From Callorhinchus milii (taxonomy: Eukaryota), in the NCBI RefSeq assembly GCF_018977255.1, contig NW_024704742.1:88104001-88168000 (forward strand): a stretch of DNA of 64,000 nucleotides. Direction: 5' to 3'. This document shows positions 1 through 64,000 of the stretch, in pieces. A program made the position numbers and the translations under genes. The notes beneath the pieces are model-generated. The model was not told where the DNA came from. It was given only the letters and a program-made list of their open reading frames with translations, and made no database searches. Every line of letters starts with the position of its first letter. Position 1 is the first letter of the stretch.

Positions 1-83
1 TTTAAAAAAGGTATTTTCCTCCTGCTGCTTGGTTACAGGAATGGATCTGATCTGCCTTTCCTGGTTATTTTGTTGGTGTAAGT

Positions 84-301
84 CAGTGGTGGCCAATCCC
101 AGGCCTGTGGGTCACTTTTGGCCCATGACAGCATAAAAAAAAGCCCACTGAACATTCAAACTAGTCTAGGTAAGTCTGTGTTAAATCAATATTTTGTTTT
201 CAGTAGTTAATGAGTAACAATATTTATGGTATGGCCATTAATCAAGAAATATTCAATCAAGAAAAATGTATTTGGTTGGCCGACCAAAAAGCCGACCACT
301 G
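84..301. mobile_element. hAT (Charlie-like) MITE, 218 bp
   Basis: Termini CAGTGGT...ACCACTG; perfect 8-bp TSD GTGTAAGT at 76-83 and 302-309. Confidence 0.85.
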
Positions 302-820
302 GTGTAAGTGGTACAGTTTTGTATGCAACTTATGGCGAGCAGTCTAGTGCAGAGTAATAAACACAGTCACTCCATTTTACAGTATATTCCGCAAAGCACT
401 TCATGAGACATCTCAATGACATGATAAGGTGCTATACAAATGGAAGGATTATTTAAATTTCCTGGCACTCTAGAAAGGTGTATGATCAGATCCAATTTAT
501 TGGGCTGTTTTTTGACTGTGCCAATGTCCTAAGTTTGTCTCAAATACTTGAAATATTCTGCCCGACACCGCAACAATGATGGTGAATCATACTCCATTTG
601 AAATTCACCTCTACCCTTTGTGTGGGGATCTAGCCTGCCTGTAGCATTTCTGTTCAGTTTGGCTACTCAGGGGACTTGCATTTCATTCAGTTATGCAATT
701 GACTAATGCAATATGAAACAAGCAAGTAGATCATAGCCAAGTTAACAAGTCAGTTTGGAAAATAGGGGTAAAATATATCCTTATGGGGTTCCAATATAGT
801 AATGGCTCTAAATAATATAT

Positions 821-1177
821 AATAATAATCTTTGCATTTGATGTAGTGCTTTATCATGTCTTTGTGACGCCTCAAAGCGCTTCACAGAATATACTGTAAA
901 GTGAATTGACTGTATATTTACGAACAAAGTGCAGCCAATTTTGCACAGCCGTGTCCCATACCAGTTGTTGAGTGACCAATTTTTTTTAAAAAAGGAACTA
1001 TTACCCCTGGAAAAGTGATCCATGATCAACCAACAAATGGTTTCCTACTTAATGCTAGGTAAACAGAGGTGTGTGGAGTAAGGAAACTTGCCTTACATTT
1101 TGTCCTGCCCAGGAATTGAACCCAGGTCCTCTTGCTTGCGAGGCGAGCATACTAACCACTAAGCTGCAAGACTCCAC
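821..1177 (-). mobile_element. tRNA-derived SINE, long subtype
   Basis: tRNA-like head with A/B boxes, shared body and (TTA)n tail; same family as many copies in the window. Confidence 0.9.
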
Positions 1178-2692
1178 ATTATCTAATCCCTTCAGAATTG
1201 TTTTTAAAGTATTTTCTCCTCAGAAACTGTAGAAAATAAACATTATTATATACATGTACAGTATAAACACACGCACAGGATTTTTGGTGACATTGTCTCT
1301 GATTAATGACCACTGAGATCATGCCATATTGGATTTTAAATTCTCTGGTTTCTTCTATTTGGAGGCTCACTTTATTTTCTTCTCCTTTCTCCCCTCACAT
1401 GATTCTCCATACAATGTAGTGTCTGGCCAAGAGGATGGGTGGCAATCTTGTTCTCAGAACATAGTTAATGACCCTCTGGGCTGGACTAGCTGCCTGTTAA
1501 GCAGAGGAGTTAAGCCAGTTGGAAAGGCCATTTCTTTCCCCATTTGGAGGCAATGGGGAATCTGTTCTGTAACTCCCCATACAGCACAGCTTTGATAGAA
1601 ACCCAGCAGGGGCAGAATTGGGCAAATGCCACATTACTCTGAGGGACAGCACATTAGTGCTTCTATCAGTAGATGGATTGATAGGACCCCACCCCCACTG
1701 CTGAATTATGTTGGTAGCTTAAAACCACTGGTGTTTGAGTGAAGAATGAAACGGGAGTTTCGCAGTAGCTACAAATTCTTTCAAAAGTCATTTCACATTA
1801 CACATATTGCACTGCTGAGGAGGGAGGTTTTAAACAACTGAGAAATCACATTTTTATATAAAGGAAGATCCCAGGTGTTAAAATTACTTTTGACACCAGT
1901 GTAACTACTGATTACGCGAAAACAATATTTAACATATTATGCCACCCTGGAAGCGGCGATAAACCCATCTTCACGCTGGCTTCAGACAGAATAAAAAAAC
2001 ATATTCAGAACTGTTGAATCTATTACTGTACACCACAAACCAAAAATAGTGAGACTGATCTGTGCTGCTGTTATTGATGCACTCAGCATAGTTGCTACGG
2101 GAGATTCAATGCTCTGGTGCTGCGAGGAGTCAGTTGCTACGCAACACAAAGAACACACTATGAAGCTAAAGAATACAGTTGGGCCCTTGGCCTCAATTCT
2201 GCCTCATAAACGTCATATATACTGAAGTTAGAGTTTACTCTAACTAGTGCTGAATCCTGTTTACACCATTTTCTAATTTTAAGATTTTACAATCTTCACC
2301 TGAGAAAAGCTATAGTTCTTTCTCAGGCTTCAAGCACATTAAGTCACACTTTTCTATAAACCTCTGTGCAAGATTAACACCAAAGCTGTTGGGACTGGTG
2401 AAATGTTGGCAAGTTTTCTTTAGTTTTCAATCCTTTTAAATGTCACTACCCCTTTTTATAAGATTCCCTCCTTCCCCAAGTACTGTTACTTGACCAAGAG
2501 AGGAGAGTAACCTTCTGTCAAGTCTCTGCCAATGGCTGCTAGGTGGCATGCAAGAGCAGCCTAGGCTTTTGGAGATAAGTATGACAAATAGGCACTTCAC
2601 TGCTGGAGGAAATTGAGCACCACTCCACTTCTCATCACCAGACCACTTCTCACCAATGAATGGTTTAACGCATTGGTATACCATTATACTAT

Positions 2693-3090
2693 TTTTTGTG
2701 GTCAATCGGGTGTCTGACACACATCGTCCATCACAATGCTTCAGAGTATCTAACCAAACTGAAAATTCTATGCATCCCACCTACGTGGAAATCCCACCTA
2801 CCCATGGAAATCCCACCTACCCATGGAAATCCCACCTACCCATGGAAATCCCACCTACCCATGGAAATCCCACTTACCCATGGAAATCCCACCTACCCAT
2901 GGAAATCCCACCTACCCATGGAAATCCCACCTACCCATGGAAATCCCACCTACCCATGGAAATCCCACCTACCCATGGAAATCCCACCTACCCATGGAAA
3001 TCCCACCTACACATGGTTGGAATGGAATGCGCACTCTCTCCCTGGAGGGACACATCCTGCTTACATAATTTCGAAAAGTATTAGGCGCAT
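2693..3090 (-). mobile_element. Unclassified interspersed repeat (family U) hosting the minisatellite
   Basis: Flanks match copies at 23360, 25389 and 46765 (gtgtctgacac...gagtatc...accaaactga; ggaatgg...cactctc...gagggac). Confidence 0.75.
2776..3016 (+). repeat. 19-bp minisatellite (CCCACCTACCCATGGAAAT) x ~12
   Basis: Head-to-tail near-identical units without spacers; explains the repetitive ORFs in three frames. Confidence 0.95.
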
Positions 3091-5585
3091 TATACTACGT
3101 GCTACCATAATGAAAGTCAACAGGTGGTCTTACCAAGACACTAGCCGTCACTATCTTCCAGCTTTCTTTTCTAAACAAAAATACGTTATGAGTATTTCAA
3201 AACACATTGTGTTGGTATTTTTTTAAAAAAGGTTCCTGATAAATTTATTGAACTTAGAAAACTAGTAAAATAGAGACTTCTCAAAGTATTGAGCTGCTTT
3301 TTCAGTGTCAAGTATCTCAGGAAAATCAGCCTCTCTTCAATGATGTTCTAAACTTAACTGCCTCATTTCTGCATATACAACTTCATGGTATAGACTGCTA
3401 AAGCTTCAAATATCCCTCCACACTACATAAAACACAAGATACAAATACCATGTTTAAAGTGAATGAAAGAAAAAAATATTATTGTGCCTATAGTGTCAAA
3501 AAGAATCAAATATTTCACAGTAATTATTGTCAGATTTAGTGAGTTTTTCATATACAAACTCATTATTGTTTCGGTATTGGAGGGAGTAATGATGAAACAA
3601 TAGGCTAGAAAAAAATATATAGAAAATCCTTGACTGTGTTGCCAATGCTGGCAGCTGAGTTGATTACACAGCAGTTGACTGGGTCTCCATTTAGTGTACT
3701 TGACTTGAACAGTTCTGACATTCGAACTTCAAATACAAAGAAAAATCCCAACATATCTAAAGGTGCATAGAAATAAATCTTCTCTTCTTTCCTCATCACC
3801 ATTATAGGATCAACCAGGCCAGCAAGTTCCCTTCTACTGCGAATCTTACTTAAGGTTACTAAAGGCAGCAGTACCATAGCCATTAAGTTTTGGGTATTAT
3901 CCATGTAATTTTTAAGTAATTATACATGTAATTTCAGGCCTTTAAATTTAACATTTCTTGATGGAAGTTTCTTGTTACATTCCCTCCCAATCATTTCTCT
4001 CCTGAGGCCTTGGCACTATGGTTGCATCCCTGTTCTAAAACTCTGGTTAAAGACCTTGCAGGAACATTTCAGTGACGCAGGTAGATCAAGTATCTGGTGT
4101 TATTGAAGCAGATTTTCAAAATGAAAATCTGCCTCAATAACAGCAGATTAGAGGGAGCCATGAGGATCAAAATTCAAGATGGCAGCAGAGTGGCAGCCTC
4201 CAGGAGCCATACAGCAAGCAGCAACTGGCTGACAGGTACATTTATGCCAGTGATAATTAAGGAATTAATTGGAGATATACCATGATGCATTTCTTGTGAA
4301 ATATGTATCAAAAAGAACAAGTTGTGAAACATTGCCAATCTCACCTCAGTTTCATTATGTGGTTTCCACAACTTATTTACATCATTTATTGATACTGATT
4401 TTTATATTTATATAAAATATAATTATAAAAATCAATAAATAACTGTTTATACTTCATATGCATTTAATTCTATCCCTTCAATAAAAGCTTATTGGAAAAG
4501 TGAATACAACCATAAACCATTTTTTTTCAATAGAATTATTTTTTCAATTGAACATGAAAAACAGAATGTATGCAGCAATTATTAACCTCAGATTAAATTG
4601 CATTGAATTTTTTGGTAAATGACAAATTTAGTCAGTCTTTGATTCATAAATAAAGGACACATTAGCTTTCACTCTAACAATGTTGTATGCATCAAGAACT
4701 AATAAATGGGGACTGTGGGAATGACTACAATTGCCAGTCTAATTCAGGTGACAATAAATTGTTCTTATTGTTTATAAAACCCTGAATGAGACACTGCCAC
4801 CCACCCCTTTGCTCTGTAATCGTGAGAATGAAATTCCTTGTCGCTAATGTAACAACCATGGTGAAAATTGAACTTTCCTGTTCCAAATGTACATCATTTA
4901 AGATACTGGACTTGGTTGCAAGAGGAATTTCTCATCTCTTATGATACCAGCGCAAAGTCAGTAATACTACAATAATTGTCTAGTGTGATTACCAATAAAG
5001 GCTTTATAGAACAATCTGCTACTAAAGTGCTGTACCCATTGTATGATTCCATATATCTTTAACTTCTGCATCACTAAAAAATTATTATTCTTTCACTTAT
5101 GTCATGCTATCTGCCTCAACTATGCTAAATGCACTTGTTGCATGAAAGCAATTTAAATGGAGAACATTTTAATAAGTCTATGTTACATACAACAATAAAC
5201 AGTAGTGAGTTTTATTCATTTGTTCTTGTGTTCTCTCCTGTAATTAAAACCACTTGATTAGAATCACTTGACTGATCGAGATCCTTGAAACTTATTGTCA
5301 GCCATATATTATCCTGTATTCCTTTGTCTGTACAGTGGCTGGCATTGCTAGATTAATGTTATTTGTCACAGAGTAATTGGAAGCATCTTTGCCCATGCCT
5401 TTTCAACAGGCATGTTCTTTGGAAGAAATGTGGCCCAATTGGGAAATGAAGGGCAACCCTGAGATGAGATGGTAAGGAGCAGGAAGATCAAAGCATGCAG
5501 TGGCAAGTTCTTTCAACATCTATACATTGTATCACATCTACTGCCCAAATTACTATCATAGTGGTATGGCTATCATTTCCGATTT

Positions 5586-5744
5586 CGTCGATTGAAAATG
5601 ACCAAATTATTATTTTTTTTGGAGGGATTATTATTAGGTGTGTGGAGTAAGGAAACTTGCCCAAGGTTTCGCCCTGCCTGGAATTGAACCCAGGTGTTTT
5701 GCTTGCAAGGCGAGTGCTCTAACCACTGAGCTACAGGACTCCAC
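5586..5744 (-). mobile_element. tRNA-derived SINE, 5' half
   Basis: Reverse complement of the GTGGAGTCCTGTAGCTCAGTGGTTAGAGC head. Confidence 0.9.
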
Positions 5745-5864
5745 ATTAGTAAGTAGGAACACGGTTGTCAGTCGATTACCAGATCGCTTTCTGGGGTAAT
5801 AATCCCTTAAAAAATTGGTCACTCAATCCACGATTGTTTGCAGGACACTGCTATGCGCAATTGT

Positions 5865-6505
5865 TAAAAAAAGCATACGGGAAACTAGGCTTCATAAATA
5901 GGGGGATAGAATACAAAAGTCAGGAAGTTATGATAAACCTTCATAAAACCCTGGTTAGGCCTCTGCGAGAGTACTGTGTTCAGTTCTGGGCACCACACTT
6001 TAGGAAGGATATCAAGGCTTTGGAGAGGGTGCAAAGGAGATTTACCAGGATGGTACCAGGAATGAGGGACTTCAGTTATCAGGAGAGGCTAGAGAAGCCA
6101 GGATTATTCTCCTTGGAGCAGGGAAGGTTAAGAGGAGACTTAATAGAAGTTTTCAAAATTATGAGGGGATTCGATAGGGTGAACAAGAAGGAACTATTTC
6201 CATTAGCGGGTGGATCGGCAAACCCGAGGGCACCGATTTAAAATAGTTGTTAAAACAGAGGGGAGGTGAGGAGAAATGTTTTCACGCAGCAAGTTGTTTG
6301 GATCTGGAATGCATTGCCTGAAAGGGTGGTGGAAGCCGATTCAATAACAACTTTTAAGAGAGAAGTAGATAATTATTTGGAGAGGGCAGGGTTTGCAGGG
6401 TTGTGGGGAGAGAGTGGGGGAGTGGGACCGAATTGGATAACTCTTTTCAAAGAGATGGCACAGACACAATGGACTAAATGGCCTCCTGTGCTGTATAATT
6501 CTATG
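5865..6505 (+). mobile_element. CR1 LINE 3' fragment inserted into a SINE (SINE parts 5747-5864 and 6506-6620)
   Basis: ORF2 C-terminal motifs (LVRPLREYCVQFWAPH, LERVQRRFTRM, RLRGDLIEVFKIM), TTCTATG tail, candidate TSD AATTGT at 5859-5864 and 6506-6511. Confidence 0.9.
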
Positions 6506-6590
6506 AATTGTCTGTCGTGTTTCGCCCACAAAATACACAGTCAATTCACTTTACAATATATTCTGTGAAGCGCTTTGAGATATCTCAACG

Positions 6591-6615
6591 NNNNNNNNNN
6601 NNNNNNNNNNNNNNN
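6591..6615. other. Assembly gap (25 N)
   Basis: Run of N inside a SINE tail. Confidence 0.99.
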
Positions 6616-9600
6616 GGATTATCTTGTATTTATCTGCATTCAAGTCCATCTGCTTAATTAATGTAGATCTTTATATTCACCTGCCTACACAGCTTGGTAA
6701 TATTAAAAAAAGAAATATTTTTTCCGAGTCATTTACAAATAATTCTTAAAAAAATTCTACTCCATCTGTCATTTCTACAGATGTGTGTGTTTGCTTTCTT
6801 TCTATTATGCTCTCCAAATTTGAGCATCTGTTTTTGGCCATTCACCTTACTTACAAGTGAAAGGCTTATTTTGCTATCATGAGAGCTTCAGAAAGTAGGG
6901 TAAGCACATGCTACTTGATAAAAAAAAATGTGTTGTGCGTTGGAGTGAGTAGGCTTAAAGAACCGTACACCTAATCTTGGTTTCTTGTTCCTGCCAGTGA
7001 GAGCTTCTTATTTGCTTTAATCTTCCTGTGAGTGACATGTGGGCACTCCTGTGAATTCTTTTTTCAATTAAAAGGGAACAAATGCAGTTATTGTAAATAA
7101 CAAAGTACTGGAGTTTGCTGGGATTTGTTTAACCATACTTAGAACTGGGGTACTTGGGAAAAGCTTAATTTTGTCAAAAGCAGTATATCATCCAAGGTAT
7201 TTTTTGAACCTTCCAAGAATTGTCCTAGCAAATACTGTATATTTTCACTCTTCATTAATGTTGTTGCTGCTGTTATTACTACAGGCTATAAGAGTTTATA
7301 CAAATACCAGGATGTTCACCAGACTTAAGGGGGAATTGCAAATATTAAGATGAAAGTCAAGCTTGTGCTGTATATTTAAGGGAATACATCAAAGAAATTT
7401 CAGAAAACTATTACAGTTCTGGTTTTGATAAGCTTGTGTAATATGTGGAAGTAGTTTTTATTTCCATCTAATTAAATCAAATTATTTTCCCATTTCTTGC
7501 ACTCGCTGTAGAATTGCTGTCCCAGAGTGGTCTGATTTGTTTGTTCGTTTAATTAAGCACATTGTATCAAGATGTCCTTACTATTTAAATATTCAGGACA
7601 TCATTTTATGAATCAAATGCATATCTTTAGACGCACGTGAATTCTCACATAAGCATTATATATTTGATCTCCCCCCTGCAGAATACATGCCCTACATTCC
7701 CATTACAGCAAAAATTGCTTTATTAAACAAATCAACAAATCCTGGCCTTAACCACAACTGCTTAAAAAGTTTGCCTAGAAAAATACACTCTATCAACTTG
7801 CATTTATATAACGTTCCTCACGCAGAGCTTCACGCAGCTTACAGTAGATTCTGTGAAACGCTTTGAGATTTCTTGATGATGTGATAGGCACTGTTATCAA
7901 ATACAAGGATTATTATAAATATATGCATTTTATATGTAACTCAGGCATTTCAATTTTGTTTGGAGAATTTTATGGGGAAAATTATACAACAATAACAAAA
8001 CTACATTTGTATAGTGCCTTTCACGTCGGGAGGACGTCTCAAGATGCTGAAATCATTTTGTGTATCACATTTTAAAATGTAAAAAAAGGCCTGGTTATCA
8101 TACAAAAGATCACAGCCAACCAAGTAAAGCATTATAAATTTTGGGGGTGCTTTTGAGATGAATCCTAGGAGCTTTTTAATGCTCTCATGATTCTTCATTT
8201 GATTAAAACTAAAGTAATCTATCATTGTAATTAGAACAAAGATTGGATATTGAGCACTTTGAACCAAAAATTCAAATCTCAAGTTATTTGTTAAACTACA
8301 TTAGCATCATTTAAATTAGAATTTTGAATATAATCCCATCTGACGAAAGTTTAATTAAGCTCAAAATGTCACTTCTCGGTTGCTGCTGGCTTGTCTAGAG
8401 ACGAGCAAGGAGCAGAGCAAATGCTTCACTGAAGATAAAGGGAACTGCAGTAAATGTTTAAAGGATGCCTTTCACTGGGCTTGGTTATATGAAGTCAATA
8501 GAATTGGATTCTTTGACTAGTTTGAAACCAGTCTAAAATGCCCAAATGTTTCTATTCTGTTCACATATACAGCAGTTGATGAAATGTGGAAAATAAAGCA
8601 TGTCTTGTGAATTTGCATGTTCGTCAAGTTAAGGAATGTGAGCAGTGAGTGACTAAATATTTTTTCACTTGTGTGTCAGCATTGAAGCATTCCAAAGATA
8701 GGCATAACACATTAAGTAAACCTCCTTTTATTCTGCCCTACAATTAGGGATAGTCCCAACTTCAAAGCGCTGAAAATCATAATAGTCTTACTCTAAAACC
8801 ATAAATTAAAATTTTAATATTGTCTTGAATTTTGGATCATTCCCAAGTATATAAAAAGCATTGTGGAAAACCAGCTTCAAAACTATGATTACATTTTTCA
8901 AAATTCTGCATAATTTGACACTAGATAAACACTTGTCCACTTTCTGTGGACAAATCTTTTAACTATTCTGAACAAGATCTTGACAGCTAAATCACAAGGA
9001 ACAAAAGACACACATTCAGCCATCCAGCTTGTTCTGCCATCTTATTAAATCAAGACAGATATTTTAAAGCCATTTCTCTACCTTTTCTTCATTTTCTTGA
9101 ACACCCTTATTTCATAAGTATCTTCCACAGTAACTAGTGAGCTAGTCATAAAACATCTATTTTGCAACAACTTTAATGCCACAGCACATGCAAATAGTGT
9201 TGCAAGATTTATGGATAATCTCTAGTATATTGCACATTATTGTTCATAAATTCATTAAACATATTGGGTTATACATAATTATCACACGGCATAATAGTAA
9301 TATAGTACAATTTTGTTACCATGTGCTTATCTGTCTCCCTCTTGCTCATTATTGCTATAGGTTAAGAGTCGTTCATACAAATTTCTAGCAGTTCACCAAA
9401 AGTGTGCCTCGAGTGAATTTACTTTATAAATTATAGTAATTATAGGGTAGTTTCCCTGTTGCTCACAAGGACTGTATCAATAATCTCCATATTTTTTGTG
9501 TGAAACTCAATATATAGAGATAGCAGCAACAACAGATCAGAAACAGAAAAAAATAGTAAGGTAAAAGAGCATCAATGGTAATGCATTACACATGTGTGGC

Positions 9601-10187
9601 AGCTCTGTGACAATCTACATGTAATAATATCTCCAGAATGTTTTTAATGTATTTCTTGTAGATCAGATTATCTTTGAGAAGAGATGACATTTGGAGAGAG
9701 AATAAAATCAACAAGAACAGTGGAGACGGCCACAATTGATATAACCTAGTTTGGATTTAGGTTTTTCATCTTTTGTTCATGTAAATGTTTTACCTGACTT
9801 ATGTATAATAGTAATTATCCTTGCATTTTGTTATAGCGCCTTATCACAATGTCTTGAAGCGCTTCACAGAATATATAGGAAGTGGATTGGCTGTATATTT
9901 TGTGGGTGAAATGCGGCAAATACATATATATATATATATATTTATTTTGGGGAGGGATTATTACCCCCGGAAAGCAATCTGCCAATCGACTAACAAGTTC
10001 TAGTATGAATCAAATGCATTATGATGGCCAAAGTGAAGGGTTTCATATCAATTTTTGGTGCTGATCATAACTCAATTAGGATCTCATCACCCTTGAGTTA
10101 TCAGGTCAGTTACATCAGAGCATATAAATCACATCTTTATCAATGTCGTTCAGTGATTTCGTATCAACCTGCTTTGAGAGAGCTGTA

Positions 10188-10365
10188 CAACAACAACAAC
10201 AAGATTCCATTTATAAAGCGCCTTTCACGTCAGGAGGACGTCCCAAGGCGCTGCACAATTGGGTCAGGACCCGAGCAGGGGGGAAATGGTCAGGGTGAGG
10301 GGAGGGAAGAGAGGGAGCGAGGAGGGGGGAAATGGTCAGGGTGAGGGGAGGGAAGGGAGGGAGCA
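10188..10365 (-). mobile_element. Short L2-type 3' tail fragment
   Basis: (CAA)n followed by cctttcacgtcaggaggacgtcccaaggcgc; near-identical to 15706 and 61769. Confidence 0.85.
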
Positions 10366-11829
10366 AGTAGTTAACGTTAGCATATTTTTATGAAGTTAAA
10401 ACTATTTATTAAAATACATTTACTCAATCTTCTTTCCATTTTTACTTTAGAAACATAATTCATAATGGGGAACAGTTGGGAACTTAAATGAGTTCCACTT
10501 GTAAGTGACAAATTCATAGTTCACCAGAACCTGTGTTCAGCTCATTAAATCTCCTTTACTGCATTAGCAGAAACTTGCTTAGGCTGTACGATTTATTTTT
10601 CCTGTATAAGCCATAAATAGAAAACTTTAAGCTCATTCAATGAAATTGTAAATCTATTTTGGCAATTGCAGTGTTTTTCCTAAATTGTTATTTCTACTCA
10701 CAATGCAGATATTTCCTGCTTTATGGTACTTACACTATAATACTTTATAGCAGGTAAGATTCAACATTAGTTAAAGCACAAACCTTTTTTATGAATGTGA
10801 GATTCAAGTAAATTGTTTTAAACGTGTACATATAAAAAAAATTGTTAGACTTTTCAGACCTCATGCACCAGAAAATCTAATCCAGTAAGGAGTGAAATAC
10901 CCTACACTATATAGGTACAGTTGATTCAAATAAGAACCCTGAAAAGCAGGTGGGGAGGTATTGATCAGCATACTGAAAGGTAAGCTGCATCTATAATTAG
11001 CTTTCACATGATGAGCTTGAAATACAGCCGTCAGTTTTAAAAAAAAATGTCTGTTGCAGTTTATTTGTGTTGTAATTTTGTTCATTTCAAGGAAATGAAC
11101 CAAAACCCAGTTGGTTTTGTGCATAGATTCCACTTTAGTACAACAAAGGCATTCAGTTCACCCAGTTCTGCAGGCTGAGACTTGCCCAAACAAGTACCTA
11201 ATAATAAAGATGTTACAATATTGTTCAGTAGGACTGCTGTTGTGTACAGCGAGTGAAAATTGTGTATTAATCTGAAACTATTGACCTTTACTGTATGGTA
11301 CAGTAATGAGCACAATAAACAAATAAAGTCATTTGTTTGCACGTCTGTTCTTATTGATTTTACATTTTGTCTTTTGTAGGGCCTCTTTGAAAGGTAAAGA
11401 ATGCTTTGTTTTCCAGTACACTAAAATGTACTTACATTATATCCCGTCAGAGATTACGTTGAAAAATAAATGCTTGAACTGCTGTTAGCTCATGGCAACG
11501 CTAACTTGCACTGTTATGCATTCCTAAAATTCAGCAGGGGGTATACAGACAGTTAGTAGTTACCCCACAAAAACAATTGGGACTACATTACTGTAATCAT
11601 TTCTGCTCCAGAAATGAGTCACCTTGTGAATTTGTATAGATTATGTTTTAAATTTAGCAGAATTGGTAATGTCCTGATAGTTGAGAGTAGTGAGACTTTC
11701 AAAGCCTTTTTTATTCAGCAATAATAAATGGTATGAAAAATAAAGGCTACATCATCACTTAAGATAATACTTGCATTTGATATAGCGCTTTATCATGTCT
11801 TCGAGATGTCTCAAAGTGCTTCACAGAAT

Positions 11830-12392
11830 ACAACAACAAAATGACATTTGTATAGCGCCTTTCATGTCAGGAGGATGTCCCAAGGCGCTGGACAGACAGA
11901 GTTACGGACCTGAGCTGAGGGTTGGGGTGGGGGAGGCTGGAGAGCAGTTGGGGAAGCAGGGAGATCGAAAGCACGGTCAAAGAGGAGTGTCTTGAAGGTG
12001 GAGAGGGAGGGGGCGAGATGGAGGGACTGCGGGATGGAGTTCCAGAGGGTGGGTGCAGAGTAGCGGAAGGTCTGCCCGCCGAGAGTGGCCAAGCAAGGCG
12101 GGGGACGTGAAGCAGGCCAGAGCCTGCTGAGCGGAGGGAGCAAATAGGGTGTTAGGAGGTCGGATAGGCAAGTGGGAGCAAGACCATGGAGGGCTTTGAA
12201 GGTGAGAACCAGGATCTTGAACTGTATCCTCTGTGTGATGGGAAGCCAGTGGAGTTGGGCAAGGATGGGGGTGGTAGTGTTGCGGAGGCTGGTGCGGGAG
12301 AGGACACGGGCTGCAGAGTTCTGGATGATCTGCAGCCCGTTGGGGGGGGGGGATGGGGGGGTTTGGAGAGGCCGACAAGCAGTGAGTTTGTA
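11830..12392 (-). mobile_element. L2 LINE 3' fragment inserted into a SINE (SINE parts 11764-11829 and 12393-12679)
   Basis: Translation LQIIQNSAARVL...LAQLHWLPITQRIQFKILVLTFKALHGLAP, typical of the L2 ORF2 C-terminus. Confidence 0.9.
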
Positions 12393-12689
12393 TACGCTGT
12401 AAAGTGAATTGACTACTTTGTGGGTGAACCGCGGGAGCCAATTGCGCACAGCAGTGTCCCACAAACAGTCGTAGATTGAGTAACAACATTTTTTACTTTT
12501 TTTAAAAAAGGAATTATCTCTGGAAATGTGATCCACTAACAACTGGGTTCCGACTTACTGCTAGGTAAACAGAGGCTTGTGGAGTAAGGAAACTTGCCTA
12601 ACGTTTCGCCCTGCCAGGAATCAAACCCAGGTCCTCTCACTTGTGAGGCGAGTACTCTAATCACTGAGCTACAGGACTCAAAAGTGGTG

Positions 12690-13100
12690 CACACCATAAA
12701 AGCATCAGGACGTATAAACAAAGAGAATGTTGCTCGGTTCCAGTGGCTCCCAATCATCGAATGGATCAATTTCAGGATCCTCTCACTCATTTTCAAATCC
12801 CTTCATGCCCTTGCAACTCCCTACCTATCTGACCTAGTTACCTTTCACTCCACCACCCGGCTGCCTCTGCTCAGGTGGCTCCGGTCTCTTTTTTGTCTCT
12901 TGTGCCCTCCTTTCTTTTCTATCCCACTGCCTTGCCTCCTCCCTCCCCACCATCAAATCCCACCTGAAGACCTTCCTTTTTGATTATTCTTACAGTTGCC
13001 TCCCGCTCCCACTGGCCCGTTGTCAGAGTCCGCCACTGTAAAGCGCTCCAGGACGCTACCCTGGATGAAGGGCACTATATCAATGCTATATGAATTGGTG
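12690..13100 (+). mobile_element. Decayed L2 3' fragment
   Basis: FQWLPIIEWINFRILSLIFKSLHALATPYLSDL followed by a tail-like sequence. Confidence 0.75.
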
Positions 13101-13424
13101 TTCTTGTTACTTGCTCAGGTTTCCCTCATTGCCTGCATCTGCCACTCTTTCTTCTCCAGGCATACCTACACTCTTATTTGAGACCCCCCTCCACCCCACA
13201 TGAAAAGTGCTACATTATTGTCAAACGTATTGTATCTGTACGGAATCCAATTCGGCTCTATTCCTAAAGATGAGCAACTACAGCAACTGTCAGGTGTAAC
13301 AACATTTGTGCCAACTATGAGGGAAAATTAAATGAGAATATTCACAGTCAATGTACTCTGTATCCCTTTTGATGCCGAACATTTATGCCTCCAACAGTAA
13401 AATTTATACCTACCATACGTAAAG

Positions 13425-14010
13425 ATGACTCAGTTGGTAGCACTCTCACCTCTGAGTCAGAGCTTGTGGTTTCAAGCCGCATATTGGGACTTTGAGGCTA
13501 ACATTCCAATGTAGGTCCACTCCCTCCTTTCAGCAGGTTCTGCCTGGCCCGCTCCACCATCAGTGGTCAGGCCTTCAGCATCTCTGCCCCCACCCTTTAG
13601 AACTCCATCCCATGGTCCCTTCCCTTTGCTCCCTTCCTTGCCTCATTCAAGGAACTTCTCAAGACCCTCCTCTTCGACCGTGCCTTTGGTCACCCTCCTC
13701 ACCTGCCCTCCACCCCTCCTGAACCCAACCTCCTGCTCGGGTCCAAATTCCTAACTGTCCAACACCTTCGCACATCCTCCCGACATCAAAGGGCTATACA
13801 AATCTAATTTGTCGTTGTGGGTTACTCCCAGTGTCTTGGCCAACAATCTCCCAGATGATATTGGTCATTCACATCATGGCTATTTATGTGATTAGAGCTA
13901 TGTGCAAATTGGCTGCCACATTTGCCTACAAAATACACAGTTGCTACACTTTAAAATCCTGTGAAGCACTTTGAGCCGGCCTCTGTGAAAGGTGCTGTAT
14001 TAAGGCTCAA
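13425..14010 (+). mobile_element. Old Deu-type tRNA SINE with a nested L2 3' fragment (~13515-13815)
   Basis: Head gactcagttggtagcactctcacctctgagtcag; Deu-like ggtcatt...gtgcaaattggctgcc segment resumes after the L2 piece. Confidence 0.65.
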
Positions 14011-14359
14011 GAATTTTTTTTATCAGCAAAGCCTTAGACTTCTAAATGGTGTCTTCTTCCAAAATGGCCCATGCTGAAAGCCAGATATTTCTCATAACCA
14101 TTCCTCTTTAAATGCTCACTGTTGAATATAGTTGAATATAGACTCGTAAGGGAATGAATATCAATTCATAAAATTCTAAAAATTGTCTCTTGAGGACAAA
14201 TGATGTTGTGGGCATGACTGGTTTCCAAACGCCTTGCGTGATATCAGACGTTGTAAGATATTCAGAGATGTAGGAAAAAAGATATATTAAAGGTAAAAAT
14301 CAGATGTATAATTGATTAACCAGAATAAGTCACATTCTGCCACTAATTTAGCACTTTAC

Positions 14360-14810
14360 ATTAGAATATACAGCACAGAAACAGGCCATTCAGCCCAACT
14401 GATCTATGCCGGTGTTTATGCTCCACGTGAGCCTCTTCCTGCCCTTCCTCAACTAAGCCTTCAAGCTTAACCTATTCCCTTCTCACTTATGTATCTATCT
14501 AGCTTTCCCTTAAATCTGTCTATGCTGTTTGCCTCAACAACCCCTTGTGGTAGCATGTTCCACATTCCCACTACTCTCTGTGTGAAGACATTTCTTCTAA
14601 CTTCCCTATTTGATCTATTTGTGACTATTTTGTATTGATGACCCCTGGTTTTGGTCTCTCCCACAAGTGGAAACATCTTCCCTATGTCTACCCTATCAAA
14701 ACCTTTCAACATTTTAATCAGCTCATCCCTTACCCTCCTCTTTTCAAGAGAAAAGAGTCCAAGTATGTTCAGCTTTTCATGACAGGTATAACCTCTCAGT
14801 TCTGGGATCA
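14360..14810 (-). mobile_element. CR1 LINE 3' fragment
   Basis: ORF LGLFSLEKRRVRDELIK...FTQRVVGMWNMLP plus 3' UTR. Confidence 0.9.
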
Positions 14811-14994
14811 TACACAGTTCACTAAAAGTAGCAACGCAGGTTAATAAGGCCATAAAAAAGCAAACCAGGCATTGGGGTTAACTTCTAGAGGAATAGCAAT
14901 GAAAAGCAGGAAAGTTATGGTAAACTTCTATAGAACCTCGGTTAGACCACACTTAGAATACTGTGTGCAGTTCTGATCCCCGCATTATAGGAGG

Positions 14995-15306
14995 AATAAT
15001 AATAATATTTGCATTTGATATAGCGCTTTTCACGTCTTCTAGACATCTCAAAGCGCTTCACACAATATGCTGTAAAGTGAATTGACTGTATATTTGTGGG
15101 TGAAACGCGGCAGCCGATTGCACACAGCAGTGTCCCACAAACAATCGTGGATTGAAAATGACCAATTTATTATTGTTTTGTTTTGGAGTGATTATTATTA
15201 GGCGTGTGGAGTAAGGAAACTTGCCCAAGGTTTCGCCCTGCCTGGAATTGAACTCAGGTGTCTCGCTTGCAAGGCGAGTGCTCTGACCACTGAGCTACAG
15301 CACTCC
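14995..15306 (-). mobile_element. tRNA-derived SINE, short subtype
   Basis: Complete head, body and (TTA)n tail. Confidence 0.92.
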
Positions 15307-15705
15307 GAGTAGAGTTAGAGAGTGATACCAGTCCACTTCGGTGTTTATACTCCATACAAGCCCCCACTACCTCCTCATTCGCATACACAGCGAGTGTTCT
15401 GTTAAATACTGTACATTGAAGCAATTTACTTCACCCATGAATGCGATGTATGTATGAATGGATGTAGAGCCACTGGAGAGGATGCAAAGGAGATTCACAA
15501 GGATGATCCCAGAACTGAGAAGTTATACCTATCAGGAAAGGCTGAACATGCTTGGACTCTTCTCTTGAAAAGAGGAGGGTAAGGGGTGACCTGATGGAGG
15601 TCTTTAAAATTATGAATGGTTTTGATAGGGTAGACATATGGAAGATGTTTCCACTTGTGGGGGAGACCAAAACCAGGGGCCATCAATATAAAATAGTCAC
15701 AAATA

Positions 15706-15878
15706 CAACAACAACAACAGGATTCCATTTATTGAGCGCCTTTCACGCTGGGAGGACGTCCCAAGGCGCTGTACAGTTGGGTCAGGACCCGAGCAGGGGG
15801 GATATGGTCAGGGTGAGGGGAGGGAAAGGGAGGGAGCGAGGAAGGGGTGGAGAGTCGAGGGGGGAGCTGAAGGCACGG
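15706..15878 (-). mobile_element. Short L2 3' tail insertion with 7-bp TSD
   Basis: TSD ACAAATA at 15699-15705 and 15879-15885; the neighbouring inverted CR1 copy shows the empty site. Confidence 0.9.
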
Positions 15879-16634
15879 ACAAATAGATCAAATAGGCAAG
15901 TTAGAAGAAATTTCTTCACACAGAGAGTAGGGGGAATGTGGAACACGCTACCACAAGGATTTGTTGAGGCAAATAACAGATGTATTGAAGAGAAAGCTAG
16001 ATAGATACATAAGTGAGAAGGGAATAGAAGGTTATGCTTGAAGGCTTAGTTGAGAAAGGGCAGGAGGAGGCTCATGTGGAATATAAACACCGGCATAGAC
16101 CAGTTGAGCTGAATGGTCTGTTTCTGTGCTGTGTATTCTAATATATCGGTGAAAGGTGCTACCACAATATTGTGGTTCAGGTGTCCTAACTTCAAAAGGA
16201 CATTGATGAATGGTAAAATGTTTTAAGAAAAAGGACAATGCTGAACACAACACAACTTGTTTTTCATTAGAGAAGAGGCAAAGCTATAAAATGCTGACAA
16301 GTCTAGAGGATGTTGATATAATTAGAAGGCACCAATTCAAAATAAAAAAAGATTTGAGACAAAATATTTGAATACTTGTCTTGCATTGAATTGTGGGTGT
16401 ATCTTGTAGTTTCCCTGCGAAAAAGGGTCAATTCTGTAGCGATAAATTGCTTCAAAAACCAAGTTAAATATCAATTTGGTTGGCAACTGAATTGAAGGTC
16501 GTGGAGATGTAGATGATTAATGTATGGAATTTTCTATTTGTCTGGTATTGAATGTGAACTCTCTCCCCAGAGGGATGCACCCCTTTTACCTTGCTTACCT
16601 AATTCCAGAGAGTTTAGGCATAGATTGGCAAGAG

Positions 16635-16970
16635 TCCTGTGGAGTCCTGTGGAGTCCTGTAGCTCAGTGGTTAGAGCACTCGCTTTGCAAGTGAGAGACC
16701 TGAGTTCAATTCCAGGCAGGGCGAAACCTTGGGCAAGTTTCCTTACTCCACACGCCTAATAATAATCCCTCCAAAACAAAACAATAATAAATTGGTCATT
16801 TTCAATCTACGACTGTTTGTGGGGCATTGCTGTGCGCAATTGGCTGCCGCGTTCGCCCACAAATATACAGTCAATTCACTTTACAGTCTATTCTGTGAAG
16901 CGCTTTGGGATGTCCTCCCGACGTGAAAAGCGCTATATCAAATGCAAGGATTATTATTATTATTATTATT
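16635..16970 (+). mobile_element. Young tRNA-derived SINE inserted into a family U copy
   Basis: A box TAGCTCAGTGG, B box GAGTTCAATTCC, (TTA)n tail, TSD AAGAG at 16630-16634 and 16971-16975. Confidence 0.95.
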
Positions 16971-17036
16971 AAGAGCCAATGCTTGAGGATCCCAGAGTGT
17001 ACATTGAGGTATTCTTGGAGTTGCTCAACTGACGTT

Positions 17037-17453
17037 AATAATCATCCTTGCATTTGACATAGCCCCATCCTCCTGATGTGAAAACCGCTGTACAAATGTA
17101 ATCTTGTTGTTGTTGTTATCACATCTTTGAGACATCTCATAACGATTCATAGAATATACTGTAAAGTGAATTTACTGTATTTTGTGGGTGAAACATGGCA
17201 GCCAATTGACCATAGCTGGGTCCCACAAACAGTTGTAGATTGAGTGACCAAATTATTATTTTATTATTTTTTTAAGGGATTATTACCCCTGGAAAGCAAT
17301 CCACCATTCGACTAACAACTGGGTTCCTTCTTACTGCTAGGGTAAATAGAGACATGTGGAGTAAGGAAACTTGCCTATGTTTTCACCCTGCCCGGGAATC
17401 AAACCCAGGTCCTCTCACTTGCAAGGCGAGTGCTCAAACCAATACCGGACTCC
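17037..17453 (-). mobile_element. tRNA-derived SINE, long subtype, with a small L2 tail nested in its 3' end
   Basis: Similarity to the family; opposite-strand cctcctgatgtgaaa...ttgttgttg at ~17065-17117. Confidence 0.85.
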
Positions 17454-20400
17454 AAGCAAAATAACATTTCCCTCAACCATCTACTGTTTTTCTCTCTGAC
17501 ATTTTTTCGTACTTAGTCTACTTCCCAAATTTATTGACCATAGCCCAACCTCTTAGGCTGGGACGTCCTCCCGAAGTGAAAGGCACTATACAAATGTAAT
17601 TTTGTTGTTGTTGTTGTTGAATACAGAGGCTTCAACTACCACTTCCCATCCAATTTACAAACATTGGAGGTTAGACCCCATATGATTATCTGGAGATCAT
17701 GATGTTTTTATGGAAAAATTGCCTGCCACAGATTTAATAGAATTGTTGTTTTTTTAAATTATCCTTCCAGTTAAAAAACCCTTTTGTCGTGAAGACTGAT
17801 TGTTTCCTGCATGGAAAGAGACCCATTTGTTTTGGTTATGTATTTTTCTAGTCTAAGAGCCGCTCGGACGTATGATCTGCTTGAGTCCCAGAGCAGATGC
17901 ATCCATTTATATAGGGGTTGCCATGTCACACTGGCATAAATGCCAATCCAGTGGCCCTTGAACCAGAACACATTAGTACTACTGTGTAGCCATCCAGTAC
18001 AATTTTTCACAGCTTGTGTGCCTCTGGATTGACTTCTGAATTTAAGTTTTGACTCACTTAGAATGAATAGAGCGGCTCTGAGATGTACCTGTAAGCCATG
18101 TCAGCTGAGCAGTAATGGAAACGAGCAGAGGCTTGAAATGGTACCCAGACTCCACATCAATGCAAAAAACCCAACGAAAATAAAATGAACTTCAGTGTAA
18201 GAAATACTGTGGACAAAATTTTCTTTTTTTTAAATAATACTTATGAGTGACAACTTTCTGTGGAGGTAATTCACTTAGCCCTTTTAAAATCTTCTGAGCA
18301 GCTCTCTAAAAATAACTGACCCGTTGCTTGTTGCTGAAACACATTAGATTTACTGGAAATGATCAGCAAGGGTTTATATTGGCTGAAAACCACTGTAAAA
18401 CTCACTCTGAACAAAAGGGTTTCTTTAGCTTTCACATTTTCCATTGTCATGTGCCAGAGCTACTGCTGTGAAGTCAATGGAATCACAGAGACTGGAGGAA
18501 AATTAACTAAGAATAAAGAAGAGATGCAAAGTGTCTATAATCCAAGGATAGTAAAGCAGGGTGTAGATTTTTTGGGTAATACTGAATATTACATCAAATA
18601 TTATGCAGCTTGTTTAAAACCTGAAAATTGCTAAGTATTCCTTTTGCATCCCATCAAAAACGCTCTTTAAAATCGCTTGTGCAATCTTGGAATTGTTGGC
18701 AGTGTTTCATTGAACAAAGTTCATTCATAATTAATTTGTTAGAATATTTGAAACCAGGACCTTTGGAAAACAAGTGGAATTTAAGGATAAGTTAGAGCTC
18801 TCCATAGAGAACACCAATGGGATGTTAGGAGTGAAAACCTTCAATTGCTTCTAAACCGAGCCTGATACCTGTCTCTCAAGCTTGGCTGAGGACAAAACAA
18901 AGCTGCTTCACCCAGACCAAAATAAACTACACTGAGCACTGATTCTCTTGAGGAATGGGGAGTCAGTGAAGCCGGGCAAGAACGGGGGTGATAGGTTCAC
19001 AGAGCCTGGTGGGGGAGAGGACACGAGCTGCAGAGTTCTGAATAATCTGTAGCTTGTAGAGGGAAGAGTTGGGAAGTACAGTTGGCGTAGTCATCTGAAT
19101 TAAACACATCAGAAAATTGACAGGAAGTTCACTTTTCTGATGCCGCCCATAATGTTCCTTTGCATGAGGATGATGCCCAGATATAGATACAATAAATCTA
19201 GTTGGGTTTCTCCATCCTCCCCCACCACCCTACTCACTCTACTAAAATTATATTTTCCCCTTTTTTTAAATTTCTTATTCAGTGCAGCACTGATAAATGG
19301 CTACATGACCTGCTCCCAGCCTCTGCGAGGCCACTCTGTAACTGACATTTGGAACTGATGTGTGAGGTTGGCTCAAGATCCCTTTCTCTCATTATTATAG
19401 ATGGTCATTTGTTCCACTGAATGCTGGAGAAAACCAAAATAATTATTTACTTTTTTTAAAAAAATGACAATTATTGGTGAGTGTAGTTTCATTCAACCTA
19501 CCATTAAAATTATTCTATGTTTATTCCTTTTGTTACAAAACAATATTGCTTCCAGCAGTAGAGCATTGTGGAAGATGAAGCCTGATTTATGCTTCTCGTT
19601 TCAAATTGCCTCAAGCCTGATGGAGTTTTGCACATACAGTACTCAAAAATCAGATGAAAATATAGCTGTTAATCCAAAATGTTTCATTAGTATTGTAGAT
19701 GTGAATTTATTCTTCATGCCAAATGGCTCAGGCATTTCTCCAAGCCAGCTCTTCCAATGATATCACCAATACTCATTTTAAGAAAATACAGATAACCAGC
19801 ATGTTAACCTTTGTGCTTACAGGTGTATATAGCATACTCTCAAATAATTATAGGTACTTAATTTGTTCGTTTACTGTAAATTTTAGTTTGACAGTTTGGT
19901 TATAACCATATAAATGTCGAAAGAGTTTGCCATTTCACTATACTGTTACTGCAACAACAACATTTCCACTTATAGCACCTTTCATGCAGAAAGAAGGTCT
20001 TGAAGTGCTTTACAAAGACAGAGTGGAAACTCAAGCTCGGAGGGAGATTGCTTGGGTAGGGATAGACAGTGAAAAAGATGGGTCTTTAGATGTGAAAGGT
20101 TGGGGTGTGGAGGAAACTGAGGCATCTGTATAGAGCTTATTGATTTTAGACAAAAGAAAGTTCATAATGGCCTCGCATTTGGAATCAGAGGTGAAGGTGG
20201 AGGGAGCTTGGGAGCGTGATTTGGTGTTCGATAAGAGGAGCCTGGGTTATATTTTCTTCCAGGTTGATCCTGTAGTAGCAAATGATTTTTTCTGTAAAGA
20301 GGGAGTGATGATTCATTTTGGAATAATTCAACCAGATTTGATGGTGGACTTTGACGCCAGGTTTAAGCTTTGATACATGGACTTTGGGCTTTAGAGAGTT

Positions 20401-20720
20401 TATCTAAATAAGAAAACGGAAACACAATGATAAGATTATTTGCAGTGGTGGAAAAGGGATTTGGAGGTGATTATTGGTCATTTCCAAACTGTTTTTGATG
20501 TCAAGTAAATCTAATCAAATTTAAGATAGTATGGCAAAGACACTGGACCATAAGTCACAATAAATGATTCTAACTTTATCTAGTACTGGTGAGGCCACAT
20601 TTACAATAGTGATGAAGTTTTGGCAATCTACCTTCAAAAGAACATTGAGTATTGAATGAGGGTTCAGAGAACCCGGATGAGTAAGTATAGCTTACTTACT
20701 GAGAGGCAGAATTGAACTAA

Positions 20721-21042
20721 ATAATAATAATAATCCTTGTATTTGATATAACGCTTTTCACGTTGGGAGGATGTCCCAAAGCGCTTCACAGAACACACTG
20801 TAGAGGGAATTGACTGCATATTTGTGGGCGAACGCGGCAGCCAATTGCGCACAGCAATGTCCCACAAACAGTCGTGGATTGAAAATGATCAATTTATTGT
20901 TGTTCTTGGTTTTGGAGGTATTATTATTAGGCTCTGTGTGGAGTAAGGAAACTTGCCCAAGGTTTCGCCCTCTGCCTGGAATTGAACTCAGGTCTCTCAC
21001 TTGCAAAGCGAATGCTCTAACCACTGAGCTACAGGACTCCAC
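20721..21042 (-). mobile_element. Young tRNA-derived SINE, short subtype
   Basis: Near-identical to the 16635 and 29141 copies. Confidence 0.95.
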
Positions 21043-22021
21043 AAAACTAGCTTTCACTGGAAGATAGCTGACTGATTTCAGGGGGTGGGGCAAGAGGACA
21101 TTATCCAAGTATTTAAAATGATTAGAATTGATACACATTTAAGCAGGCTAGTCTGTGAGTTCAGAACTATACAGATCAGAGAGAAAAATCTTCAAAGAAT
21201 AGTGGAGTGGTAGACAATAAAAGCAATTGACACTGTATCAATTCAAAATAGAACTAACAAGTATCTGCTTGGGAATAGTATTGGGGATATTGAGTTAGCT
21301 ACAAGCTGATAAGAACCCAAGGGACACAATTATTTTTGTGCTGTTGGGAGGGGGGTGATGTTGTCTGTAGAAGTGGAAGGAAAGAGGGTAGGGTTGAATA
21401 ATAAACAATAACTGCATCTGATACAGTGCTATATTGCATCGTTGAGACATCTCAAAACACTTCAGTGTATATTGTAAAGTGGATTGACTAAATTTTGGAG
21501 CAAAACTTTTTTGGGGTGAATAGTGCAGATATGGAGATGAAGGAATTTTCTTCAGTTTTTGTTTGATTACAGGAAGTATCTAAGCAGCAAAACTTTATTT
21601 TAAGATGTAATATGGGGTGAGGTAAACGCCTTCAGAACGTAATTTTCAGTAATCTGGGGAAGAGCTGTACTTGATGAGCTAAATGGCCATTTGTCATTCA
21701 AGCTTTCTTCCATTCTTAGGCTCTCAATTATCAATTACGTTTAACACTGAATTTGCAAAAAGAGCCCTGGCAATACAAATGTAGAATTTTAGATTTGTCT
21801 CAGTTTGCTTTCAGAAATAATCTCATGCTCAGCATTTCTCAGAACTTTATATTAATGCATCTCTAATATCCAGCCTATATGTTTATATAATAAATACATG
21901 TACAATGCATGAAAAAAGATTTTGATCATGGTAGGTTTTCACATCAATTAACTGGAAAATGAAATACCAAACTTCAAGCATCTCATTAATTAACAAATAA
22001 AGGAATTTTGAACCAAGATAC

Positions 22022-23245
22022 AGCAACATGCACTTATATAGTGCCCTTCACACAGGGTAGTGTTTTACAGCCATCAATAATGGCAGAGCCTGACGTCGAG
22101 CCAGTGGGTGGTGGTGGCGGTCGGGGGAGGTGACCATAAGCACGGTCGAAAAGGAAGATTTTTCAGGCGGGACTTGACAAAGGGGAGAGAGGGGGCAAGG
22201 CGGAGGGATTGAGGGAGTGTTTGGGCCGTAGTGGCTGAAAGTATTTTGTCCAGGTCAGTATGCGAGTAGCAAAGTTCTGAATGAGCTGGANTTTTTTTGA
22301 ATAGTGGAGCTGGGGAGACTGGCAAGAAATGCGTTGGGAGTAATTCAGGTGGGAGGTGACAAATGCATGCACGAGGGTTTCTGCTGCATTTGGGGTAAGG
22401 TATGGTTGGAGGCGGGCAATGTGGCGGAGGTGGAGGAAGGCAGTCCTTGTCAGGGACATGATGTAGGGGAGGAAGGACAGCTGGGGGTCAAATTGGACGC
22501 CTAGATTGCGCACTGGTTTGGTGAGTCTGAGGGAGAGCACAGGGAGGTTGAGGAGTTCAGATCCGCAGGAGTGAAGACGTTGACGGGAAGCAAAGAGTAT
22601 GGCTTCCGTCTTGTCCACATTCAGCTGCAGGAAGTTTACACTCATCCAGGCCCTGATATCTGCCAGACAAGCTGATAGAACATTGACGGACCTGGAGTTG
22701 ATGCTGGAGGAGGCAGATTTTTGTGTCATCCGCATACATGTGGAAGTTTATCCCGTGTCAGCGAATGACATTGCCCAGAGGGAGCAGGTAGAGAAGGAAA
22801 AGAGGGACAAGGATGGAGCCTTGGGTACCCCGCAGGTGACCAGGTGGGGGCGGGAGGAGAAACCATTTGCCAAGATGAAGAAGGTGGTTGGTTAAGCAGG
22901 AGTCAAACTATGCAAGTGCAGTCCCACTAAAATGGATGAGGGAAGAGAGGCAGTGGAGGAGGTTGGCGTGGTCAACTGTGTCGAACGCGCAGAAAGATCC
23001 AAGAGGATGAGGAGGGAGTGTGCCCTGGTCACAGATAGAAAGGATGTAGTTTGTGACTTGGACAAACATCTTCTCTGTGCTGTGAGCAGGGTGAAAACCA
23101 GACTGCAGGGGCTCAAGGAGGGAGAGGTATGACTGAAGTTGACCTGCAACAATGCGTTCCAGGACTTTAGCAAGGAAGGGTAGGGTGGAAATGGGATGGT
23201 AATATGAGAGATTAGAGGGATGGGGGTGGGTTTTTTGAGGAAAAT
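22022..23245 (-). mobile_element. L2 LINE fragment (reverse transcriptase region to 3' end), frameshifted
   Basis: YADD motif (MYADDTK), FLQLNVDKTEAILF, VRNLGVQFDPQLSF, LILLDLSA. Confidence 0.92.
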
Positions 23246-23359
23246 GTTAGAATAAGATCCCATGTTTAGGTGGTAACCAATAAGATCAACTTGCTCATGT
23301 CAGGCAATTTGCAACTCACTTAAGAGTACAGTTCTACACACAAAACCAGCTTTCTTTTC

Positions 23360-23690
23360 TTTTTGGGGGGAAGGCAGTCGGGTGTTTGACACGTGTGGAA
23401 ACCCATCACAATGCTTAAGAGTATCCAAACCAAACTGAGAATTCCATGCATTCACCTACACGTGGAAATTGTTGGAACGGAATATGCACTCTCTCCCTGG
23501 AGGGACACATCCTGCTAACCTAATTCCAGAAAGTATTAGGTGTGGATTGGCAAGAGCCAAGGCTTGGGTACCCCAGAGTGTACTGGGGTACTGCTGGAGT
23601 CTAACCAGCTAAAACCACATAGTTTGCCATTGATATTGCTGTCTGGCAAACTTTCCTGCTGCTTGTCCAGCTAGGACCAGCCTAACTGTT
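23360..23690 (-). mobile_element. Family U repeat copy
   Basis: Colinear with the 25389 and 46765 copies; T-run at the left end. Confidence 0.8.
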
Positions 23691-24595
23691 AAGACTTTGG
23701 AAGCAGGGCATAAACTGCAAACAATGCTAAACCTGTTATTACTTGACATCCATAATTTCCACTGGATGGCACATAACAGTGGTCCGGAGTACAAAATCTG
23801 TCTGCCTTTTCCAGTCCCCAATGCAGATATGCAAAACCGGTTTTAGCACTCCATCATTGCTCCATCCGAGATCAGCTATCTAGGCAAAGCAGGAACCTTT
23901 TTCATTGCTATTTTCCATTTATCATTCGCTGAAAATGTCATTATGCGATATCAGCTTTGAACTATGTAACATGCAAAATAACTAAGATGCCAACATTTTA
24001 GTTTTTCAGAATTCAGTAAAATTAAATGTATAGGTTTTTTGGTGGAATCTTGATTATCCACATCCTGGATTATCCACATCCTCGTTATCTACTATGAGGG
24101 AGGGGGTGTAATGTCGTTACTTTGCTCCCACTCACCTTCCTGTCAGCCTTCATTTGCCTGTACCATTAAAAATGAATCACAATCCCCAAGAACCTGGAAC
24201 ATTCATTTGTTAGGGAAAAGATCAAAATGTCAATGTGTTACCCATAATTTTAACCTGAACAGGACAAATGTCACCAATTTGTGACCATCCATATCACACA
24301 GGATTTAAACCATTTGCTTGTAAATTTATATGAGAGTGAAATGTGCTAATTATGTGGACATAATTAGATTCACTAAACTCTTTTTCTAAGTTGAGCTCTA
24401 TTTGGGACACTAGGTGGTAGTACTGCACCTGGATATGGAGCAGACAGCATGCAAGGACAGTAGAACCTCAATTATCGAACGGGAAGGGACATTATAGGAG
24501 ATAATCCAGGTTCCACATACACAGAAACATTGTTTAAAACTTTTGCATCCTTCAGCATCTCTCATCTGGGGACGAGTTGCTCCACTGTTCACAGT

Positions 24596-24613
24596 CAGCA
24601 ACAGAGGGCGCTG
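24596..24613 (+). promoter_or_regulatory. CTCF-like motif
   Basis: GCAACAGAGGGCGC versus consensus CCASYAGRKGGCRS (2 mismatches), in unique sequence. Confidence 0.45.
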
Positions 24614-25388
24614 ACCACTCAAGACACTGAACATAGCTTAGTGTCTCAGCATCCCAGCTTCAGTTAAGATACCTCTCATCAACTAATCACAAGTACTTTT
24701 TAAAAAATATTTTGGTCAATATTAAATCTGTTGTATCATAAGATGTACCCAACAATATATCTTATCCTTAAGTAGTAATAATAAGATTTGTTGTAGGGCC
24801 TATAAACACAGGAACTTCTCAAAGCACCTCAATTGTAATTATCAAATGTATGTGCATTTGTAAGCCAACACAGCAGCCAATTTAAACATGGCAATGTCCC
24901 AAACAGCCGTGAATCGAATGACCAATTTATCGCTGATTTACTACTGTAATTTTCTCCAAACTACAGGATTACCAAAAAGGAATAAAAATAGAAACAAAAT
25001 GAATCCTGGGCAGACCAAAGGATAAAATAGTTTTTTTTTGCAATTTATCTGTATATCCACCTGGCCAATATTTCCTTAAACTAATTATTCTACAGTACCG
25101 TACAGAATCTTATTGGCGTCTCAAATTTGGCAATTTCTAATTCCAGGTTGCAAATGAGGTCCTGTTTTGGTAACCCATCGACAGACCAATTTGCAGGAAC
25201 TCTTTTCCTAAGAGATCTACTTCTGGAATGAAGTTCCTACAAATTGGCACAATACTTTAAGCTCCTGGACAGATTTCCCATCTGTGACTCTGAACACCCT
25301 TGTTAAGAAATTACACAAAAATGTCACATTTTAGGACCTTGCTGCATAGGAAAAGTTTCAGGAAAGGGGCATCAAAAATTATCCTCTC

Positions 25389-26000
25389 CCGTCAGTCGTA
25401 TATCTGGCACATGCAGAAACCCATCACCATGCTAAGGAGTATCCAAACCAAACTGAGGGTTCCATGCATCCCACCTACACATGGAAATCCCAGAGATAGA
25501 TTGTTGGAATGGAATATGCACTCTCTCTGGAGGGACGTATCCTACTTACCTAATTCCTAATAAATAATATTAGGTGCAGGTTGGCAAGAGCCAAGGCTTG
25601 GATACCTCAGAGTGTGCATTGGGGTAACTGCTGGAGTCTAACCAACTAAAAAACCACATAGCTTGCCATTGATATTGCTGTTTGGCAAGCTTTCCAGCTG
25701 CTTGTCTAGGACACCACCAGTTAGGGCTGTGGCTTGCAGGGTTAACAGGAGCTGAGTGATTCAACTACCTACCCCCAGTGACTGGTTTGCCCTTCCACGT
25801 CCTGCTGATGAGCCAGGCTTGGCTGCTGTCCTGCTTCCTGCTGTCATCATCAGCAGAAATACTGCGGACCCGCCTGGCTCAGTAACCAGACTACCAAGAC
25901 CACCACAGAGGGCTGGCTCAATTCCTTCATTCCGTTGCCAAGCATCTCACCTTGGAACCAGTTCATCTCCAAGGATACCCCGCTTACCTCTTCCCCCCCC
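25389..26000 (-). mobile_element. Family U repeat, longest copy (~610 bp)
   Basis: Shares both ends with the internally deleted copy at 46765-47190. Confidence 0.75.
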
Positions 26001-27039
26001 CCCACCCAGAGGATATCAGCTACTAAGATATAAATCCATCAACTTCTAATAAAGATTGAGAAATTAAAGCTTGTGCAATCTGACGGCCATTAAGCGAAGA
26101 ACTCATCATAGCATGTAAAATATTAACCTAAGCTATTACATACAAACAAGCTAGGAAAATAGGCTAAGGAAATATAAGTGGAAATTAATGAAAAAGAATT
26201 TAACAGATATGAGGAATAATTACTCAAAGAGTTTCAAATGTTTGAAATAAGCTACCAATTAAGAAGCAAGAACAACAAGATTATTCAGATATTAATTAGA
26301 TGGCATGAAAGGAGTTAATATACTGGAGCGATGAGCTTCATTGGATTGAATGATGATTTACTCATCCCTGAAGTTTCATGTTTGTACGTTATGGTACTTA
26401 AACTCACTCAGACCTCATCTCCACCAGCTGCATTTGCTGATACTATCTGATTCTAGCCGCCTATTCCAGAAAAAAAGCTTACCAATTAATTCTTCAGAAA
26501 ATGGAAAATAATAAGCCATCTGCGAAAAATTAAATCATTTCTTGCCAAATCTTCCAATAAATAGTAGCCATATTGATATATCCTGCTCTCTTTTGTAAAT
26601 TTTTTATGATCTGGCAAATATTAGCAAATTCAAGTGTAGTGATCAGAAATGTGATAAGATATCACTGCTGGCGCAGTGTTTATATGTGCCGTCTGGTGTA
26701 GTACTGAGCCAAATGTTCCAGGAACATCCTAGGTTGAACCCCTGATGCGTTTTGTATCTGCAAAGTCCCCACGCCAGGGGTGAAAATCAGCTAACTTTAG
26801 ACTATTTTCCAGTGACTCCTGCTAGAAAAAGTGTGCTCATACGGACAAAAAAACAACTATCAGGAGGTTTTGTGACTACCATAGTCAAAGAGCTAACTGA
26901 CACAAGCTAGTTCTCGTCAACGTAAGAAGAAAATTGAAACATGGACTATATTTAAGTAACTTTCTCACAAAAAAAAGAATAAAGATTAGAAAACTTTTGC
27001 AAAATCTACTCACTCACTCTTTAACATCCAATTTAAGCT

Positions 27040-27482
27040 GTAACCCATCCAAACCTCCACTGCCCACCTCCTCACCTTCACTAAACTCCACATTCCCTTA
27101 ACCCCAGACCTCACCGGTCTGTCCATGAATCAGTTTCAAGGTGCTGACCTTCACCTATAAATCCATGCATACCTTGGCACCATCTTATATCTCTACACCA
27201 CTCCTCCACTCAGCTAACTCAGGTTTGCTGCACAACCCCTGTCCGCTTTGCACCACCATCAATGGGCAAAACTTCAGTTCCTGCTCCCCTTACCTCTGGA
27301 AATACCTTTACTACATTGCCTCACCCCCTCTCTTTCCAAGTCCTGCCTCAAATCCTACCTCTTTGAACGTGCCTATGGCCACCTCCCCCTCCCGCTTACT
27401 TGGCATCCAACCCAGACCTCAAAAAGCATTCGGAGATGTTACCCCATTTGAAGGGCACTATATAAACAAAAGTTGTTGTTGT
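27040..27482 (+). mobile_element. Decayed L2 3' fragment
   Basis: LTFTYKSMHTLAPSYIS translation and a gggcactatataaa...gttgttgtt tail. Confidence 0.75.
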
Positions 27483-28014
27483 AGTCTCAAACTAAAAATA
27501 CAGTACCTCAAGAAATGTGTTGTATCATGCTGTGTCGCTTAAGTTGTGCCACACTGCATTCTCTAACATATCTATCAGAACAGTTAAAAATAGTTAGGTT
27601 AAAAAATAGGTTGTTAATTTTCAATTATACACTTGGTGGGTTTTTTCATTTATTCACAAATATGCATTGAGCCCAATGATTTACAGAAAAACACTTCCAT
27701 ATTTTTGCATCTCATTCATGTCTGCACCACCCCTATGCGTTACATTATCATCAATGGTTTATTTGGCAAAAGAAACAACAATCCCCAAAGTGTAGAGGGA
27801 CAATGTCCCAAACCACACAATTGTAGTAGCTTTTGACCTCAGAGGTTTAAAGTAAGCTCTTCCATTGCAGAGTACTTTTTTTTTGTTTTAAGTAAGCACA
27901 TCTGAAATCAAGCATAAATGGCCTTCTGAATATTAATTTTGCAGCCAAACAATGTCGCTTCCCACTGCAAATTAACTGCTTCAATGCCTTGAGACATGAA
28001 GCGTTGTAGTACAT

Positions 28015-28422
28015 GTATAATAATCCTAGCATTTGATATTGTGCCTCATCAAGATATCAAAGCACTTCACAGGATTTACTATAAGGTGTAGTGACTATTT
28101 CTTAGGCAAACAAGGCAACTAATTTGCACATAGTCATGTACCACAAACAGCCATAAAATTAGTGAACAATTTTATTTTGGAGATTGTTATTCAGACACTG
28201 GAAGAAACTCCCTTCTCTTTCCAAATAGGACCACAGGAACCTTAACATCCACCCAAACAGGTAGACGGTTTAAAGTCTCATCTGAAGGACAGCACCTCCA
28301 ACAACCAGCACTACACTGGAGTATCAGCCCAGACTGTAAATTCAAAGTCCCAGTTGGGGTTCTTAAACCAATGACCTTCTAACTCAGAAGCGAGATTGCT
28401 GCCAGCTGAGCCAGACTGACAC
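28015..28422 (-). mobile_element. Deu-domain tRNA SINE (SacSINE1/AmnSINE1-like), near full length
   Basis: Minus strand: tggctcagctggcagc head, ggaggtgctgtccttcagatgagac...ggtggatgttaagg central Deu-like domain, L2-like tail. Confidence 0.8.
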
Positions 28423-29140
28423 CTCAATAAAACAGTGTTGATTTTTTCCCTACAATTCACTGTGAATCATCTTGGAAGTATTGTAGGTCCTATGTCACAT
28501 CTTTTAGATCGCAGGTCAACTTCAAAATAGAAATGTGACACACAATGGGAAGCAAATGTAGAGAAAGTTCACTACGCATACTCAACAATACCTTTGAGTG
28601 AGTTTAAAATTGTAATCTAATCTCAGGGTTCGGATGACAAACATAAACCTTTCAGGAAAGCCGCTTACATTTAATGGCATCATCTGAACTCCTAGGTTTG
28701 GATTACTTCTTTTTGATTCACAGAGATAATTATCCTCTGCGCTTTGTGTGTTGCAATATCAAATTTCATATTTACCTTCAGAAGGGATCTAAAACAATAA
28801 CACAAATAACTTACCAATTCCTGAGAACATTTTGACTCGCCAAATTATGTTAGGAGTACACTACCGCACCAAGTTTCTTCTGCAAAAGAATTCTGCAGCT
28901 AAATGACACATTTATAATACTCTGATCTATGATACATTTCAATCCCCAATTAAGGAACTAGCCTTAGAAATCCTTAGAAAATATTTAGCAGAAATACTTT
29001 AGGGATGCACAGGTCCAAGGTGTGGGCAGAAGAATTGTGGCAATGCTCTCATTCATTTCACGCTGACGTATGTTGCCCACCAGGAAGCTCGCAGGGATTC
29101 CTGGTACCAGTTATTCATTTAGAGGGAGCTCCAAAGCTCA

Positions 29141-29450
29141 ATAATAATAATCCTTGCATTTGATATAGCGCTTTTCACGTCGGGAGGACGTCCCAAAGCG
29201 CTTCACAGAACACACTGTAAAGCAAATTGACTGTATATTTGTGGGCGAACGCGGCAGCCAATTGCGCACAGCAATGTCCCACAAACAGTCGTGGATTGAA
29301 AATGACCAATTTATTATTTTGGTTTTGGAGGGATTATTATGAGGCGTGTGGAGTAAGGAAACTTGCCCAAGGTTTCGCGCTGCCTGGAATTGAACTCAGG
29401 TCTCTCACTTGCAAAGCGAGTGCTCTAACCACTGAGCTGCAGGACTCCAC
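29141..29450 (-). mobile_element. Young tRNA-derived SINE, short subtype
   Basis: Full length, CpGs retained. Confidence 0.95.
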
Positions 29451-32425
29451 GACCAACTTGAGATTATCTGGGGGGGGTGGGGGGGAAGAGGAGGGAAAGG
29501 GAAGGAAGAAAGGTCTTGGAGCTGAACAGAGTCTAAGGTAATGTACTTGGCAATAGAATATCAGAAATCAAGCCTCGGTGGCAGTTTCAATGAGCCAGGT
29601 GAGTGTTCAATACTCCAAGAATTGCTAATGACGGACCAGCCAGGCTGGCCATGTGGCTCCTGTTAACTCTGTATATTTTACCCCTTCAGTGCAATAATTG
29701 AACCGTTCTTTTTAAGTTACTGATTAAACAAACTGCTGTGTTCTTACATGTAATCACAAATATCATGACAAGTACAAGAGGTGCAAGTTAACTTCAAACA
29801 TCACAACGTCACATTAAAGATATGCAATGTCAACTGCAGTCACTACAGCATGAACACTTAGAATTGAAAAATGCACAACTCTTTCCATATTAAATTTTTT
29901 TAAAAAAATCAGATTCAAAGACATTAAGTTCAGACCACGTAAACCAGAAAAATTGACGACATGCGGGTGAAAAAAAATCATTAGGTGGAGCAATGCTGCG
30001 TGCTAATATCTGGCACTCCACCTCTTCTCGTGCGCATCAGCCACGTCTGTATGCTTAGCAACCCAAGCAACTTCCTGCTCTTTAGAATCACTAGTGTTTA
30101 AAAAAAAGTGATTACACAGTATTAACAGAATAGTCAGCATTGGCAATACCAACAGGACATAACATTTGATAAGACAAAAAGGGGGCAGGCTTCATAGATC
30201 CCGCTGCACCAAAAGATTACCAGAAATTGAGCTCCCAAATAGGCTGCACTGGGACAAAGCAGACTGAACTGGTAGCTCCCAACACTTCTATCATTTTTGG
30301 AAAAAAATACTAACAATAATGAGCCAATAGTTCATAGGTCAGCTTTTGAAGCAGTGTTATATCATACAGTCAGCTCTTTGTTACTTAGAGCAGACCACTA
30401 GCTCACCTTACTAGAGCAGGGATGGCTCACAAACTGTAAGTTGGCCCTACCTGCTGTAGAGCATTATTGCATTATACACCCACAACATTTAGGATCTCTT
30501 GGGAGTGGACTTTCAATTAGAGAGATACTGTTCATTACTGACAGAGGTAGCTGCTTTAGTCATACCAAATAAGTACATTATGTGCAAAGCTAATTTGGGG
30601 CTATTGGTCACTTCATGAAAGGGCATATTTCCAACAACCTTAAACTCAACTGCTTTAGCAGGTCAAAAACTTTGAGATTCACTTTCTCAATAAATCTTTA
30701 GTCATTTTTACAAATATGAAATAAACTACTGGGCCACAGGTTCAGATAATTATTTTAGTGAGGCAAGATTCTACAGACATTTTCCAAGAAAATCGGCTAA
30801 CTTTTCTCAAAGAAAATCAACTTTGCTTTCTACATAGGATGGTGAATAAGTCAGTGATTCAGTTTCATCTTGAGCCATATAGATCAGGAAAATACTCGGA
30901 ATGATCAGTTGTTTAATGTTTGCAAGTTGCGCGTAACAGAGGAACCACAAGTCTGACCACTGAGCAATCCCTCCCATCAGGATTGGACTTGGCACAGTTA
31001 AACAACCTGCCATCACTTAAGTGTGCTGGAAATTTTAGGAGGTAAACAGTCAAATATTACCACATTTTATAGATAGTAGTGTTAATGAATGTGTAAAGAC
31101 AAAACTAAACTATTTTTGTGCAATTTCCTTACTAATATTTCTTTCTCATTTAAAAAACAGGAAAAGTATAGTAATGTAACTGCTCATCACATACCAAAAT
31201 GGCCAAAAATGTCACTACAGGGAAGAAATGTAGAACAGGCATCCTACAGATTTCACTAATTCCTTTGGTAAGCCGCAACTGCGGGGATGAAAGTTTTTGT
31301 CCATTCAAAAACTATTATATGAAGTTATCTGTTAGTTTCACATGGGAAGGAAAATTCAGCTAGTGGGAGGGGGATGAGGGGAGTCTCCTTCAGATGCCTT
31401 TACCTTCAGGCATGGGTCTTCAGAAATCATTCCTCACAGTACCATCAGTTTCTTATTTCCTCTTGTAAGAATACATATAGTACATTGTATTCTACTGCCA
31501 CTTGCCTCAAAGAATGCCCATATTAATTTGAACTGTTAAGGAAAGGCATCACATTATACAACCAAGTACAAGGTGGTTNAAAAAAGCTATTGGAGTAATG
31601 TAGAGGAGAATGAAGCTGTTCCAACCACAATTTGCCTGGAAAAGGTTATTGTGCTTGCAGGGTCAGGGAAAATAAAGTAGTTTCCTGGAAGAAGAGACTT
31701 TTCCAACCACATCATGTTCATTGGACAGGAATTGCTGAGGTATACTTAATGCTCACTTCATATCCAGCACTCATCAAATAGAAATGGCGATCCAGTACAT
31801 CCATTCACAGCCACAAGTTTCCAAACTTTAAGGAAATTCTTACAGCACTTAAGATTCCAGCATTAGGACTAATGTGTCTAACAGGATTACTATAACACGG
31901 CCAAAATAATAATCCTTGCCTTTGATATAGTGCATTTCACATCAGAAGGACATCTCAAAGCATTTCTAAGTATATTGACTATATTTTGTAGTCAAACACT
32001 GCAGCCAATTTGTGCATCCCAATATCTCACAAACTGAGCTACAGGACTCCACATTCTATCTTCTGAGGAATGGGGAGGAATGGTATACATCCACCTGAAC
32101 AGACGGATACACCTATATCAGTAGAGCTTTTGGGTGTAGAAACACCCAGAATGTGCAGGTTGGATTTGAGACCCCAATGTATGTGTTCAAACGAATAACA
32201 TTTCTAATTTGGAATGGTCTCCCCTATGGAACAGTTTCACTTCCAGAAGTATAGATAAACCAAAATGGAAAAGTCCATGTTGGATACTGTTGTTTCTTTA
32301 ATAGGCATCTCAGTCAGTAACTGTGTTTTGATTTTCATTCAATGAATGTTTCTCATTTAACAATGTTTTCAAAATACACGTGAGAGAGGGAAGAAAGTTT
32401 TTTTTCCTTAAAATTGTAAACTTAC

Positions 32426-32624
32426 ATTACCGGAGCAGACATTAGTATCTAATGGGAAGTGGAGGGGAGGGGGGAAGGTGAGAGAACTGCAGCAGCACTA
32501 AAGACAAGATCCATAGGATTTGTTACTCAATAATTGTCCATCCCTTTGGGTACGGCAACCAACAGGCCTCCATCCTGACAAGACAATCCAAAAGAACACT
32601 TGAGAGGAATCGTGACTATGAATC
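32426..32624 (-). other. Candidate alternative non-coding exon (199 nt, or a 23-nt microexon 32426-32448)
   Basis: Donor AAT|GTAAGT. Outer acceptor ctcttgtgtgtgcag|GATT; inner acceptor with a long pyrimidine tract ttctctcaccttcccccctcccctccacttcccattag|ATAC. Unique, non-repeat sequence. Confidence 0.4.
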
Positions 32625-34085
32625 CTGCACACACAAGAGCAATTCATTGAAAGATCGACATTGCAGCAACACAAAAAGAAAAAGAGGTATTAAACTAGAC
32701 ATAATAATGATTTGGAAATTTTCATTGACAGAGGAGCAGTATAACACTCAGCAGGGATGCAAAAACAGGGACATTCTCAACTCTCGGTCCCGCTTCAATT
32801 CTTTCATTGTACTTGGCAATCCTCATACAATACAGGAGCTTGAAAGGCAGTAGCACCTGCTGTGAAGATCCCTGTTCTACACCCCGATTACATTGTTCTC
32901 ACGGATTTTACTAAAACAGCTGTGTGAACAGTTTAGCAGAGTTTACTGTAAGTCAAGAACCATCCACTGGAAGTGACTGTGACAACATCACAATACAGTA
33001 GGTGTTATTACCAGACGTAATTTGTGATGTTTCCATGGAGGCAACACTTTAAATCCATTCAACTACAGTGCACAGAATACATTTTGAATGAATTTCAACA
33101 TAGGTTTTATTTGGCATACAATGAATACTGTAGAACACTATCTTCACAGGGCGTTATTTCAGGCTAGTCATTTTTCACTGAGGTTGTGATGACAATATAT
33201 TTACTAGTAAACTGTACTAAAGGCAACTGAGAAGAGATTTTTATTCACATTTGCATATATTTTTCCTTCCATGGCAGTCAGCAAAGTAAAATATGCATGA
33301 CATGTTTTGCCCACAAAATATATAGTGAATTTACTTTACAGTATATTCTGAGAAGTACTTTGAAATGTCTTGATGACGTGATAAGCCGCTGTATCAAAAG
33401 CAAGGGTCATTATTATTATAGAAAACACATTCATGTGAAAAAAACAGCCTGAATTTAAAGTGAGACCATCTGTTGTTTAGATTTAAAAGTACTAATATTC
33501 TGGGTATGAAAAAAGTAATAATGGGTTTGCTTCTAACACAATTCCCAATTATCAGGAAACCTACTTCTATGATGTGGCCTCAGTATATAAAAAGGCCAAG
33601 AGTGCACTCGCTATGCTAGTTATAGTCAACACTTTCATGAAGAGTAGTTTCCTTTGCATCCACAGCACCATAAAAAAAGCTTGTGTTTAATCAGGGGGTT
33701 TGATTTATCAGGATGCCTTCACTCACAACTTAGTACCCTCTGATTGTTTGCCTATATGGTCAGGATTCATTTGTGGGCCTCAGTAGTGAATGTGAGCAGG
33801 CTATTCAACCAGCGGGATGGGGGAGGGGAGGTAGGAGAAGTAAGCAGCTGAGCTCGATCCAGTCTTCAAGCAGCAGCCACACATGCAGATCTCCAGGAGG
33901 AATTAGAACTATAGAAATCTACAACACAGCAGGAGTCCTTTTGACCCATTATATCTCTAGATAGTGATCAGCACTAGAAACTGTGGCTAATTTTCCCCCC
34001 TCTCCAAGGTACCAACATAAATTGTAGTATTCCTAGTACCACCCCGATAGCTAACTCAGTATGGATTCCTGATGTAACGGGACAC

Positions 34086-34568
34086 TTGCCCAGTCTGTTT
34101 GCTTTAGTTAGTCAGTTAATCATCAGAATCTACAAACTTAAATTTATTAAGAACATTTCCTAAACTTTTATTGCAGAGGCTGATGAAATAGTTGGGTTGA
34201 GCGCTAAGTGGAGTCAAGTTAGAAAATCGGGTCAAAGGCCAAGAATCATGATTCTATCTCAGATTTTGCAAATTCTTATTTCCATTTCAAACCTTGCAGT
34301 GTTGAGCATGGTGGGAACAGAGCCAAGTGTAGAAGGGACTAAGCTAAAGCTGGGAGCAAGGCAGAATTGCATGAAATTAATTTTTGCATGATTGTGGATT
34401 GTCATTTGCAATTCATAAAATATTCATTATTTGCAGATTTGTACTTTTAGCGCTCAACCCAGCTGTTTCACCAGCCTCTGTAATAAAAGTTTAGGAAATG
34501 TTCTCAATAAATGTAAATATGTAGATTCTGATGATTAACTGATTAATTAAAGCAAACAGACTGGACAA
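34086..34568. repeat. Foldback element: 122-bp inverted arms (~91% identical) around a 239-bp spacer; possible MITE
   Basis: 34086-34207 is the reverse complement of 34447-34568 with about 11 mismatches counted by eye. Confidence 0.88.
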
Positions 34569-36510
34569 TTTATAGGAATTCTGTTCCCATGTAGCCCCAT
34601 CAAATCTGTACCTGTACCTTTGTATCCCCATAAATGTGTACCTGAATTTCATCAATACCCATTTAAACAATTTTTTTTTAAAAATCCAAAATAGGCAGAA
34701 TACAATAAAAGGACCTAAATGTTTATCACAATTATTTTGCCACAAATTTGTGGGCCTTCCGGTGAAAAAAATCTCTAAATCGGTAGAAAGCCTCATTTTT
34801 TTTAACAAAAGGTACTGAAATACAAAACACGTTTGAACTTTTGTTTTGAATAACCTCCTGAACAGAGACACCCTCTACAATTTCTGAGGATATTGCTGAA
34901 ACACGCTTCAATACTCAGGCTTGGATCCCCAACATCCTTAACCATTAATTTTAATTTAGTGATCAAAGGAAATATGTACCAGGAGGCTGGGGATATTTTT
35001 TCACCAATTGCTCAAGGCCAAAATCATTATAGGCCCTTACCTCAGGGTATTCTTTCAAAACCTATAACAATCTACCTTCATTAAAAGCCTATTATAGGGC
35101 TTCTATAAAGCTGCTAACTTTCAATGTACAGTATATTTTAAACTATGCTTCGTAAAATTCACTGGGGCGTACATCTTATAGCAAGTAAACTGCTGTATCT
35201 GGCTCCAGATTAGTCAATATTCGCTTGCATTAGAAAGCAGGAGAATTTCAGAATGTCAGTGCAGTGAGTGTCGATTTCATCCGAAATAGTTCTCAGCTTC
35301 AGCTAAAATACTGTGGAGAAAGTAAAGTGATCATATGGATTTGAATCTTGCATGCCTGGTTGAGCTCACATTGAAAAGAATGCATCCATGTGTATTTTGT
35401 GTGAAGGACTGTTTTAAGAAGTGCTGCAGTGTTTGGGTTTAGACCTATGGCTGCTACTTTCCAATTGTTGCTTCTGAAAATTTGAATGAACTCCTCCTCC
35501 CCGCACTGTTCAAATCTGTGGCTAAGAGGGTGGGTGAGCTGCTTGCAGGCCAGGCCCTTTCTTATCACACTCCTGAACCAGCTACCAGTGGCACACAAGA
35601 AAGACCAAACAAACTCCTCTCGGCCTCTTCGCTCCCTGCAAAAGTTCCATTCAAGACTTCGCATAGACATCAACATCAGTTCAGAAAACAAGCTTTTTTA
35701 AAATCAATTGCTTATTGCATACAAAGTAATACTATTTGTCTACTGCTAGAGTTCAAACACAAGATTAATATGCTGCATTACTAAATGCCTTTTTATTCTC
35801 GATTTTGTTTAAATTAAATTCTAAAATGGACAATTTAAATGAAGTTATCAAAGTCATTTAAAAAAAGTCACTTTTTTTAAAAAAAATCATATTATACTGC
35901 CATTTAAATTGAGGCTTCTGTTAATTAAGTCTGAGTGCATTAGTGCTATGTGTTACTAGTACTGTAAAATACACATTTAATATAGCGCCTTCCTTTTAAG
36001 TCTCAAAGTTTTCCAGAATCTTGGGACGTCCACCCGACGTAAAAGGCACTATACAAATGTAATTTTGTCGTTATTTTAACATAGCTGGCTGGGAAGCCAA
36101 GCTGGGGGTGGAAGCAGAATGGGGTGGAGAGGGAAAAAATGACCAAAGCACAGTCAAAGAGTCTGTCTTGAGATGGACCTTGAACTCAGCAATGGAGGGA
36201 GTTGGAGTGACTCTGGGATGGAGTTTCAGAGGAGGGAGGGAAGAATGGATGAAAGGCCTCCCACCAGTGGCCCTGATAGAACATGATGATACAAGCGGTG
36301 TTTACTGAGCAAAGGAAGAAGCCAAATTGGTAGGGTTAAAGGCGGTCACAGAAATAGCGTACAACGAGATCGTGGAGGAATTAGAAGATGAGAACCAGAT
36401 CTATAGTGTGAGGCTGAAGTGACTTTAAGGTTTGAAACTGTGGTGTGACAATATAAAATAAAGTACTTCTATTAATGGCAATAAGAGGCTCACATATTAT
36501 ATAAGTTACA

Positions 36511-36652
36511 TAATAATAATAATAATTGCATTTGATATAGCGCTTTTCACGTCGGGAGGACGTCCCAAAGCGCTTCACAGAACACACTGTAAAGTGAATT
36601 GACTGTATATTTGTGGGCGAACGCGGCAGCCAATTGCGCACAGCAATGTCCC
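36511..36652 (-). mobile_element. 5'-truncated young SINE
   Basis: Tail and body match the 29141 copy. Confidence 0.9.
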
Positions 36653-39600
36653 AATAGTTAATAATAGGCAGGTTTACTTCCCCTCTTAAAATAAAAGCTT
36701 TGGCTTCCAATGACTATTGTCTTACCGATAAGAAAGGCACTATATAAATGAAATGTCTTGTTGTTGCATTTTATTGTAAGGCTTTACAACCCAAGACAAC
36801 TAGTTTGGTTTGATTGTTAGCCATTTGTTTCAAACTATTTCAAATGTTTACTGCAGACCATTCAATTTAGCTGAAAATAGTGAGATCTCATTAGCATGAA
36901 CAAGGTGGGCATCAATTATAAAATGTGCACACGAGATAACATAACACTGGAAAAATGTCAAAAATGTACTACTACTATGATGATTAACAGAAAGTGCACC
37001 GTCCAGATAGAGTATAAAGTTTTGATCATTCTAACGCTAAGTAGAATCTATAGACTAATAGAATAAAAACTGGGTAAAACATCACACTCACAATGGAACT
37101 GAATTCAGTTTAACTTGAATATTCAAGGGTACAACAAAGACAATAACTCACCCAAGATCAATAAAGACAGTAGTTTCTTCACATATATGAAAGACCCACC
37201 AGAGTGAATGCCACAAGAGTGACTGAGGTGCAGGCAGGACTTTCATATGAGTGAAAGAATTGTATTTGATAAGAAAGCATGGAACGAGAACAGGCTATTC
37301 AACATCAAGCTTAGTCATACGAAAAGACAACTTATAATTTAAGTGATAAACACAGCACAATTTACCTTCACCTCATGCAGGAGATCTTCTGATTTCTCCT
37401 TGACCACCAAAAGTGATCAAGCAAAGCTCCAACATATCAATAATCAATGTTGAGCAACTTGTTCCTTTTGGAATGAATTTTGCCAGTGGGTATGGTACAC
37501 AATGTTCTGCCTCATACCAAAAAGCAGCAGCAGGTAAAAAAAAGTTCACGTCCTTTCATTGAGATCCAAACATCGCACTTCATTCTGGCCATGGAATGAT
37601 TACGAGGACTCTAAAGACAGGAGTCCATTTGAATTTCTACCTTCAATATTACAATCAACGATTCAAAGTGCAGAAGTAGTGATGAAGTAGTTAAGGTGTG
37701 CTCCAGATGTCATCAGTATAATTTGTGTTTTCAAGATATGATATTTTATAAATGTGTCAATGGACTAAACATTATTTTCATAGCACAAATTAGGCTATCT
37801 CATGTGATTGATCTTCTCCATGGGATCAAACCTCACTGGACAGTCATCCAGTCCAACAGCTACCCCACATCCATAGAAAAGGTCAGAAGATGGGGATTGG
37901 ATAAATACATGAATAAAAATACTATTGAAGGGCATAGGGAAACTGCATTAGAATGAAATTAGATAGCTCCAGTGGGGGAACAAATGTTAGCATTGTCCCA
38001 ATGGGTCAAAATGCTTTAAACTATACGATTCTATAGAGGTCATTGTTCTTCACCGCAGTTTCACAAAATCATGTTTTCCTCTTTTTAGATCCCCTTTTTG
38101 TAATTCCTATCCTCATTTTTATAACTGCCCTATGACCAGGAGCAAATAAAAGAGCAAGTTGTAAGAGCAATCACAAAACCAGCAGTACCCATGCCCAGAC
38201 TGCAGATATCCCAATTTGGCTCAAGTTAGATGAGTGTCGAATATCCCCATGTAGATTCATTAAGTTTTAAAGTATATTTGAATAAAGGATAAAAATGCAA
38301 TTTGGGAACAAATGGATTGTGCATATTCTTAAACTATCCAAAAAATCTGCAAAAATTACCAAGAACAGTTTATACAGGTGAACTTGGGTTCTCCTCCATC
38401 CTCCTTTAAAAGACTATCCCATTTCCTCAAGCAGCATCAGTGCAAACAAGATGAGCACTCTTGTTATATTGCCCAAGTTGAACAGCATCTAACAATAATT
38501 TGATTGATCTTTTTACATAATTGAGAAACAATTTTTGAACCTTTCAACAGTGAAATTGAGGTGCAATATCAAATCACAAGAACAATTGATGAAATTTTCA
38601 AAATCAAATCAGGAAGCAACAATAAATGAATGACTGCATTTCTGGACTGAAAGTGTATTCCTCACACCTGTGACACATGGAATTCAGTAATACTTCTTAT
38701 GCACAATGCAGCTTTGGACCATCGCCACATCGCCTGTACTACTTTTTAAACTGAAGAATTCTGGAACTTGAGAATTTTATAATTAACAGCAACAGGCTGT
38801 ATAGGTGAAAATAAGCCCTCCTTGCTCCCATCCATCATTTACATTTTTTTCTTCTTGGTTAAATTAATGAGTATTGGTCCCACACCATATTCACCATAGC
38901 ACTGGTTCCACATTGTAGCTCAATAGAAGTACTCAAATATTTGTAATGTGCTGCTTTTTTCTAAATAATGTCAGGAAAAACATCCTGAAGTTTATGTTTT
39001 CAATTGATTTTACTTTTTTGTCATTTTAAACTTGTTTTAAAAAAATGCATTTTCCAGCCCAGTGAATCAACTCAGTGGGAGTTTTGTTTCTTCTTAGATC
39101 AGACCACTGTGAAGGAATATGTATGAAATAAGTATAAATTAATCTTACTGTTTAAAAAACTATACAAGTGTTTTTTTATGTAAACAGATACATTAAAATC
39201 GAATGAGTTAGAAAAAGCAACTACTGAAATTCTTAAATTATCAAGTTGATGGAACACAGAAGTATTTTCAATTTAAAGTACGCTTTAAATACCCCCCCCA
39301 CGCCAGCTAGATGTTTTAGGCTTGCTGAAAACCAATGAGTAACGATATTCACTTCTTTTGCAAGGTGCTATCATTTAGATGCTCAGTAGGACTGCCTAAC
39401 AGGTAAAGACCATTAAGATCAATCCATTTTAAATGCACAAAATAGAATCCAAGCATTTTTTCAGGGCATTTTTGGGGGTCAAAAATGGGCGGGAGGGAAA
39501 AAAGGGGGGGATAGAGAAATGAGACATAACCCCACTACCATCACTGGTGATTCAGTGAAAAATCAGGATTTATTTTGGAACATCAGAAGTTTAAGAAAGC

Positions 39601-42600
39601 AAACTAAGAAAAGTTGTTTTATTAATTAACACAATTTTTCATACAGTAGAATATCCAAATATCTTTAACTGCAACCGGCCCCATTGTAGATAAGCAAACT
39701 GCGGATAATCGGACATCACGTAAAATAATAATTGCAGGTATTACATTTTTGAAGAACGACCTTAATGATATCTAACTATAGGTGGGCATTGTTTTCAGAA
39801 TTCCTAAATGGGGAAACTTTATATTGAAAGAACTCGCTCCAGTCCGGTGTTCTCCTCTACACAATACCAGCTAAAATATGTGTATTTAAAAAGGATGATC
39901 ACAATAATATTCACACAATTTCCCCTACACCTGACATAAAATCAGCATTACCCTTTAGTAATTTTTGTGACATTAACTCCATTTTGTCAGCCAAAATAAG
40001 AATAACAAAGTCACAATATTGTCCTCTTTATTCAAATAGTATTGGTCAAGAAAACAGTTTCTGACTCTGATATAATTACAAGTTTTATCATTAGGTTACA
40101 TGAAAGCATATTTTGTTATTATAGAACTGAAGAGTCGAGATATCAAAATCATTAAAGCTTTCCAACACTGAAGGAGTGAATGCTCCCAAACAACTCAAAT
40201 TTACCTTGGTCAAACTCAGTATTTCATATTTATCAAATTGCATTCAGTTTACTTTCTGTAAACACTTTCAGTCATAACCGTTCTGCCCTCTGCAATAGAT
40301 AAGATGAGGCATATGTTTCCCATTGATATACAGGGAAGTGCTTGTTCCAGCATCAATAGGATTCCCAACTTCATACCAGGTGCAGTGTTAGGACATTAAC
40401 AGCTATCAAGAAAGATTTGAGGAAGGGAACACTTCAGAAGCAATCCCCCACTACTCCAATGTTCCCTTGCAAAGTTAATGTTGGACCCAGGTGAAATTAC
40501 ACAGGGCCTGAAAAACATGTAGTATAGGTTTATTTAGTGTTTTTTAAAAAAAACTTTGATACCAACTGGATTGTCTTTGTTATTCCTACGTAATTAAAAT
40601 AAATGACTGACTGGCTTGACCATGTTCCCAAAATGGCAGGAGCCAGGAAAGATATTGCGGTTCCTTTATAGCCAAACCTCTTATGATGATTTTTCAATTA
40701 CTACCGTCAGGGATTCCAAAACACCCACCAGCGCAGAAGACTGCTTATGCACACAATATTATTCAATACATTTACAATACTAGCGACAGTAAGAAACGTA
40801 AGACATGGATTTGATCCCTCAGCATGAAGACAAAGCACCTATGTTATATTTGAACTGAGAACATTGCTAACAGTTTATAAATAAAACATCTTGCTCAATT
40901 TGCTTTATTTTTTTACTAAAACTGCCAGTTTTATTTACATCAATAGTTGCATGACCAAATATAAATTTCTGTCTACTCTCCAAGTTGCCAACTGCTCTTA
41001 GAGTGGTGTTTTTGTTACTGTATGTGGCAAACCATTTTATTTGCCTATTAATCTGGCAGAAACATATGTTATCAGCAAAGCCATGCATGCTCAGATACTG
41101 GCTGTCGATTTTCAATTCTAAGCAGAATGTACTTCATTTTAACTAGCACTTGTTCATTTATGACAAAATAATTCTGCAACAGAGTAGCAAAAAAGGAGAT
41201 ATTCACACCATTACAAAATAAATCTGAATAATAAAACAGAAACCTCTCTACAAAGTTACTACAAAGTGTACACATGGAAGCAGAAATGTTATTCAAAATT
41301 GTTTACACCAAGAACAAATGCTTCCTTTTAACGTATCTGAATGTTTGTTAGAGCTATTATTTATAGTACAGTTGTTCCTTCAGTTGTCTCCTCACCACCC
41401 CCACTTTTTTTTCTTCATAAGAACCCATTTGAAGCAAGGGTTTGAACAGCTCAGAACAAGCAGACACTTGAACATACTACCACCTGCCAGAAGCACAAAG
41501 ACCCAACTTTCTACAGTACTTCTCTTCGGAAGGAACCTTTATTTAAGAATACTTCAGGTACAAAACAAAGCCTCCAAAAGTCTTTATCCTACATACAGTA
41601 GTTTAAATTCCATAGAAACAGGAATTCAGGAGTAGAAAAGAAAATTGTGGACCATCTGTGCAAAGTTCAAAGAATTTCATAAAACATCCAATTTCTTTAA
41701 CCCTTCAATCAACTTCTACTATTTTATATACACATTTTATTCAATTGTAACAAAACACCAAGAAAGTTGTATGAGCGTAAACAGTTTTAATCTTCATCAG
41801 ATGGCTTCCAGGCACCATTGCTTTACCACAGATGCCCTAAATGTTGTGCCTTTTACCCATAATTTTAGTTTCTGATGCAGGTTTGAAGAGCATTATGATT
41901 CAGGCAAAAAAGATAATTTAACATCAAACATCTGTGGAAGACTATAAAGCGATATTCGTACAGTTTTTTTTAAAAAAGTTGACAGCATAATATATTACTT
42001 TCAGTTTTTATAGCCACATTAACATTAAAGTATTTTACAGATGCATTTGTATTTGAACCACCATGATTATATGTGAAACAAAGAAAATAGTATTAAAAGC
42101 ATCCCAACAAAAGCCAGAGTCCAAAAAAGTCAATTGAAAATTAAGTTAATTTAAGTTCACATAAATACATTAATTTATTAATGTATACATTAGTTTATTA
42201 ATGTATCTGCCAAAAAAAGTTTTCAAAAACAAATTGTGGCAATATAATTAATAAGAAGTCTTTTTTTTGATAACTGCATTATAATACATGGCAACTTTCA
42301 TTAAAACTCGACATTGAAAAATGCAGCCTACACTCAAATCATACAAAGAAACAGAAAGTTAGACAATAATTCCTTCAAGAAATGTACTGGTAATATTTCA
42401 GTAAAGCCGAATGCAAATTATTTAAAAATAAAAATGATTTAAATTCTGATTGCATTATGCAACTGTCAGAAGCTTTGTAATACTAGCCATCTTTTTTTAA
42501 AAAATCAAATAAACTAGCCTTTTTTGCAATCTTGCCCAAAATACAGTACCTTCAATCTCATTCTGACTTGCAAAGAAACAAATCAACTATTAAAAATGGA

Positions 42601-43809
42601 AATTAAGCACTATTCTTGTAAATAAGGCAAAATAAAACAGAATCCTTCTCCCCGTCCAAGACCTCTAGATCAAACTAATCAATACCAATCTGTTGTACCA
42701 CAAAACAGCCACATTTTTTAAAAAGATCAATTACACCATTGAAAATTTAAAGGAATCTTTGCTAAAACTGAACACCAAAATTAGTTTAGTTCTACCTCAA
42801 ATTATCATTGTCCAAATACCAACAAGATTACATTTGTATAGCGCCTTTCACGTCGGGAGGACAACAAATACTGCTATTCATTAAAACAGTTTGTAAAGTA
42901 ACAAGCAACTCAACTGTTTCACATTGATTAAAACACACTACAAATAGATCTAAACTTTGTCTGCTTTTTTTTAAATTACAATTAAGATCTCTGCTTTCTC
43001 TACTTGAACTAACTCACCACCATTTTGTCCAGTTTTAATAAATTTTTAAAAAACTCTCCCGATGAAACAAAAAAATCACCCAAATCCATCATCATCATCA
43101 TCATCACCAGGGATTGAGCAAAGAAGAAACAAACTATGACTATATTACACATAGTGTATGTGTGTGTGTGGGGGAGGGGGAAGAGAGAGGCTGAGTAAAA
43201 GGAAAAATACCTTTTTGACTACACTCACTAACTCAAAACATAGACTCTTCTAGCCACAAGTACACACCACATAAATAGCAAACATCCTCCGAATAGGGTG
43301 AATAACCTGGAATCAGATCAGGAATCTGAAACATACAACCAGCAAACCAGACAGCAAACACTCAGCACTGGATGGTGACAGGAGAGAACCATGAAAACCC
43401 TCCTCGTCTTCTTATACAAGCACACGAGCAGCACCCCCCAGACCCCCAGATACCTCCAAAACATGAACACTCACATAATAAAATCAAATAAGGGGAGAAA
43501 TAACTCAATTTAAGTAAACACAGCAAAAACAGTGATCGGCAATCTTCAAATATAATAGAAGGGAGATAGTAATGCTGTTGGTTATTTGTTAAACCATAAT
43601 AAACACCAAAAAGATAAATACAACCAGAATGGCGAATAGGAGGTCAGAAGGAGGTGGTTACAAATGCAGTTGAATAATACACAAGAGGGGGAAACACTAA
43701 AATAAACAACATTTATTTTGCAAAGAAACAAACAAGGGAGGCGAGCAGCGAGCTCCTCACAACACGAGCAATTGAGGCTGAACAGGTCCAATCCTTGCTA
43801 TCTTCCTCC

Positions 43810-44388
43810 TTTTCTGCCCCCACACCCCATCTCTCTCTCTCTCTCTCTCTTCCCCTCCCCCTCTATCTCTCTCTCCCCCCCTCCCACACTCCCCCCTCCC
43901 ACTCTCCCCCCCCCCACTCTCTATCTCACCTTCCCTCTCCCCCCCTCTCACCTCCCCCCCACTCTCTATCTCCCCCTCTCTCTTCCCCTCCCTATCTCAC
44001 CCTGCCCCCACTCTCTCACTCACCTCCCCCCCACTCTCTATCTCTCTCCCCCCCTCCCTCCCTCTCCCCCACTCTCTATCTCACTCTCCCCCCCTCCCTC
44101 CCTCTCCCCCACTCTCTATCTCACTCTCCCCCCCTCCCTCCCTCTCCCCCACTCTCTATCTCACTCTCCCCCCCTCCCTCCCTCTCCCCCTCTCTCTATC
44201 TCCCCCTCTCTCTCTCTCCCTCCCCATCTCACCTTTCTCTCCCCTCCCTCTATATCTCTCTTCCTTTCTTTCTCTGCCTTCCTCCCTATCTCTCTCCCCC
44301 CCCCATCTCTCTCTCCCTATCTCTCTCCCCCCTCTCCCTATCTCTCTCTCTCCCCCCTCTCTCCCCATCTCTCTCTCCCCCTCCCTCC
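43810..44388 (+). repeat. CT-rich low-complexity / minisatellite tract
   Basis: Almost pure pyrimidine, with recurring CCCCACTCTCTATCTCAC units. Confidence 0.95.
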
Positions 44389-44522
44389 AAAATAACGACG
44401 ATAAAAATGAACGTGACGGAGATGAATTAAAACCCCCGCAGACATTGCTCTGGTTGCTAAGAGCCGGGAAGCTTGCGGGGCCTGGGGCCGGGTCCCCGGG
44501 CTGGAGAGCCAGCACATACCCA

Positions 44523-45062
44523 CCCTCCCTCCCTCTGGCTCCCTCCCTCCCTCTCCCTGGCTCCCTCCCTCCCTCTCGCTGGCTCTCTCCCTCCCTCCCT
44601 CTCCCTCCCTCTCTCTGGCTCCCTCTCTCTGGCTCTCTCCCTCCCTCCCTCCCTCTCCCTCCCTCTCTCTGGCTCTCTCCCTCCCTCCCTCTGGCTCTCT
44701 CCCTCCCTCCCTCTCCCTCCCTCCCTCTCTCTCTCTCCCTCTGGCTCTCTCCCTCCCTCTCTCTGGCTCTCTCTCTTTCTGGCTCCCTCTCTCTGGCTCT
44801 CTCCCTCCCTCTCTCTGGCTCCCTCTCCCTGGCTCCCTCCCTCCCTTTGGCTCTCTCCCTCCCTCTCCCTGGCTCCCTCCCCCTGGCTCCCTCCCTCTCT
44901 CCCTCTGGCTCCCTCCCTCCCTCTGGCTCCCTCCCTCCCTCCCTCCCTCTGGCTCCCTCCCTCCCTCCCTCTCTCTGGCTCCCTCCCTCCCTCCCTCTGG
45001 CTCCCTCCCTCCCTCCCTCCCTCTGGCTCCCTCCCTCTCTCTGTCTCCCTCCCTCCCTCCCC
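44523..45062 (+). repeat. CT-rich tract built of CCCT and CTGGCT units
   Basis: Directly visible. Confidence 0.95.
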
Positions 45063-45256
45063 AGTTTAAAACATTAGCAGCTGATTATTCGCGTCCACCA
45101 TTGCCAACGTGCGGAGAGAGGGGTAGAAAAAAAAACTCTTTCAAATAAATATATATATATATACACATCATTGTCATCAATAGAAATAAAATGCAGAAAT
45201 AAATAATCCCGGGAAGCAGAGAGGGAGGGAGGGAGGCCCAGGCCCAGCACCGGCCG

Positions 45257-45257
<1 letters not shown>

Positions 45258-45290
<33 letters not shown>

Positions 45291-45298
45291 AGAGAGAG
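45258..45298 (+). repeat. (CA)n(GA)n microsatellite next to the first donor
   Basis: Directly visible. Confidence 0.95.
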
Positions 45299-45313
45299 TG
45301 AGGAGGAGATCAC

Positions 45314-45413
45314 CTGCGCTCCTGTTGTTGGTGGGTAACAGTCGCCAGGACTACGGTGACTATGGCGCTGAGTCACAAGGCAACAGTTGCTATAAGAGCC
45401 CAGCAACCGTCAC
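45314..45413 (-). other. RFX3: Putative non-coding first exon (5' UTR) of an RFX-family transcription factor gene, most like RFX3
   Basis: Minus strand reads GTGACGGTTGCTGGGCTCTTATAGCAACTGTTGCCTTGTGACTCAGCGCCATAGTCACCGTAGTCCTGGCGACTGTTACCCACCAACAAC, which I recall as the conserved RFX3/RFX1-like leader (not aligned). It is CpG-rich, has clustered X-box half-sites, and ends at a candidate donor CAG|GTGATC (GT at 45313-45312). The paralogue assignment is uncertain. Confidence 0.7.
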
Positions 45414-45455
45414 AGCCCCGTGCTGGCCGGAAACACGTCACTGAGTGACACCGGG
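45320..45455 (-). promoter_or_regulatory. CpG-rich TATA-less promoter with X-box cluster, AP-1/ARE, ETS and CRE-like motifs
   Basis: GTCACAAGGCAAC (45372-45384), GTTGCTATAAGAG (45386-45398), CCCAGCAAC (45399-45407), GTCGCCAGGACTAC (45341-45354), GCTGAGTCAC (45367-45376), CCGGAA (45427-45432), CACGTCA (45434-45440), palindrome GTCACT-G-AGTGAC (45437-45449). Confidence 0.75.
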
Positions 45456-45464
45456 CTGAGAGCG

Positions 45465-46570
45465 CGAGAGGGAGAGAGAGGGAGGGAGTGTGGGGGTAGG
45501 GAGGGAGGGGGAGAGAGAGGGAGTGTGAGAGTGAGGGAGTGTGAGAGTGTGAGAGGGAGGGAGTGTGAGAGTGTGGGGGGAGGGAGTGTGAGAGTGTGGG
45601 GGGAGGGAGTGTGAGAGTGTGGGGGGGAGGGAGTGTGAGAGTGTGGGGGGAGGGAGTGTGAGAGTGTGGGGGGGAGGGAGGGAGTGTGTGGGTGAGGGAG
45701 AGAGGGAGTGTGTGGGGGAGGGAGAGAGGGAGTGTGGGTGGGGGAGAGAGGGAGTGTGGGTGGGGGAGAGGGAGTGTGTGGGGGAGAGGGAGTGTGTGGG
45801 GGAGGGAGAGAGGGAGTGTGTGGGTGAGGGAGAGAGGGAGTGTGTGGGTGAGGGAGAGAGGGAGTGTGTGGGTGAGGGAGAGAGAGAGTGTGGGGGGGAG
45901 GGAGAGAGGGAGTGTGGGGGGGAGGGAGAGAGGGAGTGTGGGGGGGAGAGAGGGAGTGTGGGGGGGGGAGAGGGAGTGTGTGGGGGAGGGAGAGAGGGAG
46001 TGTGTGAGGGAGGGAGAGAGGGAGTGTGTGGGGGAGGGAGAGAGGGAGTGTGAGGGAGAGAGGGAGTGTGTGTGTGAGGGAGAGAGGGAGTGTGTGTGAG
46101 GGAGAGAGGGAGTGTGGGGGGGGAGAGGGAGTGTGGGGGGGGGAGAGGGAGTGTGTGGGGGAGGGAGTGTGTGGGGGAGAGAGAGAGGGAGTGTGTGGGG
46201 GAGGGAGAGAGGGAGTGTGTGGGGGAGGGAGAGAGGGAGTGTGTGGGGGAGGGAGAGAGGGAGTGTGGGTGGGGGAGAGAGGGAGTGTGGGTGGGGGAGA
46301 GAGGGAGTGTGGGGGGAGAGGGAGTGTGGGGGGGGAGAGGGAGTGTGTGGGGGAGGGAGAGAGGGAGTGTGTGGGGGAGGGAGAGAGGGAGTGTGGGGGG
46401 GAGAGAGGGAGTGTGGGGGGGAGAGCGAGAGGGAGTGTGTGGGGGAGGGAGAGAGGGAGTGTGAGGGGGAGGGAGGTGGTCATTGAGAAAGAGTGTGAGA
46501 GTGTGGGTATGTGGGAGAGAGGGTGTGGGTGTTTGAGAGGGTGTGGGTGTTTGAGAGGGTGTGGGTGTGC
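45465..46570 (+). repeat. G-rich tract of GAGGGAGTGTG(G)n units
   Basis: Directly visible; almost no C on the plus strand. Confidence 0.95.
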
Positions 46571-46764
46571 TTGTGTTGGAGGGAGGGAGAGAGTGCGTGT
46601 GTCACAAGACAGCGAGGGTTTTTGAGAAAGATGGTGGGGGGGGGATTGCTGTATCAGAGAGGGGTTGTGCATGTGTCAGAGACGGGAAATGCGTGTGTCG
46701 GAGAGAGATGGTGTGTTTGTCTCTGAGAGGGGTGGAGTGTCAGAGAGTGGATGTGTCTGAGAGG

Positions 46765-47190
46765 TTTTTTTTTGGTCCACCAAGTGTCTTGACACATGCG
46801 GACACCCATCTCCATGATTAAGAGAATTCCACGCATCCCACCTACACATTGGAAATCCCAGAGATAGGCTGTTAGAATGGAATGCTCACTCTCTCCTTAG
46901 AGGGATGCTTCCTGCTTACCAAAGTCCAGAAAGACAGGTTGGCAAGAGCCAAGGCTTGGGCACCACAGAATGTTTGTTGGGGTACTGCTGGAGTCCAACC
47001 AGCTAAAACTGCACAGCTTGCCATTGATAGCACCGTCTGGCAAGCTTTCCCGCTCCTTGTCCAGCTAGGACCATCCCGCCCCTACGGGATTTGGCTTCCA
47101 GGTTAACAGGAGCTGAGTAGGAGGATTCCCTGCCCCAGTGACTGATCTGTTCAGCTCCAAGGAGACCATGCTTACCTCCCTTCCCCCAGG
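46765..47190 (-). mobile_element. Family U repeat copy (internally deleted)
   Basis: Colinear with 25389-26000; T-run at the left end. Confidence 0.8.
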
Positions 47191-47590
47191 AGGATAAGGG
47201 GGGGTGTTTGAGTGGGAGAGAGAGTGTGTATGAGACAGTGTGTATCTTAGAAAAGGGGCTGTGCGTTGTCACAAACAGATGGGTTTTGCATGTGTGAGGA
47301 AGAGAGGGTGTGTCTCAGAGAGAGAGAGTGTTCACCTACAAAACACACAGTCACTGCACTTTACATTCTGTGAATAGCTTTGGGATGTCCTTCCCCGCAT
47401 TAAAAGCTCTATAACCAATATAAGGAATATTATTACTTTTCTATCGGGCCTTTCTTCCTTTGTATCAAGAGGAAAGTTTTTTTGGGTGAGGCAACTGTCT
47501 TGACCTGTGTGAAAACCTATTCTTTAACCAGCATAACCAATATCCAAACTAGTCTTCCACATTCCATATCATAACTACTCTGCAGGGAAA

Positions 47591-48406
47591 TTTAGGAAAA
47601 ATGTCAAGACAATTGAGTGGTTGCAGAGATTTACGGGTTAATACCAGGGATGAGTGGTTTGGCATATGAACTGGAAGAACTTTTTTTGCTGGAACAAAAA
47701 AAGGTTGAGGGGTGACTTGATGGAGGTCTTTAGTCAATAGTCAATAGGGAGAAACTATTTCTACCGGTCAGTGAACCAGGAACTAGAGGGCTTCAAATTT
47801 CCCTGTATCTGGACTCAAATGCGCACTCTCCCTGGAGAGACGTCCCTAATTCCAGAGAGAGTTAGACACAGATTGGCGAGAGACAAGACTTGGGGTCCCC
47901 AGAGTGTGAGTTGGAGTACTGCCTCTACACACAGGGCAGCGTCTAAGGGTACTGCTGCAGTTTAACCAGCTAAAATCATAGAAATTTACCACACAGAAAA
48001 GGACATTTATCTGCCCTTTCCCCGTACCTTTGTACAACAAAGACAACTTGTATTTATATAGTGCCCTACATGGTAATGTCTCGGAGCACTTAAAGCTGTT
48101 TATTTTTTAAGGTGTTTTATCTAGTCCCCTTTTGAAGGCCAATAGAGATTCTGTCTCATAGCAGGGCATTCCATATCATAACTACTCTGTGCAGGGAAAT
48201 TTGAAGCCCTCTAGTTCCTGGTTCACTGACCGGTAGAAATAGTTTCTCCCTATTGACTATTGACTAAAGACCTCCATCAAGTCACCCCTCAACCTTTTTT
48301 TGTTCCAGCAAAAAAAGTTCTTCCAGTTCATATGCCAAACCACTCATCCCTGGTATTAACCCGTAAATCTCTGCAACCACTCAATTGTCTTGACGTTTTT
48401 CCTAAA
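47591..48406. repeat. 215-bp near-perfect inverted duplication of a decayed CR1 fragment
   Basis: 47591-47805 versus 48192-48406: one mismatch seen; 386-bp spacer. Confidence 0.93.
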
Positions 48407-48464
48407 GTGGGATGACTAATGCTGGACACAATATTCTAATTGTGGTCTAACTAACAACTTAAAT

Positions 48465-48790
48465 GTGGAATACTGTAGCTTAGTGGTTAGAGCATTCGCC
48501 TTCAAGCGAGAGGACCTGAGTTCGCTTCTCGGGCAGGGCGAAACATTAGGCAAGTTTCCTTACACCACACGCCTCTTTTTACCTAGCAGTAAATAGAAAT
48601 CCAGTTGTTAGTCAATTGGCGGATTGCTTTTCCAGGCGCAATAATCCCTTAAAAAAATAATAACTTTGGTCACTCAATCCACGACTGTTTGGGACACTGC
48701 TGTGCGCAATTGGCTGCTGCGTTTCTCCCACAAAATATATAGTCAATTCACTTTACAGAATATTCTGTGAAACGCTTTGAGACGTCTCAA
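48465..48790 (+). mobile_element. tRNA-derived SINE, long subtype
   Basis: Similarity to the family; tail truncated by the adjacent L2. Confidence 0.9.
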
Positions 48791-48799
48791 ACACAAGAA

Positions 48800-50390
48800 A
48801 CAACAACAACAAAATTACATGTGTAAAACGCCTTTCACGTCGGGAGGATGTCCCAAGGTGCTGAAAGACAGGGATCAGGACTCAAGCGTGGGGGCAGGGT
48901 TAGGATGAGGGAGGGCAGAAGGGGTAGGAAGGAGGCTGAAAGCACAGTCAAAAAGGAGGGTCTTGAGTCATGCCTTGAGGGATGCAAGAGAGGGAGAAAA
49001 GTGAAGGGATTGCGGGATGGAGTTCCAAAGAGTGGGGGCAGAGAGGCTGAAAGCCCGGCCGCCGATGGTAGAGCAGGTCGGGCGCGAGACCTGGAGCAGG
49101 CCAGTGTCTGCTGAGCGGAGGGAGCAGACAGGTTGATAGTGGATCAGCAGGTCAGAGATGTAGGAAGGGGCAAGGCTGTGAAGAGTCTTGAAAGTGAGGA
49201 CAAGGATTTTGAATTCTATCCTCTGAGGGAGCCAGTGGAGCCAGTGGAGCCAGGCGAGGGTGGGGGTGATGGGGTCATGGAGCCTGGTGCAGGGAGAGGA
49301 CATGAGCTGCAGAGTTCTGGATGATCTGCAGCTTGTGGAGGGAAGAGTTGGGGAGTCCAACAAGCAGTGGTTTGCATAGTCGAGGAGCCTCGATGTAATG
49401 AAGGCGTATATGAGGGTTTCAGCGGCCTGTGGTGTGAGACAGTGTCAGAGCCAGGCAACGTTGCGTAGGTGGGGGAAGGCAGAGCGGGTCATGGCATGGA
49501 TATGGGGGAGAAAGGATGTAGAGGTTGAAGAGGAGGGGACAGAGGACAGAGCCCTGAGGAACACCAAACGAGACTGGAAAAGAAACGTTGGTGGAGACAA
49601 ATTGAAGAAGGTATGAGAGATGAGACCTGAACCATTCAAGGACAGAACCTTGAAGCTTGAGGTGAGAGGAGAGTCGGTGGAGGAGGATGGAGAGGTTCAC
49701 GGTATCGAAGGCAGCAGAGAGGTTGAAGACGATGAGGAGGCAGAGGGAGCCCAGGTAACAGATGGACACAATGTTGTTCGTGACCTTGACCAGAGCACGG
49801 AAACCTGCTTGGAGGGGCTCGTGAAGGGAGTAGTAGGAGAGGAATGAGTGAAGCTGAGAAGCAACAACTCTTTCAGCCAGAGCTTGAGGAGAGAATGGGC
49901 GAGGCATGGGAGGGTGGACAGGAGCCGGTTGCGGGAGGAGAATATGAGCCTGGCATTGTTACTTTGCTTCCAAGATTATCATGTAGTAGAAAGGATGATT
50001 TGGTGGAAGCGAGGGTGGAGCGGTACATTTTGATGTGGTCCAGACAGATCTGCTGGTGGACCGTTAGGTCAGACTTGAAGCAGGTGCGTTTGGCAACCCA
50101 CATGTGACCCTTGAGGAAGCAGAGGTAGCTGGTGAACCAGGATAAGGTTCGTGAGTAGGAGGCGGTTTGGGGGAAGAGGGGAAGGAGTTCAGATGACTCG
50201 AGGTCAGTGGGGAGGGATTGCGGGAAGATTTTGTTCCAGGGGCGGTAGGAGATGGAGGTGGGTTTGGTGGCGATGGGGAGAGGGATTGAGGAGTTAAAGG
50301 AGATGAAATGGTAATCAGAAATGGCTTTGTCTGTGATTGTGATATCCGAGACACTGAGGCCACTGGGTAGGACATTGGTTTGACAATTTG
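48800..50390 (-). mobile_element. L2 LINE remnant with internal deletions (endonuclease end to 3' tail)
   Basis: AISDYHFISF, NLSAAFDTV, GVPQGSVLCPLLF, LHWLPQRIEFKILVLTFK. Confidence 0.9.
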
Positions 50391-51084
50391 ACATTGGTTA
50401 CCAAACACGTTACCTTGAAGCCAACTCTGCTCCAAATAGCACCTGCTAACCTCCCCCCACCACCCCCCAAAAAAAGAAGAGGATGTCTGATAGCACTTGA
50501 CACTGCTCACTGAGTGCCTGGTGGGGTGGGGGGAGAAAAGGTGCATTAACATGTATTGCTGATGTGTCATAATGCATTGAGTCAGCAGCAGCTGGGGGCT
50601 TCACCACGCCTGTCACTTTCACCCTAAAACACGCTGATACCCATCCACTTATCCTTTATTTATTTTATTGCAAATGTTAAAAGTAACGGACGTGGTGTGT
50701 CTTACTCAGACTCTCTCTTCTGTTGGGGCTGACTTGTGGCCACCCACAGTGTTTGCTGTTGCCTTGTTAGAGGATGGTGAGAAGCCAGTCTCTGTGTTGG
50801 ACATGGCTTTTAGTGCTCGGCTGGTTCACAGCTCTGTAAACGCTGTACGTTGGCAATTGCACTTCATTGCACGCTCTGCCTGACGATTAGCCTCGCAAGC
50901 ACTCAGCCCCACTCTCCCTGTAACAACAAGATTACATTTGTGTAATGCCTTTCATGTCGGGAGGATGTCCCAAGGCGCTGGACAGTGTACAATATTTAAA
51001 CCAGTTCTCTTTCTGCAAAAAAGTATAAGAATCAGTCTATATGTATAATCGCAAGAGACTTTGTGTGAGAGAGATTTACACAGA

Positions 51085-53090
51085 ATTATATAGCAATGGA
51101 AATAGACATTCAGCTGAACTAGTCTATGCTTGTGATTATACTCCACACAAGCCCCACTGCTCCTATTCCTCTCCTAACCCCTCTATTCCCCTGTCCCTCA
51201 CGTATGCGTCAAGTTTTGTCTTGAAACACATTGTTGCGTTTTACCTCAACCACAGCTTCCTGCAGTGAGTTCCATATTCTCACTACCCTTTGTGTGAAAA
51301 TGTTCCTCCAACACTCCCTATTAGATTGACTACGAGCTAACTTATATTTACGCCCTTTCGACTCATCAAGAAGTGGAAACTGCCTATCAATATCCACTTT
51401 ATTGATCCCTTCAGAATTTTAAGTACTTTTATCAGGTCAACTCTCAATCGTCTCAACTCTAGAGAGAAAAAGCTGGAACTTGACCAATCTTGATAGTTTT
51501 ATCCACTCATTCCTTTTCACATCCTTGTAAACATACTCTCTCCCATGCTATATCATTCCTGTAATATCATGATCAGAATCAGTATTTCAAATGTGGTCTA
51601 ACCAAGGATTTATATAACTTTAATATTACTTCTCTACTTTGATACTCTATTCCTCTGGACATAAAGTCTAGGTCTCTATTTGCACACTTTATGCCCTAAT
51701 CCAACCACTGCTGCTACTTTTAGAGTCTTGTTAATCCAAAGTCCCCAAATCCCTTTGTTCTTCTACTCCTTTTGGTTCCATCTATGGGGGGTATAATTAG
51801 TTTCTTTTTATGAAAGAGAATCATTTAAAATCCTATGTTAAATTTCATCTGCCACCTATCCGCTCATATTTATTTATGTCTTCCAAAGCCCCACAGTCTA
51901 TGCTGACAATCCAATGCAGTGCTGAGGGTGTGCTGTATTGTCAGAAGTGCTATTCTTTGGATGAGACGTTAACCCGGAGTTCCATCAGGTGGACATTAAA
52001 GATCCTGTGGCACTATTCAAAAAGAGAATGAAATCTCTCCTGGTGTCTTGGCCAACAACCACCCCAAAAAAATTTGGCATGCACTTCATGGCTGTTTGTG
52101 GGACATTGCTGTGCACAAATTGGTTGTTAAGTTCATCTACCATCACCACACTTCATAATCAAATCCTTGTGCAGTGCTTTTTAGACACCTCAATGATATG
52201 ATAAGATACTTTATCAGATGCAGGGCTTATGATTATTTCTTGCATCTTTTCACAATCCTTTTAATTAGTCATCACAGCTCCTGGTTTGGTATCATCTGTG
52301 AATAATACGGATCCCTGTACGGATCCCTGGAGATCACTTTTTACTTGCCATCTAGCCACTTCTACTCTTTGTTTTCTGTTTTCCAACTGCCTCTCAATAC
52401 ATCCTGCTCCCTATCTCTGGACTCCAAATGCTCTGATTTTATCCATGAGTCCCTTGTGTGGCTCCTTATCAAATGCCTTCTGGAAGTCCATAAACATCAC
52501 ACCCACTACATTTTCCTTATATACTTAAAATGCTACTTCTTCAAAGAATTTGATAAGGTTGATCAAGAATGACCTTCCCTCTATGAATCCGTGTTGGTTA
52601 ATCTTAATTACTCTCTGTAATTCACTATATTACATTTGCCACCTTCCAGTTCTCAGCTAGCACCTATTGTAAAGCTGAATACTGATGCCTCAGCAATCTC
52701 CTCCCATGTTTCTTTAAGGATCCTTGGATACAGTCCAAATTGACTTTGGCACTTATCTATCTCATTTAGATCTTAGATTTGTCTAATTTATCTAGTACCT
52801 TCTTCATTCCTATCATAACTGCTGTCATTTTGTTCCCTTCACCATCCCTGCATTTTGTTTGCCAGTTTCTCGTGAAAACTGAGAAAAAGTACAGCAATTG
52901 TTTATTATTTTAGCCATCTCTTTATTATCTCCTGTAAGCTTCTCCCCTTCTCCCCACAGTGGCCCTATACCATAATTATTCTTTTATTACTAATGTGGGT
53001 ATAGAACACCTTACTAGTTGTTCATATATTTCTAGACAATTTCTGCTCGTAATTCCTCTTTGCTGTCCTAATCGTCTTTTAACCTCTTTG
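51085..53090 (-). mobile_element. Old CR1 LINE remnant with a nested Deu SINE (~51895-52235, plus strand)
   Basis: DFQKAFDK encoded on the minus strand near 52465-52490; FTQRVVRIWNSL; CR1 3' UTR. Confidence 0.8.
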
Positions 53091-53469
53091 CTAGATGCTA
53101 CATAAATTCGATTTGTTGTTGTTGCTGGTTTAAACATGGAGGTATGCTCTAAATCCTAGCATCTTTCGTAGTGCTATTCCAGACAATCATAATTATTTGT
53201 CTACAATTCCACAGTCACTACACTTTGTAGTATCTCCTGGTAAACGTTGTGAGATGTTTTGATGATGTGATCAGGTGCAACGACAACAACAACTTGCAGT
53301 TCTCCCGGACATCTCCTCCCTCCTATCTTCCCACAGTTTTTGTTCTGTAAGCCTCCTTATTGTGGGCAACTTCAACCTCCACTTTACCCCTGTCATCACA
53401 AGTACTCTTGAAATCATCTTCGCCCTGGACAGAGCAAGAATTTGTATCTGACAATAAGACAATCAATAC

Positions 53470-55440
53470 AACAAAATTACATTTACATCTCACATTGGGA
53501 GGATGTCCCAATTTGCTGGACAGTCAGTATTTCGGACCTGAGTTGGGGGTCGGGATTGGGGAGGGTTGAGGGAATGGGGGGGAAGGAGGGTGATCGAAGG
53601 CATGGTCGAATAGGAGTGTCTTGAGACTGGTCTTGAAGGAGGCAAGGGAAGGGGTGAGGCGGAGAGATTGCAGCATGGAGTTCCAGAGAGTGGGGGCAGA
53701 GTGGCTGAAGGCCCACCTGCTAATGGTGGGGCGGGCGAGGTGGAGGACGTGAAGCAGGCCGGAGTGTGCTGAGCGGAGAGAGTGGGCAGGTTGGTAGAGG
53801 GTTAGGAGGTCGCAGAGGTGGGGGGAGTAAGGCCATGGAGGGCTTTGAAGGTGAGGACCAGGATCTTGAACTGTATCCTCTGTGTGATGGGAAGCCAGTG
53901 GAGTCGGGTAAGGATGGGGATGATAGGGTCATGGTGTCTGGTGTGGGAGAGGACATGGGCTGCAGACTTCTGGATGATCTGCAGCCTATGGAGGGAGGAG
54001 TTGGGGAGGCTGACAAGCAGGGAGTTTGCATAGACAAGTCTGGATATTATGAATGTGTGTGCGGAGGTCTCAACGGCCTGCGGCGTGAAACAGTGGTGGA
54101 GCCGGGCGATGTTGCGGAGGTGGGGTAAGGCAGAGCGGGTCATGGCATGAATGTGGGGTAGAAAGGATAGTAGAGGGTCAAGCAAGACGCCAAGGTTCCG
54201 GACTGGCTTAGCAAGGTGGTGCCAATCAGGAGAGCCTCGGTTTTGTTGACGTTCAACTGAAGAAAGTTAGCTCTCATCCAGGACTTGATGTCTGGCAGAC
54301 ATTCAGTCAGGACAGCAGTGGTTCTGGAGTCAAGGGTGGAGGCGGAGAGGTAGAGTTGGGTGTCATCTGCATACATGTAGAAGTTGACCCCATATCTGCG
54401 GACGATGTCACCAAGAGGGAGCATCTAGGTATTGAAGAGGAGGGGACCAAGGACAGAGCCCTGAGGAATGCTGTACGAGATGGTGCGGGGGCTAGAGGAG
54501 GAATCATTTGTGGAGATGAAGTGGAGATGATGTGAGAGGTAGGATCTGAACCAGTCAAGGACAAAACCCTGAAGGTTGAGGTGAGAGGAGAGGTGGTGGA
54601 GGATAGAGGCTTGGTCGCAGATGGACAAATGTCATTTATTGCTTTGATCGAAGCTATTTCTGTGCTGTGGGCAACATGGAAAACCCAATTGGAGGGGTTC
54701 GTGAAGGGAATAGTGGGAGAGGAAGGAACGAAGCTTGGAAGCAACGACTCGTTTCAGGACTTTGGAAAGGAAAAGGAGGTTGGAGATGGGGTGGTAATTT
54801 GAGAGCAGGGATGGATCCAGGGAGGTCTTTTTAAGGATAGAAGTGATGACGGCTGTTTTTATTGGGGTGGGATCGGTGCTAGTAGACAAGGAGAGGTTTA
54901 TGATGTCTATGTTTAGAGGGGCAAGGAGGTGGAGCTGGGAGATAAGGAGAGGAGTAGGAATGGGGTTGAGGGAACAGGTGGTCGGTTTCATGTGGGTTAT
55001 AGTGGTGGTGAGAGGAGGGGGAGACAGGTTCGAAGGTGTGGAAGGAGGAATAGGTAGGGGCCGGGTTGGGAGTGGGAGATGGGGAGGGGGGAGAAGACAG
55101 AAGAGCACAGGCAGCTGAGCAGATCCCCTCACATTTGGTTTTGAGGAAGTCCAGCATCACCTCACAGTTGGTGTTGGAGGAACAGGTGAGTGAGGCGTGA
55201 TAGGGTGGGCGGCGGAGCTGATTAGGAAGGAGAAGATAAGCCTGGGATTGTCCTTGGTCTCCAAGATTTCTTGGAGTAGAAGGACGATTTAGCGAGGGCG
55301 AGGGCAGAGTGGTAAGTTTTTATAAGATCCAGATAGTCTGCTGATGGACCATACATTAGATTTACGCCACGTGCATTGAGCGGCACCCACCTGTGCCTTG
55401 AGGGAGTGGAGATGGCTGAAAATAGAGGAAACAAATGAAG
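53470..55440 (-). mobile_element. L2 LINE ~2-kb fragment, frameshifted
   Basis: NYHPISNLLFLSKVLKRVV, SIPQGSVLGPLLF, MYADDTQLY, LHWLPITQRIQFK. Confidence 0.93.
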
Positions 55441-55953
55441 ATTCATCTTGGAATAATGAGGAAGGGAATTGGGAGGAACAACGTGGCATGTGATGTGGTA
55501 TCACATCTGCCTGTTCAGGCAGGAGTTAAAGATCCTATGGTACTATTCGGAAAGAGAAGGGAGTTTCTCCCAGTTTTCTGTTCAATAAATCCCCCAAATA
55601 AAATCAGTCTTCATGGCTGTTTGCGGGACATTGAAGATGGGGTGGTAATTTGAGAGCAGGGATGGGTCCAGAGAGGGTTTTTTAAGTTAGAGTGATGATG
55701 GGTGCTTTTAAAGGGGTGGGAGTCCTGCAGCTCAGTGGTTAGAGCACTCAACTCACAAGCGAGAGTCATTGGTTCAATTCCCGGCAGGGTGAAACCTTGG
55801 GCAAGTTTCCTTACTCCACACGCCTGATAATAATCCCTCAAGAAAAAAAAACAATAAAATTGGTCACTTCAATCCACGACTGTTTGTGGGACACTGCTGT
55901 GCGCAATTGGCTGCCGCGCTTCGCCCAGAAATATAGTCAATTCACTTTACAGT

Positions 55954-56165
55954 ATCAGAAGTCACTGGGAACACTCACAGGTCAGGCAGCATCTACGGAG
56001 AAAGGAAAGTGAGTCAACGTTTCGGATCAACGACCCTTTGTCAGAACTGACCCGAAACGATGACTCGCTTTCCTTTCTCCATAGATGCTGCCTGACCTTT
56101 GAGTGTTCCCAGCCACTTCTGTTTTTGTTTTCAGATTTCCGGCGTCTGCAGTGTTTTGTGTTTTG
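55954..56165. mobile_element. Palindromic Penelope-like non-autonomous element with 13-bp TSD
   Basis: 74-bp inverted arms (55956-56029 / 56048-56121); TSD TTCACTTTACAGT (55941-55953) / TTCACGTTACAGT (56166-56178). The Penelope assignment is from recall of similar shark repeats. Confidence 0.75.
56012..56048 (-). ncRNA. Degenerate minimal type I hammerhead ribozyme motif
   Basis: Minus strand AGTT-CTGACAA-A-GGGTC-GTT-GATCC-GAAA-CG-TT-GACT: stems I and II can pair; core CUGANGA carries G8->A. Confidence 0.55.
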
Positions 56166-56269
56166 TTCACGTTACAGTCTATTCTATGAAGCGCTTTGAG
56201 GCGACTCTGGATGACGCGAAAAGCGCGATATCCAATGCAAGGATTATTATTATTATTGTTCTGTGGACA

Positions 56270-57060
56270 TTGGGGCCGTCGCGCTCACCCGCAAACACAC
56301 CACCGTCCACGCACTTCGCAGCGAAATCCCGCGAAGCTCTTTTAAGACGCGTCGAAGGCGCTGCGTGAAACGCAAGTTATCATTACAAATGGATCGGGAG
56401 TCATTCACACGACGGTAATGGTTAACGGTGAATTATTGATAATAATAATAATAATAATCCTTGCATTTGATATAGCGCTTTTCACGTCAGGAGGACGTCC
56501 CAAAGCGCTTCACAGAACACACTGTAAAGTGAATTAACTGTATATTTGTAGGCGAACGCGGCAGCCAATTGCGCACAGCAATGTCCCACAAACAGTCATG
56601 GATTGAAAATGACCAATTTATTATTGTTTTTGGTTTTGGAGGGATTATTATTTGGAATAATGTCGGAAGATTAGAATGATCATAAATATGATGAGATTGT
56701 TATTCTTCCATCACAATGCAAAGCCTCAGGAGCAATCTGCAGGATCCAGCTATGCTCCTCCAGGCCAGTGGGGGGCGCTGCTTGTGCCCTGGAGCTCTCC
56801 AGGTCCCTCTCTGGTTCTCTCTCTCTCTCTCTGGTGCTCTGTGTCTTTGTCGCTCCCAGTCCTTGAGGCGGGATTTCCGCCGCGAGCAGCAAGTTTGGTA
56901 GAGAGGTAGAGAAAGAAGTGCCAGTTGCAGCCCCTCCACCACTGCCACTCGGAGTATACCTCCGCTCCGGCGAAGCGGCAACCGCCCACTTACTGACTGT
57001 AGTGAAAAGCTCCACACGCGCGCGCCTTAAAGTAATCCGTCGCAGACTTCACGTGTCTGT
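56270..57060. promoter_or_regulatory. CpG-rich upstream element with a CTCF-like site (56763-56780)
   Basis: Dense CpG in a CpG-poor background; CCAGTGGGGGGCGC (1 mismatch to the CTCF consensus); E2F-like GGCGGGA; CACGTG at 57050-57055. Confidence 0.6.
56440..56651 (-). mobile_element. 5'-truncated young SINE
   Basis: Matches the 29141 copy. Confidence 0.9.
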
Positions 57061-57377
57061 TTGAAAGTTGTTTCTTTTTTTTCCCCAAAAAAAATCATCA
57101 CCTTAATAATAAATAATACTGTTCCATCTCTCGCTGTTGCGCTGATTATCCTGCAATCCTTTTCTGGCCTCTGTGTTTCCAACTGCATTTATTTCCTGAT
57201 TTCTGTCTAAACTTTCAATGAAATGTTCTTTTCTACACACTATATAAAAGTATATATTATGTATACCTCTGCTGCACAAAACATGCGCATATTGTCTGCA
57301 ATAAATATGTATGAATATATGTACACCTCTGTCGCATAAATGTATAGTACTGTATACATACACTCTGTTGCACATAA

Positions 57378-57712
57378 TATAATAATAATAATAATCCTTG
57401 CATTTGATATAGCGGCTTATCACGTCATTGAGGCATCTCAAAGCGCTTTGCAGAATATTTTGTAAAGTGGATTCACTGTGTATTTGTGGGTGAAACCCGG
57501 CAGCCAATTGCGAAAAGCTGTGTCCCACAAACAGTCATGGATTGAGTGACCAATTTTTTTACGCCAATCAACTAACAACTGAGTTCCTACGTACTGCGGG
57601 GTAAACAGAGGGGTGTGGAGTAAGGAAACGTGCCTAAGGTTTCACCCTGCCCATGAAGCAAACCCAGATCGCTCGCTTGTGAGGCGAGTGCACTAACCAT
57701 TACACTATGGGA
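57378..57712 (-). mobile_element. tRNA-derived SINE, long subtype
   Basis: Similarity to the family. Confidence 0.88.
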
Positions 57713-57854
57713 GCAATGCATACGATTATATATACATTTCTGCTGCATAAATATGATAAATATGCTGTTGCGTAGATATGACTAATATACACAAGTAAAT
57801 ATGTTGCATGTATGTATCATATGCATCTCATATATATATACATACACATAGCTC

Positions 57855-58036
57855 TGCATTTGATATAGCGCCGCATATCTTCGTTGAGACGTCTCAAAGT
57901 GCTTCACAGAATATACTGTAAAGTTTATTTTTTATTTTAAATAAGTTTATTTTAAAGACTGTATATTTTGTGGGCGAAATGCGGCAGCCAATTGAGCACA
58001 GCAGTGTCCCACAAACAGTCGTGGATTGAGTGACCA
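57855..58036 (-). mobile_element. SINE 3' half
   Basis: Similarity to the family. Confidence 0.85.
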
Positions 58037-59117
58037 CATTATTAAAATAATAAGTAAAATAATCTTCAAAGCTAATGGAGGCTTTTGTTAATACCAAGGG
58101 TTGAGAGATGCTCTGTTTCTTAATGGATTCAAGGATAATTAACACTTTGAATCTGCAAGATAATGTCATATATTTCAACTGCCAAATGGTGGAATAGGTT
58201 CAAAACCAATTGTTAGTTGCACTTTTATTTCCCTCTTCAATCTTTGCTCTTTCCCAAATGACTACCTCGGTTTGGAAAGCTGGGAGGATCAATTGCTCAA
58301 TTTATTTATGCTTTTATTTATTATTTATTTTATTTATTACTTTTTATCAATTTTTGTATGCTGCTCCAAAATATATATTATTAAAATATGTATTGTTTTT
58401 TCTCTTGTGGAAAGAGATGCGCAGAGCAAAGCGTTAAAAGGAGATGTGTGTGTTGAAGTTAGTTGGTAAAAAGTTGTGCAGGCTATGTTGGCAGTAGTAC
58501 CCTATGTGTGTAATGGTGCCAAATTGGGGCGGGTTTTCTGCCCAATTTGGCGTGTATTTTTTTTTCTGTACTGTGTGTGAAAAAAATGTTTTTGAGCAGG
58601 TGCCCAGTTTTTAAATTGTTAATTCAAACCTGCAAGACATTGTTTTCCTTCAGTTTCAAAAGCATTAGACATAAATTGGCGATTCTGCTGCGAACCATAG
58701 GAGACAACACATAATATTGGGCTACTTTGGGACCAGTGTTTGGTAGACTTTGGGCTACAGGTGTGGGGGAGCTTGTGTGCGAACCGCTGCTGCCTCTGTT
58801 CCTCACTGCGAGCGGCTGACACGTTCCCTGGAGCCGGGAAGAAAGGAAAGAAAAGGAAAAGAAAAGCTGGTTGATGTTTGCAGCTAACATCAACAACAGC
58901 CACACACAAAAAAAAACGCTGCATTTTTAGGCGAGAATGGAGAGGAGGGAAGAATAAATTTGGCTTGATTTGCCGCCCAGGGCAGGGCAGAGAGCGCGCT
59001 GACACCCTGTCCCAGACCCTCAATCTGCTGTTTGCAGCAAATGCTGTGCTCTGCTCTGTGCAATCCATTCACTACAACCAGTGCCAACTCCGGCTTCAAC
59101 CTCAGCTACTGCATTAC

Positions 59118-59491
59118 AATAATAATAATAATAATCCTTGCTTTTCATATTGTGCCTTACCATGTTTTCAAAAGATCTCCGAGCACTTCACAGAATATAC
59201 TGTAAAGTGACTTGACTATATATTGTGGGTGAAACGCTGAAGCCAATTGCACACAGCAGTGTCCGACAAACAGTCGTGGATTGAGTGACCAAATTATTAG
59301 TTATTTTAAAAACATTTTTGGAAGGGATTATTACTCCCGGGAAAGCGATCCGCCAGTCGACTAACAACCAGGTTCCTACTTTCTGCTAGGTGAACAGGCA
59401 TGTGGGTTTAGGAAACTTGCCCAATGTTTCGTCCTGCCCAGGAATTGAACCCAGGTCCTCTCGCCTGCGGGGCAAGTGTTTTAACCACTAA
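59118..59491 (-). mobile_element. tRNA-derived SINE, long subtype
   Basis: Similarity to the family. Confidence 0.88.
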
Positions 59492-61064
59492 GTGTCATAT
59501 ACATATGATACTTAGAGAACGATATATATACATAGTATATATAAAAAAGTATTAGAGAAGCTTGTTGGATTAATGGCTGTATTTCTCTGATGAGTGTATT
59601 TGTTTCAGAATTTTATTGTTCTTGCTCAGTTTGCTGTTAAGACCGGGCGAATTTGATCAGGGACACAATATTTCATCCAGTAACTGAACCCGAAAATCTG
59701 GCACATCTGGTCACTCTATTATAGGTGCAACTATTCTCAGTTAAAGTAAAAACAACTAGTTGAAATTTGCTATTTAATTAATCGTAAAAAACATTTTCTT
59801 TTAACATTTAATATACCATTGAAAGCAAGATTTTTAAAAAATATAAATATCTTAAAATGTGTTTGCCTATATACACCTTCACTATGCTTCACTGTACCTA
59901 CGAAGCACTTTGAGGTATCACAATAACGTTATATCAAATGCTGGGTTTATTATTAATAATAAATAAAAGAGACCAAACCGACATTAACAAACATGCCACG
60001 TCTGCAGTAACAACAACAGCAATGACTTGCATTTAGTTTGTTCACTTCACATAGGATAGAACAGACATCAGTCTCGCCAGTAATGACTTGCGAGGCACTT
60101 TGAGAAGTTTTAAGGTGTTATTAAAAGTCTTCTTTGCAACTGTAATCAAAATTTTACTGCCAACCCACCCCAAACTTAAAATGTCTCTAATTCAGTCAGA
60201 TTCTTTAATATATAGCCCTGCCTTCCAGTTTTTCCCTTTCCATAACATGCCTTTCTTTAAATGTTGCTTTACTCAAGCTGTCATTTGAAGGGATGAGGAA
60301 AGAAGCTACAAATTAAAATTTACACGTATATAGCATATTGGGAGGATGTTCCAAGGTGCTTGACATTGCTGGCTGTACACCCAAGCTGGGGTGGGAGCAG
60401 AGGGGGTGGGAGAGGAAGGATGATCGAAGGCCCAGTCAAAAAGGTAGGTATTGAGATGGCCTTAAATGAGATGAGGGAAGGAAGCGATGCAAAGATGCAA
60501 GTGAAAAGAGTTCTAGTTTTGGATTGACTCTGAATGGTGTCACAGGTGAGATGGATCCAGACCTCATTGAACATCCATTTACCATCAAAACAGGAGAAAC
60601 CCACCTGACATTCCTTTATCAGATTTTCTTGCTGTGAGTCCAGGCTTGCTGATGAGTGACCACATGTAAGTACCCTCACTGCCTCCTGGTTCAGATCAGC
60701 TGAATCAACCTCTGAACCTGGGTCTTGTAGTCCTGTATGTAGTGCAGCCCATAGCACTGCATAGCACCATCAGTAGAGCTATGTTTTCTATCTTAAAAAA
60801 TATTTGCTCTCAAGCAAATGTATCGCAGACACCACAAATTACACAATGTAAAAGGTGGTGTTAGCATTGAAATCATATAAATTTCTCAAATCGTCAGAAC
60901 AATAGATTGCATTTATACTGCACACTTCCCCCAGGATAGCACTACTTCCGAACATTTTTGTTGGTGAGGAAGGAGGAGAGTGTTGAAATTTTACTCTATA
61001 ATCTTACTGAAGTTTAATTCTGATACACACAACCTTGGAAACCCACTTAACAAGTCATATTCTG

Positions 61065-61270
61065 TGATAACTTAGCTGATCTCAGCTAGGGCAGCAATTG
61101 GCCTCAGTACCTCTGGGTTAGGAAGGAGAAAATCCGTCAAGATTCCTGCTCATGATCACAATTCAGGGACCTCCTATAAAAAGTGTACTCTTGTAGACAT
61201 TGGGTGAGGGCAGGATTAGGCTCAGATATGATGCACCTATAGTGCCATAGTCTGCCACTACTCACCACCA
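61065..61270 (+). mobile_element. Ancient SINE-like repeat (related pieces near 26690-26920 and 33780-34080)
   Basis: ttagctgatctcagc...aattggcctcagt...ttcctgctc...gggtgagggcaggatt, recalled as a common old chondrichthyan repeat; partly shared within the window. Confidence 0.5.
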
Positions 61271-61768
61271 AGAACCACACATAAAGTGAGGGACCACATA
61301 TGCAACTGTACCTCAGTCGAAGGAAAAGAGAAGCCGAAAGTTAAAAAGAAGACAGAAGAAGATTGGAGGAAAGAATAAAAATAAAACTGCTTAGACCACG
61401 AAGTTACAGGTATTTGTATTGGAAAGATTGTGCTATACTCCAAAATCCCAAGTCAGACCATCTATTTGCAGATAATAAAACATTGCTGTGCACATCTATA
61501 TCATTAATATAAATAAAACTAGTTGATAAGTATCATTTGTACCTTGAGCTCATATAGCATTGTCAGAGATGCTATCCTTCAGATGAGACATCAATTCGAG
61601 GTCCTGTCTTTGCCTCTTCAGGTGGATGTTTAGAATCCAATGGCACTATTGGAAAAGAGAAAGGAGTTTCTCCCAATGTCCTGGCCAACAATCCCCCAAA
61701 TAATATTGGTCACTCACTTCACGGCCGTTTGGCTGCCAGGTTCCCAAGGGAGTCAGGGCTTTGGACCC

Positions 61769-61941
61769 AACAACAACAAGATTCCATTTATAGAGCGCCT
61801 TTCACGTCGGGAGGACGTCCCAAGGCGCTGTACAGTTGGGTCAGGAACCGAGCAGGGGGGAAATGGTCAGGGTGAGGGGAGGGAAGGGAGGGAGCGAGGA
61901 GGGGGTAGAGAATCGAGAGGGGAGCTGAAGGCACGGTCAAA
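61769..61941 (-). mobile_element. Short young L2 3' tail fragment
   Basis: Near-identical to 15706-15878. Confidence 0.88.
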
Positions 61942-63162
61942 GGCAACTGTAGCAGGGAATCTGTGCCAACAACATCTCATAAACAACAGTGAGATAAGCA
62001 GCCAATTCATTTGAAAATTTGGGAGTACATTTGGATTAGGAGAGGAATATAAGTCAGGATAACCAAGGCACGGCCCAAGGGTGTGGGGGGGGGGGGGGGG
62101 GGGGGCGTGTGGGCGGTGGATGTTGGGAAGGGTAGTCAATTAAGCTGAATGGTCTGCTCTTGTTCCAGTTTACCAATGAAAGGTAGATTCATTCTGCAAA
62201 CTTCTGAACCAGTTTCAGCTATACCATGGGTAAGATCTGCTGCCACCTATGGATGAAACAAAGAATGAAGAAAGGAATTTCAGAAGTCATTAAAGAAGAA
62301 AGAAGAAACAATAAAGAAAATAAAAATGTTAATAGCAGGGAAAATATTAAACTAACCATGCCCTCGCTGCTTGTCAGTAACCCCTTCTTAAAATCTATAT
62401 TAATTCTTTTGATGTTTTATTAAAACTCTGCTTCAGATTGTGAAGTCAATTTCAATGGAATTGATTGATATTTAAATGTAACTGTGGTGTTTAATTTTCT
62501 AAATTATACCATTAAGTACCAACTGAGTTTTTATGAAGATGTCTTAAGGTGTGTCTATCTCCGACAATGTATTTGTTCTGACTTCACCCATTATAGTTGC
62601 TGAAATGCTCCACACAAATCTATTATAATAATAACTTACATTTATATGGTGGCTTTCATATATAAACATAGGTCTTGTTTCAAAATGATTTATAAAATAA
62701 TAATCCGTGTATTTCGTATAGCACCTCATATAGCATCTTATCACGTCTTTGAGAGTTTCAAAGTGCTTCACAGAATATACTGTAGTGAATTAATAATGTA
62801 TTTTATGGGCGAAATGCAGGAGCCAATTATCCACAGCAGTGTTCCACAAAAAACAATCATGGATTGATTGACCAAATTTTTTTTTAAGGGAATATGACCC
62901 CCAGAAAGTGATCCGCCAATCGACTATAACTGGGTTCCTACTTACTGCTAGGTAAACAGAAGCGTTTGGAGCAAGGAAAGTTGCCTAAGGTTTCACCTTG
63001 CCCAGAAACAATTGAAAATGAAGTGAATGTTATACTGGCAACTGTAGCAGGGAATCTGTGCCAGCAACATCTCATAAACAACAGTGAGATAAGCAGCCAA
63101 TTCATTTGAAAATTTGGGAGTACATTTGGATTAGGAGAGGAATATAAGTCAGGATAACCAAG
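61942..63162 (+). repeat. 126-bp direct duplication (61942-62067 and 63037-63162)
   Basis: One mismatch seen between the copies (gccaacaac / gccagcaac). Confidence 0.93.
62698..63004 (-). mobile_element. tRNA-derived SINE, long subtype, head truncated
   Basis: Similarity to the family. Confidence 0.85.
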
Positions 63163-64000
63163 AGAAAGCCTCTGTTCTTCTTTGAAATAGCAACAACAGA
63201 GCATTTTTTTTTACATTCTCCTGAATCATAACAATACCATTTACATTTATATAGTGCCTTTCAAGTTGGGAGGATATCTCCATCAAAGTGCTTTACACAG
63301 CTGTCTGGCGACCGGAGCTAGGGTTGGGGGTGGGGGCTTAAAGGGGGGTGGGGGAGAGAAAGATGACAAAAAAGCTCTGTCAAAGAGATGTCTTAGCAAA
63401 GAGATAAGTCTTAAAAAATAGTTGAGTCTTAACAAAGAGGTAAGTCTTAACAAAGAGGTGAGAAGGTGGGTTTTAAAATCGAGAAGGGAAGGAGCAAAGC
63501 AGAAGGAGGCCATGGGATGGTCCAAGGGGGAAACATCATATATAACAATTGCAATTGGATTCATTAAAGAAGCAGTTTGAAGCTGAACTATGAAGAAGGT
63601 AGGATGGGTATTCTGATGAATGAGATCAAATGGGCTGAAGGACTTTCATCAGTTGAACATTTTTGTGGGGTTGAGCATGCGATGCCAAGCTGGGCAGAGG
63701 GTGAAAGTTGACTGGAGGCATGCTCTAAACTCTGTTCCTTCATCACAGCAGTCCTTGCCAGGGTTCATTGGCTCCCTATCACAGAATGGATCGACTTCAA
63801 GATGAGGGTGAAGAGCGGGGAATATTCAGCCATGTTCTTAATGGTAAAAAAAATGAATGGAACTGTTTCAAAGAGCCAGCACAGAGCTCATTGTTTTGTG
63901 CGTGGTAAATTTTACAAGGTAAGGCACATAGCATTTTTGGTACAGGTCTGGACAGAATAGCTTTGCGCTTCCCCCCCACTTCCACCCTCCCCACCAATTC

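Follow-up and report, generated by a model that had tools for sequence, protein, structure and literature searches.

Two head-to-head pieces of a high-copy hammerhead repeat make up a fold-back insertion, probably of a Penelope-like element, in a tRNA-headed SINE

A tRNA-headed SINE in the window analysed here (the whole stretch of 64,000 nucleotides from Callorhinchus milii) is interrupted by a 212-bp fold-back, i.e., hairpin-shaped, insert at 55954-56165, which carries a hammerhead ribozyme motif on its minus strand. The locus raises the question of whether such a palindrome is itself the unit that moves, as the original prediction held when it described a tiny non-autonomous retroposon, or whether it is what remains after something else has moved. 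Both of the head-to-head pieces that make up the insert belong to one high-copy hammerhead repeat, and we consider it very probable that a Penelope-like retroelement left them there as the dead end of an insertion and that the palindrome itself is not mobile.

The boundaries of the insert are well defined. It is flanked by 13-bp target site duplications (TSDs; 55941-55953 and 56166-56178) that agree at 12 of 13 positions, for which the chance probability is ~1e-6 for a fixed junction, and the left TSD sequence occurs once in uninterrupted SINE copies. When the insert and one TSD were removed, the restored host aligned straight through the junction in 14 of 16 hits to SINE copies elsewhere in the window, and the insert therefore splits a pre-existing SINE. 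The 5' part of this host (55719-55953, plus strand) shows 84-88% identity to four full-length SINEs of the window and contains a tRNA-like head (55721-55792) scoring 27.8 bits, below the gathering score of 29, while the 3' part with its ATT-repeat end (56179-56260, plus strand) was delimited from the sequence and the SINE alignments. Within the insert, inverted arms of 74 nt (55956-56029 and 56048-56121) differ at seven positions, and a T-rich extension of 42 nt (56124-56165, plus strand), which we read as a Penelope "tail," is present on one side only. The insert folds with a z score of -19.6, none of 200 shuffled sequences being equally stable, and no second copy of it was found in the 64-kb window. 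The split SINE, the 13-bp TSD with one mismatch, the 74-bp arms with about seven mismatches, and the T-rich extension had all been described beforehand, and each of these descriptions was confirmed.

The two components appear to differ in age. The arms of the insert have diverged by 9.5%, corresponding to ~5% per arm since insertion, and the host SINE is 15-18% different from four other copies, which differ by 4-12% among themselves. Judged from these divergences, the order of events is consistent with the SINE having arrived first and the insert later. Another SINE copy, on the opposite strand at 56441-56651, faces the host SINE tail to tail (56212-56260 versus 56441-56489), with a 180-bp CpG-rich stretch between the two.

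We then considered the hammerhead motif of this copy. On the minus strand, positions 56048-56012 fit a minimal type I hammerhead by descriptor match, by helix energies, and by comparison with the published consensus at every position except position 8. Stem I (AGUU/GACU) pairs 56048-56045 with 56015-56012; the core reads CUGACAA, with C3 at 56044, and is followed by one extra A; stem II (GGGUC/GAUCC) pairs 56036-56032 with 56028-56024; and GAAA (56023-56020) is followed by a palindromic ACGU and the triplet GUU, with the predicted cut between 56016 and 56015. This arrangement matches, element by element, the one originally proposed. It also shares with the minimal hammerheads of metazoan Penelope-like elements (PLEs) the extra base between positions 9 and 10.1, the G10.1-C11.1 pair, GAAA, the palindromic C15.2-G16.2, and an NUH cleavage site. 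The two kinds of hammerhead scan that had been suggested gave different answers: a descriptor with position 8 relaxed matched once on the two strands of the window, against 0.03 matches expected per 64 kb from 30 random sequences, while Rfam returned no hammerhead family either among 15 matches with E up to 10 or among 8 at the gathering score. A descriptor with the strict core (CUGANGA) had no match in the window, 56039 giving A at position 8. The Rfam match to mir-641 (39.8 bits versus a gathering score of 100) reflects the hairpin only.

Since G8 is catalytic in the hammerhead, according to PMC6155905, the A8 that faces C3 here is predicted to inactivate this copy; in PMC11167929, the change G8C is described as abolishing cleavage. 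With position 8 mutated, the hammerhead of this copy is not expected to cut. Even with G8 in place, the folding model predicts that pairing of the arms would hide the motif in the full transcript. When the transcript of the whole insert was folded, all nine pairs of stems I and II had a probability of 0.0, the arms pairing with each other instead; for a dimer, the hammerhead fold can be drawn at -9.3 kcal/mol, compared with -19.5 for the lowest-energy structure.

To place this copy among its relatives, contigs from 4 of 24 public sequencing runs were mapped on 55930-56190 at 80% likeness. Runs X1 and X5 come from organism A (X5 being RNA only by guess), X7 from organism B, and X8 from organism C. 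The insert, single in the window, was matched by 4,407 contigs in X1, 9,957 in X7, 9,442 in X8, and 1,763 in X5, and it thus belongs to a high-copy family present in three organisms. Upstream of the right arm, i.e., before 56049, the majority of loose contig ends read an intact CUGACGA in all four runs (90, 160, 213, and 46 contigs), in line with the CUGANGA core anticipated for the family. In X1, depth over the hammerhead core was about one-twentieth of arm depth. The G-U wobble in stem II of this copy is a G-C pair in 94-97% of family depth, giving a full Watson-Crick helix, and an A-U variant of pair 10.1-11.1 (behind 56023) was listed in three of the four runs (77 contigs in X1, 102 in X7, and 34 in X5). 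Compensatory change was thus seen, by listed variants, in helix II only, and no covariation was observed for helix I in the family contigs. The original prediction had made its hammerhead depend on a family with CUGANGA, GAAA, and stem covariation; with the intact core in all four runs and the compensatory pair in stem II, the reading as a Penelope-type minimal hammerhead stands at the family level.

The state of position 8 (56039, minus strand) deserves separate attention. The letter giving G8 accounts for 55, 38, 44, and 60% of depth in the four runs, and G was taken as the family majority. The position sits in a CpG, and A8 fits decay of a methylated CpG, as had been suggested from this copy; the share of A8 among mapped contigs (~40-62%) nevertheless lies above that of other CpG changes (6-14%). 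Over a span of 14 bases, contigs with G8 mismatch this copy at three positions, which deprives them of long exact seeds, and the resulting mapping bias is likely to be behind the excess of A8. It seems doubtful that the excess instead reflects a catalytically dead A8 subfamily that was amplified in three related genomes, so that the family spread without needing its ribozyme. If this were true, a lineage with a dead hammerhead would provide genomic evidence bearing on the function of the Penelope hammerhead, with the stubs amounting to a census of dual-priming events.

Aligned to the family, the insert resolves into two pieces. The left piece (55954-56048, minus strand) covers family positions +1 to +95, beginning at stem I of the hammerhead and stopping before the tail. 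The right piece (56049-56123, plus strand) starts from family position +21 and contains the 3' hammerhead half but no core, with A replacing U16.1 at 56060; with the tail, which family contigs cover at falling depth, it ends 42 nt past the end of the left piece. The two meet at 56048-56049 with one or two bases common to both. One base is missing from both arms of this copy, the family having it at 55977 in 82-84% of depth and a matching insertion being listed at 56098-56099, pointing to a single source for both arms. Read on the element sense strand, this copy has G at five positions where the organism A majority has A (56141, 56144, 56153, and 56067 on the plus strand and 55996 on the minus strand); these could stem from a subfamily of greater age or from editing of the template RNA, the count being too small to tell.

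The loose ends of contigs also mark a 5' boundary. Among the 24 of 843 loose-end rows listed, contigs halting at 56046-56048 and passing into non-agreeing sequence (agreement of 0.33-0.37) numbered 138 in X1, 117 in X7, and 296 in X8, with no such row listed for X5, against a second class of 66, 146, and 206 contigs, respectively, and 33 in X5, that ran on into one conserved upstream stretch. By eye, the 30-letter loose-end consensus of this upstream stretch contains a TATA-like word ~29 nt upstream of position 56048. The A at this position stands in what we take to be an initiator-like context, and 56048 may therefore be the first base of the element RNA. Stem I also begins at this base, which precedes the predicted cut by 33 nt; among the 24 of 843 rows listed, none marked the cut site itself as a contig end. 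Many copies thus start at stem I, as if copied from uncut RNA, and copies that begin 33 nt before the cut would be a record of RNA that had not been cut. The present insert has neither the upstream TATA-like part of the longer copies nor any open reading frame (ORF).

A common 5' boundary would also be expected if a non-palindromic unit of 95-137 nt were a self-standing, SINE- or retrozyme-like family, driven by an internal promoter and propagated from source copies of its own, the insert then being an inverted double insertion. An internal promoter is described for a Drosophila element, and retrozyme families include solo monomers in their counts. We nevertheless regard this explanation as unlikely. 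A reverse transcriptase (RT) that reaches the start of a pLTR-driven transcript gives the same boundary, and, by eye, the boundary coincides with an initiator-like site, and the short copies lack the TATA-like word that precedes this site. Moreover, the defining trait of non-LTR retrozymes, a head-to-tail array with a hammerhead in each repeat, is not seen here, where the pieces are head to head with a single core.

Whether the palindrome is transcribed and mobilised whole, as a small non-autonomous retroposon, can be judged from pieces that cross its centre. There were 13 of these among the 32 listed of 26,257 pieces, and all 13 had different length offsets relative to this copy, ranging from -13 to +7; one X8 piece with an offset of 0, i.e., the same length as this junction, had 15 other letters. 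No piece spanning the whole stretch was present among the 32 listed. Depth at the junction base 56048 reached 0.04-0.3% of the maximum over the arms and, set against 56039 nine bases off, 0.9-2.2%, although contigs break at repeats and palindromes and depth does not equal copy number, so that junction rarity is a rough measure. Palindromic copies are thus common, each with its own centre, and the mirror half was likely made anew at every insertion. A clean TSD around the entire insert, further palindromic copies in all four runs, and the published non-autonomous Penelope derivatives would each suit a palindrome that moves as a unit. Yet the junction remains below 0.4% of arm depth, the listed centres all differ, the window holds one copy, the upstream TATA-like part is missing, and folding of the complete transcript leaves the hammerhead helices unable to form. 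On these grounds, the retroposon originally proposed was not upheld, and we hold it to be improbable.

A miniature inverted-repeat element (MITE) with a chance resemblance to a hammerhead, for which the long inverted arms, the short centre, and the lack of an Rfam hammerhead might speak, is most improbable and already largely refuted by the family contigs, given that the right arm is not terminal but continues for 42 nt on one side, that centres vary from copy to copy where uniform copies with terminal inverted repeats would be expected, that most family contigs cover a single arm, and that the sole descriptor match exceeds its expectation in a family with an intact core and a compensatory pair.

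For the favoured reading, two head-to-head pieces left by a Penelope-like element, we propose a mechanism by analogy with an anole element (PMC11167929). A protein of the element with RT and GIY-YIG domains would introduce nicks staggered by 13 bases into the two strands of the SINE, and each would serve as a primer for copying uncut element RNA, with synthesis beginning at one or other of two internal starts lying 42 nt apart. The top-strand copy would run from +95 to +1, the 5' end of the RNA, and the bottom-strand copy would span from the end of the tail down to +21, after which the two copies would be joined over the one or two shared bases. Later point changes of ~5% per arm would include that of G8 to A at the CpG. 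Self-priming on an antisense template, as proposed in PMC3846280, would produce the same layout, and we give dual priming about an even chance within the favoured explanation.

Two other routes to a fold-back structure were rejected. In L1-type twin priming on one RNA, the pieces abut, but here they overlap by 73-75 nt. A fold-back through stem II alone would leave a loop that holds no core.

The insert itself contains no ORF for an RT with a GIY-YIG domain, and pattern scans for such an autonomous partner, two on metagenome contigs and one on viral contigs, gave no match. When 30 of the 58 stop-to-stop frames were searched against Pfam, one RT fragment was recovered (49422-49958, minus strand; RVT_1, E 7.7e-10), which is of L2/CR1 type by eye and unlinked to the insert. 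Related decayed LINE RT fragments lie at 11799-12394 and 53468-54182, and the host SINE probably had L2/CR1-type LINEs as its partner class. On the plus strand of the insert, at 56085-56165, an ATG follows a pyrimidine-rich stretch ending in AG, and, given the family-majority base, the frame from 56085 would stay open through the tail, like some Penelope ORF starts. Weak protein searches from this frame, with one query of 30 residues and another of 41 (about half SINE-derived), retrieved one unrelated tandem-repeat protein and no protein, respectively.

The window contains several other repeats. A 215-bp inverted duplication (47591-47805 versus 48192-48406; 99.5% identity) has its halves separated by 386 bp and a shared short stretch directly preceding 47591 and 48192; it resembles the outcome of a recent inversion by template switching or of faulty assembly. 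Inverted repeats of 122 bp with 91% identity and a 240-bp spacer (34086-34207 versus 34447-34568) are a candidate old MITE, and a 126-bp direct repeat with 99.2% identity (61942-62067 versus 63037-63162, ~1.1 kb apart) possibly represents LTR-like ends or a local duplication.

As a single locus, the insert matters little, being one decayed stub among thousands and of a kind described between 2013 and 2024. Taken as a whole and as a natural data set, the family could help to show how inverted copies form and whether hammerhead cleavage is needed for movement, two questions of Penelope biology, since thousands of its copies would allow the two 3' ends, the common 5' boundary, and the variable junction to be tallied. 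A search of titles and abstract openings found no publication on this repeat family, which may be listed in the supplements of a preprint on animal non-LTR retrozymes (bioRxiv 10.64898/2026.07.22.740005).

How, then, does the insert compare with known systems (further comparison literature: PMC2377424, PMC8969392, PMC4350176, and PMC3884650)? The membership of its family among Penelope elements, which we infer, would agree with the residence of minimal hammerheads in metazoan Penelope-like repeats (PMC4209133, Cervera and De la Pena 2014), a report in which solo hammerheads number in the thousands per genome and opposite-strand pairs occur as well. Low hammerhead activity is reported there and in PMC11167929. 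Like those minimal hammerheads, the present motif is of type I, with a 4-bp helix I, an extra base before helix II, G10.1-C11.1, the triplet GUU, no real helix III, and the palindromic C15.2-G16.2. Unlike them, it has A8 facing C3, the described variant being U3-A8, and unlike the reported pairs, its two pieces overlap with no spacer. No cartilaginous fish was seen among the species in the alignment text covered from PMC4209133. The preprint cited above records non-LTR retrozymes in one cartilaginous fish, and the insert resembles these in being non-coding and pLTR-related with a type I hammerhead; they differ from it in forming head-to-tail arrays with a hammerhead per unit.

The closest structural parallels are found among endonuclease-positive PLEs. 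Inverted 5'-truncated copies with a one-sided tail of 30-40 bp are described in PMC8557442 (the tail also in PMC11167929), and rotifer elements show head-to-head pLTRs, TSDs of 8-10 bp, and TATA and initiator (Inr) words (PMC3846280). The insert likewise presents an inverted, 5'-truncated head-to-head copy, an optional tail on one side, a short TSD, and, by eye in the longer copies of its family, TATA- and initiator-like words. It differs from those units in having no ORF and only 95 + 117 nt of element, in a TSD of 13 bp, and in a tail whose 42 nt slightly exceed the 30-40 quoted for PLEs. Finally, for the Poseidon element PAc of Anolis carolinensis, purified protein was shown in vitro to nick the two strands of the target and to extend each of them, reverse transcription starts at two internal sites bounding the tail with uncut RNA as the template, and hammerhead mutants still insert (PMC11167929, Frangieh et al. 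2024). As in PAc, two internal start sites would bound the tail here, ~110-125 nt below stem II of the hammerhead; unlike in PAc, where the ORF starts at stem II, the corresponding reading here stops after a few codons.
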